From NCBI GenBank assembly GCA_017794945.1, contig CP051239.1, positions 1,538,692 to 1,602,691 on the forward strand: 64,000 nt of DNA. Reading direction: 5' to 3'. The notes under the pieces are model-generated. The model had not been told where the DNA came from. It did no database searches and worked only from the letters and a program-made list of their open reading frames with translations. Of the stretch, positions 1 to 64,000 are shown piece by piece. Positions within the stretch are counted from its first letter, which is position 1, and the number at the start of each line of letters is the position of its first letter. The position numbers and the translations under genes are program-made. The stretch is from Alcanivorax sp. (GTDB lineage: Bacteria > Pseudomonadota > Gammaproteobacteria > Pseudomonadales > Alcanivoracaceae).

Positions 1-146
1 TTATCCGCAGGGACCAGCAGGCCAAGGAGCGCCTTGCCATGCTGAGGCAGGCCCTAGCTGAGGGTGAGTCCAGTGGGCAACCCAAGCCGCTTGATGTAGC
101 CGCCATCAAGGCAGCTGGCCGTAAACGAGTGAAGGTGTCTGATTAG
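1..146 (+). CDS. parD: ParD-type (CC2985-like) antitoxin, 3' part only (truncated by window edge)
   Basis: Frame from nt 3 reads IRRDQQAKERLAMLRQALAEGESSGQPKPLDVAAIKAAGRKRVKVSD*; TAG at 144-146 overlaps the GTG start of the ParE toxin. Confidence 0.8.
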   Translation, partial: IRRDQQAKERLAMLRQALAEGESSGQPKPLDVAAIKAAGRKRVKVSD

Positions 147-442
147 TGCTTGAGCTGAGCGTCACGCCGAAGGCCGAGTCGGACCTCATCGGGATTTGGA
201 TGTACGCCGGCGAAGAATGGGGTGCGGATCAGGCGGATACATACGTGGATCAGCTGGCGGCCGGGATGAAACAGCTCATCAATTATCCGTCACTCGGTAC
301 GGGTTATGCCCACGTTCTTCCTGGGTATCGCAGATTGCAGGTGGAGCATCACGCTGTTTTTTATCAGGTGCTTGAGCCGGAGGTGCGTGTTGTTCGTGTT
401 CTGCACGAGGACATGGATGCGCCCGAAAGGCTTCTGGATTAG
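146..442 (+). CDS. parE: ParE/RelE-family type II toxin
   Basis: 98 aa; ..AESDLIGIW..WGADQADTY..GYRR..HAVFY..VVRVLHEDMD is the ParE signature; coupled to upstream antitoxin. Confidence 0.88.
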   Translation: MLELSVTPKAESDLIGIWMYAGEEWGADQADTYVDQLAAGMKQLINYPSLGTGYAHVLPGYRRLQVEHHAVFYQVLEPEVRVVRVLHEDMDAPERLLD

Positions 443-523
443 TAATGGCGTTACCCTGGGTCCTGTGCTTCTGCCTCTGTTTCGTGGCCGCGCGTGTTGA
501 GCGACTGTTGATGGAGAGTAAGT

Positions 524-814
524 ATGGAATTACAGGCCATAGGCATACCCTGGTACAAAAGAGAGAACTTTAACGAGTTAGTCAAATTATTTGATGACGG
601 CCACAAGCTCCATGATACCTACCCTGAGTGGCTTGCCTCCGCCAATTCGCTTAGGAGAGAAATAGAATCAAAGGGTATCCGGGTTGTTTGTGTCGACATC
701 GACCCCGAGTCGTTTTCCAGTTGGTGTAAATCAGAGGGCCGCAGACTCGATGCCGATGCACGCAGTGAGTACGCCAGCATGGTTGCATACAGAACGATCA
801 CCGATGGCCAATAA
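524..814 (+). CDS. Hypothetical protein
   Basis: 96-aa ATG ORF preceded by GGAGAG RBS, lower GC than host, protein-like composition; family not recognised. Confidence 0.65.
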   Translation: MELQAIGIPWYKRENFNELVKLFDDGHKLHDTYPEWLASANSLRREIESKGIRVVCVDIDPESFSSWCKSEGRRLDADARSEYASMVAYRTITDGQ

Positions 815-886
815 CGAGTGAGGTCTCCTTTATGGGGCAATACCCGTACAAGGCGTCGAACCGTCCAATGTGGCTGCCCCGGCCAA

Positions 887-909
887 AAAGTGATACTTTA
901 GTGGCACTA
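887..909 (+). promoter_or_regulatory. Probable antitoxin autoregulatory operator (two abutting palindromes)
   Basis: AAAGT-gat-ACTTT (887-899) and TAGTG-g-CACTA (899-909) lie just upstream of the Phd/YefM gene. Confidence 0.55.
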
Positions 910-932
910 TTGGTTCGGTCCAAGGTGAGACC

Positions 933-1190
933 ATGAAAGTTGAGTTGGTGACCAACCTGAAGCGTCAAGCCACAAAGATTCTTGCGGATTTGCACCTCTC
1001 CAAGGAGCCGGTACTGATTACGGAACACGGTCAGCCATCCGCCTATCTCGTCGACGTGCAGGATTACGAGTTCATGCAGCGTCGGCTTGAGTTGCTTGAG
1101 GGGCTCTCACGGGGAGAGCGGGCTGTACTTGAGGGAAGAACGTACAGCCAAAGTGAGGCCAGGGAGAAAATGAGTAAATGGCTGAGGTAG
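933..1190 (+). CDS. Phd/YefM-family antitoxin
   Basis: MKVELVTNLKRQATKILADL..EPVLITEHGQPSAYLV is a Phd/YefM N-terminal motif; overlaps downstream toxin. Confidence 0.9.
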   Translation: MKVELVTNLKRQATKILADLHLSKEPVLITEHGQPSAYLVDVQDYEFMQRRLELLEGLSRGERAVLEGRTYSQSEAREKMSKWLR

Positions 1191-1486
1191 TTTGGACGGA
1201 ACCCGCGCTTCAGCAATTGGACGCTGTCGCTGAGTACATTGCTCTGGACAATCCTGCTGCGGCCAGCGATCTGGTCAACGCCGTGCTCGATAATGTCGAG
1301 CGACTCAACGAATTTCCTCAGTCCGGACGCCTCCCTCCTGAGCTGCCCAATTCCGTGTACCGGGAAGTCGTGGTGCCGCCGTGTCGCGTTTTATATCGCG
1401 AGGAGGGGGCGCGGATTCTGGTCCTCTACGTCATGCGCGAGGAGCAGCAGCTTCGGGCCTACATGCTGGGAAGCCGCCAGCCCTAA
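1178..1486 (+). CDS. RelE/ParE-family type II toxin
   Basis: VVWTEPALQQLDAVAEYIALDNPAAA..FPQSGR..PEL..YREVVVPPCRVLYR. Confidence 0.88.
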   Translation: MAEVVWTEPALQQLDAVAEYIALDNPAAASDLVNAVLDNVERLNEFPQSGRLPPELPNSVYREVVVPPCRVLYREEGARILVLYVMREEQQLRAYMLGSRQP

Positions 1487-2148
1487 GCCGCATCCCGCTT
1501 AGCAATAGCCCGCAGCACCAGCCGGCACTGGTTGTCGCCGTACTCGCGGATGTCGGCGGCGGCCTGGTCGGGGTTGCGGGCGAGCACGTTTTCCAGCAGC
1601 CGCTGGAAGATCTTCAATGACATGTCGAATTCGGTGGTGTCTTCCTGCAGGGCGATGTACGAGAAGCGCTTGAGCAGGGGCACCAGGTCTTCGATGTCGT
1701 CGGCGAGGTAGCGGTTGCGGGCGAAGCGGGCGGTGGCCATCTCCACAAAGCGGAAGGCGACCTGGTGGGCGCCGGGCATGTCGGCGTTGCGGTAGTGGCG
1801 CTCCAGCTCGGGCAGCATCATGGCCAGATCCTCGATCTCGCCGGGTTTCCAGTCCCGGGCGGCCTGGGCGGCCAGGTGGGAGAGCAGCAGAAACAGGAAG
1901 TTATACAGGTCGCGGACCTCGCTTTCCGTGACTTCGCAGACCCGCGCGCCCCGGCGCGGTTGCAGCCGGATCAGATGACGCTTTTCCAGCAGCCTGAAGG
2001 CCTCTCGAAGTGAGTTGGTGCTCACATCCAGCTCTTTGGCGAGTTCCGCTTCCGGCAGCTTTTCGCCGGGCGCGAGGTCGCCGCGCACGATGCGCTCGCT
2101 CAGGTGTTCGGCGATCTGTTCACTGAGACTCACTGCTTTCAGCGACAT
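1483..2148 (-). CDS. gntR: GntR (FadR/FCD subfamily) regulator divergent from alkB2
   Basis: N-terminal wHTH SLSEQIAEHL..IVRGDLAPGEKLPEAELAKELDVS..REAFRLLE; ATG 2148 follows GGAGGAG; gntR-alkB2 synteny known in Alcanivorax and Pseudomonas. Confidence 0.88.
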   Translation of the reverse strand: MSLKAVSLSEQIAEHLSERIVRGDLAPGEKLPEAELAKELDVSTNSLREAFRLLEKRHLIRLQPRRGARVCEVTESEVRDLYNFLFLLLSHLAAQAARDWKPGEIEDLAMMLPELERHYRNADMPGAHQVAFRFVEMATARFARNRYLADDIEDLVPLLKRFSYIALQEDTTEFDMSLKIFQRLLENVLARNPDQAAADIREYGDNQCRLVLRAIAKRDAA

Positions 2149-2207
2149 GGGACTCCTCCGGGTTCTGGCGGCTATTATCCGCGCACTTTCCTTCTGTGTC
2201 ACGAATT

Positions 2208-2242
2208 GAGTTGTTTGACAATTCAAGAATTGCTGTTAATGT
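2208..2242 (+). promoter_or_regulatory. Putative alkB2 sigma70 promoter overlapped by a GntR operator
   Basis: TTGT-ttg-ACAA palindrome (2211-2221) contains TTGACA (2215-2220); TAATGT at 2237-2242 (16-nt spacer). Confidence 0.6.
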
Positions 2243-2354
2243 TGCCATCGAAGAATGACAAAGTAACGGCTGAGTCGGCTGGATCCGTCCGCTCGACCGC
2301 CTGCTGGCTAAAGACAGAGCCTGGCGAGGACCACGGCCAGGGAGGAGACGAACC

Positions 2355-3503
2355 ATGTTCGCGAAAATGCATTCCGATACGATGCTGAAGCTTAAGAAGT
2401 GGGGTTATCTGGCCTTCTGGGCGGCGGTGCTGCCGTTGCTGCCCATGAGCGCCTTCATCGGCCGCGAGTCCGGCACCCAGGACTATTGGGCCTGGTTCCT
2501 GTATTTCGTGGTGTTCGGCATCATTCCGGTGCTCGATTACATCATCGGCAAGGACCCGTCCAACCCGGACGAGCACCAGCAGGTGCCTTCCATGAGCCAG
2601 GAGCGCATCTACACCAGCGCGCTGTTCCTGATGGGCTTTATCTGGCTGGGCGTACTGTTCTTCTCCGGCTGGGTGTTCGTGAACAACGACTACTCCCTGC
2701 TCGGCCAGCTGGGCTGGATTGTCTCCATCGGCACGGTGGGCGGCATCATCGCCATCAACCTGGGCCATGAGTTCGTGCACAAGGATCCCAAGCTGGAGAA
2801 CTGGATGGGCGGCCTGCTGCTCTCCTCGGTGACCTACGCCGGCTTCAAGGTGGAGCACGTCCGTGGCCACCACGTGCATGTGTCCACCCCGGAAGACGCC
2901 TCCTCGTCCCAGTACAACCAGGGCCTGTACGAGTTCCTGCCGCGCGCCTTCAAGCACAACTTCCTGAACGCCTGGAAGCTGGAGAAGCAGTATCTGGAGC
3001 GCAAGGGTAAGAAGAACTTCAGCCGCCACAACGAGCTGATCTGGTGGTATTCGATTTCCGCGCTGTTCGCGGTGGCCTTCGGTCTCGCGTTCGGCTGGAT
3101 GGGCGTGCTGTTCTTCCTGGCGCAGAGCTTCGTGGCCGCCTTTACCCTGGAAGTGATCAACTACATCGAGCACTACGGCCTGCACCGCCGGGTCACCGAC
3201 AAGGGCCGCTACGAGCGGGTGACCCCGGCGCACAGCTGGAACTCCAACTACCTGCTCACCAACCTGGCGCTGTTCCAGCTGCAGCGGCACAGCGACCACC
3301 ACGCCTACGCCAAGCGCCGCTACCAGGTGCTGCGCCACTACGAAGAGAGCCCGCAGCTGCCGGGCGGGTACGCCGCCATGTACGTGCTGGCGCTGGTGCC
3401 GCCGCTGTGGAAGAAAGTGATGAACCCCCGTGTGGAAGCCTACTACGAGGGGGAGATGGACCAGCTGTTCCGTGGCGAACGACGGATCAACAACATCGCC
3501 TGA
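2355..3503 (+). CDS. alkB2: Alkane 1-monooxygenase (membrane di-iron)
   Basis: All AlkB His motifs present: HEFVHK, EHVRGHH, NYIEHYG, LQRHSDHHA; GGAGGAG RBS. Confidence 0.95.
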   Translation: MFAKMHSDTMLKLKKWGYLAFWAAVLPLLPMSAFIGRESGTQDYWAWFLYFVVFGIIPVLDYIIGKDPSNPDEHQQVPSMSQERIYTSALFLMGFIWLGVLFFSGWVFVNNDYSLLGQLGWIVSIGTVGGIIAINLGHEFVHKDPKLENWMGGLLLSSVTYAGFKVEHVRGHHVHVSTPEDASSSQYNQGLYEFLPRAFKHNFLNAWKLEKQYLERKGKKNFSRHNELIWWYSISALFAVAFGLAFGWMGVLFFLAQSFVAAFTLEVINYIEHYGLHRRVTDKGRYERVTPAHSWNSNYLLTNLALFQLQRHSDHHAYAKRRYQVLRHYEESPQLPGGYAAMYVLALVPPLWKKVMNPRVEAYYEGEMDQLFRGERRINNIA

Positions 3504-3536
3504 TTTCTGCTAGGGATGAGCGATTCGACCCCTTTT

Positions 3537-3563
3537 GCCCCGCTACCCCGCGGGGCTTTTTTT
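3537..3563 (+). terminator. Rho-independent terminator after alkB2
   Basis: GCCCCGC-loop-GCGGGGC followed by T7. Confidence 0.8.
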
Positions 3564-3581
3564 GGGTTCCCTTTAGCGCGT

Positions 3582-4382
3582 TCAGTCGCCGGTGAAGTCC
3601 GGCGCGCGCTTGTCGATAAAGGCCTGCACCGCTTCCTGATGGTCCGAGGTGGAGTGGGCCAGCGCCTGCATGGCGGCGGACATTTCCAGCAGGGCGTCCA
3701 GGCGCAGGGAGCGGCCGGCCCACAGTAGCCGCTTGGTCATGCGCACCGCCTGGGTGGGGTTCACGGCGATGCGTTGCGCCAGGGCGCGGGCTTCGTCGAG
3801 AAGCTGGTCGTCGGGCACCACCCGGGACACCAGGCCGCAGGCCAGCGCTTGGTCCGCTTTGACGCGGTCGCCGGTGAGCGCCATCTCCGCCGCCTTGGAA
3901 AAGCCCACCACCCGCTGCAGCAGCCAGGCGCCGCCGTCGCCGGGGATGATGCCCAGCTTAACGAAGCTCTCCGCGAACCAGGCGCTTTCGCCGGCGATGC
4001 GCAGGTCGCACATGCAGGCCAGGTCGCAGCCGGCGCCCACCGCCGGGCCGTTCACCGCCGCGATCACCGGCACTTCCAGTTTCTCGAACGCCAGCGGAAT
4101 GCGCTGGATGCCCTGCTTGTAGTTGAGCCGGGTCTTGGCCGGGCGGGCGTCGTTGAGGCCGCCGGCGGCGCCCATCTTCTTGACGTTGCCGCCGCTGGAG
4201 AAGGCGCTGCCGGCGCCGGTGAGGATCGCCACGCGGGCGTCCGGGTCGGTTTCCAGCCGCTCCAGGGCGGCCAGCAGCGCCTCGATCATGTCGTCGTCGG
4301 AGATCGGGTTGCGGGTCTCCGGGCTGTTGAGGGTGAGGGTGACGATGCCGTCGTCGCGCTGGTACTGGATCAATTCGCTCAT
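3582..4382 (-). CDS. Enoyl-CoA hydratase/crotonase family protein
   Basis: AFSSGGNV, PVIAAVNGPAVGAGCDLACMCDLRIA, ESFVKLGIIPGDGG. Confidence 0.92.
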   Translation of the reverse strand: MSELIQYQRDDGIVTLTLNSPETRNPISDDDMIEALLAALERLETDPDARVAILTGAGSAFSSGGNVKKMGAAGGLNDARPAKTRLNYKQGIQRIPLAFEKLEVPVIAAVNGPAVGAGCDLACMCDLRIAGESAWFAESFVKLGIIPGDGGAWLLQRVVGFSKAAEMALTGDRVKADQALACGLVSRVVPDDQLLDEARALAQRIAVNPTQAVRMTKRLLWAGRSLRLDALLEMSAAMQALAHSTSDHQEAVQAFIDKRAPDFTGD

Positions 4383-4444
4383 GGGAACTCCATGCTAATG
4401 TTGGATGGGTAAATAATAACGACCCATCGGGAGAGCCTAATTCA

Positions 4445-5482
4445 ATGAGCCGCGATACGTCTGCCTCCTCCACCGGCCGGGTGATCCTGCCCGCCCCGGA
4501 CCTCGACTGGCTGGCCCTGCACCAGGAGCCGATTCTGGAACCGGAGCGGGCCATCATCGACCCGCACCACCATCTTTGGGACGCGCCGCGCCCGCGCTAC
4601 CTGCGCGATGACATCGAGCGCGACCTGGCCGCCGGCCACGACGTGCGCGCCACGGTGTTCGTGGAGTGTTCCGAAGGGTACTACAGCGATGGCGACGAGG
4701 CGCTGCGCCCGGTGGGCGAAACCGTATTCGCCGAGAGCGTGGCCGCCGCCACCGGCGGGCGGGTGTGCACCGGCATTGTCGGCTACACGGATCTGCGCCA
4801 GGGTGCGGCGGTGAAAGGCGTGCTGGAGGCCCACCTGGAAGCCGGCAAGGGGCGCTTCCGGGGCATCCGCCAGTCCAGCGTCTGGGACCCGGACCCCAAC
4901 ATCCGCACCACCCGGCGGGTGCTGCCGGCGGGCCTGCTGCTGGACCAGGATCTGCGACGCGGTTTCGCCGAGCTGGCGCCGCTGGGGCTGAGCTTTGATT
5001 GCTGGAACTACTTCCACCAGATCGACGACCTGACTGACCTGGCGCGGGCCTTTCCAGAAACCAATATCGTGCTCGACCATGTCGGCGGCGTGCTGGGCGT
5101 GGGCGATTACGCCGGCCGGGGCGAGCAGGTGTTCAGTGCGTGGCGCCGCGCCATAGAGGCGCTGGCCGCCTGCCCCAATGTGTCGGTGAAGCTGGGCGGG
5201 CTGGGCATGCACAGCTGCGGCTTTGAGCTGGATCAGCGGCCCCGGCCGCCCTCTTCCCGGGAACTGGCCGACCTGTGGCGGCCCTGGTTCCAGGTGTGCG
5301 TGGACGCCTTCGGCGTGGAGCGCGCCATGTTCGAGAGCAATTTCCCGGTGGACCAGCTGTCCTGTTCCTACGCGGTGCTGTGGAACGCCTTTAAACGGCT
5401 GGCCGGGGCGTGCTCCGAGGCGGAGAAGCAGGCGCTGTTTTACGACACCGCCAAGCGCGTCTACCGGCTCGACGTGCCCTGA
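4445..5482 (+). CDS. Amidohydrolase family protein (Amidohydro_2, lactonase-like)
   Basis: IIDPHHHLW metal motif; IVLDHVGG; MFESNFPVD. Confidence 0.85.
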   Translation: MSRDTSASSTGRVILPAPDLDWLALHQEPILEPERAIIDPHHHLWDAPRPRYLRDDIERDLAAGHDVRATVFVECSEGYYSDGDEALRPVGETVFAESVAAATGGRVCTGIVGYTDLRQGAAVKGVLEAHLEAGKGRFRGIRQSSVWDPDPNIRTTRRVLPAGLLLDQDLRRGFAELAPLGLSFDCWNYFHQIDDLTDLARAFPETNIVLDHVGGVLGVGDYAGRGEQVFSAWRRAIEALAACPNVSVKLGGLGMHSCGFELDQRPRPPSSRELADLWRPWFQVCVDAFGVERAMFESNFPVDQLSCSYAVLWNAFKRLAGACSEAEKQALFYDTAKRVYRLDVP

Positions 5483-5483
5483 G

Positions 5484-6935
5484 CTACTGGCGCCAGAACA
5501 GCGGCGTGAACAGCACCAGGAAGGTGAAGATCTCCAGGCGGCCGAGCAGCATCAGCAGGGTCATCATCCACTTGGCTTCGTCGGTGATGTTGGCGAAGCC
5601 GCCGCCCACCTGACCGATGCCCACGCCCAGGTTGTTGATCGACGCGGCCACCGCGCTCACCGCGGTGGTCAGGTCCATGCCGGTCGTGGTGAACAGCAGG
5701 GTGAAGATCACCGACAGGGTAATATACACGCCGACAAACCCCCACACCGCCTGCAGCACCCGATCGTTGACCACATGCTTGCCAAAACGCAGCGCGAACA
5801 CGCCGTTGGGGTAAATCAACCGGCGCAGTTCGCGGATGCTGTGGCGGAATACCAGAGCGGCGCGGACCACTTTCATGCCCGCCGCCGTGGAGCCGGCGCA
5901 GCCCCCGATAAAGCTGGTGAATACCAGCAAGAGCGGAATAAAACCCGGCCAGGCCGCGGCGTTGGTGCTGGTCAAGCCGGTGCCGGTGCCGAACGACGCC
6001 ACCTGGAACGCCGCGTGGCGGGTGGCTTCCCCGGGGGCTTCATGAACGCCGAAAACCAGCAGGCCGCCGCCCACCATCAGCATGTAGAGGAGCATCAGGC
6101 CGAGAAAGAAACGGCATTCCGGGTCGCGCATGTAGGCGAGCAGGCTCTTGCCGCGCCACACCGCGAAATGCAGCGCGAAACTAATACCGCCGATCAGCAT
6201 GAACACGGTGGCGATAATGTCGATGGGCGTGCTGTTCCAGTACGCCATGGACGCATCGTGGGTGGAGAAGCCGCCGGTGGAAACAGTGCTGAAACTGTGG
6301 CAAATGGCATCGAACACAGTCATGCCGGCCAGCCAGTAGGCCAGCGCGCAGGCGATGGTGATGGCCAGGTAGACGTACCACAGCGCCTTGGCGGTTTCGG
6401 CGATGCGCGGCGTCAGCTTGGACTCCTTCATCGGGCCGGGGATTTCCGCCTTGTACAGCTGCATGCCACCAATGCCCAGCATCGGCAGGATCGCCACCGC
6501 CAGCACGATAACGCCCATGCCGCCCAGCCACTGCAGTTGCTGGCGGTAGAACAGCATTGATCTGGGCAGATCGTCCAGGCCCGAGAGCACCGTGGCACCG
6601 GTGGTGGTGAGGCCGGAAACGGATTCGAACACCGCATCGGTAAAGCCCACCGGCACCGCCTCGGAGATCAGCATCGGCAGCGCGCCGATCACCCCCAGCA
6701 CCGACCAGAACAGGGTCACCACCAGGAAGCCGTCGCGCACCTGCAGCTCCGCGCGCTGGCGGAAGAACGGCAGCCACAGCGCCAGCCCCAGCAGCATGGA
6801 GATGGTGAACGACACCAGGAAGGGCCCTTCACTGCCGTCCCGGTACAGATAGGCCACCGCCACCGGCGGCATCATGGTGAAGCTGAAGACCACCAGCAGC
6901 AGGCCCAGAATCTTCGAGATCAGCGCGAAGTGCAT
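5484..6935 (-). CDS. trkH: Trk potassium uptake membrane protein
   Basis: FESVSGLTTTGAT, QWLGGMG, STGGFS, GGCAGSTAAGMK, LGRLEIF. Confidence 0.95.
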   Translation of the reverse strand: MHFALISKILGLLLVVFSFTMMPPVAVAYLYRDGSEGPFLVSFTISMLLGLALWLPFFRQRAELQVRDGFLVVTLFWSVLGVIGALPMLISEAVPVGFTDAVFESVSGLTTTGATVLSGLDDLPRSMLFYRQQLQWLGGMGVIVLAVAILPMLGIGGMQLYKAEIPGPMKESKLTPRIAETAKALWYVYLAITIACALAYWLAGMTVFDAICHSFSTVSTGGFSTHDASMAYWNSTPIDIIATVFMLIGGISFALHFAVWRGKSLLAYMRDPECRFFLGLMLLYMLMVGGGLLVFGVHEAPGEATRHAAFQVASFGTGTGLTSTNAAAWPGFIPLLLVFTSFIGGCAGSTAAGMKVVRAALVFRHSIRELRRLIYPNGVFALRFGKHVVNDRVLQAVWGFVGVYITLSVIFTLLFTTTGMDLTTAVSAVAASINNLGVGIGQVGGGFANITDEAKWMMTLLMLLGRLEIFTFLVLFTPLFWRQ

Positions 6936-6947
6936 GGGCAGGGTCCC

Positions 6948-8324
6948 CTAGAAGAACGTGAAACCAACTTGGAACAGTTTTTCCACGTCCCGAATGCGGC
7001 GTTTGTCGATCAGGAACAGAATCACGTGGTCGTCCGGCTCGATGACGATATCGTCATGGGCGATCAGCACCTTCTCGCCGCGCACCACGGCGCCGATGGT
7101 GGTGCCCTCCGGCAGATCGATGTCCTCAATGGCGCGGCCCACCACCTTGGAGGACTTGGCGTCGCCGTGGGCGATCGCCTCGATGGCCTCGGCGGCGCCC
7201 CGGCGCAGGGAGTAGACGTTGACCACGTCGCCGCGCCGCACATGGGTGAGCAGGCTGCCGATGGTGGACTGCTGTGGCGAGATGGCGATGTCGATGTCGT
7301 GGCCCTGCACCAGATCCACATAGGCCGGGTTGGCGATCAGCGTCATCACCTTGCGTGCGCCGAGGCGCTTGGCCAGCAGCGAGGCCATGATGTTGGCTTC
7401 GTCGTCGTTGGTCAGGGCGCAGAACACGTCGGTGTTCTCGATGTTGGCCTTGAGCAGTTCGTCGCGGTCGGTGGCCAGGCCCTGCAGCACCACGGTGTGG
7501 CCCAGCCGCTCGCCAAGCCATTCGGCCCGCTGCGGGGAGCGCTCGATGATTTTCACGTTGTAGCGGTGCTGGATGCTCTTCGCCAGCCGGTAGCCGATGT
7601 TGCCGCCGCCGGCGATCAGCACCCGCTTGTAGTTGTGCTCCAGGCGGCGCAGCTCGCTCATCACCGCGCGGATGTCGTTCTTGGCGGCGATGAAGAACAC
7701 TTCGTCATCGGCTTCGATGACGGTGTTGCCCTCGGGAATGATCGGCCGGTTGCGCCGGAAGATCGCCGCCACCCGGGTGTCCACGTTGGGCATGTGCTTG
7801 CGCAGCTCGCGCAGTTCGTTGCCCACCAGCGGGCCGCCGTAATAGGCGCGCACCGCCACCAGCTGCACGCGGCCGGTGGCGAAGTTGACCACCTGCAGGG
7901 CGCCGGGGTGCTCGATCAGCCGCTTGATGTAGTCGGTGACCACCTGCTCCGGGCTGATGATCACGTCGATGGGAATGGCGTTTTCGTTGAACAGCTTGTC
8001 CGCGCGGCTGGTGTAGTGGGCGGTGCGGATACGGGCGATCTTGGTGGGGGTGCGAAACAGCGTGTAGGCCACCTGGCAGGCGACCATGTTGACCTCGTCG
8101 GAGTTGGTGACGGCGATCAGCATGTCGGCGTCTTCGGCGCCGGCTTCCTTGAGCACCCAGGGATAGCAGCCCATGCCGAGCACGGTGCCAATGTCCAGAC
8201 GGTCCCCCAGTTCCCGCAAGCGTTCGCCGTCGATGTCGATGACGGTGATGTCGTTGCGTTCCCCCGCCAGGTTCTCCGCCAGGGTGCCGCCCACCTGGCC
8301 GGCACCGAGAATGATGATCTTCAT
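6948..8324 (-). CDS. trkA: Trk potassium uptake NAD-binding subunit
   Basis: [12 protein letters not shown]; second RCK GGGNIG; C-terminal [12 protein letters not shown]. Confidence 0.97.
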
Positions 8325-9655
8325 GATCGCTGGTCGGTCACCTTGTTGTCGTCGGCCGCCCCGCGTTTATGCAGGCAGGCCAGATAAAAGCCGTCGGGCC
8401 CGTTATCCCGTGTCAGCAGTTGCCATCCCGCCGCCACCGGGGCGGCGTCGGCCGGCCGCTCGGTGCGGTCCTCGGCGTCGTCGGTGCGCGCCAGGAAGTC
8501 CGCGATCTGGCGGTCGTTCTCATCGCGCAGCACCGAGCAGGTGGCGTACACCAGCCGGCCGCCGGGGCGCAGAAGCGGCCATAGTGCATCCAGCATGCGC
8601 GCTTGTAAATCCACCAAGGGTGGCAGGTCGGTGCGCCGGCGGTGCCATTTCACGTCCGGCTGGCGGCGCAGAATACCGCTGGCGGAACAGGGCGCGTCGA
8701 GCAGGATGGCGTCGAAGGGTTCGCCGTCCCACCAGGCGGCCGGCTCGGCGGCGTCGCCCTGTAACAGCTCCGCTTCCGCGCCGATGCGGCGCAGGGCGTC
8801 GCGCACCCGGTCCAGACGGCGCGCGGACAGGTCCAGGGCGGTGACCCGGGCGTTGGGAAACGCTTCCAGAATCTGGCCGGTCTTGCCGCCGGGGGCGGCG
8901 CAGGCGTCCAGCACCCGGCCGCCGTCCGGCGCCGCCAGCTGTTCCACCGGCAGCTGGGCGGCCTCGTCCTGCACCGAGAAGCCGCCGCTGTCGAAACCGG
9001 GCAGCTGCGACACCGGGCGCGGCGGCGACAGGTAGAGGCTCCACGGCGACAGATCGCCGGGCCGGGCGCCGTCGCCGAGCGCGGCCAGGGCCTGTTCGCG
9101 GCTCTGCTGGCGGCGGTTCACGCGCAGGGTGAACGGCGGCGGCGCCAGGGCCGCCCGGGCCAGGTCGTCGGCCTGTTCCGGCCAGTCCTGCTGGAACGAC
9201 CGCCACAGCCAGCCGGGCAGTGAATAGCGCACCGCCGGGTCGTAGTCGGCGAACACCCGCGCCGGGTCCAGGCCGTCGGCCTTGCGCAGCAGGGCGTTGA
9301 TCAGGCCGCTGGCCCAGCCCGCTTTCAACTGGCGGCAGAGCTCCGGGTAGGCGTTCACCACCGCGTGGGCCGGGCGCTCCGTGAACCACAGTTCATAGAG
9401 GCCGCACAGCACCGCCAGGCGCACCGCCTGGGCCTTGGGCTTGAGGGGCTTGTCGAGCTGGCCGTTGAGCCACTGATTGAGCGGCCGCAGGTGGCGGCAG
9501 ACGCCGAAGCAGAGGTCGCGCATCAGGCCGCCGGCGGCGCCGTCGGGCACGCCCCGGGCAAGCACTTCGCGGAGGCTGGCGCCGTCCCCCTCGCCGGGCA
9601 GTACCCGCTCCAGGGCGCGCACCGCCGCCAGCCGGGGATCCGGCGCCTTACTCAA
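8321..9655 (-). CDS. rsmB: 16S rRNA m5C967 methyltransferase
   Basis: NusB-like N-terminus; [34 protein letters not shown]; fmt-rsmB-trkA synteny. Confidence 0.95.
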
Positions 9656-10592
9656 GGGTGGCCCCCGGCTGGAACAGCTCCGGGTGGCCGCGTCGTACCT
9701 CGGCCACGGTCATGGGGCGTTTGCCGGGCAGCTGTACCCGACTCAAGAGAACGGCGCCGTCGCCGCAGGCCACGGTCAGGCCATCGTCGCTGACGGTGAC
9801 GATGCGGCCGGGTTCCGGTTCGCCGGTGTCCGGCACTTCCTCGGCGTCCCAGATCCGCAGGGGCTGGCCGTCGAAGTCCACCCAGGCCACCGGCCAGGGA
9901 TTGAAGGCGCGCACCCGGTTGACCAGGGCGGCGCCGGGCAGGCGGAAGTCCAGCCGGGCGCCGGCCTTGGTCAGTTTGGCGGCGTAGGTGACGCCGTCCT
10001 CCGGCTGCGGCCGGGCCTTTTCCAGGTAGCCGGGCAGATCCTCGAGCACGGTGCTCAGGAGGCGGGCGCCCTGCTCGGCCAGGCGGTCGTGCAGCTCGCC
10101 ACCGGTCTCGCGGGCGCCGATGGTCAGCGACTCGCTGAGCAGCATCGGGCCGGTGTCCAGGCCGGCGTCCATCTGCATGATGGTGGTGCCGGTTTCCCGG
10201 TCGCCGGCCTGAATCGCCCACTGGATCGGGGCGGCGCCGCGCCAGCGCGGCAGCAGCGAGCCGTGCACGTTGACGCAGCCGAGCCGGGGCAGGGCCAGCA
10301 CCGCGCGGGGAATAATCAGGCCGTAGGCGACCACGATCAGCGCGTCCAGCGCCAGATCGCGCAGCTGGTTCTGAATCTCGTCGGTTTTGAGGGTGTCCGG
10401 CTGCAGCACCGGCAGGTCGTGTGCCAGGGCCAGTTTTTTCACCGGCCCGGGCTGCACTTTCTTACCGCGGCCGGCGCCGCGATCCGGCTGGGTGAGCACC
10501 GCGGCAACGGTGTGCGGGCCGTCGAGCAGCGCTTGCAGGCTGACGGCGGCGAAATCCGGGGTGCCGGCGAAGGCAAGGCGAAGCGGTTTCAA
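9648..10592 (-). CDS. fmt: Methionyl-tRNA formyltransferase
   Basis: FAGTPDFA, TQPDR, NVHGSLLPRWRGAAPIQ; TTG start. Confidence 0.96.
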   Translation of the reverse strand: MKPLRLAFAGTPDFAAVSLQALLDGPHTVAAVLTQPDRGAGRGKKVQPGPVKKLALAHDLPVLQPDTLKTDEIQNQLRDLALDALIVVAYGLIIPRAVLALPRLGCVNVHGSLLPRWRGAAPIQWAIQAGDRETGTTIMQMDAGLDTGPMLLSESLTIGARETGGELHDRLAEQGARLLSTVLEDLPGYLEKARPQPEDGVTYAAKLTKAGARLDFRLPGAALVNRVRAFNPWPVAWVDFDGQPLRIWDAEEVPDTGEPEPGRIVTVSDDGLTVACGDGAVLLSRVQLPGKRPMTVAEVRRGHPELFQPGATLE

Positions 10593-10600
10593 ATCAGTTC

Positions 10601-11107
10601 TCAGGCCTGTTGGCGGTGTACTTTCTGAAGCTTCTTCTTGATCCGATCACGCTTCAGGCGGGACACATAGTCGACAAAGAGCTTGCCGTTGAGGTGGTCG
10701 ATCTCATGCTGAATGCAGGTGGCCAGCAGCCCGTCGGTCTCGATCTCGAACGGCTCGCCGTTGCGGTCCAGGGCGTTGATGCGCACCCGCGAGGGGCGCT
10801 CCACCTTCTCGTAGAAGCCGGGCACCGACAGACAGCCCTCTTCATAGGGGGCCAGATCCTCGGTGAGGGGCGTGATCTCCGGGTTGATGAACACCTGCGG
10901 CTGGTCACGGGTCTCCGACACGTCGATCACCAGAACCCGCTTGTGCACGTTCACCTGGGACGCCGCCAGCCCGATTCCCGACGCCTCGTACATGGTTTCA
11001 ATCATGTCGTCGATCAGTTTGCGAAGCGCGTCATCCACCGTCTCGACCGGTTTTGCTACCGTGCGAAGGCGTGGGTCTGGGAATTCGAGTATCTCAAGCT
11101 TGGCCAT
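10601..11107 (-). CDS. def: Peptide deformylase
   Basis: [22 protein letters not shown]. Confidence 0.97.
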
Positions 11108-11259
11108 GGGGCTCCTGAGTTTTCAAACACTTGGGAAGGTGCTTTAAAGTCGGTTGCTAAATATATGATAGCGTTGCTAATATCCAAAAACGACTGTGCT
11201 CGATCCGGGGGTGTGTTCGCCGTTCCGCGGACACCAATAATGATAAAAGGAATCCGCTG

Positions 11260-12333
11260 ATGATGAAATCGCTGCAGCGAATCCTGTACGTGGGGTTGCT
11301 GGTGGTGACGTCCGCCGTCATGGCCGACACCATCGCGCTACGAGACGACCATCCTAATGTGTATTACGTCAAAAAGGGCGACACCCTTTGGGACATCAGC
11401 GGTCGTTTTCTCGAGAACCCCTGGCAGTGGCCGGAACTCTGGCACGACAACCCGGATATCGACAACCCGCATTTGATCTATCCCGGCGATGAAATCCGCC
11501 TATTCTGGCAGGATGGCGAGCCGCGCCTGGCGGTTAACCGGGATAACGTGAAGCGCACCAAACTCTCCGACGGCACCGTCAAGCTGACCCCCCGCGTCCG
11601 CGAAGTGGACCGCGACAGCGCCATCCCCGCGATTCCCATGAGCGCCATCCAGAGCTACCTGAAGGACGCCCTGGTGATGGACCGCGACGAGATTCTCGCC
11701 GCCCCCTACCTGATCGGCGGACAGGACCGCCGGGTGGTGTTCGGCATGGGCGACACCGTCTACGCCCGGGATCCGGAAGACCGCTTCGCCGACCTGCAGC
11801 GCCGCTACGGCATCTACCGGGTGGGCGAGGAATACGTGGACCCGCAGACCCAGGAAGTGCTCGGCTACGAAGCCCGCCGCATCGGCCTGGCCAGCGTCCG
11901 CGATCAGGAAGAGGACATGACCACCCTGGAAGTGATCCGCTCCTCCGAGGACGTGCGCGTGGACGACCGCCTGTTCCAGCAGCCGGACCGGGAAGTGCGC
12001 GCGGTGCTTTACCCCCATGCCCCCGACGAGAAAATCACCGGCAACATCATTCGTTTCTTCGACCGCATCAACAGCGTGGCGCGCAACGACGTGGTGGTGA
12101 TCAACAAGGGCGAGCGCGAGGGCATGGAACCCGGCCATGTGCTGGAAATCTTCCAGCAGGGCGAGCTGGTGCGCGACCGCCAGCAGGATGAAATGGTGCG
12201 TCTGCCGCGCACCAAGGCCGGCACCCTGGTGCTGTTCCGGGTCCATGAAAAGGTCAGCTACGGCCTGATCATGGAGTCCACCCGGCCGATCTACATGCAG
12301 GACATCGTGGAGAGCCCGGAAGGCAGCTACTGA
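11260..12333 (+). CDS. LysM peptidoglycan-binding protein (TsaP-like)
   Basis: Signal peptide, then YYVKKGDTLWDIS..NPHLIYPGD LysM; def-lysM-dprA synteny. Confidence 0.88.
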   Translation: MMKSLQRILYVGLLVVTSAVMADTIALRDDHPNVYYVKKGDTLWDISGRFLENPWQWPELWHDNPDIDNPHLIYPGDEIRLFWQDGEPRLAVNRDNVKRTKLSDGTVKLTPRVREVDRDSAIPAIPMSAIQSYLKDALVMDRDEILAAPYLIGGQDRRVVFGMGDTVYARDPEDRFADLQRRYGIYRVGEEYVDPQTQEVLGYEARRIGLASVRDQEEDMTTLEVIRSSEDVRVDDRLFQQPDREVRAVLYPHAPDEKITGNIIRFFDRINSVARNDVVVINKGEREGMEPGHVLEIFQQGELVRDRQQDEMVRLPRTKAGTLVLFRVHEKVSYGLIMESTRPIYMQDIVESPEGSY

Positions 12334-12378
12334 TTCGATTCTGAAAACCGTCTAGCACGGCGCACAGGGAGGTGCGCG

Positions 12379-13458
12379 ATGGATGCCCAACTCAAACGGC
12401 TGGTGCTGTGCGCCGCCTTTTCACCCTACTCGGCCCTCCTCGGCCGGATATTGCGTGAACACGCCCCCGACGATACCCCGCTGGACCGCTTCCGGTCCTG
12501 GCTGCCCAATAAAAACCGCTTGCCGGATCGGCGGCTGCGGCACCCGGAGGACCTGCACGGCCCTTTGACGGCCCTGTCGGGGCTCGGCTGGCGCTGGCTG
12601 GCCCTGGGTGACGACGACTACCCGCCGCTGCTGGCGGACCTGCCGGACGCGCCGGGGGTGCTGGCGGTACGCGGTGACCCGGCGGTGCTCGCCGGCCCGC
12701 AGCTGGCCATGGTGGGCGCCCGCGCGGCCTCCGCCGACGGCACCGACAACGCCTTCCGCTTTGCCCGCTCGCTGGCCGCCGCCGGCTTCGCCATCACCAG
12801 TGGCCTGGCGCTGGGCGTGGACGCCGCCGCCCACCGGGGCGCCCTGGCCGCCGGTGGCACCACCGTGGCGGTGCTCGGCAACGGCCCGGACCGGATCTAC
12901 CCGCCCCACCACCGCAAGCTGGCGCAGCAGATCATCGAAGGGGGCGGTGTTCTGGTCACCGAGTTCGCCCCCGGCAGCCAGCCGCGCAGGGAGTACTTTC
13001 CGGCGCGTAACCGGATTATCAGCGGCCTCAGCTTCGGCACCATCGTGGTGGAAGCGGCGCTGCGCAGCGGCTCGCTGATCACCGCCCGCACCGCCGCCGA
13101 GCAGGGCCGCGAGGTGTTCGCCATTCCCGGCTCGCTGCACAACCCGCTCAGCAAGGGCTGCCACCGGCTGCTGCGCGACGGCGCCAACTGGCTGGAGAGC
13201 GTCGACGATGTGCTGCACGCCTTCGGCGACTTCCGCCGCACCCTGGAGGACAGCCCGGCGCTGTCGGCGGCCCGCCGCCCGGACGACACCCAGGGTCTGC
13301 TGGCGCACTTCACCACCGGCATCAACGGCCTGGACGATCTCGCCAGCCGCAGCGGCCTGCCGATGACCGAACTGGCGGAACAGCTCGCCGACCTGGAGCT
13401 GGAAGGCAGGATCAAGCGGGTCGCCGGCGGCTACAGCCGCCATCGCGGGCTTGCCTGA
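12379..13458 (+). CDS. dprA: DNA processing protein DprA
   Basis: [55 protein letters not shown]. Confidence 0.94.
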
Positions 13459-13505
13459 CCGTCCGGGCTTGGGTACCTTCGCGGCCAGTAACCACACGAG
13501 GAACG

Positions 13506-15800
<2,295 letters not shown>

Positions 15801-15934
15801 GTGACCCCACGCGCCATTTTACAAACTTTGTCGCGTTGCGGCTGGCGGTGCTGGCCGAAACCCGCTGAAATATTCGCCAATTGCCGCCCCTGCCTGGGCT
15901 GGCCTTTTTGTCTTTTATGCGCTGAGGAAAACTC

Positions 15935-16921
15935 ATGTTTTTGCCACGCTTGGTGGTATTGCTTGCCGCGAGTCTTGTCTGTGGTCTGGTTCAGGCCAAC
16001 ACCTTCGGTTTTTCCTGGGATAACGACGCTTTCCTGGGCCAGGACAAAAACTACACCAACGGCGTCCGTTTCAGCTGGGTCGGTGACGGTCAGTCGGATT
16101 GCCAGGCCAACGGCGGCCTGACCTGTGGCGTGGCCCGGGCGCTGGACCCGCTGCCGGGGGTGTCGGCCTCCGATGAGCGGCACGCGCTCACCGTCAGCCT
16201 GCAGCAGATCATGATCACGCCGTCCGACATCAAACGGACGACGCCGGATTACAACGACCTGCCCTATGTGGGTTATTCCAACCTGGAACTGGGTCTGTTC
16301 AGCTGGGACAAGAAGAACCTGTTCGGCTACGGCGTGCGCGCCGGCATCGTCGGGCCGGATTCCGGTGCCGAGCAGTCGCAGAAGTTCGTGCATAAAGTGG
16401 TCGGCGCCAACGAGCCCCAGGGCTGGGACGACCAGCTCGGTCACGACGGCATCGGCGGCGTTTATTTCCTGCATGCGCACCGTCTGTTCCGCACCACCAA
16501 CGACGCCGGCTACCAGACCGAACTGGGCGCCGCCTGGGGCATCGACGCCAACAACTTCGACGGCGGCGCCCAGGTCGGCGGCTTTATCCGCTTCGGCCGC
16601 AACCTGCCCGGCAACTTCATTCCCGACTACGCCGGCCTCGGCACCGCCGGCTCGCTGGTGGGCCTGTTCGATAACCCGGGGTTCGGCTGGGAAGTGTTCT
16701 TCGGTTTGAGCGGTCAGTACGTGGGCTATTCCTACCTGGAAGAGAACGCCGGCCGCTATAACATCGAGGCCCGCGACGCCGTCGGCGCGGTGATCACCGG
16801 CTTCGGGGTGCGCTCCGGCGAGTTCAGCTTCACCATGACGGTGCAGACCTCCACCTCGCCGGTGCGGGATAACAACGACCCACTGAGCTTCGGCAACATG
16901 TCCTTTATGTGGGCCATCTAA
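15935..16921 (+). CDS. Lipid A deacylase LpxR-family (DUF2219) outer-membrane protein
   Basis: Signal peptide; WDNDAF..DKNYTNG, QQIMITP, DLPYVG, GPDSGAEQSQKFVH..GWDDQL. Confidence 0.8.
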   Translation: MFLPRLVVLLAASLVCGLVQANTFGFSWDNDAFLGQDKNYTNGVRFSWVGDGQSDCQANGGLTCGVARALDPLPGVSASDERHALTVSLQQIMITPSDIKRTTPDYNDLPYVGYSNLELGLFSWDKKNLFGYGVRAGIVGPDSGAEQSQKFVHKVVGANEPQGWDDQLGHDGIGGVYFLHAHRLFRTTNDAGYQTELGAAWGIDANNFDGGAQVGGFIRFGRNLPGNFIPDYAGLGTAGSLVGLFDNPGFGWEVFFGLSGQYVGYSYLEENAGRYNIEARDAVGAVITGFGVRSGEFSFTMTVQTSTSPVRDNNDPLSFGNMSFMWAI

Positions 16922-17451
16922 GCCTCGTCCAGGTACTGGTCCTTCAGCTTCACATAGTTGCCGGCCACATAGGGCAGGAACTCGATTTCCTTGGCGGTGA
17001 GCTCGCGCACGGCCCGTGCCGGCCGGCCCCGGTACAGCCAGCCGGAGGCCAGCCGTTTGCCGGGGCTCACCAGGCTGCCGGCGGCCAGCATCACGTCACT
17101 TTCCACCACCGCGCCGTCCATGATCATGGTCTGCATGCCGATCATCACCCGGTCACCGATGGTGCAGCCGTGCAGCATCGCCTGATGGCCCACGGTGACG
17201 TCGTCGCCCAGGGTCAGCGGGAAGCCGCCGGGGTTGAAGGCGGAGTCGTGGGTGATGTGCAGCACGGCGTTATCCTGCACACTGGTACGGGCGCCGATAA
17301 CGATGCGGTGCATGTCGCCGCGCACCACGGCGCCGGGCCACACGGAGCTGTCGTCGCCGAGGGTCACCTCGCCGATCACGGTGGAGGCCGGGTCGACGAA
17401 AACCCGTTCACCCTGGCGTGGCACCTTGTTCTGGAAGCTTCGAATCCCCAT
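16918..17451 (-). CDS. Gamma carbonic anhydrase family (YrdA-like)
   Basis: Hexapeptide repeats; VRGD, SVQDNAVLH, TVGHQAMLHGC. Confidence 0.9.
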   Translation of the reverse strand: MGIRSFQNKVPRQGERVFVDPASTVIGEVTLGDDSSVWPGAVVRGDMHRIVIGARTSVQDNAVLHITHDSAFNPGGFPLTLGDDVTVGHQAMLHGCTIGDRVMIGMQTMIMDGAVVESDVMLAAGSLVSPGKRLASGWLYRGRPARAVRELTAKEIEFLPYVAGNYVKLKDQYLDEA

Positions 17452-17501
17452 TTCACACCCATTCATCAAGACGAATCAGACCCGTTATAACGAGAGGCAC
17501 C

Positions 17502-19538
17502 ATGAGTCACAACCCGCTGATTGATTACCCGGACCTGCCGCCCTTCTCCGAAATCCGCCCGGAGCACGTGAAACCGGCGGTGGAACAGTTGGTGGAAGCG
17601 GGCCGCGAGCGCATCCGCAAGGTGCTGGCCGACGGTGACTTCAGCTACCGGGCTCTGGAATTGACCCTGGCTGAGGAAGACGAGCGCCTGGAAAAGGCCT
17701 TCGGCCCGGTGGGGCATCTGAATGCCGTGGCCCAGGATGAAGCGCTGCGCGAAGCGTACAACGCCTGCCTGCCGCTGATCAGCGAGTACAGCACCGAAGT
17801 GGGCCAGAACAGCGAGCTGTTCGCCGCCTACCAGGCGCTGCGCGACAGCGACGAATTCAAAACCCTGACACCGGCCCAGCAGAAAGACATCGACAACACG
17901 CTGCGTGATTTCCGCCTCTCCGGCGTGGCCCTGCCCGAAGCGCAGAAGGCGCAATACATGGAGAACGCCAAGCGGCTGTCGGAGTTGACCACCCGCTTCG
18001 AGAACAACCTGCTGGACGCCACCCAGGCCTGGAAGAAGCACGTTACCGATGAAGCGGAACTGGCCGGGCTGCCGGATACCGCCCTGGCCGGCGCCGCCGA
18101 CCGCGCCCGCGCCGAGGGCCTGGAACAGGGCTGGCTGCTGACCCTCGACTTCCCGGTGTTCTTCGCGGTGATGAGCCACGCCGAGAACCGCGCCCTGCGT
18201 GAAGAGATGTACCGGGCCTTCACCACCCGCGCTTCCGACCAGGGCCCGCAGGCCGGTGAATACGACAACGGCGCGGTGATGGACGAGATCCTCAAGCTGC
18301 GCCACGAGCAGGCCAACCTGCTCGGTTTCGCCAACTACGCGGATAAATCCCTGGCCACCAAGATGGCCCGCGACGTGGAGGAAGTGATCGGCTTCCTCGA
18401 CGACCTGGCCCGCCGCGCCAAACCCCAGGCGGAACGGGAAGTGGCGGCCTTGAAGGCGTTCGCCGCCGAGCAGGGCGCCGACGACCTGCAGCCCTGGGAC
18501 CTGGGCTACTGGAGCGAGCGCCTGCGCGAGGCCCGCTACGATCTTTCCGACGAAGCGCTGCGCCCCTGGTTCCCGGCGGAGAAAGTGATCGACGGCATGT
18601 TCCAGGTGGTCGGCAAGCTGTTCGGCATTCGTTTCCGCCAGCGTGACGACGTGGACACCTGGCACCCGGACGTGCGCTTCTTTGAACTGGTGGACGACGA
18701 CGGCAGCGTGCGCGCCGCTTTCTACCTCGACATGTACGCACGCAACGGCAAGCGCGGCGGGGCCTGGATGGACGACGCCCGGGTGCGCCGCCGCCGTCTG
18801 GACGGCGAACTGCAGACCCCGGTCGCCTACCTGACCTGCAACTTCGCGCCGCCGGCCGGCGGCAAGCCCGGCCTGCTCACCCACGACGAAGTGGTCACCC
18901 TGTTCCACGAGTTCGGCCATGGGCTGCACCACATGCTCACCGAGCAGGAAGTGGCCGGCATCTCCGGTATTAACGGCGTGGCCTGGGACGCGGTGGAGCT
19001 GCCCAGCCAGTTCCTGGAAAACTGGTGCTGGACCGAAGAGGGCCTGGCGCTGATTTCCGGCCACTACGAAACCGGCGAACCGCTGCCCCGGGAAACCCTG
19101 GACAAGATGCTCGCCGCCAAGAACTTCCAGAGCGCCATGGGCATGATGCGCCAACTGGAATTCTCGCTGTTCGACATGCGCCTGCACGCGGAGTACCGCG
19201 AAGGCCTGAATATCCAGCAGGTGCTGGATGAAGTGCGCGAGCAGGTGTCGGTGATCAAGCCGCCGGCCTTCAACCGCTTCCAGAACGGTTTCGGGCACAT
19301 CTTCGCCGGCGGCTACGCGGCCGGTTACTACAGCTACAAGTGGGCAGAAGTGCTCTCCTGTGACGCCTATGCCCGCTTCGAGGAGGAAGGCCCGTTCAAC
19401 GAAGCCACCGGTCGCGATTTCCGCGACAAGATCCTCGCCCGTGGCGGCAGCCGCGAGCCGATGGAACTGTTCGTGGATTTCCGCGGCCGCGAACCCAGTG
19501 TCGAGCCGTTGCTTCGCCACAGCGGCATCGAAGGTTAG
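17502..19538 (+). CDS. prlC: Oligopeptidase A (M3 family)
   Basis: KRGGAWM, LFHEFGHGLHH, WDAVELPSQFLE, HIFAGGYAAGYYSYKWAE; ATG 17502. Confidence 0.96.
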   Translation: MSHNPLIDYPDLPPFSEIRPEHVKPAVEQLVEAGRERIRKVLADGDFSYRALELTLAEEDERLEKAFGPVGHLNAVAQDEALREAYNACLPLISEYSTEVGQNSELFAAYQALRDSDEFKTLTPAQQKDIDNTLRDFRLSGVALPEAQKAQYMENAKRLSELTTRFENNLLDATQAWKKHVTDEAELAGLPDTALAGAADRARAEGLEQGWLLTLDFPVFFAVMSHAENRALREEMYRAFTTRASDQGPQAGEYDNGAVMDEILKLRHEQANLLGFANYADKSLATKMARDVEEVIGFLDDLARRAKPQAEREVAALKAFAAEQGADDLQPWDLGYWSERLREARYDLSDEALRPWFPAEKVIDGMFQVVGKLFGIRFRQRDDVDTWHPDVRFFELVDDDGSVRAAFYLDMYARNGKRGGAWMDDARVRRRRLDGELQTPVAYLTCNFAPPAGGKPGLLTHDEVVTLFHEFGHGLHHMLTEQEVAGISGINGVAWDAVELPSQFLENWCWTEEGLALISGHYETGEPLPRETLDKMLAAKNFQSAMGMMRQLEFSLFDMRLHAEYREGLNIQQVLDEVREQVSVIKPPAFNRFQNGFGHIFAGGYAAGYYSYKWAEVLSCDAYARFEEEGPFNEATGRDFRDKILARGGSREPMELFVDFRGREPSVEPLLRHSGIEG

Positions 19539-19543
19539 CGATT

Positions 19544-19744
19544 ATGGTTAAACGTCAGTTCATCGCCGGGGCGACCTGCCCCGGCTGCGGCGCCATGGAC
19601 CGTATCCAGCGCTGCAGTGACGACGACAGTACCTGGATGGAGTGTGTCGCCTGCGGGCTGGTCCGCGACCTGGACCAGCCACCCGCGGCGGCGGACGCCA
19701 CCGACGCCAATGAGCAGACAGTGACGCTAAAGCCCCGGCGTTAG
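19544..19744 (+). CDS. YheV-family putative zinc-binding protein
   Basis: KRQFIAGATCPGC..D..ECVACG directly after prlC. Confidence 0.85.
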   Translation: MVKRQFIAGATCPGCGAMDRIQRCSDDDSTWMECVACGLVRDLDQPPAAADATDANEQTVTLKPRR

Positions 19745-19747
19745 GTA

Positions 19748-20368
19748 TCAGTAACGCCAGCCCGGTGAGCTCAAGTAGGCGTAGACGAACACCGCGGCGG
19801 CGACCAGGAACACCACCATCATCACGGTGGCGATGATGCCGAAAATCATGCCCGCGATGGCGGTGCCCCGCCCGCCGGGGTCACGCTCGCCCCGATCCAT
19901 GGCTTTCAGCTCCAGGACCCCCAATACCCAGGCGACCACCCCCAGCGGCGAGAACAGCAGCATGCTGATCAGGCCCAGCGTCAGTACCAGGGTGCCGCGA
20001 TGCGGCTGCACCGCTTCCCCGGTCCGTGTCGCTTCGGCGGCCGGCACCGCCGGCCGGTAGGGGTCGCGCTCAACGAAAGCGGCGGCCAGCAGCAGCCCCA
20101 GAGTGGTCGCGCCGAACACGAAATAACCCGCCGACACAATCATCGAATAGGCTTCCCAGGACAGTAGCCCGTTGCCGCTGAGCGGCACCAGAAAATGATT
20201 GGTCACCACCTGGAACACGGCCTGAAGCAGTAACACCACGCTGGCGAGTATCACCAGCAGGGACGCTTTGCGCGCCCGGCTTCTGAAGACGATGCCCAGC
20301 ACCAGGCCGACAATGGCCGGTATAACAACGGGCAGAAGGTTGATGATGGTGCTCAGATATTGCGGCAT
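19748..20368 (-). CDS. Membrane protein with DUF4190-like C-terminal domain
   Basis: Several TM segments; HRGTLVLTLG..GRGTAIAGMIFGII. Confidence 0.7.
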   Translation of the reverse strand: MPQYLSTIINLLPVVIPAIVGLVLGIVFRSRARKASLLVILASVVLLLQAVFQVVTNHFLVPLSGNGLLSWEAYSMIVSAGYFVFGATTLGLLLAAAFVERDPYRPAVPAAEATRTGEAVQPHRGTLVLTLGLISMLLFSPLGVVAWVLGVLELKAMDRGERDPGGRGTAIAGMIFGIIATVMMVVFLVAAAVFVYAYLSSPGWRY

Positions 20369-20583
20369 GCGGCCCCCTGATAATCAAAGGCGGCCACGTT
20401 AGCGTTGTCGGCGGTGATTGTCCCGGCCGGCGGTCACAGTTCCGCGGCGGCCGATTCCCACCCGATGCAAAAGAAGGTAAAGCGGTGTGATTGGGGGTCG
20501 GCAAGTCCGCCCCGCAGGGCGCACTATGATTTTCCCACCGTGATTCTCATGGTGAGCGAAACCGATGAGAAAGGAGTTCTCTC

Positions 20584-21036
20584 ATGTCCGACGATAAGGT
20601 AACCAAAGTACTTAACGCCTTGATTGAAACCTGCCGGGACGGCGAAGAAGGTTTTCGCACTTGCGCCGAACAAATGGAAAAACCCGAACTGCAGCAGATT
20701 TGCAGAGACCGCGCCCAGAGCTGCGCCACGGCGGCCCAGGAGCTGCAAGAACTGGTGCGCGCCCAGGGCGGCGATCCGGAAGACAGCACCAGCGTGGCCG
20801 GCACGCTGCACCGCCGCTGGGTGGATCTGAAAGCGAAGCTGATGGACCGCACCGACGAAACCGTGCTTAACGAATGCGAACGCGGTGAGGATGTGGCCAA
20901 GCACAACTACCAGAAGGCGCTCGATGAAGAGCTGCCGGAGACGGTGCGCGCCGTGGTGGAAAAGCAGTACCAGGGTGTGAAGGAAAACCACGACAAGATA
21001 AAAGCACTGCGGGATTCTGAACGCGCCAAGGCGTGA
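20584..21036 (+). CDS. PA2169/DUF2383 four-helix-bundle (ferritin-like) protein
   Basis: LNALIETCRDGEEGF..GTLHRRWVDLK..ECERGED..Y..AL. Confidence 0.88.
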   Translation: MSDDKVTKVLNALIETCRDGEEGFRTCAEQMEKPELQQICRDRAQSCATAAQELQELVRAQGGDPEDSTSVAGTLHRRWVDLKAKLMDRTDETVLNECERGEDVAKHNYQKALDEELPETVRAVVEKQYQGVKENHDKIKALRDSERAKA

Positions 21037-21060
21037 GCCCGTTTTGCTGACAACCCGATG

Positions 21061-21096
21061 CAATAAAAAACCCGGCCTGTGCCGGGTTTTTTATTG
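21061..21096. terminator. Bidirectional terminator between convergent genes
   Basis: CAATAAAAAACCCGGC-ctgt-GCCGGGTTTTTTATTG inverted repeat. Confidence 0.88.
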
Positions 21097-21131
21097 CCGG
21101 GCCGGACTAACGGCCGACGCGCCGCATTCGG

Positions 21132-21908
21132 TTATTTCTCGACGAAGGCGCGCTCGATCACGTACTCGTGCATGTGACCGCCACGGGATTCGCGGAAGCC
21201 CCAGTCATCCAGAATGTTGGTGAAGTCCTTCAGCATGGCGGGGCTGCCGCACAGCATGAAACGGTCTTCTTCCAGATTGGGCTTGGGCAGCTCCAGATCG
21301 TCGAACAGCTTGCCGCTGGTCATCAGATCGGTGAGCCGGCCCTTGTTGCGGTACGGCTCGCGGGTCACCGTCGGATAATAGAGCAACTGGTTGCGGATAA
21401 TATCGCCGAAGAATTCGTTGTCCGGCAGCTCGTTCTCAATCACGTCGCGGTAAGCCAGCTCCGAGGTGTAGCGCACCCCGTGGGTGAGGATCACTTGGTC
21501 GAACTGCTCGTAGATCTCCGGATCCTTGATGATGCTCAGGAACGGCGCCAGGCCGGTGCCGGTGGACAGCAGCCACAGGCGTTTGCCGGGCAGCAGATGG
21601 TCCGCCACCAGGGTGCCGGTGGGCTTGCGGCTCACATAGATCTTGTCGCCGGGCTGAATTTTCTGCAGCCGCGAGGTGAGCGGGCCGTCCGGCACCTTGA
21701 TGCTGAAGAACTCCAGCTCTTCCTCATAGTTGGCGCTGGCGATGGAATAAGCGCGCAGCAGCGGACGGCCGCCGTCCTGCTCCAGGCCGATCATGGTGAA
21801 ATGACCGTTCTTGAAGCGGAAGCCGGGATCGCGACTGGTGGTGAAACTGAACAGGGTTTCATTCCAGTGGCGAACGCTGGTGACGGTTTCAGTATTCAAA
21901 TTTGACAT
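21132..21908 (-). CDS. fpr: Ferredoxin-NADP+ reductase
   Basis: RAYSIAS, STGTGLAPF, MLCGSPAM, C-terminal ERAFVEK. Confidence 0.95.
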   Translation of the reverse strand: MSNLNTETVTSVRHWNETLFSFTTSRDPGFRFKNGHFTMIGLEQDGGRPLLRAYSIASANYEEELEFFSIKVPDGPLTSRLQKIQPGDKIYVSRKPTGTLVADHLLPGKRLWLLSTGTGLAPFLSIIKDPEIYEQFDQVILTHGVRYTSELAYRDVIENELPDNEFFGDIIRNQLLYYPTVTREPYRNKGRLTDLMTSGKLFDDLELPKPNLEEDRFMLCGSPAMLKDFTNILDDWGFRESRGGHMHEYVIERAFVEK

Positions 21909-21968
21909 ATGCTAATACGCTTTTATTCCGAAATATCCAGTTGGTGAGAATATAATCACCCGGGAGAT

Positions 21969-22014
21969 ATCGGTAAAATGGGTTATCCCGATATTTGATA
22001 TCGATTATACCGAT
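21969..22014. promoter_or_regulatory. LysR-type (FinR) binding boxes in fpr/finR divergent promoter
   Basis: ATCG-N7-CGAT palindrome at 22000-22014 and a degenerate copy from 21969. Confidence 0.45.
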
Positions 22015-22023
22015 GAGGCCGCT

Positions 22024-22914
22024 ATGCGCTACACCCTCCGCCAGCTCGAGGTGTTCCTCGCCACCGCCCACTTCGAAAACGTCAGCCGCGCCGCGGATCA
22101 CCTCAGCATGTCCCAGTCCGCCGCCTCCGGGGCGCTCAAGGAGCTTGAGTCGCAGTTCGAGATCAAGCTGTTCGAGCGCGCCGGCAAGCGCCTGCGCCTC
22201 AACGAGCTGGGCCGCCAGCTGTGGCCCCGGGCCGAGGCCCTGCTGGGCCAGGCCCGTGACCTGGAGGCCGGGCTGCTGGCCCATCAGGAGCTGGGGCAGC
22301 TTAATGTGGGGGCGACCCTGACCATCGGCAACTACCTGGCGGTGAGTATTATGGCCCGTTATATGGCCGAACAGCCCGGCGCCCGGGTGCAACTGGAGGT
22401 GGCCAACACCCGCGCCATCGTCGACCGGGTGCTGGGGTTTGATCTGGATTTGGGGCTGATCGAGGGGGAAATGAACCACCGCGACCTGGAGCTGCTGCCC
22501 TGGCGCGAGGACGAGCTGGTGGTGTTCTGCGCCCCGGACCACCCCCTGGCCGGCAAGCCGCGCCTGGACGACCATGATTTGAAAGCCGCCACCTGGATCG
22601 TCCGCGAGTCCGGCTCCGGCACGCGGCAGACCTTCGAGCGCGGCATGCACGGCATCCTGCCGGATCTTAACCTGCTGCTGGAGCTGGAGCACACCGAGGC
22701 GATCAAGCGGGCGGTGGAAACCGGCCTGGGCATCAGTTGCCTGTCGCGGGTGTCACTGCGCGAGGCCTTCCGGCGCGGGTCGCTGGTGCCCCTGGCGGTG
22801 CCGCACCGGGATTTCAGCCGCGAGTTCTATTTCGTGCTGCACCGGCAAAAGTACCGCAGCCCGGGGGTGGAGCGCTGGCTGCAACTGTGCCGGGAATCCC
22901 GCGATCAGGGCTGA
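22024..22914 (+). CDS. finR: LysR-family regulator FinR
   Basis: YTLRQLEVF HTH; divergent from fpr as in pseudomonads. Confidence 0.85.
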   Translation: MRYTLRQLEVFLATAHFENVSRAADHLSMSQSAASGALKELESQFEIKLFERAGKRLRLNELGRQLWPRAEALLGQARDLEAGLLAHQELGQLNVGATLTIGNYLAVSIMARYMAEQPGARVQLEVANTRAIVDRVLGFDLDLGLIEGEMNHRDLELLPWREDELVVFCAPDHPLAGKPRLDDHDLKAATWIVRESGSGTRQTFERGMHGILPDLNLLLELEHTEAIKRAVETGLGISCLSRVSLREAFRRGSLVPLAVPHRDFSREFYFVLHRQKYRSPGVERWLQLCRESRDQG

Positions 22915-22917
22915 GGG

Positions 22918-23787
22918 CTACTGGCCGCCGTCCGGCCGGTATTCTTCGCGGATCACCCCTTCCAGGTCTTTCCACGGCAGCGTCAGGGTGGGCTGGCCCA
23001 TCACATAGGGGGCGATGGAATAGACGTCGTAATGCAGCACTAGGCCCTTGCGGGTGAGCCGGAAGTCGCTGCTCTCCTGGAACGGCCAGGCCTGGCGGAA
23101 GTCCTCGTCGGAATCCACTTCCTTTTCCAGCCAGCGTTAGTGGGCGCGGCGCGCGGCCGCTTCGAAGGCGTCTTCCTGGCCCGGGTTAATCACCTGCCCC
23201 AGGGACACCGGGCGGTGCGCGGCCAGATCCCAGTTCAGCCAGCGTGTCACCGGCAGGCCATGGGCACCGCCGGTGAATTCGTAGCTGTCGATGGCCACCG
23301 TCAGCAGGTCCTTCCAGCGGCCCAGCTGGCGGCTTTCACCGCTGAGCTCCCAGCCCCGGGCACCGTCGCCGGGAATCCCGGCGGCGGTGGTGAGAAAGCG
23401 GTCGGCGGCCTCTTCCAGGGTTTTCGGCGGGGCCCCCTGGTCCTCGCCGTTACCGCTCAGCTGCCGGATCATGCGGCGGCGCACCGCCTGGTTCAGCTCC
23501 GGGTGGCCTTCGTAGAGCTTCAGGTCCACGGCCACTTTGGCGCAGTCGTCGCCGCTGCAGTTGTCGGCGCGGCGGCGCAGGGTTTCCTCGCGGGTTTCCA
23601 GCTTGCCCTCGGGCGCCGCCGTTGCCGGCGGCTCGCTCTGCTGCGCGGCGCCGTTATCGGCCGGAGCCGGCTGCTTCTCGCCTTCGGGTTGCTCCGGGCC
23701 GTTGTCACAGGCGCTCAGGGCCAGCAGCGCGGCCAGCGCGCCGGCTCGTAACCAGGGGGATAATACGTTGCAGCGGCGTTCCGGCAT
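22918..23787 (-). pseudogene. DUF3298/RsiV-like lipoprotein interrupted by an in-frame TAA
   Basis: Lipobox LSAC; YEFTGGAHG motif; frame continues AARRAH*RWLEKEVDSDEDF..YDVYSIAPYVMGQP; stop at 23137-23139. Confidence 0.82.
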
Positions 23788-23888
23788 GACAGCTTCCTGA
23801 GTGAGTGGCGGGTCCGTCGTGGACAGCCACCGAGCATGCCCTGATTGCCCGTTACCGGGCAACCCGGGAAGCCGTGCCGAAACCGTTT

Positions 23889-25607
23889 TCAGTCCACTTT
23901 TTCGAAATAGCCGAGCAGGCGCAGGGCGGCGATCTTGTCGCCGTCGATATCCAGGTCGTCGCCGGCCAGGGCGGTCACCGCGCTGCGGTTGCCGGCGGCG
24001 ATCGCCTTCCAGACCGGTTCGCGGGTGTGCAGCACCGCCACGGTGTCTTCCGCCAGGCCCGGGCGCACCTGGGCCACGCCCCGGCGGATTTCCAGGGTGA
24101 AGCGTCGGTCGCTGTCGGCGAACTGGAAGCCGAGCTTCTCGTGCACATCGAGGGTGTCTTCCGCCTTCAGGAAGGCCGGCATGGCGGCCAGGAAGTTGTC
24201 GATCGGCAGGGTGTCGAGAAAGCCTTCCGGTGGCTCGGTGCGGAAGCCGGGGTTCAGACCGTCCGCTTCTTCCCGGGCGGCGGTGAAGTAGTAGTTGCGG
24301 GCGTTGGGGTTGGCTTCCACCTCGCCCAGCCGGCGCAGGGCTTCGGCGCGCAGCTGATTGACCGCGTCGTCGTCCGGGCGCAGCGCGCGCAGGTGGTCGC
24401 TGAGGCTGAGCGCCCACTGGGCGTCGCCCTGCTCCAGGGCGGCGCGGGCCTTGTCCGCCAGGGCCTGCTCGCCGCCGGCCAGCTCGGCCATGTGGCGCGC
24501 CTGCTGCTCGCCGGGCAGCGGCTGCAGGGTGCTGGGGTTACCGTCGAACCAGCCCAGGTAGCCGTCGAACACCGAGCGCACCGACCAGCTCACCTTGCCG
24601 TAGAACTCCTGCAGCCAGGGGCTTTCCGCCAGATGCGGCGGCAGCTGCACGCGCTCGACGATCTGATCGGGGGTCAGGCCCTTGTTCATGTGGCGCAGGG
24701 TCTGGTCGTGCACGTACTGGATCGCGTCGCGGTAATCGGTGAGGGTGTCGTGGATGCGCTCGCGGCCGCTCAGCGGACGGGTGTGGCTGGGCACCAGGAA
24801 CTCGGCGTCCAGGGCGCGGATCTTGTCCAGGCTGGCGGCCCACTTCTGCACGTCCCGGTAATAGGTGCCGCGGATGGTGTAGAGGTTGGGGAAGGTCTGA
24901 TAGATGTTGTCGCCGCTGAGCACCACCTTCTTCTCCGGCAGCCATACGAACAGCTGATCCTCGGTCTCGCCGGGGGCGTGCACCAGTTCCAGCTTGATGC
25001 CGGCGATGGTGGTTTCCAGGCGCTCATCCACGGTGTGGTCCGGCGGCAGGGCGAACAGCGTGCTCTCTTCGCTGACGCCCAGATGGGGGCCGATGCCGTC
25101 GTTGATGCGCTCGCCCTCGGGCAGATGGTGGCCGAACATGCGCATGGAGCGCGTGGTGATGATCGGCCGGATCTGATTCACCACCCGGTTGATGTAATAG
25201 CCGGTGCTCTGGTGGGCGTACACCGGCACCTCGCCGGGGGCGGCGAAGGCCCGCGCGCCGAACACATGGTCGGCGTGGTTGTGGGTGTAGATGATCGCCG
25301 CGATCGGCTTGTCGGTGATCTCGCGGAAGGCGGCCAGCACCGCTTCCCCTTCCGCCACCGTTTCCATGGTGTCGACGATAATGATGCCGTCGTCGCCTTC
25401 CAGCATAATGGAATTGGCGAGGCCGAAGCCCACCGCCACGTGAACGCCGTCGGTGACTTCCACCACCTCTTTCTCGAACAGCTTGCTGTGTTCGCGCAGC
25501 GCGTCGGGGGCCGGGGTGGCCCGAGGTTCGGGGGCGGAGCTGCCGCCGCAGGCGGCCAGGGCGGCCGCGCCGACCGCCATAACAAAAAACAGAACCGGGT
25601 ATCGCAT
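23889..25607 (-). CDS. Alkyl sulfatase (SdsA1/BDS1 family; MBL fold, dimerisation and SCP2-like domains), lipoprotein
   Basis: Lipobox LAAC; YTHNHADH, APGET, FPNLYTIRGT, LVPSH, QEFYG. Confidence 0.88.
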   Translation of the reverse strand: MRYPVLFFVMAVGAAALAACGGSSAPEPRATPAPDALREHSKLFEKEVVEVTDGVHVAVGFGLANSIMLEGDDGIIIVDTMETVAEGEAVLAAFREITDKPIAAIIYTHNHADHVFGARAFAAPGEVPVYAHQSTGYYINRVVNQIRPIITTRSMRMFGHHLPEGERINDGIGPHLGVSEESTLFALPPDHTVDERLETTIAGIKLELVHAPGETEDQLFVWLPEKKVVLSGDNIYQTFPNLYTIRGTYYRDVQKWAASLDKIRALDAEFLVPSHTRPLSGRERIHDTLTDYRDAIQYVHDQTLRHMNKGLTPDQIVERVQLPPHLAESPWLQEFYGKVSWSVRSVFDGYLGWFDGNPSTLQPLPGEQQARHMAELAGGEQALADKARAALEQGDAQWALSLSDHLRALRPDDDAVNQLRAEALRRLGEVEANPNARNYYFTAAREEADGLNPGFRTEPPEGFLDTLPIDNFLAAMPAFLKAEDTLDVHEKLGFQFADSDRRFTLEIRRGVAQVRPGLAEDTVAVLHTREPVWKAIAAGNRSAVTALAGDDLDIDGDKIAALRLLGYFEKVD

Positions 25608-25703
25608 GGAATCTTGTCCTTATTCTGAGAGTGCCAGGCAGGCTAGCGCCGCCGGGCCGGGCCACCAAGGTGGCAAGCGGCCACCGGCTGGTGGCCGCTG
25701 ACC

Positions 25704-26705
25704 ATGGCGCCGTTCACCGCCACCACCGTGGCCGCCTGGCCGCTGGCTGTGCTCGACACCCTGGCGCGCCGGGGCCTGGACGGCGACCTGGCGCTGCGTG
25801 AAGCGGGCCTGGAGCGCGCCTGGCTGACCGCCAACCCCGGTGGCCGGGTGACCGTGGCGGCGATGGGCCGGCTGTGGGCCGCCGCCGAGCGGCTCAGCGG
25901 TGACCCGGCCATCGGCTTGTACGTGGGCCTGGCGGCGCAGCCCATGCACCTGCGGATACTCGGCCTGCTGGTGCAGACCGCCCCGAGCCTGGACCACGTG
26001 ATCGACTTCGCGGTGCGCTTTCAGGCGCTGGTCTCCAACAGCGTCACGGTGTCCCGGGTGCACCGGCCCGGCGCCGAGGGGCTGGCGATCCGGCCGCTGG
26101 ACGGCACGCCGGTGCACCCCTGCGCCCTGGACGCCTTTATCGCCGCCCATGTCCAGCACCTGCTCCGGGTGGCGCCGGCCGGCGCGGTCACCGAAGTGGC
26201 GCTGCGCCGTTCCGAGCCGGCGGACCCGCGCCCCTGGCAGGCCAGGCTGTGCCGACAGGTGGTGTTCGGCGCCGACGCCGACGTGGTCTGGCACGACCGG
26301 GCGCGGCTGCACACGCCCCTGCCCCTGGGCGACGACGGCCTCTCCCGGCAGCACCAGCAACTGGCCGAGCAGGCGCTGGCGGAGCTCGACCGCTCGCCGC
26401 CGCTGGTCCAGACCCTGCGCGGCCTGCTGCGGGTGCGCCCCGGCGGGCCGCCCACCCTGGGCGAGCTGGCCGCGGCGGTGAACCTGAGTGAGCGCTCGCT
26501 GCGCCGCCATCTGGCCGAAGCCGGCAGCGGCTACCGCCGTCTTATCGAGGAGCACAGCGCCGAGCGGGCCGCCGCCCTGCTGCGCAGCAGCGAGCGCTCG
26601 GTGGCGGAGGTGGCCGACCAGCTGGGGTTCTCGGACGCCAGCAATTTCAGCAAGGCCTTCAAGCGCTGGTACGGCGTCAGCCCGGACCGCTTCCGGCAGC
26701 GCTGA
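25704..26705 (+). CDS. AraC-family regulator (OruR/VqsM-like)
   Basis: C-terminal SERSLRRHL..VADQLGFSDASNFSKAFKRWYGVSP; divergent from the sulfatase. Confidence 0.88.
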   Translation: MAPFTATTVAAWPLAVLDTLARRGLDGDLALREAGLERAWLTANPGGRVTVAAMGRLWAAAERLSGDPAIGLYVGLAAQPMHLRILGLLVQTAPSLDHVIDFAVRFQALVSNSVTVSRVHRPGAEGLAIRPLDGTPVHPCALDAFIAAHVQHLLRVAPAGAVTEVALRRSEPADPRPWQARLCRQVVFGADADVVWHDRARLHTPLPLGDDGLSRQHQQLAEQALAELDRSPPLVQTLRGLLRVRPGGPPTLGELAAAVNLSERSLRRHLAEAGSGYRRLIEEHSAERAAALLRSSERSVAEVADQLGFSDASNFSKAFKRWYGVSPDRFRQR

Positions 26706-26715
26706 GGCCCGGTTA

Positions 26716-26755
26716 TCAGAGCTGACGCCCTGTTTTCAGAGCTGACGCCCTGTTT
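26716..26755. repeat. Perfect 20-bp tandem duplication
   Basis: TCAGAGCTGACGCCCTGTTT x2. Confidence 0.9.
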
Positions 26756-26828
26756 TGCACAATTTTTCCCCGCTCTGCCTTGCCAGCGGCAATACTGCCT
26801 CCATGTACACGGGTAACTCGAAAAAATC

Positions 26829-27314
26829 ATGGAGCGAATAACGATGCGACAGTCATTGCTTCTGGCGGCGACCCTGATGATGGTCACCACCGCCACCAGC
26901 TGGGCACAGAGCACCACCGAGGGAACGCCCAACATCAAGCAGCCTGATCAGGAAAACGTCTCCGCGCAGATGCGTGACACCTGGGAGGTCTTCAAGAACT
27001 TCTCCGTGGAGCAGAAGAACGAAGCGGTGGAGATGGCCCGCCGGGCGCTGGCCAACCTGGATGAGGAAATCGACGAAGCTCAGAATGAGATCGATCGGGG
27101 CTGGCAGAACCTGTCCCAGGAAGCGCGCCTGGAAAAGCAGGAAACCCTCAGCGAGTTGAAGGACGAGCGCGAGGAACTGCAGGCTGAATATCAGGAACTG
27201 CAGGCCGCCAGTGACGACAACTGGGAAGAAGCCAAGCGCCGCTTCGGTAGCGCCTGGCAGTCCACCAAGCAGGCCTGGCGCGACCTGACCGCGCCGAATC
27301 CCGACGCGGAGTAA
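26829..27314 (+). CDS. Secreted alpha-helical hypothetical protein
   Basis: Signal peptide ending ..TSWA-QS; Glu/Gln-rich coiled-coil composition. Confidence 0.7.
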   Translation: MERITMRQSLLLAATLMMVTTATSWAQSTTEGTPNIKQPDQENVSAQMRDTWEVFKNFSVEQKNEAVEMARRALANLDEEIDEAQNEIDRGWQNLSQEARLEKQETLSELKDEREELQAEYQELQAASDDNWEEAKRRFGSAWQSTKQAWRDLTAPNPDAE

Positions 27315-27326
27315 CCGGCAAGACCC

Positions 27327-27427
27327 GTAGGTCGGGTTAGGCCAAAGGCCGTAACCCGACAGACGCTACCAGAATGGCCGTGTCGGACAGACCGTGTCGG
27401 ATTACGCCTTTGGCTAATCCGACCTAC
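27327..27427. repeat. REPIN: inverted pair of GTAG-family REPs
   Basis: GTAGGTCGGGTTAGGCCAAAGGCCGTAACCCGAC ... GTCGGATTACGCCTTTGGCTAATCCGACCTAC. Confidence 0.85.
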
Positions 27428-29502
27428 ACGTCGGCGAAATGCTCGCCGCCGCGCAGCCAGCGGCGCAGCAGGCGCTCCACGCGATCGGGGTATTGCTCTA
27501 GCAATGCCGCCGCCACTTCCCGGGCCGGCGCCATGAGCGCCTCGTCGCGTACCAGGTCGGCGATGCGGAACGCCAGGTCGCCGGTCTGGCGGGTGCCGAG
27601 CCACTCGCCGGGGCCGCGTAATTTCAGGTCTTCCTCGGCGATCACGAAGCCGTCGCTGGTGTCGCGCATCACCGCCAGGCGCTTCTTGGCGGTGAACGAC
27701 AGTGGCGTCTGATAGAGCAGCAGGCAGTAGCTCTGCTCGCCGCCCCGTCCCACGCGCCCGCGCAGCTGGTGCAGCTGCGCCAGCCCCAGCCGTTCCGCGT
27801 TTTCCATCACCATCAGGGTGGCGTTGGGCACGTCCACGCCCACCTCGATCACGGTGGTGGCCACCAGCAGCTGCGCTTCACCGCTGGAAAAACGGGCCAT
27901 CCGCTCGGCTTTTTCCTTGGCCTTCATGCGCCCGTGCACCAGTTCCACGGTGAGTTCGGGCAGCGCCTCCTGCAGGGTTTCGAAGGTGGCTTCAGCGGCC
28001 TGGGCCTGCAGCTCGTCGGATTCCTCGATCAGGGTGCACACCCAATAGGCCTGGGTGCCTTCCTGGCAGGCGGCGCGGATGCGCGCCACCACGTCGTCGC
28101 GGCGCGAGGTGGGCAGCGCCAGGGTCTGGATCGGCTTGCGGCCGGGCGGCATTTCGTCGATCACCGAGGTGTCCAGGTCACCGTACACGCTCATCGCCAG
28201 GGTGCGCGGAATCGGCGTGGCGGTGAGGGTGAGCTGGTGCGGCACCTGATTGCCGAAGCGGCCTTTTTCGCGCAGTGCCAGCCGCTGCTGCACGCCGAAA
28301 CGGTGCTGCTCGTCGATGATGATCAGCCCCAGGCGCTGGAACACCACCGCGTCCTGGAACAGGGCGTGGGTCCCCACCACCAGGGCGCCGTGGCCTTCGG
28401 CCAGGGCCGCCAGCGTCTCCCGGCGCGCCTTGGCGCCGACGCTGCCGGCCAGCCAGTGCACGTCGATGCCCAGCGGCGCCAGCCAGTGGCGGAAATTGGC
28501 CAGGTGCTGCTCGGCGAGCAGTTCCGTGGGCGCCATCAACGCCACCTGGTAGCCGGATTCGATCGCCACCAGGGCGGCGGCGGCGGCCACCAGGGTTTTG
28601 CCGGAGCCCACGTCCCCCTGGATCAGGCGCAGCATCGGGTGCTGGCGGGCCAGGTCGGCGCGGATCTCCCCGATCACCCTTTGCTGGGCGCCGGTGAGCT
28701 GGAACGGCAGCGCCTTGAGCAGCTTGCCGGTGAGCGCCTCGCCGCTCAGCACCGGCGCCGACAGCGCCTTCTGGCCGGCCCGTTTGGCCAGCATGCCAAG
28801 TTGGTGGGCGACCATCTCTTCCATCACCAGGCGCTTCACCGCCGGGTGATTGCCGTCCAGCAGCAGGTCCACCGGGTCGTCCGGTTGCGGGTGATGCAGC
28901 TTGGTGAGGGCCTGGGCCAGGCCGGGCAGGCCGCTCTGATCCAGCAACTGCCGGGGGATCAACTCTTCCGGCGCATGGGTCTGTAGCCACTGCAGGCCCT
29001 GGGCGGCGAGATTGCGCAGCAGCTTCTGGCTGACCCCTTCGGTGGTCGGGTAGACCGGAGTCAGGGCTTTTTCCAGCGGTGGGATATCCGGGCCGGACTG
29101 GTATTCCGGATGGTAGAACTCCAGGCCGGCGGCGCCGGGGCGGGGCTCGCCGTAGACGCGGATGCGGCGGCCTTTTTCCAGCGCGTTCTTCTGCGCCGCG
29201 CTGAAGTGATAAAAGCGCAGCGCCACCAGGCCGGTGCCGTCGGCCACCTTGCACAGCAGCGAGCGGCGTTTGCCGAACACCACGTCGGCGGCCATCACCT
29301 CGCCTTCGATCACCACGCCCTGTTCCGGGCGCAGGCTGCCGATGGGGGTGATGCGGGTGCGGTCTTCGTAGCGGAACGGCAGATGGAAGAGCACATCTTC
29401 CAGGGTCGCCAGCCCGAGCCGGGCCAGCCGTTCCGCCGCCCGGGGGCCGACACCCTTAAGACGGGTAATGTCGATCGTCTCCAGGGCGGCGGGCGGGCTC
29501 AT
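27424..29502 (-). CDS. recG: ATP-dependent DNA helicase RecG
   Basis: QGDVGSGKT, DEQHRFG, TATPIPRT, QLHQLRGRVGRG; ATG 29502. Confidence 0.96.
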   Translation of the reverse strand: MSPPAALETIDITRLKGVGPRAAERLARLGLATLEDVLFHLPFRYEDRTRITPIGSLRPEQGVVIEGEVMAADVVFGKRRSLLCKVADGTGLVALRFYHFSAAQKNALEKGRRIRVYGEPRPGAAGLEFYHPEYQSGPDIPPLEKALTPVYPTTEGVSQKLLRNLAAQGLQWLQTHAPEELIPRQLLDQSGLPGLAQALTKLHHPQPDDPVDLLLDGNHPAVKRLVMEEMVAHQLGMLAKRAGQKALSAPVLSGEALTGKLLKALPFQLTGAQQRVIGEIRADLARQHPMLRLIQGDVGSGKTLVAAAAALVAIESGYQVALMAPTELLAEQHLANFRHWLAPLGIDVHWLAGSVGAKARRETLAALAEGHGALVVGTHALFQDAVVFQRLGLIIIDEQHRFGVQQRLALREKGRFGNQVPHQLTLTATPIPRTLAMSVYGDLDTSVIDEMPPGRKPIQTLALPTSRRDDVVARIRAACQEGTQAYWVCTLIEESDELQAQAAEATFETLQEALPELTVELVHGRMKAKEKAERMARFSSGEAQLLVATTVIEVGVDVPNATLMVMENAERLGLAQLHQLRGRVGRGGEQSYCLLLYQTPLSFTAKKRLAVMRDTSDGFVIAEEDLKLRGPGEWLGTRQTGDLAFRIADLVRDEALMAPAREVAAALLEQYPDRVERLLRRWLRGGEHFADV

Positions 29503-29503
29503 A

Positions 29504-30406
29504 TCAGGCGGCGAGGCCCTCGCGGGGCACCGCGTGGCGCAGCACTTCGATGGCCTTGGGGCGCGGGAAGCTGTCGCGCCACACCAGGGCGATGGTGCGT
29601 GACGGCACCGGCGCCGCGAACGGACGCACCGCGAAGGTGCTCTTGTCGTAGCCGTGCTGGTAGAGCGCGGAGTTGGGCAACACGGTGATGCCGAGACCGG
29701 AGGCGACCATGTGGCGCAGGGTTTCCAGCGAGCCGCCTTCGATCTGTACCAGGTTGCGCTGGCGCTCGGAATCGATCGCCGGGCACAGCTCCAGCACCTG
29801 GTCGCGGAAGCAGTGGCCTTCGCCGAGCAGCAGCAGGGTCTCGTCGAGCATCTGTTCCGGCTGGATTTGCTTCTGCTTGGTCCAGGGGTGGTCGCCGGGC
29901 AGCAGCACCGAGAAGGACTCCTCGTACATCTGCGCGCGCACCAGGCCGCCGCCGGAGAACGGCAGCGCCACGATGATGGCGTCCAGCTCGCCACGGTCGA
30001 GCTTGCCACGCAGCACATGGGTGTAGTTTTCTTCGATGAACAGCGGCATGTCCGGCGCTTCCGCCCGCACCCGCGGTATCATGGTGGGGAACAGGTACGG
30101 CGCCACGGTGAAGATGGCGCCCACCCGCAGCGGCGAGCCCAGCTGATCGCGCTGGCTCATGGCCATCTGCTCGAGCAGGTCGGCCTGCTCCAGCACCCGC
30201 TGGGCCTGGGCGATGATCGGCTCCGCCTGGGGGGTGACCACCACCTCCCGGGGGCGCCGTTCGAACAATGGCATGCCGAGCTGCTCTTCCAGCTTTTTGA
30301 TCGCCGCGCTCAGCGTCGGCTGGCTGACGTTGCAGACCTGGGCGGCGTGGCCGAAATGACGTTCCCGGGCCAGTGCGACCAGATAGCGTAGTTCTGTTAG
30401 TGTCAT
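29504..30406 (-). CDS. oxyR: H2O2-sensing LysR regulator OxyR
   Basis: LLGEGHCFRDQVLELC carries both redox Cys; oxyR-recG operon as in pseudomonads. Confidence 0.94.
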   Translation of the reverse strand: MTLTELRYLVALARERHFGHAAQVCNVSQPTLSAAIKKLEEQLGMPLFERRPREVVVTPQAEPIIAQAQRVLEQADLLEQMAMSQRDQLGSPLRVGAIFTVAPYLFPTMIPRVRAEAPDMPLFIEENYTHVLRGKLDRGELDAIIVALPFSGGGLVRAQMYEESFSVLLPGDHPWTKQKQIQPEQMLDETLLLLGEGHCFRDQVLELCPAIDSERQRNLVQIEGGSLETLRHMVASGLGITVLPNSALYQHGYDKSTFAVRPFAAPVPSRTIALVWRDSFPRPKAIEVLRHAVPREGLAA

Positions 30407-30457
30407 AAGCGTAAAAACTTTTTTCGATGATAGGCCATTGTGCCGGACTCAAAGACT

Positions 30458-31276
30458 ATGAGCCATATTCTAATTGCCGGTCTCGGCGACCTGGGCCGCG
30501 GCCTGGCGGAAAACCTGCTGGCCGCCGGCCACCGCGTCAGCGGCATACGCCGGGGCAGCGACGCCCCCAGCGGCGTGGACCTGTACAGCCAGGATTTGCT
30601 CGACGGCGCCCGCCTGCTGCCGCCGGACCGGGTCGACCTGCTGGTGATCATCATGACCCCCAGTGAGTACTCGGAGGAAGGGTACCTGAAAGCCTATGTG
30701 CGCGCGCCGCTCAATCTGCTCGACGCGCTGGCCGAACAGCAGCCCCTGCCGCCGATTCTGTTCGTCTCCAGCAGCGCCGTGTTCGGTGACCTGGAAGGCG
30801 ACGTGGACGAGACCACACCGCCGGCGCCGACCCGCTATAACGGCAAGGTGGTGCTGGCCGCCGAGCAGGAGATCAGCACCCGTGGCCTGACCACGGTGGT
30901 GCGGTTCAGCGGCATTTACGGCCCCGGCCGCAACCGCCTGCTGACCAAGGTGGCGCGGATGGCGCGCGACGACGAGCCGCTGCCGGAAGCGAAGTGGAGC
31001 AACCGCATCCACCGCGATGACTGCGTCGGCCTGCTGGGCAATCTGGTGGGGCGCTGGCTGTCCGGCGAGACGGTGCCGCCGCTGGTGGTGGGCACCGACA
31101 ACAGCCCGGCCAGCAACCTGGACGTGTACCAGTGGCTGGCGCGGCAGCAGGGCCTGTCGCTGCCGGTGCCGGAGGCCAAGCCAAGCGGCAAGCGCGTCTA
31201 CAGCCGCTTTATCGCCGACGGCGGCTACACCCTCCGCTACCCCGACTTCCGCGCGGGCTACGCCACGCTCTTGTAG
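30458..31276 (+). CDS. NAD-dependent epimerase/atypical SDR
   Basis: ILIAGLGDLG, FVSSSAVFG, RFSGIYGPGR, NRIHRDD. Confidence 0.85.
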   Translation: MSHILIAGLGDLGRGLAENLLAAGHRVSGIRRGSDAPSGVDLYSQDLLDGARLLPPDRVDLLVIIMTPSEYSEEGYLKAYVRAPLNLLDALAEQQPLPPILFVSSSAVFGDLEGDVDETTPPAPTRYNGKVVLAAEQEISTRGLTTVVRFSGIYGPGRNRLLTKVARMARDDEPLPEAKWSNRIHRDDCVGLLGNLVGRWLSGETVPPLVVGTDNSPASNLDVYQWLARQQGLSLPVPEAKPSGKRVYSRFIADGGYTLRYPDFRAGYATLL

Positions 31277-31299
31277 GAGCGGGCCGGGCCCGCTCCCAC
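31273..31299. repeat. Collapsed GTAG/GTGG-type REP palindrome
   Basis: GTAGGAGCGGGC-cgg-GCCCGCTCCCAC; its TAG is the upstream gene's stop. Confidence 0.65.
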
Positions 31300-31318
31300 A
31301 AGGCGAATGGCCAGGCAC

Positions 31319-31343
31319 AAAAAAGCCGGGCGAGGGCCCGGCC
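31319..31343 (-). terminator. Terminator of the CBS-domain gene
   Basis: Minus strand GCCGGGC-loop-GCCCGGC then T6. Confidence 0.75.
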
Positions 31344-31367
31344 TATGTCGAGGAGGTGTCGGCGTGG

Positions 31368-31802
31368 TCAGGCCACGCGCTGGTACTGGGTGCTGCAGGA
31401 GGACACCGCGGACTGGATGCGCTCGTCGTCCTTGCCTTTGCTGGCGATGTCGGACAGCGAGATCACGCCCACCAGGCTTTTGCTGTCCCGGTCGTCCAGC
31501 ACGATCAAACGCTGCACCTGCTGCTCCTGCATGTTGGCGGCCACGTCGGCGACGTCGTCGTCCTGGAAGCAGTACAGCACCAGGCCGGTCATGCAATCCT
31601 TCACCGGCGTGTCCGGGCCTTTGCTTTCCGACAGGGCGCGGATCACCAGGTCCCGGTCGGTGGTGATGCCCACCAGGCGGTCGTGCTCCGCGATCGGCAG
31701 CACGCCCACATGGAGGTCGCGCATCATTTTGGCGGCGTCTTCCACGCTGGCATCGGTATTCAGGGTGCGGGGGGATTCGCTCATTACGTCCTGTACATTC
31801 AT
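31368..31802 (-). CDS. Tandem CBS-domain protein
   Basis: AAKMMRDLHVGVLPI..LVGITTDRDL..LVGVISLSDI; ATG 31802 after AGAAGGAG. Confidence 0.88.
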   Translation of the reverse strand: MNVQDVMSESPRTLNTDASVEDAAKMMRDLHVGVLPIAEHDRLVGITTDRDLVIRALSESKGPDTPVKDCMTGLVLYCFQDDDVADVAANMQEQQVQRLIVLDDRDSKSLVGVISLSDIASKGKDDERIQSAVSSCSTQYQRVA

Positions 31803-32131
31803 AGCCATAACTCCTTCTATTGCGACTGCTTTGCTGCAAATGCCTTTCGGCCGGCGCCGCGAATCCTTGCCGGCGCCGGAATTCAGCATCACAAACGGTG
31901 CCGCCGGTGGGCAAATCCCTATGAGAACGATTGCTGATAATCACCCCTTGTTCATGCCGGGGGCTTATAAGGGGACGGATTCACCGGCACTGGGCCTCGC
32001 CGCCCGGCTGCGGTATTGTTGGCGCCTTCGCCCGGCTTCCGGCGGCTCCAGGCCGTTGGTCCCCTTGTGCCGGGCGGTGGAATCGGTAGAGTGTGCGCCC
32101 TTGAAAGTGGCCTCCGCACGGGAGTGAAGCA

Positions 32132-32623
32132 ATGACGGTATCGGTAGCGGTTGTAATGGGGTCCCAGTCCGACTGGGAGACCATGAAAGAGGCTTGCGAC
32201 GCCCTCACCCAGTTCGGCGTGAGCTGGAAGGCGGAGGTGGTGTCCGCCCACCGTACCCCGCAACGCATGTACGACTTCGCCAAGAGCGCGGCGGATCAGG
32301 GTTACAAGGTGATCATCGCCGGCGCCGGCGGCGCCGCCCACCTGCCCGGCATGATCGCCGCCATGACGCCGCTGCCGGTGCTGGGCGTGCCGGTGCAGAG
32401 CCGCTCGTTGTCCGGCCTGGACAGCCTGCTGTCGATCGTGCAGATGCCCAAGGGCGTGGCCGTGGGCACCCTGGCCATCGGTTCCGCCGGCGCCTACAAC
32501 GCCGGCCTGCTGGCGGCGCAGATGCTGGGCAGCGACGACCCGGCCCTGCAGAAACGGATCGCCGACTGGAAAGCCGCCCGCGCCGATCAGGTGCTGGCGG
32601 ACGCGGAACTGGGTCAGGGGTAA
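32132..32623 (+). CDS. purE: N5-CAIR mutase
   Basis: [33 protein letters not shown]. Confidence 0.97.
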
Positions 32624-32630
32624 GCGCGGC

Positions 32631-33737
32631 ATGAATCGTGTACTGGTACTCGGCGGTGGCCAGCTCGGCCTGATGATGGCGGAGGCCGCCGCCCGCCTGG
32701 GCCTGGTGGTGGACCGTTACGACCCGGAGCGCGCCCTGCTGCTGCCCGGCACCTCCGATCTGGCGGTGCCGATCACCTGGGAAGAGTGCCTGGAGCGCTA
32801 CCCGGTGGTCACCGTGGAGCGCGAGGCGTTCCCCGACAGCGGCCTGTCCGCGCGGCTGGCGGCCAGTGACCGCTGCGTGGCGCGCGGCGCCCTGGCGGTG
32901 ATCCCGGACCGCTACACGCAGAAATCGATGCTCGATGAATTGGGCATCGCCACCGCCCCCTGGCGCAACCTGGACCGGGTCGAGGATCTGGCGGACGCCG
33001 CCGCCGAGTTCGGCGGGGTGGTGGTGAAGGCGCGCAGCGGCGGCTACGACGGCCGCGGCACCTGGATCGTCGGCGACGGCGGCGACCTGTCCGCGGTGCC
33101 GGCGGAGGAGCTGGCCGGGCGCGCCATCGTCGAGAAGAAGATTCCGTTCCGTCGCGAGCTGTCCATCGTCGGCGCCCGCAACCCGGCCGGCGAGACCCTG
33201 TTCTACCCGCTCACCCGCAACTGGCACGTGGACGGCATCCTGCGCCTGAGCCTGGCGCCGGCCAACGCCAGCGCCGCGCTGCAGCCGGAGGCGGAGAACA
33301 TCCTGCGGCGAATCATGGAAAAGCTGGATTACGCCGGCGTCATGGCGGTGGAGTTCTTCGAGGAAGACGGCCGCCTGCTGGTCAACGAGATCGCGCCCCG
33401 GGTGCACAACTCCGGCCACTGGACCCACGAGGGCGCCGACTGGTCGCAGTTCGATCTGCACGTGCACGCCCTGGCCGGCGTACCGCTGCACTCGCTCAAC
33501 GTGCACGGCCCCAGCGCCATGGTGAACCTGATCGGCACGCCCTTTGACCAGGCCTGGCTGCAGCACCCGGGCGTGGTGCACTGGTACGGCAAGAGCGTGC
33601 GTCCGGGCCGCAAGGTGGGCCACGCCAACCTGGTGGCGCCAACCCTGGAAGGCCTGCGCAACGGCCTGAACGCCTGGGCCGACGTGCTGCCGGAAGGCTT
33701 TGAGGCGATCCTCGACTCGGAGCTGGCGCTGGACTGA
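32631..33737 (+). CDS. purK: N5-CAIR synthase
   Basis: LGGGQLG, GYDGRG, NEIAPRVHNSGH, RPGRKVGH. Confidence 0.95.
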   Translation: MNRVLVLGGGQLGLMMAEAAARLGLVVDRYDPERALLLPGTSDLAVPITWEECLERYPVVTVEREAFPDSGLSARLAASDRCVARGALAVIPDRYTQKSMLDELGIATAPWRNLDRVEDLADAAAEFGGVVVKARSGGYDGRGTWIVGDGGDLSAVPAEELAGRAIVEKKIPFRRELSIVGARNPAGETLFYPLTRNWHVDGILRLSLAPANASAALQPEAENILRRIMEKLDYAGVMAVEFFEEDGRLLVNEIAPRVHNSGHWTHEGADWSQFDLHVHALAGVPLHSLNVHGPSAMVNLIGTPFDQAWLQHPGVVHWYGKSVRPGRKVGHANLVAPTLEGLRNGLNAWADVLPEGFEAILDSELALD

Positions 33738-33765
33738 AGGTCCTCACCCACCCTGGCCGTAAAGA

Positions 33766-33790
33766 AAACGCCCCGCGAATGCGGGGCGTT
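33766..33790. terminator. Terminator between purK and the convergent hydrolase gene
   Basis: AACGCCCCGC-gaat-GCGGGGCGTT. Confidence 0.75.
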
Positions 33791-34130
33791 GTCGTTCAGG
33801 GGTTGGAACGAGCGTTTACGGAGGGGTGCAGGCCGGTAGACCTGGCCGATCCACCGTGGAATACGCGCAGCCGAAGTTGCTTGCGGCCACAGCCTCTTCG
33901 TCGAGGAAGTCGTCGCCGCCGGGCATCGGTCCGCCCTGTTCCCAGGCCACCATGTCCTCAAAGGCGTTGATCTGCTCATCCAGGGTGAAGTCGCAATGGG
34001 AGGGTGAGCGGATCGCCCGCTGCACCAGCCAGCCGCCATTGCCGTTGGCCTCGGCCCGTTTACGATAGATTTTGCCGTGCTCGAAGGGCACATACAGGTC
34101 GCCCAGACCCTGTAGATACTCTGTTAGAAC

Positions 34131-35123
34131 TCAAGCTTTCAGATGCTCTTCACTGAAGAGCATCGCTGAATCAAAAGCAGTCTCTGTCTGTATGCAGGCC
34201 CACAAACCAGTGAGGTACTTCCGCATCACGGCGCATAGGGCCTGGATCTTCTTTTTGCCCCGTGACACAAGGGCGTCGTAAAAGGCCTTCACCCGCGGGT
34301 CGTGCTGGACGGCGCTCATGGCTGGCATGTACAAGGCCGCCCGGAGATAAGCATTACCCGCCTTGCTCAAGCGCGCTGGCCGATTGACGCTGCTGCCCGA
34401 CTGCGTCAATCGGACATCCAGGCCTGCAAAACGACTGACTTGCGGGGCTTTCAGACTGGAAGGCAGCACACACAGCTCCGCCAGTACGATCAGGGCGGTG
34501 GCCTTACCAACGCCTTTGGCGGCACACATATGGGTAAGGTACCGGGACAGGGTTTCACACTCCGCGATCAGCGCCAGCGCCGCCTGGCTCAGCCGTTCAA
34601 TGCGCCTATCCAGGTAGGCGATACCCTCTTGTTCGTCCTCAACCAGTAGGGACCGGGTCGAGTTCTTGGCCTGTAGGGCATGCAGCCGGTTCTTGGCTTG
34701 GGTCCGGGTACCGGTCAAGCGGTTGATCTGCCGCCCGATATCGCGCAGCGCCAGCCGGACCTCATCGGGAGGTGTCCACAGCGAGGGCTCGATGCGTTCA
34801 CCGTATTCCGCCAGCAAGGCGGCATCGACCCCGTCGGTCTTGCTCCCGGCCAACTTCAGTTTAGCGAAGTGGTGGAAGCTTTTGGGATTGATGACTGCCA
34901 CCGGCAGCCCTGCTTGCACCAAGGCTACCGCCAAATCAAAGTAGTAGATTCCCGTCGCTTCCATAGTGATGAGCGTGGGCTTGAGGTTGTGGAGGCGCTT
35001 GATCGCTTTGGCGTGCCCCTGGGGCGATTGCGAGAACGACTCCACCTTGGAAGCCTTGCCTCCCTTGCGGTTCACCAGATCAAAGGTTTTCGCCGCAATA
35101 TCTACGCCCACAAACACACTCAT
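34131..35123 (-). CDS. IS110 DEDD recombinase/transposase (330 aa)
   Basis: VGVDIA, MEATG, KTDGVDA (DEDD); C-terminal Tnp domain with QSGSS serine and SKAGNAYLRAALY; ATG 35123 after GAGGAAGGG. Confidence 0.95.
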   Translation of the reverse strand: MSVFVGVDIAAKTFDLVNRKGGKASKVESFSQSPQGHAKAIKRLHNLKPTLITMEATGIYYFDLAVALVQAGLPVAVINPKSFHHFAKLKLAGSKTDGVDAALLAEYGERIEPSLWTPPDEVRLALRDIGRQINRLTGTRTQAKNRLHALQAKNSTRSLLVEDEQEGIAYLDRRIERLSQAALALIAECETLSRYLTHMCAAKGVGKATALIVLAELCVLPSSLKAPQVSRFAGLDVRLTQSGSSVNRPARLSKAGNAYLRAALYMPAMSAVQHDPRVKAFYDALVSRGKKKIQALCAVMRKYLTGLWACIQTETAFDSAMLFSEEHLKA

Positions 35124-35159
35124 ACCCTTCCTCTCGCATCGACATCTATTCCACAATAG

Positions 35160-35350
35160 CCACCGGTTCCCCGACCTCGCACTTGATACTGCCTCGACCT
35201 TGCGATACGAAGTCCGGCCAATCCGGCTTCTTGATACTCTTCGAGGTTGGTAATGAGGCGGGGAGCCACTCTACATACGAGGTCAGTCAACACTGCCTCC
35301 AGGCTCAGACGGCCTCCCCGGTAACTGGTGGACAACCTTAACTGTTCATC
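35160..35350 (-). ncRNA. IS110 bridge RNA (target-binding and donor-binding loops); ends approximate
   Basis: Two stem/internal-loop/hairpin units whose loop guides match the flanking target and the element's circle junction (see findings). Confidence 0.82.
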
Positions 35351-36709
35351 GGTATTGAACATACAAGGCTCACGACCGGAATGTTGAATTCCCCGTTGAT
35401 CACCGGAATCCAGCGCAAGCCGTCGGAGCGACGGGCATTGGCGGATGGGTTGTCCTCCACGCGCAGGATGGTGTCGTTGAACGCCTGTTCCTCGGCAGTG
35501 AGCGTGGGAGCATTATCGAACTGATACTCGACGCCAGCGTTGCCGGTCAGCTCTTCCGCGAGGATGCCGTTAACAGTGCCATCCCTGCCGCCCGTGCCCA
35601 TTACGGTCCCCCACAGGGCGGTGCGGAAACCGATATCGGCGATCGGACGTTCGCCGCCGGTGAGGTGCCGGAACAGCGCCTGCATCTTCTCGCCTTCTTC
35701 ACTAAGGACGCCTAACGAGACGCCCGCTGGCGGGGTGTCCCACACCACGTCGTTGATGGCGTCGATGTCGAAGTTAGTGGCGGGGATAGCTTCCAGGGGC
35801 GGCGCGCTCGGGTCCACCGTGTGTGCGAAGTGCTGCGCTGCCATGGTCGCCTGGGTGAGATATTGGAACTCGTAGGTGTCACCCACTACGCCACAGATCG
35901 GCACGGCGCCGTGGTACTGCACCGGGTTGTTGGCGGTGGCCAGGGTTTCGTCCTCGATGGCGGCGGCGGTGACATGGCCGCCCATGGAGTGGCCGATAAT
36001 GTAGAGGCGGTCCGGGTCGGCGAGGCCGGTGATGTCGGTGAACGCCAGCGCCAGTTCGTTGGTGTCCTCGACGCCGGTGCGCACGTCGTAGAAGTTCGTG
36101 GAGTAGCTGGAGGCGGCCCAGGCGTAGCCGTTATCCAGCAGCCACTGGCGAATGCTGGGGTTGCCGACGGTGAGTTCGGAACCCTCGCCCCGGTAGCCGT
36201 GGGCGTACATCACCAGGCGGCCGTTCCAGGCGGCCGGAACCTCAATGCGGTAGCTGGCGCCGTTGGGGCGGATGCCGGACCACTGTTCGGCGTCATCGTG
36301 GCCGGTGACGCCGCCTTCCGCGTCGAAGGCGGCGGCCTGGGTTTCGCTGGCGGTGAAAGTGCGGGTGTCCTGGACGCGCGCCGGTTGTGACGGCTCGCCG
36401 ACGCCGGAGCTGCTGCTGTCGCCGCCGCAGCCGGCCAGCAACCCGGCGCTCAGCAGGCCGGCCAGAAGCCCGATCCTGGGTATTGTGAAATGGGTGCTCA
36501 TTGCTGCTCTCCCTGTTTTATTGGAATTGTGGGTCTTTTGTTCTTTGTGTTTCGCTATGCGAAATAGCTTTCTAAAAGAAAGCAGCGGTTAATATCCGCC
36601 CGATGAATAAAAGCTGTCAATAACCTGAGAGGCCGAACGGGGAATTTGAGAGGTGGTCGTGAAGGCGCCTTGTGGGCGCTTGCCGGGTGGCTGAAAGCCA
36701 CCCTTTCGC

Positions 36710-36735
36710 GGGCTGGGCCCGATCAGGCCCAGCCC
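36710..36735. terminator. GC hairpin downstream of the second hydrolase gene
   Basis: GGGCTGGGCC-cgatca-GGCCCAGCCC. Confidence 0.5.
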
Positions 36736-36747
36736 GAACCGTCAGGG

Positions 36748-38532
36748 TTAGAAGTCGACGCGCTGGAGCACCAGGTCGGTGACCTGGACGGTGCCGGCGG
36801 GGGTCTGGTCGAAGGCCAGCTCGATGGCGTTGAGGTTGGTGAAATCCACACCTTCGAACGCGGTCAGCGGAATGTCCACGGCGTTGAGCGTGGTCTTCTG
36901 CGAACCGTGGTTGGTCTCGTCGTAGAATTCCCGGCCCGGCGGGTAGAACAGGCTTTCGGTGTAGTCGCTGGCCAGGGCGGACACGCGGTTGCCGTCCATG
37001 TCCTCGAGGATCACCTGGAAGTCCTGGCCGGCGGTGTTGTCGGCGTCGCCGTGGGACACGCCCACGCGCACCGACAGCACCTGGTAGTCGACAGCGTTCA
37101 CGCCCAGCAATTCGGAGCGGTAGGTGGCCGCGGTGTCCCAGGCCATGAACAGCTGTTCGGCGATATTGAAGGTGGGGATGGCCACGTCGCAGCCCTCGCC
37201 GGGCCGGCCGTTGGTCTGGCAGATGCCGAACGAGGAGAAGCCGTCGAAGCGCACCGCGCCGCCCAGGTTGTTGGTGGTCAGGCTGGCCGGGTCCAGGGTG
37301 TCGTCGATCACCAGGCGGTCCGCCGCCGGGGCGTGGATGCTCAGCAGATAACGGTCGTCGCAGGGGCCGGTGCCGTCCGGGCAGGTGTTGCCGGGCACCG
37401 AGGTCTGGCCGTTCCAGTAGGCGCCGAACTCTTCTTCGCCGCCGATGAAGTAGCGGAAGAACGAAGCGATGAAGAACAGGCCCTGGGCCTGCTGCACTTC
37501 CGGCGTGTCGCGGCCGTTACCGGCGGCGTTCTCGCCGCACCAGGGGTCGTCGCCGTCGCTGTCGAGGATGGTCCAGTCGTCGGGGCGGGTGTCAGTGGTC
37601 CAGACCGTGTTGTAGTAGTTGTGGTTGGCGCCCATGGGAATCAGCTGGAACTTGGGATAGGGGTCGTTATCCACGGCGTAGCGGCTGGTGTCGTAGGCGA
37701 AGTTGCCCATCAGATCCTCCACGTCGCCGTCGCAGTAGCCGGCCAGGGCCAGGAAGGTGACGTTGCTGACCGTCTGGGTGTTGTAGTCGGTGGGCGCCAG
37801 CGAGAACACCGCGGTGATGTTGTGCGGCTCGGGCTGGTTGCGGTTGTAGATCACGGTCTGATTCACGCCTTCACCGCCGCGGGAGTGGCCCATGATGCCG
37901 ATTTCGCTCATGTCCAGTTTGCCGGTCAGCATGTCCAGGCTGTTGCCGCCGGAGGCGTTGATGGTGCGGAATTCGTCCAGGTGACGCACCACCAGCATGG
38001 ACCGGGCGAGTGCCCCGGTGTCGCCGTTGCTTGGGCCGCTGTCGTTATCGTTGATGTCGTTGGCGTCCACGGAAATCACCGCGTAGCCGTGGCTGGCCAG
38101 ATTGCGGGAGATGTATTCGTAACCCCGGTAGCTGGGGATCGGGTTGGCGCAATCGTCGTCGTCGATCCCCCAGCCGTCGTAGCAGGTGCCGTGGCGGCCG
38201 TGCAGGAAAAGCACCACCGGGAAGGGGCCGGTCTGACCCTCGGGGTACTGGATGTAGCCGTGGATGTCGGTGTCGTAGCTGTCCCCGTTTTTGTTGTCCA
38301 TGACGGTCATGCGGCCAAAGTTGTATTCCTCTTCGGCGACGGTGAACGGACCGGCGGTGGAGGGGTCCGCTGCCACGCCGGTGCTTACGGCGTCCGGGGT
38401 GGTCTTGGCGTCGGGTGTGTCTTCCACGTAGGAGGATGAAGAGTCGCCTCCGCAGCCGGCAAGGAACAGAAAGGCCGACAGGAAGACCAGACCCAGCCCG
38501 TTTCCGGGCAGAGAACGAAAGGTGCTGCTCAT
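36748..38532 (-). CDS. Lipoprotein alpha/beta-hydrolase (chlorophyllase/PAF-AH-like) with C-terminal beta domain
   Basis: Lipobox LAGC; GPFPVVLFLHGRH, LASHGYAVISVD, nucleophile GHSRGG, GANHN. Confidence 0.8.
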   Translation of the reverse strand: MSSTFRSLPGNGLGLVFLSAFLFLAGCGGDSSSSYVEDTPDAKTTPDAVSTGVAADPSTAGPFTVAEEEYNFGRMTVMDNKNGDSYDTDIHGYIQYPEGQTGPFPVVLFLHGRHGTCYDGWGIDDDDCANPIPSYRGYEYISRNLASHGYAVISVDANDINDNDSGPSNGDTGALARSMLVVRHLDEFRTINASGGNSLDMLTGKLDMSEIGIMGHSRGGEGVNQTVIYNRNQPEPHNITAVFSLAPTDYNTQTVSNVTFLALAGYCDGDVEDLMGNFAYDTSRYAVDNDPYPKFQLIPMGANHNYYNTVWTTDTRPDDWTILDSDGDDPWCGENAAGNGRDTPEVQQAQGLFFIASFFRYFIGGEEEFGAYWNGQTSVPGNTCPDGTGPCDDRYLLSIHAPAADRLVIDDTLDPASLTTNNLGGAVRFDGFSSFGICQTNGRPGEGCDVAIPTFNIAEQLFMAWDTAATYRSELLGVNAVDYQVLSVRVGVSHGDADNTAGQDFQVILEDMDGNRVSALASDYTESLFYPPGREFYDETNHGSQKTTLNAVDIPLTAFEGVDFTNLNAIELAFDQTPAGTVQVTDLVLQRVDF

Positions 38533-38753
38533 AATGTTTTCCCCTTGAAGGTAAGGCGGCAAGTGTCCAATCAGGACGGGCGTACTCAGGCAAGTTGAGT
38601 GCCACCGGCCTCGCGGGAAGGTATTTGAGTTTACTTAATTGATGTAAAAGTGATTGTTTTATAGGGGTATTTTTAATTGTAAAAAGCGTTGGGAGAGTGA
38701 AGATCAGGTGATGAAAGCGTCCGTTGCGGGACGATCCGTACCGTTCCAGGCAC

Positions 38754-38780
38754 AAAAAAAGGGCGCCGGTGGGGCGCCCT
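38754..38780 (-). terminator. Terminator after ridA
   Basis: Minus strand AGGGCGCC-loop-GGCGCCCT followed by a T-run. Confidence 0.8.
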
Positions 38781-38808
38781 CTGGCGTCGTTTTGGTGCGC
38801 GGCGCCGG

Positions 38809-39195
38809 TCAGGCGATATCCATCACCGCGTCCATTTCCACCTCGGCGCCCTTGGGCAGCGCGGCCACGCCGATGGCGGCACGGGCCGGGTAGGGCTCCT
38901 GGAAGTATTCTTTCATGATCTCGTTGACCAGATTGAAATGGCTCAGGTCGGTGAGAAAGATGTTCAGTTTGACGATGTCGTGCAGGGCGCCCCCGGCCGC
39001 GTCACAGACCGCGCTGAGGTTATCGAAGACACGCCGTACCTGGGCGTCCATGCCGCCGCCGACCAGTTCCATGGTGGCCGGGTCCAGCGGGATCTGGCCG
39101 GACAGGTAGACGGTGGAGCCGGCCTTGATGGCCTGGGAGTACGGACCGATGGCGGCGGGCGCCCGGTCGGTTTTGATCACGGAACGATTGGACAT
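38809..39195 (-). CDS. ridA: RidA/YjgF enamine deaminase
   Basis: [35 protein letters not shown]. Confidence 0.93.
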
Positions 39196-39208
39196 GCTGC
39201 TGTTTCCT

Positions 39209-41323
39209 TCAGGCACTGATGCGGTGAATCCTCACAACATTGTCCACGGTGCGCAACCGCTTGATGATGCGCGCCAGGTGGACCCGGTGTTTCACGGTGA
39301 GGGTGACGTTGATGATCGACAGGGTGGGGTCTTTGCCGGCCATGTCGATGGTGTCGATGTTGGAGCCCAGCTCGGAGACCACGTTGGCCAGGGTCGCCAG
39401 CACGCCGCGTTTGTTGACCAGCTCGATGCGCAGCGCGGCGGTGAATTCCTGCTCCACGTCCTTGTCCCAGTTCAGCGGAATGCATTTTTCCGGCGCGTCG
39501 CGCATTTCCGCGAGCAAATTCTTGCAGGTGTCGCGGTGCACCACGATGCCCTTGCCGGCGCTCAGGTGGCCGATCACGGTGTCGCCGGGCAGCGGGTAGC
39601 AGCATTTGGCGTAGGTCACCATCAGCCCTTCGCTGCCGCGAATCGCCAGGGGCAGGCGGTCGTCCTCCGGGTCGCGGTTCTCGCCACGGGCACCGGCCAG
39701 CTTGCGCGCCACCAGCGGCGCCAGCCGGTTGCCCATGCCGATGTCCTCGAGCAGTTCGTCCACGGTGCCGTAGTGGTTGTTGTTCAGTTCCTGTTGCAGG
39801 GTTTTTTCCGACAACAGCGACAGATCCAGCTGGTAGGGGATCAGCGCTTTCTCCAGCAGCCGCTGGCCCAGCTCGGCGGCGTCCTCGCGGCGTTGCTGCT
39901 TGAGGAAGTGGCGAATGTTGGAGCGCGCCTTGCCGGTCACCACGAAATTCAGCCAGCCCGGGTTGGGGGTGGCGTTGGGGGCGGTGATGATCTTCACCGT
40001 CTGGCCGGATTCCAGCGGCGTGGACAGCGCCGCCAGCTTGCCGTCGATGCGCGCCGCCACGCAGCGGGTGCCCACCTTGGTGTGCACCGCGTAGGCGAAG
40101 TCCACCGGTGTGGCGCCGGCCGGCAGCTCCTTGATGTCGCCCTTGGGCGTGAACACGTAGGCTTCGTCCGGGAACAGGTCCACCTTCACGTTCTCGATGA
40201 ATTCCATGGAGTTGCCGGCCTTCTGCTGGATTTCCAGCAGCCGCTGCATCCAGGATTGGGCCCGCGTGTGCGTGGGTGAGCCGGGCTCGTCGTGGGACTT
40301 GTACAGCCAGTGGGCGGCGATGCCGTTGTTGGCCATCGCTTCCATTTCCTCGGTGCGGATCTGAATCTCCAGAGGAATGCCGGAATGCGCTTTCAGGGTG
40401 GTGTGCAGCGACTGATAGCCGTTGGCCTTGGGAATCGCCACGTAGTCCTTGAAGCGGCCGGGAATCGGAATGAAGTGATTGTGCACCGCGCCCAGCACCC
40501 GGTAGCAGGTGTCCACCCGGTCGACGATGATGCGGAAGCCGAACACGTCCATGATGTCCGCGAACGGCTTATGCTGTTCCTTCATCTTCTGGTAGATGCT
40601 GTACAGATGCTTTTCCCGGCCCAGCACCCGGGCCTGGATGCCCTCTTCCTCGAGGCTGCGCTCCAGGCTGGTCTTGATCGAGGAGAGAATCTCACGGCGG
40701 TTGCCGCGCGCCGATTGCACCGCCTTGCCGATCAGCCGCGCGCGCATCGGGTGGATATTGTGGAAGGCGAGATCCTCGTACTCCACGCGCATGTTGTACA
40801 TGCCCAGCCGGAACGCGATCGGGGCGTAGATCTCCAGGGTTTCCGTGGCGATGCGCTTGCGCTTCTCGGCGCGCATCACATGCAGGGTGCGCATGTTGTG
40901 CAGACGGTCGGCCAGCTTCACCAGGATCACGCGGATGTCGCGGGTCATGGCCAGCATCATCTTGCGCAGATTCTCGGCCTGCTGCTCCGCTTTCGATTCG
41001 AACTTGATCTGGGCGATCTTGGAGACCCCGTCCACCAGCTCGGCGACTTCCTCGCTGAACGCCTCGGCGAGCTGCTCCTTGGAGACGCCGGTGTCCTCGA
41101 TCACGTCATGCAGCATGGCCGCCATCAGCGAGGCGTAGTCCATGTGCATGTCCACCAGGATGTTCGCCACCGCCAGCGGATGCGTAATATAGGGGTCCCC
41201 GCTTCGCCGGTACTGGCCCTCGTGGGCTTTCTCGGCAAAATAGTAGGCGCGAACCACCTGTGAAATTTGCTCTTCCGTCAGGTAGCTGCGTAACCGTTTT
41301 TTCAGGTTGTTGATCGAGGGCAA
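39209..41323 (-). CDS. spoT: Bifunctional (p)ppGpp hydrolase/synthetase
   Basis: Intact HD motif (LHDVIEDT), [20 protein letters not shown] and ACT domains; follows rpoZ. Confidence 0.96.
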
Positions 41324-41527
41324 GATTCCTCGCCACGCCGCCAGGGCGAATCGAAGTGAACGATAATTCCTAGCTTAGGTTTGGCGTGGTGATTTGTCTA
41401 CGTTATCGCCGTGAGCGCTTGAAAAGGCAGGGGTTTTCGGTCTGAAAGGCGGGCGCTATGAAGGCTTGTCAGGGAAGTGTTGCCGAACGAGGGGCGCGGC
41501 ATTGCGGCCCCTCACGTCACTTTGGCG

Positions 41528-41791
41528 TTACTCGCCGAACGACTGGGTCAGCATCGCCAGGTCGTCCACGTCCGCGCCCTGATCGGCGATCGGGTTTTCA
41601 ACCGATTCGGAGGTGACTTCCCCCGCGGCGATCTCGCGCAGCGCCACCACGGTGGGCTTGTCGTTTTCCCAGGCCACGCGCGGCTCCTTGCCGCCGGTCT
41701 GCAGCTGGCGGGCGCGCCGGCTGGATACCAGAACCAGCTCAAAGCGGTTATCCAGGTTTTCCAGGCAGTCTTCTACGGTTACACGGGCCAT
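41528..41791 (-). CDS. rpoZ: RNA polymerase omega subunit
   Basis: [32 protein letters not shown]. Confidence 0.97.
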
Positions 41792-41837
41792 GTCGATCTC
41801 CTATTGCGGGGGCGCGCACCTAGTGCGGCCCGCGATT

Positions 41838-43560
<1,723 letters not shown>

Positions 43561-43998
43561 TCAGGCACTGGCGGGGAGCAGCAGGCCCCGCAGTTCGGTG
43601 TCGTTGGTGATCAGTTCCGCCAGCGTGTAGCCGTCCAGCACCTGCAGAAACGCCTCCTGCGCCCGGCCCAGCACTTTTTTCAGGGTGCAGGCCGGGTCGA
43701 TCGGGCAGGACGAATTCTCCCCGAAGCATTCGAGCAGCTTCAGATTCTCGGTCTGCCTGACCACCTCGCCCACCGAGATCCGTTCCGGGTCGCCGGCCAG
43801 CACCAGGCCGCCGCCGCGCCCGCGCAGGCTCTTCACATAGCCCAGCCGCGTCAGTGTCTGCGCCACCTTGGCGATGTGGTTCGCCGAGATGCCGTAGCTC
43901 AGCGCGATTTCCTGCACCGTGGCCGGGGCCTTGTCGCGGGACAGCCCCAGATAGATCAGCAGACGCAGGGAGTAATCGGTGTGGGTCGTCAGTTGCAT
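43561..43998 (-). CDS. nsrR: Rrf2-family NO sensor NsrR
   Basis: MQLTTHTDYSLRLLIYL, RGRGGG, three Fe-S Cys (ECF..SCPIDPAC); divergent from hmp. Confidence 0.88.
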   Translation of the reverse strand: MQLTTHTDYSLRLLIYLGLSRDKAPATVQEIALSYGISANHIAKVAQTLTRLGYVKSLRGRGGGLVLAGDPERISVGEVVRQTENLKLLECFGENSSCPIDPACTLKKVLGRAQEAFLQVLDGYTLAELITNDTELRGLLLPASA

Positions 43999-44016
43999 AA
44001 AGTCGTTGACCGCTTT

Positions 44017-44070
44017 TAAAGAGGTATATAGTATTCCTGTTTAAAAGAGGTATGTAAAACGCCTCTTTTA
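44017..44070. promoter_or_regulatory. Tandem NsrR operator boxes
   Basis: AAAGAGGTAT-atagt-ATTCCTGTTT and AAAGAGGTAT-gtaaa-ACGCCTCTTT, 26 bp apart. Confidence 0.72.
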
Positions 44071-44098
44071 AGTCCGGAGCAACAGGAGACCTGGAATC

Positions 44099-45316
44099 AT
44101 GCTGACCGCCGATCAACTCGCCGTTATCAAAGCCACCGTGCCGGTGCTGCAGGAACACGGGGAAACCCTCACCCGCCATTTCTACCAGCGCATGTTCGAG
44201 CACAATCCGGAAGTGCGCCCCTACTTCAATCCGGCGCATCAGCGGTCCGGGTCTCAGCAGCGTGCCCTGGCCGGCGCCATCTGTGCCTACGCCCAGCACG
44301 TGGACAGCCCGGCGGCGCTCACCGACGCGGTGGAGCTGATCGCGCAGAAGCATGTGTCGTTGGGGATCCGGCCGGAGCACTACCCGATCGTCGGCGAGAA
44401 CCTGCTCGCTTCCATCAAGGAAGTGCTCGGCGACGCCGCCACCGATGACATCATCGACGCCTGGGCGGCCGCCTACGGCGCCCTGGCGGATATCTTCATC
44501 GGCCGGGAGGCGGACATTTACCAAGAGCAGGAACAGCGGTTCGGCTGGCAGGGCTTCAAGCCGTTCGTGGTGGCGCGCCGCGAAGCGGAGAGTGACAACA
44601 TCACCTCCTTCTACCTGCGGCCCGCCGACGGCGCCGCGCTGCAGCCGCACAAACCCGGCCAGTACATCACCCTGCGCGTGGACGTGCCCGGCGCCGGCCC
44701 GGTGATGCGCAACTACAGCCTGTCCAACGCGCCCGGCGACCAGCACTTCCGGATCAGCGTCAAGCGCGAAGCGGCGCCGGTGGACGGTGCCCCGGACGGG
44801 GTCTGCTCCAACCACCTGCACGCCAACCTCAAAGAGGGTGACCACGTGGAGTTGGCGCCGCCGGCCGGAGAATTCGTGCTCGATACCCGGGAGCAGGAGG
44901 CGCCGGTGGTGCTGATCGCCGGCGGTGTCGGCATCACGCCGTTGCTGTCCATGCTGCACCAGTGCCTGGCGGCGTCGCCGGCCAGCCGTCCGGTGACGCT
45001 GATCCAGGGGGCGCTGAACAGCCGGGTGCATCCGTTCCGCGAGGAAGTGCGGGCGCTGGCCGCCGCGCACCCCGACCTGCAAGTGCATGTGCGCTACAGC
45101 GACCCGCTCGCCGGCGACGAACCGGGCCGGGGTTACCACAGCAACGGCCTGATCGATGAGGCGCTGCTCGACGCGCTCAGCGTGGACGGCGCCCACTACT
45201 ATCTGTGCGGGCCGGAACCCATGCTGCGCCACGTCCACGCGCTGCTAAGCCGGCGCGGCGTGCCGATGGACAGGGTTCACTATGAGTTCTTCGGACCGGC
45301 GGCGCTGGCGGCCTGA
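44099..45316 (+). CDS. hmp: Flavohemoglobin (NO dioxygenase)
   Basis: Globin FYQRMF..QKHVSLGIRPEHYPIVG; RNYSLS; GGVGITP; YLCGP; HYEFFGP. Confidence 0.96.
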   Translation: MLTADQLAVIKATVPVLQEHGETLTRHFYQRMFEHNPEVRPYFNPAHQRSGSQQRALAGAICAYAQHVDSPAALTDAVELIAQKHVSLGIRPEHYPIVGENLLASIKEVLGDAATDDIIDAWAAAYGALADIFIGREADIYQEQEQRFGWQGFKPFVVARREAESDNITSFYLRPADGAALQPHKPGQYITLRVDVPGAGPVMRNYSLSNAPGDQHFRISVKREAAPVDGAPDGVCSNHLHANLKEGDHVELAPPAGEFVLDTREQEAPVVLIAGGVGITPLLSMLHQCLAASPASRPVTLIQGALNSRVHPFREEVRALAAAHPDLQVHVRYSDPLAGDEPGRGYHSNGLIDEALLDALSVDGAHYYLCGPEPMLRHVHALLSRRGVPMDRVHYEFFGPAALAA

Positions 45317-45320
45317 GTCA

Positions 45321-46181
45321 TCACCTGAGCGAGCCGTTATCGGTATCTTTATACACTTTGAATACGATGCGGCTCAGCCATTTCATGGCCCCTTCATAGA
45401 GCAGTGGGCAAAAACGCTGGGCAAGCACGCCTAGGCGGATATCAAGGGACGTAAATATCCAGTAGCGATTCTTCTTAACCCCGGCAATAATCTTCTTTGC
45501 CGCGTGCTCGGGGGTTTTGGCGTGCCGCTGGAAGCGTCGCGTCAAGGCCTGTACATCGGGGTCATCCCGATCCACGCCGACAACATTGATAGTTTTCACC
45601 AAGCCGGTGTCCACTGCCCCGGGACAAACTAGGCTTACACCGATGCCGTGTTGGCGAAGGTCGAAGCGCAGCACTTCGCTGATGCCTCTCAAGCCGAACT
45701 TGCTGGCACTATAGGCGGCGTGCCAGGGCAAGCCGAACAGACCCGCGGCGGAGGACACATTGACCAGGTGACCGCCCCTGCCAGCCTTGATCATCGGTGG
45801 CAAAAACGCGTGGATGATATGAACCGGCCCTAATAAATTGACCTCGATGATCTGATTCCAATGCGTTAGCTCCAGATTCTCGATCGTACCCCAGGTCGAG
45901 ATGCCCGCAATGTTCATTACCACGTCGACACAACCATGTTGCTTATGGATATCGTCGGCGAAGGCCTGCACCGCGTATGGATCGGAGACGTCAAGCGCCC
46001 GATGGAATAATACCCGTCCGCCCTTCTCCGTTAGCTCTTGCGTCACAGCGTCCAGTGACGGCCGGTTGATGTCGGTCAGGCACAGCCTGGCGCCTTCGTC
46101 TACGAGCAACTCCGCCGTTGCCCGGCCAATCCCGCTGGCGGCTCCGGTAACCAAGCAGAGCCTATTGCGCAGTGACTTCAT
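45321..46181 (-). CDS. Short-chain dehydrogenase/reductase
   Basis: TGAASGIG, NIAG, NVSS, YSASK. Confidence 0.92.
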   Translation of the reverse strand: MKSLRNRLCLVTGAASGIGRATAELLVDEGARLCLTDINRPSLDAVTQELTEKGGRVLFHRALDVSDPYAVQAFADDIHKQHGCVDVVMNIAGISTWGTIENLELTHWNQIIEVNLLGPVHIIHAFLPPMIKAGRGGHLVNVSSAAGLFGLPWHAAYSASKFGLRGISEVLRFDLRQHGIGVSLVCPGAVDTGLVKTINVVGVDRDDPDVQALTRRFQRHAKTPEHAAKKIIAGVKKNRYWIFTSLDIRLGVLAQRFCPLLYEGAMKWLSRIVFKVYKDTDNGSLR

Positions 46182-46329
46182 GAAGATCTCCTATTTAAGG
46201 CGGGCATGATGCCATGCTGTCTGGCTGCTATCGGTAACCCATCGCGCCACAATAAGGGCCCAAAAGCGCCAAAGCGTCTTGTGTGACCGAAGGTGTGACA
46301 TACTCGGCGATATCGTTAGGAGAATTGCC

Positions 46330-47361
46330 GTGGATGATAACGATAATTGGGTGGCGGCCCCCCACCTCCAGCATCTCGCCCGCACCGCACAGGCCAATGG
46401 TCTTGATGTCGAGCAATGGTTGCTCAGGCTGGGGCGGAAGAACCCGCCGATCGGCGCGGAGGCCACACTGCCGATCTCCATGCTCGAAGAACTCCTGGCA
46501 CAGCTCGACGCGCGATTCCCGGGTTACCCGTTCGGGCTGGTGATGGCGGAGAGCACCCAGCCGGCCGCGTTTGGGGTTCTTGGCTACCTTAGCCAGAGCT
46601 GCACACGCTTCGCGGACGTTTTGGATTTGATCGTCCGCTATAATGGGCTGCTTAGTAGCTTCGGGAACAGCAAGGTGATCTACCTGCCAGGTCGGGTCCG
46701 CGTTGATTGGGAGTGCCTGGCGGGCAGCCCTCTGTTTCGCAGGCATGCGTACGACTATGTCCTGGGTAGCTTTACAGTGCTTGCCCGGACCCTCCTGCAA
46801 CCGACTCCCATGGTTCCCCTTGAGGTCGGTTTTTCCCACCCGCCACCTGAAAATAAAGAGACACGGTTGCGTCTTCAACAACTATTCCAAAGCCCGATTT
46901 ATTTTGACCAGCCGCAAGCGGGAATCTGTTTTGATCGAAAATTAATGGACCAACCCCTTAGCCACAGTGACCTCGGCATTAAGACCACGCTCGCACAACA
47001 TGCTGATGCTCTAATGCGACAGCGGCAACAAACCACGACCTTGCCGAACACTGTGATGCGCTTGGCACGTGCCATGTTCGTTGACTGTCCCCCTGGTTTG
47101 GAGGACGTGGCGGATCAGTTAGGCATTAGTGGTCGTACTCTGCACCGGAGACTGGATGCCCATAACACTAAATTCCGGAGCCTAATTGACGAGATCCGAA
47201 TGGAGAGGGCGCCTGATTTGATATCTAATAGCCACCAGCCACTGGAGGTAACAGCATTTCAGTTGGGCTTTCAGTCAAGGCAATCCCTTATCCGATGGTT
47301 CAAGAAGCGGACTGGTTTAACACCTGGAGAATATCGCCAGCGAGGAAATCACAACTTATGA
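46330..47361 (+). CDS. AraC-family regulator (OruR/VqsM-like)
   Basis: GISGRTLHRRL..LGFQSRQSLIRWFKKRTGLTPGEYR; GTG 46330 after TAGGAG (start uncertain). Confidence 0.85.
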   Translation: MDDNDNWVAAPHLQHLARTAQANGLDVEQWLLRLGRKNPPIGAEATLPISMLEELLAQLDARFPGYPFGLVMAESTQPAAFGVLGYLSQSCTRFADVLDLIVRYNGLLSSFGNSKVIYLPGRVRVDWECLAGSPLFRRHAYDYVLGSFTVLARTLLQPTPMVPLEVGFSHPPPENKETRLRLQQLFQSPIYFDQPQAGICFDRKLMDQPLSHSDLGIKTTLAQHADALMRQRQQTTTLPNTVMRLARAMFVDCPPGLEDVADQLGISGRTLHRRLDAHNTKFRSLIDEIRMERAPDLISNSHQPLEVTAFQLGFQSRQSLIRWFKKRTGLTPGEYRQRGNHNL

Positions 47362-47981
47362 AAGATGCAGACCTATTACGACCCGAGAGCGGCTGGGCGG
47401 GCCCTGATTACGTTCGCATTCCCGCCCCGCCGCGGCGGCAGCGGGCTCTGCTGCTGCGCAGTCTGTCGGGCGTGGCTCGACTTTTTGGCCGGCCGGAGCT
47501 GCCGCATATATTTCCGGTGTTGGGCATTAACGGTCGGCTTTTCTGGCCATGGCTGATTTTCGCCTCCCAGATGATGCCTTTCGGTCGGCTCCCCGCCACG
47601 GACAGGGAGAAAGTGATCCTGCGTGTGGCTTGGCACTGCAGAAGTCGCTATGAGTGGGGTCAACATGTGGAAATGGCGCTGAAAGTTGGTGTTAGCGATA
47701 ATGAAATTATCGAGATCACGAAACCGTCCGGTGACATCCTGAACCAGGATGATCGACTGCTGGTGAAGGTATGCGATCAGCTGTGCCAGCAGCGTCCTAT
47801 TGATGAAGACAACTGGCTTGCGCTGAACCAGAAGTATAACAAGAGGCAAGTAATCGAAATAATTATGCTTGTTGGCCATTATGTAATGGTCGCTGGCTTG
47901 TTGATTAACGCGGGTATCGAGCTGGAAACGGCCACCGAGAAGACGTTACAGGGCTTCTATGCGCGCCTGCCGAAGGGATAG
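47358..47981 (+). CDS. Carboxymuconolactone decarboxylase/AhpD-like protein
   Basis: DREKVILRVAWHCRSRYEWGQH..EIIMLVGHYVM. Confidence 0.82.
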   Translation: MKDADLLRPESGWAGPDYVRIPAPPRRQRALLLRSLSGVARLFGRPELPHIFPVLGINGRLFWPWLIFASQMMPFGRLPATDREKVILRVAWHCRSRYEWGQHVEMALKVGVSDNEIIEITKPSGDILNQDDRLLVKVCDQLCQQRPIDEDNWLALNQKYNKRQVIEIIMLVGHYVMVAGLLINAGIELETATEKTLQGFYARLPKG

Positions 47982-48072
47982 GCGGATCCGGTGACCCTGG
48001 CTGTCCGGATTTGATCCTTCCAACAATGCGATGATTTGGCGTTACGCATATTTTCAACAGTTGCGAGGCGCC

Positions 48073-49722
48073 ATGATGATCAGATCGCCCCATTTTTTGG
48101 TTATTATTTTTCTTTTCTTTTGTACGCCACTTTACTCCTTTCAGGTGTCTGATGGCGAGCGGGTAAACCAACAAATTATAGACTTCGATATCGTCTCCGA
48201 TAACCTTGTGGATGCAACCACTGTAAGGGTGATGTTGCCTACCGGATATTCCAATACTGTTTCAGAGTATCCGGTTATTTACCTGCTCCATGGTGGTGGC
48301 GGAACCCATGAAGACTGGACGGTATGGGGGGTGCAGGAAATTGTTGGCGACCGTGACGTAATCATCGTCCAGCCGTCGATGGGAAAAGGGAGCTGGTATG
48401 CTGATGCGGCCGTCCCTGGTATAGACGGCACCCCGAAGTGGGAGACTTTTTTCTTTGAAGAGCTTGTGCCCTGGGTAGATAGTACCTTTACAACCGACGC
48501 CCGCCGCGAGGGGCGCGCAGTGGTTGGCCTTTCGATGGGAGGCTATGGCGCGATGAGTTACGCGGCGAGGCACCCCGACCAAATCATCGCCGCCGCCGCA
48601 TTCTCCGGTGCGGTCGATACCAGCAGGGAGTTAATTTCCAATTGGATCGGTGTGTCACCGGTTATAGACGCAAGAATGCCTTACTCGATCTTCGGGCTCT
48701 GGCCTCTCGATACCAAGGCCCGCCAGGCGCATAACCCCCTCAACCTAGCGCATAATCTGGCTGGCATGCATCTCTCCTTCTACTTCGGTAACGGAAACCG
48801 AGGGGTTCTTGACAATCAGAACGAGTACAACCCCGTCAATCTGTTCATGGGCTGGATTCAGGAAGCCGAGGTGCACCGAATGAATTTCGCCATGCATGAT
48901 CGGCTCAACCAACTGGGAATAGTCCACCAGTTTCACCCCTATGGTGACGGCATGCATTCGCCGGGCTACTGGATTCGTAGTTTCCGGCAGGAATTACCAG
49001 AACTAATGCGTGTCTTCGATAATCCGCCGGAGCCTAGCAATAGGTTGGTGAACGGTGACTTCGAGACGGAAGGCGTTCTGGGAAATGCCGATAATAATGG
49101 TTGGCAGTGCCTGGGTCAGTGTGGCCTGGATCGAGGGCTGGAGCTAGAACACCAGGGCGTGAGCAATGGCTGGGTTCGCAACAGTAACACCGAATGGAAC
49201 GAGCTGTACCAGGAGATCTCCGTCGCCAAGAAAACCGATTACCACCTGTCCGCCTGGATAAGAACATCCGGATCCAAGCTGACTCTTCTGGGGGTTCGTG
49301 GAATGGACGGGGCTACGCTGGTGGATACGCCGATAAGTGCAAGCGCGGACTATGCGGTATATCAATTAGCGTTTAATACGGGTGACCATGATGTTATACG
49401 TGTCTTTGCCGGATTGCAGCCTGGCGGTGATGATGCCTGGCTCCAGCTGGATGATGTGTTCCTGGCGGCGGGGCTTGCGCCGCCGGTAGCACCGGTGGTG
49501 CCGGATGAAGACCCCTTCGAGCCCTTCCCTAATGTTCCCCCTGAAGATGACACCAATGACGGCGCCCCCGCGAAAAACAGCGGCGGCTCCGCTCCGGTTG
49601 CTGGGTCCGGGGGCGGGTCGATACCCCTATCGGCCCTTCTGTTGGGGCTGGGTTTCGGTGTTTGGCGCACGATCTCGAGGAGTTTCAGCGGTCGCAGAAC
49701 AGGTCGTGCAGCACCTCGATAA
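48073..49722 (+). CDS. Secreted esterase (Antigen-85/tributyrin-esterase-like) + CBM-like domain + GlyGly-CTERM anchor
   Basis: Signal peptide; YPVIYLLHG, GLSMGG, GMHSPGYW; LVNGDFE beta-sandwich; Pro/Asp linker; GSGGGS-hydrophobic-WR..R tail; start uncertain (48031/48073). Confidence 0.8.
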   Translation: MMIRSPHFLVIIFLFFCTPLYSFQVSDGERVNQQIIDFDIVSDNLVDATTVRVMLPTGYSNTVSEYPVIYLLHGGGGTHEDWTVWGVQEIVGDRDVIIVQPSMGKGSWYADAAVPGIDGTPKWETFFFEELVPWVDSTFTTDARREGRAVVGLSMGGYGAMSYAARHPDQIIAAAAFSGAVDTSRELISNWIGVSPVIDARMPYSIFGLWPLDTKARQAHNPLNLAHNLAGMHLSFYFGNGNRGVLDNQNEYNPVNLFMGWIQEAEVHRMNFAMHDRLNQLGIVHQFHPYGDGMHSPGYWIRSFRQELPELMRVFDNPPEPSNRLVNGDFETEGVLGNADNNGWQCLGQCGLDRGLELEHQGVSNGWVRNSNTEWNELYQEISVAKKTDYHLSAWIRTSGSKLTLLGVRGMDGATLVDTPISASADYAVYQLAFNTGDHDVIRVFAGLQPGGDDAWLQLDDVFLAAGLAPPVAPVVPDEDPFEPFPNVPPEDDTNDGAPAKNSGGSAPVAGSGGGSIPLSALLLGLGFGVWRTISRSFSGRRTGRAAPR

Positions 49723-50014
49723 TGCGGGTCGCCCGGGTGCCCTGCAGGGAATAATAGATCGTCTGGGCGTCGCGGCGGGTCTGTACCAGATCGTCGCGGC
49801 GCAGTACCGCCAGGTGCTGGGAGACCACTGACTGGCTGCCCGCCACCCGTGCGTTGATCTCGCCCACCGTCATCTCGCCCTCCACCAGCATGCAGAGAAT
49901 CAGCAGGCGCTTCTCGTGGGACAACGACTTGAGCAGGCGGGCGGCGTCGGCGGCGTGCTCGGCCATCGCTTCGTCGGGCTTTGGGGGGCTGTTTTTAAGG
50001 CGTGTGTCGGTCAT
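49685..50014 (-). CDS. bigR: ArsR/SmtB persulfide sensor (BigR/SqrR-like)
   Basis: LKSLSHEKRLLILCML..SQHLAVLR..IYYSL..LFC; both BigR-type Cys present. Confidence 0.8.
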   Translation of the reverse strand: MTDTRLKNSPPKPDEAMAEHAADAARLLKSLSHEKRLLILCMLVEGEMTVGEINARVAGSQSVVSQHLAVLRRDDLVQTRRDAQTIYYSLQGTRATRIIEVLHDLFCDR

Positions 50015-50047
50015 GGCATCGCTTCAATGATTTGACCTCAAAATAGC

Positions 50048-50093
50048 ATTAGAAAGATGTAATGTAAATTTTTCTATATTAGGTTTGACTAAT
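50048..50093. promoter_or_regulatory. Two ATTA-N8-TAAT operators for the BigR-like repressor
   Basis: ATTAgaaagatgTAAT (50048-63) and ATTAggtttgacTAAT (50078-93) in the divergent promoter. Confidence 0.6.
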
Positions 50094-50144
50094 AAAAGGG
50101 CGCGGACTATAAAGAATTAAATGGATGTCACCCAGGAGGTTTTC

Positions 50145-51059
50145 ATGGCAGCCGCGCAACGCCCTCAGGTTCGCTCCTTTCTTCACGAGCCCACCTCCAC
50201 CTTTTCCTACGTGGTCTGGGACCCGGACACCCGCCGCGCCGCGGTGATCGATTCGGTGCTCGACTACGAAGCCGAGTCCGGACGGCTCAGCACCGATACC
50301 GCCGACGAACTGATACGTTTCGTACGCGATCAGGGGCTGGAGGTGGAGTGGGTGCTGGAGACCCATGCCCACGCCGACCACCTGGCCGGCGGCGCCCATG
50401 TGCACCGGCAACTGGGCGGCACCACCGGCATCGGTGTCGGCATTCGCCAGGTGCAGAAGCACTTCAAGGACGTCTACGGCTTCGAACGCGGCTTCCAGGC
50501 GGACGGCACGCCCTTCGAGCACCTGTTCGAGGATTTCGAAAGCTTCCGGGTGGGCAATATCGAGGCCCGTGCCATCCCCACGCCCGGGCACACCTCGGAT
50601 CACCTGACGTATCAGATCGGCGACGCTATCTTCGTCGGCGACACCCTGTTCATGCCCGACGGCGGCACCGCCCGCTGCGACTTTCCCGGCGGCAGCGCCC
50701 ATACCCTGTATCAGTCGATCCAGCGGTTGTTCGAGCTGCCCGACGACACCCGCCTGTTCGTGCTGCACGACTACCGGCCCGGCGGTCGCGACTACCGTTA
50801 CGAAACCACCGTGGGTGACCAGAAGCGCGACAATATTCATGTCGGCGGCGGCCGCTCCGAGGACGACTTCGTCAAGCTGCGTACCGAGCGCGACGCCACC
50901 CTCGGCCTGCCCGATCTGATTATCCCCTCGGTGCAGATCAACGTCCGCGCCGGCCACACCCCGCCCGCCGACGACAACGGCCGGCGCTACATCAAGGTGC
51001 CCTTGAACCACCCGGAAGGGTTCTCCCAGACCGCGCACGACGAGGAGCTGCCGGTATGA
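50145..51059 (+). CDS. blh: Persulfide dioxygenase (Blh/ETHE1-like MBL fold)
   Basis: LETHAHADH, TPGHT, GDTLFMPDGGTARCDFPGG, HDY; ATG 50145 after AGGAGG. Confidence 0.88.
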   Translation: MAAAQRPQVRSFLHEPTSTFSYVVWDPDTRRAAVIDSVLDYEAESGRLSTDTADELIRFVRDQGLEVEWVLETHAHADHLAGGAHVHRQLGGTTGIGVGIRQVQKHFKDVYGFERGFQADGTPFEHLFEDFESFRVGNIEARAIPTPGHTSDHLTYQIGDAIFVGDTLFMPDGGTARCDFPGGSAHTLYQSIQRLFELPDDTRLFVLHDYRPGGRDYRYETTVGDQKRDNIHVGGGRSEDDFVKLRTERDATLGLPDLIIPSVQINVRAGHTPPADDNGRRYIKVPLNHPEGFSQTAHDEELPV

Positions 51060-51493
51060 CCATCGTGAACTTCACCCCCTGGGCCGGCCTGATCGGCGGT
51101 CTGCTGATCGGCGCCAGCGCCTCGCTGCTGCTGTGGCTCAACGGGCGCATCGCCCGCATCAGCGGCATCGTCGCCGGCGCCACGGTGGAGCCGGGCGGCG
51201 ACCGAGCCTGGCGCTGGCTGTTCCTGGCCGGCCTGCTCGGCGGCGCCGCCCTGGCGTTCTGGCTGGTGCCCGGCAGCCTGGCCTTCCAGTCGGACATGCC
51301 CTGGCCGGTATTCCTGGTGGCCGGCCTGATCGTCGGTTTCGGCACCCGGCTGGGCAGCGGCTGCACCAGCGGCCACGGCGTCTGCGGCCTGGCCCGGCTG
51401 TCGCCGCGCTCGCTGGCCTCGGTGGCCACCTTCATGGCCACCGGCATCCTCACCGTGTTCGTGATCCGGCATTTACTGGGAGTGGGCGCATGA
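51056..51493 (+). CDS. YeeE/YedE-family sulfur transporter subunit
   Basis: [22 protein letters not shown]. Confidence 0.88.
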
Positions 51494-51906
51494 AGAAGAA
51501 TATCGCCGCGTTGATCGCCGGCCTGCTGTTCGGTCTCGGCCTAGCCATCTCGCAAATGACCAACCCGGCCAAGGTGCTCAACTTCCTGGACATCACCGGC
51601 ACCTGGGACCCCACCCTGGCGTTCGTCATGGGCGGCGCCGTGCTGGTTACCCTGATCAGCTTCCGCTTTATCCTCAAACAGGACCGGCCGCTGTTCGAGG
51701 GCCAGTTCCATCTGCCCACCCGCAGCGATATCGATGGCCGCCTGCTCGGTGGCGCGGCCCTGTTCGGCATCGGCTGGGGGCTGGCCGGCTACTGCCCCGG
51801 CCCGGGCATCGCCGCGCTGGTGATGGGGCTGTGGGAGCCGGCGTTGTTCGTGGTGGGCTTGCTGGTGGGGATGTGGGGGTTTCGGCGATTGCCTCCGGTG
51901 GGCTAG
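51490..51906 (+). CDS. YeeE/YedE-family (DUF6691) sulfur transporter subunit
   Basis: GLAISQMTNPAKVLNFLD..WDPTL, FGIGWGLAGYCPGP; ATG 51490. Confidence 0.88.
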   Translation: MKKNIAALIAGLLFGLGLAISQMTNPAKVLNFLDITGTWDPTLAFVMGGAVLVTLISFRFILKQDRPLFEGQFHLPTRSDIDGRLLGGAALFGIGWGLAGYCPGPGIAALVMGLWEPALFVVGLLVGMWGFRRLPPVG

Positions 51907-52021
51907 GGCGCCGGTGAGTCGACGAGGCAACCTGTAGATCGGCCATGATCTCGTACGCGTCCCGGTACTCATTAATGGCGTAACTACGCTCTCTGGGGAA
52001 CTTGCGGTGTTACAGTGTCAA

Positions 52022-54370
52022 TCATGATTCGCTATCTGAGAACAGATTACCTTGAGTAGCCATGGTTTCGCGAACCTTGCTCAAACCAAGTTCGAAATAG
52101 TCTTTATCTAATTCAAACATTATCGCATTAATATTTTTCTGTATGGCAGCACAAGCGGTTGTCATGCTGCCGCCGTAAGGATCAACAATTGTCGCGCCTT
52201 TGGGTAACGTGTCGATTAAGAGATTCGGGATTTCAGGAGGGAACGGCGCGGTATGTCCGTGAGTGTTCCTCCCACGCACCATTTTTAAAACGGGGCGTTG
52301 TTTCAAAATTTGAACGGCCGGTAGCTTTGCCTTGTTGCCCGGCTTACGAAAAACAAGACAATGCTCCCAACAATTAAAGGGAAGTTGGTAATATGGAGAC
52401 GTATTGCCGCCATTAAAATTGCGTTTGCCTTCGATGTCGCCCTTGTACCAAATTATATTTTTCGCGATTTTGAAACCAGCCTTCTCGAACAAATAAATGA
52501 TATAGGCTCCCAATATCATTCTCTTTTTGCCCATGGCCGAAAAGGCGACGATATTCTCGTTATCGAAATAGTCAAAGATGTTGTAGATGTATAAACCGCC
52601 CGGTTTCAGAGACTTGTATACTGCTCGCGCAGCGTTGTACATATCATAAAGATAGCAATAGATATTTGGCCATTGTGAATATTCGCGTGCGTTAAAGTAC
52701 GGCGGCGATGTGACAGCACCGTCGACGCTCTCGGGCTTCAAAGCACTTAGTCCGCTTTCACAGTGATCGTTTACTAGTCGGATTCCCGGCTTTGGTAGCA
52801 GTTCTCTCGGTTTGCGTGTCATTAGGTTCTGTGGTCGCTCTAGGGCAAAGCGCTTGAAGAAGTCGCCATTAAAGAAGCGTTCTCGAATGCCCTCATCCGC
52901 TTTCCAGGCTCCGAAGCGTTCGAATGTGACTTTACGTCCTAGATGGTTATTCGGTCTTCTACTCTCGCGTCCTATCACTACCACGCGATCTTTGTGTAAA
53001 CTATATTGGCGAATGAGCATATCCAAAACTTCGCAATCTCGGATATTAAAGACTACATCATTACGCCAGCGCCTGAGGGTTTCTAGCGGGATTTGATCTT
53101 CCGCCGAAGCGATGGCTTCCTGTCTAATAATCGAGGCTAAGGAATATCGGTTGCCGCGATCGTAGGCGCTTCGCTCTGGACAAATCAAGTTTTGACACTC
53201 CCAGCTCCGCACACCGAGAGAAGGATATGAGTTCCCGCCTACTTTATCTGATCGGCATGCCGGACAAGGTATAATACGTTCATCACGCTCATTTTTTTCA
53301 AACAGGAGTAGAATATCGTAAGGCGCAGCGGTCGTTCCCTCCTCGTGCGAGTGTGAAAGAATAAAACAATCCTTGAAAAAGAATCCTTCATTCACAATAT
53401 CAAAGCTTTCTTCTGTAGACTCCAGCGCGGCGCCTATGTAGTCTTTGGTCGTGCTGTGGATAACCGTAGGTTTGAAATACCCTTTCTTTAAGGCAATTTC
53501 GCGATGCTTTTCAGCAAAGAGGGTGATGTCGCTAAAAATTCGCCAAAGGCGACCTTCGTCGCCGGGATTTGCTCGTAAGCGCATCGAAAAATAGCAGTGA
53601 TTAGCCAGTCGGATATAGCTATCACGAACGCCCGTAAGAAGAAGATCAGATAGCTCCTGGTCGGTTAGCGCTGGATAGGCGCTGATATCTATATCTTGAT
53701 GGATTAGTGCGCACTCGCGGTGTAGTTGTTCATAATGATGGGTGCGAAGGTGATCAAAAAAATTAGGATGATATTCTTTGCGTGCATCTGCATTAAATAC
53801 TTTATGCATGGCACCGTCTTTAAAAGATCGGAACACGAAAGAGCCAAACAGAGCGCGCTGGATTAAAGTCTGTTTTTCTTCGAGAGCGCAATCTCTTGCG
53901 TCGCTGCGTTTAACGAGCCCAGTACACAGAAGGTTATGCAGGCCTGATACGGTTTCATCTTCTGTAATTGGCTGAAAGCCTGCGAACAAGGATTTATCTA
54001 TGCCTTTCGATTCACACCACTCCTTGAAACCCTGATAATCTGCATGGTCGAAGAGTGCAGAGAGCGTGTTCTTGTCGCGATAGTTAAAGAAATGCTGTCG
54101 CTTCGCCGCGAGGTTAAGGAAAGCCTTGAAGCTTTGTTTGTTAAGGCCTAGTCGGCTATTGACCAGGGCGTAGAGTTCATGACTGCGCTCTGGCGAGGAC
54201 CGCAAAGCCTTTTTGCCTGCAGCTCGCACCGCGTCTTTAGCTGCATCCATGAGGTCGCGTGGGCACTCGAATCGGAGTCCTAGCAAGTCGTTAAACTCAG
54301 CTAATAAATCTATAACAAGGGATTCCTTCACTTCCGCTGTCCTCTCAGACTGGATATGCGATTTTGGCAT
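52022..54370 (-). CDS. Large beta-class amino (probably N4-C) DNA methyltransferase with long N-terminal extension and Zn ribbon
   Basis: VTSPPY (motif IV) precedes HTAPFP and VDPYGGS (motif I), i.e. beta order; CPAC..WECQNLIC in the N-terminal half; low GC. Confidence 0.85.
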   Translation of the reverse strand: MPKSHIQSERTAEVKESLVIDLLAEFNDLLGLRFECPRDLMDAAKDAVRAAGKKALRSSPERSHELYALVNSRLGLNKQSFKAFLNLAAKRQHFFNYRDKNTLSALFDHADYQGFKEWCESKGIDKSLFAGFQPITEDETVSGLHNLLCTGLVKRSDARDCALEEKQTLIQRALFGSFVFRSFKDGAMHKVFNADARKEYHPNFFDHLRTHHYEQLHRECALIHQDIDISAYPALTDQELSDLLLTGVRDSYIRLANHCYFSMRLRANPGDEGRLWRIFSDITLFAEKHREIALKKGYFKPTVIHSTTKDYIGAALESTEESFDIVNEGFFFKDCFILSHSHEEGTTAAPYDILLLFEKNERDERIIPCPACRSDKVGGNSYPSLGVRSWECQNLICPERSAYDRGNRYSLASIIRQEAIASAEDQIPLETLRRWRNDVVFNIRDCEVLDMLIRQYSLHKDRVVVIGRESRRPNNHLGRKVTFERFGAWKADEGIRERFFNGDFFKRFALERPQNLMTRKPRELLPKPGIRLVNDHCESGLSALKPESVDGAVTSPPYFNAREYSQWPNIYCYLYDMYNAARAVYKSLKPGGLYIYNIFDYFDNENIVAFSAMGKKRMILGAYIIYLFEKAGFKIAKNIIWYKGDIEGKRNFNGGNTSPYYQLPFNCWEHCLVFRKPGNKAKLPAVQILKQRPVLKMVRGRNTHGHTAPFPPEIPNLLIDTLPKGATIVDPYGGSMTTACAAIQKNINAIMFELDKDYFELGLSKVRETMATQGNLFSDSES

Positions 54371-54415
54371 ATTTTGCCGTGTCTTTTATGCTTTTGCAAC
54401 ACCTAGAGGCGGCAT

Positions 54416-54670
54416 ATGAAAGCAATCCAGAGCGGAAGTTACAAGGCAGCACAACTGCTGTTAGTCGAACTCCGAAAAAGCAGTGAACTTACGCAAGCTG
54501 AACTCGCGAAAAGCATTGGCGTTGATCAATCCTTCATCAGCAAGGTGGAGCGAGGCGAGCGCCGCCTCGATATAGTTGAATTTATATTTTACTGTAATTC
54601 GCTGAAAGTTTCGCCCTCGGAAGCAATTGAGACCTTGCAACAAAAGATAGGGGGTGCAAACTGTGGCTAA
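54416..54670 (+). CDS. XRE-family HTH protein (putative RM controller)
   Basis: LTQAELAKSIGVDQSFISKVERGERRLD; overlaps the nuclease start. Confidence 0.85.
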   Translation: MKAIQSGSYKAAQLLLVELRKSSELTQAELAKSIGVDQSFISKVERGERRLDIVEFIFYCNSLKVSPSEAIETLQQKIGGANCG

Positions 54671-55817
54671 TAGTCACCCGCCAAAGTCTTCTCACTTTTA
54701 TGATGAGGCAACACCACAAGATGCCACTGTCGATGTTGCTCCCGAAACAGGCTACGGGCTCCAAGACAGTGCATGGTCAGAAGATCAATGGAAGGAATTG
54801 ATTGCCTCATTCGTTGAAAACGGTCTGGCAAGCTGGCGCGAGCTCGCAGCATTAATTCTCGGGCACCTAAATCCTTCCCAGACAGGAACAAGTCTAGCCT
54901 CTTCCGACGGTTTTAAACGGCGCTATGGCAAGGGTAATACGATGCGTATTGTCATGCAGTGGGCGTACGCCCAAAAAGGGCGATGCGAAGATTGTGGCAG
55001 TCGTCTTGAGCTGCAGGCAGACCACGTAGAAGGCCGCGAACTTTTCGAAGATCCTCTGGATGCGGACTACATAGAAAATATGACTCTACGTTGTAGGCGT
55101 TGCAATGTCGTACGCAGGCCTTCGCACGAGCTTGGCGGCCGGACCTTTTTAACGGCTGAGTCGGCACTCATGTGGATTTTGCTGGTGATTAGGCCCCGCA
55201 CTTATTTAGATTTTGTTCGCCTGTGTCGTATTTACGGTATGACTATGTCAGATATCCGAATGCAGGAATCTTGGGCGATGGCGCACTGGCTTTCACGAGA
55301 TGAACCACCATTATTCGGTATCGAAGATGATGCTAAAAATTTCTATGATTTGCTCCAGTGGCCAACAGGAGTAATTACTCGACAAGATGCTCTGGCGGAT
55401 ATTCCGTATGGCGCCGAATTGCTACATGAGAACGTGCGTGGCTGCCATGGTTTTGTATTTGTTGCCATAGGGCAAGACGGTCGTAAAAGGATATTTAACT
55501 ATCCGTTGTCCTGGATTCCTTTTTCTACCTACGACCTAGGAGAATTGCCGCCTTATGCGCTGGCAATAAGCTACAGACCGCCTAATAGGCGCGAAAGGCG
55601 TTCCCAGCGGATTACGCCGCTTCCGCCTGCGGATGGTGAAATGGTTTCGCATGTGATTGCGGCGCCCGCCGATAGAGTTTTTCTGGAAGGTATGAGTGGT
55701 TCAATAAATGGTAAAAGGATCGAAGTAATTTATGCTAACCATATTGGGAAATTGCTCCCCAGAAATACCCTGGAAAATGACGTACGGCTTGTGGTAAGAC
55801 GGCGTGGCGAAGAGTAA
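54654..55817 (+). CDS. Putative Zn-binding HNH endonuclease (restriction subunit candidate)
   Basis: CEDCG..LQADH..ENMTLRCRRCN is a His-Me finger flanked by two CxxC; start may be GTG 54654 or 54663. Confidence 0.72.
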   Translation: MQTVANSHPPKSSHFYDEATPQDATVDVAPETGYGLQDSAWSEDQWKELIASFVENGLASWRELAALILGHLNPSQTGTSLASSDGFKRRYGKGNTMRIVMQWAYAQKGRCEDCGSRLELQADHVEGRELFEDPLDADYIENMTLRCRRCNVVRRPSHELGGRTFLTAESALMWILLVIRPRTYLDFVRLCRIYGMTMSDIRMQESWAMAHWLSRDEPPLFGIEDDAKNFYDLLQWPTGVITRQDALADIPYGAELLHENVRGCHGFVFVAIGQDGRKRIFNYPLSWIPFSTYDLGELPPYALAISYRPPNRRERRSQRITPLPPADGEMVSHVIAAPADRVFLEGMSGSINGKRIEVIYANHIGKLLPRNTLENDVRLVVRRRGEE

Positions 55818-55980
55818 AGACAGGTTTCTTCATCTGTATAATTATTTTTTTGTTGGCACTTTCTTTGCATGCGCGCCCTATTGTTTGTGTTGCCAGTAGC
55901 GGATTTATGCGCAGAGAGCAGGTATAGGAACTATGTACGGAATGCGGTGAATTAGAGATATGCTCGCACGCCTTCGCGCA

Positions 55981-56844
55981 TTATTCGATGTTCTGAATCT
56001 GCTCCCTCATCTGCTCGATTAAAACTTTCAGTTCCACGGCGGCGGCGGTGGTTTCGGCGTCCACGGATTTTGACGCCAGGGTATTCGCTTCGCGGTTGAG
56101 TTCTTGCATCAGGAAGTCCAGACGGCGGCCTACCTGGCCGCCTTTTTCCACCACCCGGCGCACTTCGGCCACGTGGGTTTCCAGGCGGTCCAGTTCTTCG
56201 TCCACGTCCATTTTCTGGGCGGCCAGCACCAGTTCCTGTTCCAGGCGCTCCGGGTCGGGGTTTTCCACCGCCTCCTGCACGCGCTGGCGCAGGCGGTCGC
56301 GCAGGGCCTCGCGGATCGCGGGCAGCGCCTGGCGGATGCGGGCTACCTGCTCGCCGACGCCGTCCAGGCGTTCGCGCACCATGCGCGCCAGCTGCTCGCC
56401 TTCGCGGTCGCGGGTGGCGATCAGGGCGTCCAGGGCTTCGTCCAGGGCGGCCAGGGCTTCCGCGTGCAGGGTGTCGGCGTCCACTTCGCGGGTGGAGAGC
56501 ACGCCGGGGAAGCGCAGGATTTCCAGCGGGTTCACCTGGCCGGCGTGGCGCACCAGGTCGTCGACGCGGCGGGCCGCCTCGGCGAGGTGCTTGACCAGGG
56601 TTTCGTTGAGTTCCAGTTCCGCTTCGCCTTCTTCGGTCTGGTAGCGCAGGGTGACATCCACCTTGCCGCGGCCCAGCCGCTGGCGACAGCGTTCGCGCAC
56701 GTCGTTCTCCAGGGCGCGCAGGCCCTCGGGCAGGCGCGGGCCCACTTCCAGGTAGCGGTGGTTCACCGAGCGGATTTCCCAGGCCAGGCTGGCGCCGGTG
56801 AGGTGGCGGTCGGCTCGGGCGAAGGCGGTCATGCTACGAATCAT
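55981..56844 (-). CDS. yicC: YicC/YloC endoribonuclease
   Basis: MIRSMTAFAR, EIRSVNHRYLE, GRRLDFLMQELNREANT, EQMREQIQNIE. Confidence 0.95.
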   Translation of the reverse strand: MIRSMTAFARADRHLTGASLAWEIRSVNHRYLEVGPRLPEGLRALENDVRERCRQRLGRGKVDVTLRYQTEEGEAELELNETLVKHLAEAARRVDDLVRHAGQVNPLEILRFPGVLSTREVDADTLHAEALAALDEALDALIATRDREGEQLARMVRERLDGVGEQVARIRQALPAIREALRDRLRQRVQEAVENPDPERLEQELVLAAQKMDVDEELDRLETHVAEVRRVVEKGGQVGRRLDFLMQELNREANTLASKSVDAETTAAAVELKVLIEQMREQIQNIE

Positions 56845-56996
56845 GGGCGTCCCTGGGGTGGTGGGTGAGTGCGGCGAAGTGGGGCTTAGTGTAGCGGGTC
56901 AAGCGACTGGAAGCATTCACCGGCGCCCCGCCTCGCGTTGATGGGCGGGGGTTCGCTACAATGGCGGGCCATTCGATCCCGAATCAAGGAGTTTTC

Positions 56997-57716
56997 ATGC
57001 GCCCTTCCGGCCGCCAGCTCGACCAGATGCGCGACGTATCCTTCGTACGCGATTTCACCATGCACGCTGAAGGCAGCGTGCTGGTGTCCTTCGGCAATAC
57101 CAAGGTGTTGTGCACCGCGTCCGTGGAGGACGGCGTGCCGCGTTTCCTCAAGGGCAAGGGCCAGGGCTGGATCACCGCCGAGTACGGCATGCTGCCCCGC
57201 TCCACCCATACCCGCTCCGGCCGCGAGGCGGCGCGCGGCAAGCAGGGCGGCCGCACCCTGGAAATCCAGCGGCTGATCGGGCGCTCCCTGCGCGCCGCCG
57301 TGGACCTGAAGAAGCTGGGTGAGCACACCATCTATCTGGATTGCGACGTGATCCAGGCGGACGGCGGCACCCGCACCGCGTCGATCTCCGGGGCCTGCGT
57401 GGCGTTGGTGGACGCCTTCACCACGCTGCTGGAGCGCAAGCGCATCAAGGAAGACCCCCTCAACGGTCTGATTGCCTCGGTGTCGGTGGGGATTTATAAG
57501 GGAGAACCGGTGCTGGATCTGGATTATCCCGAAGATTCCAACGCCGACACGGACATGAACGTGGTAATGACCCAGCATGGTGGCTTCGTGGAGATTCAGG
57601 GCACCGCCGAGGGCGACGAGCCGTTCACCCGTCAGCAGTCCGATCAGTTGCTGGGCCTGGCCGAGAAAGGCATTGGTGAAATCGTCCGCAAGCAGCAGGA
57701 GGTGCTGGGCTGGTAA
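56997..57716 (+). CDS. rph: Ribonuclease PH
   Basis: [36 protein letters not shown]. Confidence 0.97.
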
Positions 57717-57733
57717 GCCCGGTGGGGAACAGA

Positions 57734-58381
57734 ATGAAAAACTACAAGAAGCACTTTTTGCGCTTCGCCGAGGAGCGCCAGGCGCTGAAGTTCGGGGAGT
57801 TCACCCTGAAATCCGGGCGCATCAGCCCGTACTTTTTTAACGCCGGCACCTTTTACACCGGCGAGGCGCTGGCCCGGCTGGGCCGCTACTACGCCGACGC
57901 CATCGTCGAGTCGGGCATTGAGTTCGACATGCTGTTCGGCCCGGCCTACAAGGGCATTCCGCTGGTGGCGGCGGTGTCCGTGGCGCTCGCCGAGCACCAC
58001 GGCCGGGACCTGCCCTGGGCGTTCAACCGCAAGGAAGCCAAGGACCACGGCGAAGGCGGCTGGCTGGTGGGCGCGCCGCTGGAGGGCCGCGCCTTGGTGA
58101 TCGACGATGTGATCACCGCCGGCACCGCGATCCGCGAGGTGGCGGAGCTGTTCGAGCGGACCGAGGCGAGCATCGCCGGGGTGTTCGTGGCGGTGGACCG
58201 GCAGGAGCGCGGTCGTGGCGAGCTGTCGGCGATCCAGGAAGTGCAGGAGAGCCTGGGCGTGCCGGTGCGCAGCATTGTCTCCATGTCGGACATCATCGTC
58301 TGGCTGGAAGAGCAGGAAGGGCGCGATGCGGATCGCGTGGCGCTCAAGCAGTATCGCAAGCGCTACGGCGTGGAGGGATAA
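57734..58381 (+). CDS. pyrE: Orotate phosphoribosyltransferase
   Basis: [37 protein letters not shown]. Confidence 0.97.
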
Positions 58382-58383
58382 CC

Positions 58384-59007
58384 GTGAGGTGGCTGCCGTG
58401 GGGGCTGGTGTTGGCGTCGTTGGCGCTGCCGGTGCTGACGCCGGCGGCGCCCAAGCAGAATGAACCCGCCGGTGAGGTGATGTACCGCTATACCAAACCG
58501 GACGGCACCCTGGCGGTGAGCGCCACGCTTAACGAGCAGGCCATCCACGCCGGCTATCAGGTGCTCGACCATAACGGCCGCGTGCTGCGCCGCGAGCCGC
58601 CGGCGCCCCCCGAAGAACAGGCGCGCCGCCGCCAGGCGATGGAGGCCGAGCAGCAGGCGCAACGGCAGGCCGAGCGGGACAAGGAGTTGGAGCGGCTCTA
58701 CGCCGGGCCCGAGGACGCGGTGCGTGCCCGCGAGCGCCAGATCGAAGCGCTTGAGTTGCGCATCAGCTACGCCACCAACACCCTGGCGCAGTTGGAAGAG
58801 AAGCGCGACGAGGAGGTCAGCCTGGCCGCCCGCGCCGAGCGCGCCGGCCGGCCGGTGCCGGAGGGCACCCGCCAGGCCATCGACGAGTACCAGCGCCGCA
58901 TGGCCCATGTGCGCCAGGAAATCGCCGGCTATGAGAAGGACAAGCAGGCGGTGCGCGAGCAGTACGCGCCGATTATTGAGCGGTTGGAGGAGCTGGCGGG
59001 CTCTTAA
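58384..59007 (+). CDS. Secreted DUF4124-like coiled-coil protein
   Basis: Signal peptide; MYRYTKPDG..GYQVLDHNGRV; long coiled coil. Confidence 0.7.
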   Translation: MRWLPWGLVLASLALPVLTPAAPKQNEPAGEVMYRYTKPDGTLAVSATLNEQAIHAGYQVLDHNGRVLRREPPAPPEEQARRRQAMEAEQQAQRQAERDKELERLYAGPEDAVRARERQIEALELRISYATNTLAQLEEKRDEEVSLAARAERAGRPVPEGTRQAIDEYQRRMAHVRQEIAGYEKDKQAVREQYAPIIERLEELAGS

Positions 59008-59591
59008 TCGCGGAACACCGTGGGGGCGAGCAGCGCCCATTGCTCGGGCCAGTCCTGGCCGGGGCGGATCCTGAAACCGGAACGGACGAACTGGGCGATG
59101 CGCCCTTCCACCACCGCCAGCAGCAGGTTGGCGGTGATGGTGGGCGTGGCCGCGGTGCGCTTGCCTTCCTTGAACTCGGCGTCACGGACCACTTGCTTGA
59201 GCTGGCTTTCCACCCGGTCGTAGAACTGCTGGATGCGTCGGTGCAGGCGTTCGTTCTCGCCGGTGAGGGCGTCGCCGGTGAGCAACCGGGTGATGCCCGG
59301 GTTGCGCTCGGTGAACGCCAGGATCAGCGTGAGAATCTGCTCCACCTGGGTGAGCGCGTCCCCTTCGCCGGTGATGCGGTTAATGCGTGAGAAGATCGCC
59401 TCTTCGATGAAGTCGATGAGCCCCTCGAACATCTTCGCCTTGCTCGGAAAATGCCGATACAGCGCGGCTTCGGACACCCCCACTTCCCGGGCCAGGCCGG
59501 CGGTGGTGATCCGCCCGCCGGGTTCCGCTTCCAGCATGTGCGCCAGGGCCTGCAGGATTTGCTCCTTTCTGGACGGAGTCTGTTCTGTCAT
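59004..59591 (-). CDS. slmA: Nucleoid occlusion factor SlmA (TetR family)
   Basis: RKEQILQALAHMLE..ITTAGLAREVGVSEAALYRHFPSKAKMFEGLI. Confidence 0.93.
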   Translation of the reverse strand: MTEQTPSRKEQILQALAHMLEAEPGGRITTAGLAREVGVSEAALYRHFPSKAKMFEGLIDFIEEAIFSRINRITGEGDALTQVEQILTLILAFTERNPGITRLLTGDALTGENERLHRRIQQFYDRVESQLKQVVRDAEFKEGKRTAATPTITANLLLAVVEGRIAQFVRSGFRIRPGQDWPEQWALLAPTVFRD

Positions 59592-59629
59592 GCGTTGTTC
59601 CCGTTTTAGGCGTTTTTAGTTTTTGCTGA

Positions 59630-62444
<2,815 letters not shown>

Positions 62445-62508
62445 TCGTTCCCCCTAGCCGTCCCGTCGCCGTTCTGTGGTCGCGGCGTTTCGGTGAGGCC
62501 CGTGGTGC

Positions 62509-62961
62509 TTACTGGCGGCCGCTGTGGCCGAAGCCGCCCTCGCCGCGGGCACTGTCGTCGAACTCATCCACCTGCGTCAGCGACACCTGCATCACCGGCA
62601 CGATCACCAGCTGCGCGATGCGCTCCCCCGGCTCGATGGTGAAAGCGCTGTTGCCCCGGTTCCAGCAGGACACCATCAACTGGCCCTGGTAGTCCGAGTC
62701 GATCAGCCCCACCAGATTGCCCAACACGATACCGTGCTTATGGCCCAGCCCGGAGCGCGGCAGGATCATCCCCGCATAGCCGGCGTCGCCGATGTGGATG
62801 GCCAGCCCGGTGGGCAGCAGCTCGGTGTCGCCGGGGTTCAGGGTCAGGGGGGCCTCCACCATGGCGCGCAGGTCGAGGCCGGCGGAGCCGTCGGTGGCGT
62901 AGGCGGGCAGTGGAAACTGGTCGCCCAGGCGGGCATCAAGAAGCCGGTATTGCAGTTGCAT
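62509..62961 (-). CDS. dut: dUTP diphosphatase
   Basis: [34 protein letters not shown]. Confidence 0.97.
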
Positions 62962-62986
62962 CGATGGTCTCAGCGGTCAGTGGTTT

Positions 62987-64000
62987 TCAGCTCTGGCGGA
63001 TCGCGATCAGCTCGATCAGTTGTTTGGCGATCTGCGCCTTGGAGGCGAGCGGCAGCACCTTGTGCCCGCCCGGCCAGATCACCGTGAGGGCGTTATTGTC
63101 GCTGTTGAAGCCCACATTGGTGCCGGACACGTCGTTGGTGGCGATCATATCCAGTTTTTTGCTCTTCAGCTTGCCCTGGGCGTATTCAATCACGTCCTGG
63201 GTTTCCGCCGCGAAGCCCACGGTGAAGGGCCGTTTGGCGTGGCAGGCCACGGCGGCGATGATGTCCGGGTTCTTCACCAGGGTGAGGTGGATCTCCTCGG
63301 TGGATTTCTTGATCTTGTGGTCGGCGGTGACGGTGGGCCGGTAATCCGCCACGGCGGCGGTGGCGATAAAGATGTCGCAACCCTCCTCCACCGCCTTGAG
63401 GCTGGCTTCGTGCATGTCTTCGGCCCGGACCACGTCGATGCGTTTGACCCGGTTGGGGGTGTCCAGAGCCACCGGGCCGGCGATCAGGGTGACCCGTGCC
63501 CCCGCTTCGGCGGCGGCCTGGGCCAGCGCGAAGCCCATTTTCCCGGAGCTCTTGTTGGTCAGGTAGCGCACCGGGTCGATCGGCTCGCGGGTGGGGCCGG
63601 CGGTGATCACCAGATGTTTGCCGGTGAGGAGATCGTGATCGAACACTTCCGCGGCCTGCTGAATGATCTCCGCCGGGTCCTGCATGCGCCCCGGGCCCAC
63701 TTCGCCGCAGGCCTGGCTGCCGGCGCCGGGGCCGAAGATATGGATGCCCTTCTCCTGCAGGATCAGCTGGTTCTTCTGGGTCGCCTGATCCGCCCACATT
63801 TGCTGGTTCATGGCCGGGGCGACCGCCACCGGGGCGCCGGTGGCCAGGCACAGGGTGGCGAGCAGGTCGTTGCCGTGGCCGTAGGCCAGGCGGGCGAGGA
63901 AATCCGCCGAGGCCGGAGCGATCAGCACCAGGTCCGCCCAGCGGGCCAGCTCGATGTGGCCCATGGCGGCCTCGGCGCGCGGGTCCAGCAGATCGGTGTG
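62987..64000 (-). CDS. coaBC: Bifunctional CoaBC, 5' end outside window
   Basis: [41 protein letters not shown]. Confidence 0.95.

What the first reader, a model, noticed from the sequence alone, without database searches (positions are those of the whole stretch)
34114..35367. Intact IS110 bridge-recombinase system with readable bridge-RNA guides for both target and donor
Seen in sequence, reading the minus strand. Junctions are cgtgagc[CT]tgtatgttc... and ...cagagtat[CT]acagggt, so the pre-insertion target is CGTGAGC-CT-ACAGG and the circle (donor) junction is AGAGTAT-CT-TGTAT. The ~240-nt non-coding end holds two stem/internal-loop/hairpin units. Unit 1 is closed by GGGGAG(G)CC/GGCTCCCC with inner hairpin GAGGCAGT-gttg-ACTGACCTC; it carries TCTGAGCCT (35309-35301; last 7 of 9 nt identical to target-left plus core) and TGTAG (35275-35271; complement of CTACA). 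Unit 2 is closed by CCTCGA/TCGAGG with inner hairpin GAAGCCGG-attgg-CCGGACTTC; it carries AGAGTATC (35240-35233; 8/8 with donor-left) and GCAAG (35203-35199; pairs CTTGT with one G:T). Established: this is the target-loop/donor-loop architecture of IS621 bridge RNAs, and the recombinase keeps DEDD plus the Tnp-domain Ser. From memory, the donor is about one base from the IS621 donor, while the target guide is different. Inference: an active, naturally re-targeted RNA-guided recombinase orthologue; the class is known, but this guide set may be new.
Basis: partly seen in the sequence, partly recalled or inferred. Interest (0 to 1): 0.9.

Follow-up and report, generated by a model that had tools for sequence, protein, structure and literature searches.

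The report
Intact IS110 bridge-RNA insertion sequence
This is a complete 1,250-bp IS110-type mobile element whose own non-coding RNA carries guide loops matching both its insertion sites and its own ends, so it is a clean but ordinary member of the known bridge-recombinase class (IS621-like).

Summary
A 1,250-bp element (window 34116-35365, minus strand) sits between two CT dinucleotides. It encodes a 330-aa IS110 recombinase with DEDD (D8, E55, D97, D100) and Ser242-Gly243. Its 242-nt left end holds two stem/internal-loop/hairpin units, and all four guide strings are at the stated coordinates. Joining the flanks through one CT restores a hydrolase gene that is intact in seven congeners.

The bridge-RNA reading is supported by comparison as well as by resemblance. 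In 18 orthologues (61-81% protein identity) the left target guide tracks each element's own left flank: 99 of 126 matches against 56.6 +/- 5.4 when pairings are shuffled, 0 of 20,000 shuffles as good.

The effective site is TGAGC-CT-ACA. The window copy matches 10/10 and was the only such site in the genome. The second, identical copy matches 9/10 inside a 22-member hairpin-repeat family. Near-identical copies elsewhere all sit at GAGC-CT-ACA.

The donor differs from published IS621 by one base.

Expression and activity were not shown. It is a new member of a known kind, of modest interest.

The parts
34116..35365 (-). Whole IS110-group element, 1,250 bp. It has no terminal inverted repeats. 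A second, 100% identical copy lies at G000:C1:1037722-1038971.
35366..35367 (-). CT core at the left junction (left target-CT-right donor).
34114..34115 (-). CT core at the right junction (left donor-CT-right target).
34131..35123 (-). Recombinase gene, 330 aa plus a TGA stop. RuvC-like DEDD residues are D8, E55, D97 and D100. The Tnp-domain residues are S242-G243. The ATG at 35123 follows GAGAGGAAGG, and the orthologues start at the aligned codon.
35158..35351 (-). Inferred bridge RNA, element nt about 15 to about 208. The 5' end is inferred from the -10 box. The 3' end is inferred from the outer helix and the near-invariant segment at nt 176-208. Neither end has been mapped.
   Evidence: inference.
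35264..35314 (-). Target-binding loop arm, nt 52-102. It consists of a closing stem, an internal loop and the inner hairpin at nt 67-87 (35299-35279).
   Evidence: The inner hairpin is 99% paired with three compensatory pairs.
35301..35309 (-). Left target guide, TCTGAGC+CT. Only TGAGC+CT tracks the flanks in this clade.
   Evidence: The match rate at positions -5 to -1 is 84-100%, at -6 it is 53% and at -7 it is 16%.
35270..35275 (-). Right target guide UGUAG, complementary to CT-ACA. It is followed by A (35270), at the handshake position that can pair with donor T7 after strand exchange.
35192..35246 (-). Donor-binding loop arm, nt 120-174. It consists of the closing stem CCUCGA/UCGAGG and the inner hairpin at nt 136-157 (35230-35209).
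   Evidence: There are four compensatory pairs in each stem, and 0 of 300 shuffles reach the observed values.
35233..35240 (-). Left donor guide AGAGUAUC, identical to the last 7 nt of the element plus the C of the core. IS621 has ACAGUAUC at the same place.
35198..35203 (-). Right donor guide GCAAG, which pairs with CT-TGT through one G:T, as in IS621. It is followed by G (35198), at the handshake position that can pair with target C7.
35318..35326 (-). 5' strand of the outer helix P1 (AGUUACCGG, nt 40-48). It pairs with 35158-35166 (CCGGUGGCU, nt 200-208).
   Evidence: It is 96% paired, has three compensatory pairs, and 0 of 300 shuffles reach both measures.
35169..35178 (-). 3' strand of helix P2 (GAGGUCGGGG, nt 188-197). 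It pairs with CCCCGCCUC (nt 103-111, 35263-35255).
   Evidence: The helix is nearly invariant, with one compensatory G:C to A:U change.
35358..35363 (-). -10 box TATGTT in the left end, invariant in all orthologues examined.
34129..34134 (-). -35 box TTGAGT in the right end, overlapping the TGA stop. Orthologues have TTGACN. It lies 17 bp from the -10 box only when the right end, CT and left end are joined.
   Evidence: No promoter-like site was found in the integrated context.
34123..34125 (-). Subterminal inverted repeat AAC. Its partner GTT is at 35358-35360. The pair brackets the 14-bp donor, in the same arrangement as the ATA/TAT pair of IS621.
   Evidence: One search shows it conserved in all orthologues. 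Searches give the IS621 counterpart.
35368..36501 (-). N-terminal 378 codons of the interrupted host gene, a lipoprotein-like alpha/beta hydrolase with GHSMGG.
33816..34113 (-). C-terminal remainder of the interrupted host gene.

Best explanation
This is a complete, probably mobile IS110-group insertion sequence that works as IS621 does.

1. When the element is excised as a circle, or sits in tandem, its right and left ends join through the CT core. That junction assembles a sigma-70 promoter: -35 TTGAGT in the right end, a 17-bp spacer, and -10 TATGTT in the left end.
2. The promoter drives a bridge RNA of roughly 190 nt encoded in the 242-nt left end.
3. The RNA has two internal loops, each with a conserved bulged-A hairpin (GAxGC...GACxUC).
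4. The donor loop (AGAGUAUC... and ...GCAAG) holds the joined ends, AGAGTAT-CT-TGTAT.
5. The target loop (UGAGCCU and UGUAG) holds a genomic site, TGAGC-CT-ACA.
6. A tetramer of the 330-aa DEDD/Ser recombinase exchanges strands at CT. The element is inserted with CT on both sides.

Shown here: the anatomy, the exact boundaries, the catalytic residues by alignment, the fit of guides to sites at several independent insertions, the tracking of flanks by the guide across orthologues, and compensatory support for most helices.

Inferred: transcription of the RNA, its ends, binding by the recombinase, and present-day activity.
For: Protein:
- IS110 domains are present, and the protein passes the NCBIfam equivalog for the RNA-guided transposase.
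- It aligns end to end with the solved ISCro4 and IS621 recombinases, with all five catalytic residues kept.

Boundaries:
- One CT plus the flanks restores a gene that is intact in 7 congeners.

Guides:
- The four strings are in the internal loops. They follow the published strand rules.
- They nearly copy the IS621 donor guides: LDG A[C/G]AGUAUCA and RDG GCAAGGU.

Comparison across 18 orthologues:
- The left guide matches each element's own left flank, 99/126 against 56.6 +/- 5.4, with 0 of 20,000 shuffles as good.
- The right target positions +1 to +3 match in 92-100%.

Sites of this element:
- The window copy sits at TGAGC-CT-ACA, a 10/10 match. No other TGAGCCTACA exists in the 3.14-Mb genome.
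- Copy 2 sits at GGAGC-CT-ACA.
- Near-identical elements (0-1 differences over the laid element) in four other public runs, and a 23-nt left end of it at a contig end in congener G015, are flanked by GAGC-CT and/or CT-ACA(G/T)GG.

Structure:
- Compensatory changes support both inner hairpins, the donor-loop stem and the outer helix.

Promoter and ends:
- The split promoter and the AAC/GTT subterminal repeat are conserved in all orthologues.

Mobility:
- There are two 100% identical copies.
- The element is sporadic in its genus: 2 of 18 congeners hold it or a piece of it, and 2 more hold 68%-identical relatives.
Against: - No direct evidence of RNA or of recombination was obtained.
- RNA-library contigs cover the element but cannot show transcription, and no right-end/left-end junction was seen in the contigs.
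- The -35 box is one base weaker than in the orthologues (TTGAGT against TTGACN). The joined promoter scores 8 of 12, below the 9 of 12 that the scan tool requires.
- The right donor guide carries two wobble pairs where most orthologues have Watson-Crick pairs.
- Guide positions -7 and -6 do not match either site in this genome. In IS621 all nine non-core positions matter.
- Only two copies are present.
- The closing stem of the target loop is ambiguous between two registers.
Confidence: 0.88

Rival explanations
1. The element looks intact but is now immobile in this host. On this view the guide matches only record past insertions, and the weakened promoter and wobble pairs mark the start of decay.
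For: The -35 box is TTGAGT where orthologues have TTGACN. The right donor guide has two wobble pairs. Only two copies exist, and no circle junction was seen in the contigs.
Against: The two copies are 100% identical over 1,250 bp. The reading frame and all catalytic residues are intact. Near-identical copies sit at different sites in runs from other studies. IS621 itself has the same G:T wobble in its right donor guide.
Confidence: 0.08
2. Site choice is made mainly by protein or DNA-structure recognition of the hairpin repeat (REP-like targeting). On this view the RNA loops play little part.
For: Copy 2 and most copies seen in other runs lie in the apical part of a long-hairpin repeat family. 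In many orthologues the left target is the 3' arm of a short GC-rich hairpin. A preprint abstract reports a sequence-structure 'dual-match logic' for target recognition by ISPpu10.
Against: The window copy lies in a coding sequence with no such repeat, yet it matches the guide 10/10. The left guide changes together with the flank across orthologues. A structural contribution on top of RNA guidance is not excluded.
Confidence: 0.03
3. The structured left end is only a 5' untranslated regulatory region of the recombinase mRNA.
For: It lies directly upstream of the gene. The near-invariant 3' segment ends about 35 nt before the ribosome-binding site.
Against: A leader would not need loops that copy the element's ends and the flanking DNA, nor loops that vary with the flanks. 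The layout matches the solved IS621 RNA.
Confidence: 0.01

Closest known systems
IS621 (Escherichia coli), bridge recombinase and bridge RNA; structures 8WT6 and others
   Same: - The same two protein domains and all five catalytic residues.
- A long left end and a short right end, a CT core, and a split promoter.
- Two internal-loop guides with the same strand logic.
- The donor is identical at 13 of 14 positions.
- The donor guides are A[C/G]AGUAUCA and GCAAGGU, including the G:T wobble and the G/U handshake bases.
- Natural sites end in CTAC and lie in palindromic repeats.
   Different: - The protein is only distantly related (phmmer E 3.2e-36).
- There is no DNA match to any E. coli genome.
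- The target guide is different, TCTGAGC against AUCGGGC.
- Only about 5 left-target positions appear to be read here, against 7 in IS621.
- The right target guide reaches +3.
- The RNA appears to be closed by extra helices (P1, P2) and to run about 30 nt past the donor loop.
- The linker and the 5' stem-loop are unrelated to those of IS621.
IS622 / ISCro4 (Citrobacter rodentium)
   Same: It is the best-scoring solved relative (E 2.4e-42) and belongs to the same class.
   Different: ISCro4 is 88% identical to IS621. It is therefore about as distant from this element as IS621 is.
ISPpu9 / ISPpu10 (Pseudomonas putida), IS110 elements that insert into REP or conserved intergenic repeats
   Same: They insert into a multicopy palindromic repeat at a fixed motif (abstracts listed).
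   Different: They have different hosts and guides. No sequence comparison was made here. The window copy shows that this element can also hit a coding site with no repeat.
IS1111-group elements (seekRNA type)
   Same: They have a DEDD recombinase and RNA-guided insertion.
   Different: In IS1111 elements the RNA lies in a long right end and the subterminal repeats are 7-17 bp long. Here the left end is 242 nt, the right end is 15 nt and the repeat is 3 bp, which is the IS110-group layout.

Membership tests
IS110 family (DEDD recombinase) | An N-terminal RuvC-like DEDD domain plus a C-terminal Tnp domain with a catalytic Ser. | tested here: met
   PF01548 scores 5.1e-24 and PF02371 scores 5.9e-17. 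NF033542 scores 188 bits against a 140-bit cut-off. D8, E55, D97, D100 and S242-G243 align to IS621 D11, E60, D102, D105 and S241-G242.
IS110 group (as opposed to the IS1111 group) | A long non-coding left end, a short right end, and only a 2-3-bp subterminal inverted repeat. | tested here: met
   The left end is 242 nt, and 15 nt follow the stop codon at the right end. AAC/GTT bracket the donor in all orthologues.
IS110 group | Insertion without terminal inverted repeats, with a core dinucleotide on both sides and precise boundaries. | tested here: met
   CT lies at both junctions. One CT restores the gene. The same is true of copy 2.
Bridge-RNA system | Two internal loops: one matches the target (left side identical to the top strand, right side complementary) and the other matches the joined element ends. 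| tested here: met
   Searches show the loops and one search gives the rules. Target loop: 7 of 9 and 5 of 5 at the window site. Donor loop: 8 of 8, and 5 of 5 with one G:T.
Bridge-RNA system | Guide nucleotides vary together with target DNA across orthologues. | tested here: met
   99 of 126 matches against 56.6 +/- 5.4 in shuffles, with 0 of 20,000 as good. The right target positions +3 to +5 give 20 of 36 against 12.1 +/- 2.6. The orthologues are related, so the test is not fully independent.
Bridge-RNA system | Conserved secondary structure of the loops, supported by compensatory changes. | tested here: met
   Both inner hairpins and the donor-loop stem each carry 3-4 compensatory pairs, and 0 of 300 shuffles reach the observed values. 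The register of the target-loop closing stem is unresolved.
Bridge-RNA system | A promoter split across the right-end/left-end junction. | tested here: met
   TTGAGT, 17 bp, TATGTT across the joined ends. Orthologues have TTGACN. The match is 8 of 12 in this element, which is weak.
Bridge-RNA system | Handshake bases next to the core-binding bases pair with the non-cognate DNA after strand exchange. | tested here: inconclusive
   The A after GUAG can pair with donor T7, and the G after CAAG can pair with target C7, as in IS621. These positions do not vary in this clade, so no covariation can be seen.
Bridge-RNA system | The RNA is expressed and bound by the recombinase, and guide changes redirect recombination. 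| not testable with these tools
   Contigs from RNA libraries cover the element, but they cannot show transcription, RNA ends or strand.
Rfam RNA family | A match to a curated covariance model. | tested here: not met
   No Rfam 15 family matched the left end at E <= 1. I take this to mean that no fitting bridge-RNA model is in that library, not that the RNA is absent.

The most novel reading that the evidence does not exclude
In this gammaproteobacterial clade the bridge RNA may not be the open two-arm RNA of IS621. It may instead be a closed three-way junction.

- A near-invariant 3' segment (element nt 176-208) pairs with the 5' side to form P1 (nt 40-48/200-208).
- The same segment pairs with the C-run at nt 103-111 to form P2.
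- The target-loop stem could also use that C-run.

The RNA could therefore switch between a state with a short target-loop stem and a state with a long one. That would gate target binding or couple it to recombinase translation.
Probability: 0.15. Interest if true: 0.5.

Novelty: new member of a known kind. Interest (0 to 1): 0.3.

Why it matters
It is a tidy natural example of RNA-guided insertion, in which guide, donor, empty site and natural target repeat can all be read from sequence.

- It adds a compact orthologue (330-aa recombinase, 1,250-bp element) that is distant from IS621 but has an almost identical donor and donor loop. This suggests the donor side is under strong constraint across the group.
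- It suggests that fewer left-target positions are read in this clade.
- It shows an off-repeat insertion that knocked out a secreted hydrolase at the only perfect site in the genome.

None of this changes what is known about the class.

Tried and rejected
- Rfam scan of the region found no bridge-RNA family. The only hit was a sub-threshold asX2 match outside the element.
- blastn of the element against 5,426 E. coli genomes found no match, so IS621 could not be fetched that way. The published IS621 RNA and DNA sequences were taken from a paper's supplement instead.
- The single-sequence fold of the left end was not distinguishable from shuffles (z = -1.16). Structure was therefore judged by comparison across orthologues.
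- Laying contigs of three RNA libraries and one DNA run gave full cover of the element, but contigs cannot show transcription, ends or strand. No right-end/left-end joint was seen. This is neither support nor evidence against.
- The promoter scan of the integrated copy found no site.
- Rfam hits of the hairpin repeats to plant and animal microRNA precursors are far below the gathering scores. I take them as generic long-hairpin matches.
- Literature searches found no paper linking IS110 or bridge RNA with Alcanivorax. The 72-orthologue screen names no host from this clade in its main text.
- I did not use the pair-count tool, because it needs a long typed structure string. Equivalent counts with slid and shuffled controls were scripted instead.
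- Percent identity to IS621 was not computed, because no protein id was available for the solved chain.
Full report
**What is there**

On the minus strand, window 34116-35365 is a 1,250-bp element bounded by CT on each side (35367-35366 and 34115-34114). It holds one long frame. The ATG at 35123, preceded by GAGAGGAAGG, gives a 330-aa protein, and all orthologues start at the aligned codon.

The protein carries DEDD_Tnp_IS110 (5.1e-24) and Transposase_20 (5.9e-17). It passes NCBI's equivalog model 'IS110 family RNA-guided transposase' at 188 bits against a 140-bit cut-off. It aligns over its full length with the solved ISCro4 (2.4e-42) and IS621 (3.2e-36) recombinases.

The published IS621 catalytic residues are D11, E60, D102, D105 and S241-G242. 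Allowing for the two extra residues at the start of the solved chain, they align to D8, E55, D97, D100 and S242-G243 here. The Ser lies in the motif QSGSS, not in RLSKAG.

**Boundaries**

The element interrupts a gene on the same strand. Joining the 90 nt on each side through one CT gives a sequence that aligns without a gap to the intact gene of seven congeners. The protein reads ...EFNIPVVSLQGLGDLYVPF... in all of them.

The congeners have AGC-CTG-CAG at the site, and this genome has AGC-CTA-CAG. The target therefore exists here only because of synonymous differences. The host gene encodes a lipoprotein-like alpha/beta hydrolase with GHSMGG, with only weak Pfam hits.

**The guides**

The published rules say that LTG and LDG are identical to the top strand left of and including the core, and that RTG and RDG are complementary to the top strand from the core rightwards.

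- Target loop: UCUGAGC-CU against CGTGAGC-CT, 7 of 9. UGUAG is the complement of CT-ACA.
- Donor loop: AGAGUAUC against AGAGTAT-C, 8 of 8. GCAAG pairs with CT-TGT through one G:T.

The published IS621 sequences (supplement read) are donor ACAGTAT-CT-TGTAT, LDG ACAGUAUCA and RDG ...GCAAGGU. The donor here differs at one of 14 positions. The donor guides are almost the same, including the A opposite the core T, the G:T wobble and the G-U bases at the handshake positions. The IS621 target guide, AUCGGGC-CU, is different.

**Comparison across relatives**

A scan of species-representative genomes returned 41 related loci. Of these, 18 with 61-81% protein identity, from Marinobacterium, Zhongshania, Microbulbifer, Parahaliea, Rheinheimera, Thioalkalivibrio, Frateuria and others, had usable left ends. 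In all of them the ends are conserved: AAC-[A/G]GAGTAT-CT-TGTAT-GTT. The nine nucleotides at the LTG position vary, and they match each element's own left flank.

- Over 18 elements there are 99 of 126 matches, against 56.6 +/- 5.4 when guides are shuffled among elements. The maximum in shuffles is 80, and 0 of 20,000 reach the observed value.
- The match rate by position is 16% at -7, 53% at -6 and 84-100% at -5 to -1.
- The right target matches in 92-100% at +1 to +3, 50% at +4 and 25% at +5.

In this clade the site that is read is about 5 + CT + 3, here TGAGC-CT-ACA. The elements are related to each other, so the shuffle count overstates independence. The signal is nonetheless large.

**Sites of this element**

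The genome is one 3.14-Mb contig of 64.5% G+C and 86% estimated completeness. It holds exactly two copies, 100% identical.

- The window copy fits TGAGC-CT-ACA 10 of 10. No unoccupied TGAGCCTACA remains anywhere in the genome, where 3.8 would be expected from composition.
- The second copy sits at GGAGC-CT-ACA, 9 of 10.
- Of the 16 unoccupied GAGCCTACA sites, 13 extend to GAGCCTACAGGG. Those 13 lie in a repeat family with 22 members carrying CCTACAGGGAYRTA. Each member is an imperfect long hairpin of about 120 bp, with a fold energy of -91 to -103 kcal/mol for the three members folded as 155-nt segments. The family has three sub-types, and copy 2 is inside one member.
- Contigs from four other public runs carry the same element with 0-1 differences. 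They match the window only as far as GAGC-CT on one side and CT-ACA or CT-ACAGGG on the other, and then diverge into repeat-like flanks.
- A congener's contig ends in ...CCAACGCGAGC-CT-TGTATG....

As with IS621 and REP elements, the usual landing pad is a multicopy palindromic repeat ending in CTAC. The window copy is an off-repeat hit on the best match in the genome.

**RNA structure**

The single-sequence fold is not better than shuffles (z = -1.16). RNAalifold and my own pair counts on 19 sequences give the following.

- Target-loop inner hairpin: 99% paired over the 7 pairs tested, with 3 compensatory pairs.
- Donor-loop inner hairpin: 97% paired, with 4 compensatory pairs.
- Donor-loop closing stem: 91% paired, with 4 compensatory pairs.
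- For each of these three, 0 of 300 partner shuffles reach the observed values, and sliding the partner by 1-3 columns drops pairing to 18-51%.

Both inner hairpins share the pattern GAxGC...G(A)CxUC with a bulged A.

A51 faces C in 9 of 18 orthologues. The register shifted by one (G52:Y102, G53:C101, C54:G100, C55:G99) fits better and shows a compensatory A:U.

- An outer helix P1, nt 40-48 with 200-208: 96% paired, 3 compensatory pairs, 0 of 300 shuffles.
- A short helix UAC/GUA around the donor arm, with 2 compensatory pairs.
- A nearly invariant helix P2, CCCCGCCUC with GAGG(U)CGGGG, with one compensatory change.

The data cannot decide between these alternatives. The segment at nt 176-208 is nearly invariant across the clade, so the RNA probably extends well past the donor loop. 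A neighbouring first-stage note (e1-5492171) read the second AGTATCAAG as a collapsed donor loop. Orthologues have GCATCAAG there, and the T in this element is the compensating partner of A115 in the UAC/GUA helix.

**Promoter**

Joining the right end, CT and the left end gives TTGAGT, 17 bp, TATGTT. The -35 box overlaps the recombinase stop codon. All 17 other elements that have both ends carry TTGA(C/A/T)N at the same distance, 15 of them TTGACN, and an invariant TATGTT. This reproduces the split promoter described for IS621.

In this element the -35 box is one base weaker. The integrated context has no promoter-like site. The interrupted gene is co-oriented, so read-through could supply some RNA; that is inference. 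For IS621 itself, weak RNA expression from integrated copies and inefficient excision have been reported.

**What is not shown**

Transcription, RNA ends, binding and recombination were not shown. RNA-library contigs cover the element at word depths of 29-116, but they cannot prove expression. No circle junction appeared in the contigs.

**Verdict**

The corrections concern the register of one stem, the extent of the RNA, the number of target positions read, and the nature of the natural target.

The class has been known since 2024, and bridge RNAs were predicted in 85.7% of IS110 elements. NCBI's model name already calls these proteins RNA-guided transposases. I rate it a new member of a known kind, with modest interest. 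The only possibly new point is the closed three-way-junction form of the RNA, which needs experimental mapping.

Noticed in passing
G000:C1, 22 sites, for example 762628(-), 762823(+), 1033757(-), 1033954(+), 1766906(-), 1767270(+); loci L052-L054. None lies inside the window.: A family of imperfect long hairpins of about 120 bp. The three members folded as 155-nt segments gave -91 to -103 kcal/mol. There are three sub-types that differ in their stems, but all share the apical motif [A/G]AGC-CT-ACAGGGA[C/T]GTA. Members often occur in adjacent, oppositely oriented pairs. No Rfam family fits; only sub-threshold microRNA-precursor hits were returned. This family is the usual landing site of the IS.
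   Followed up: partly
G000:C1:2544762-2546983, 2638716-2639015 and 259430-259705: Five matches to Y1_Tnp (PF01797), three of them clustered. They may be REP-associated tyrosine transposases linked to the hairpin repeats. No link was tested.
   Followed up: no
L026:2503-2520 (Rheinheimera MAG): The right end of one orthologous IS is followed directly by CT and the left end of another copy. This head-to-tail tandem carries the joined right-end/left-end promoter in chromosomal DNA.
   Followed up: no
window 33816-34113 plus 35368-36501 (-): The interrupted gene encodes a protein of about 475 aa with a lipoprotein-type signal (LLAGCGG) and a GHSMGG nucleophile elbow. Pfam gives only weak hits (Peptidase_S9, 19.6 bits). 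The gene was found in 17 of 18 congeners, as an uninterrupted open frame of 460-531 aa. The insertion separates the Ser motif from the last 99 codons.
   Followed up: partly
window 33691-33789 (+): A sub-threshold Rfam match to Xanthomonas sRNA asX2 (22 bits against a gathering score of 70). It ends in a GC-rich hairpin, GCCCCGCGAATGCGGGGC. This is probably just an intrinsic terminator between convergent genes.
   Followed up: no
L011, L012, L013, L019, L056 and L057 (contigs of 1,259-1,281 bp): Several orthologues sit on stand-alone contigs of element length that end a few bases beyond CT. This is the signature of multicopy repeats collapsed by short-read assembly, so these elements are probably multicopy in those genomes.
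   Followed up: no
L017:1172-2510: In a Rhodanobacter MAG the distance from the TGTATGTT end to the right end is 1,337 bp, about 87 bp more than in the other orthologues (1,245-1,263 bp). The extra sequence lies near the left end, before the target loop.
   Followed up: no
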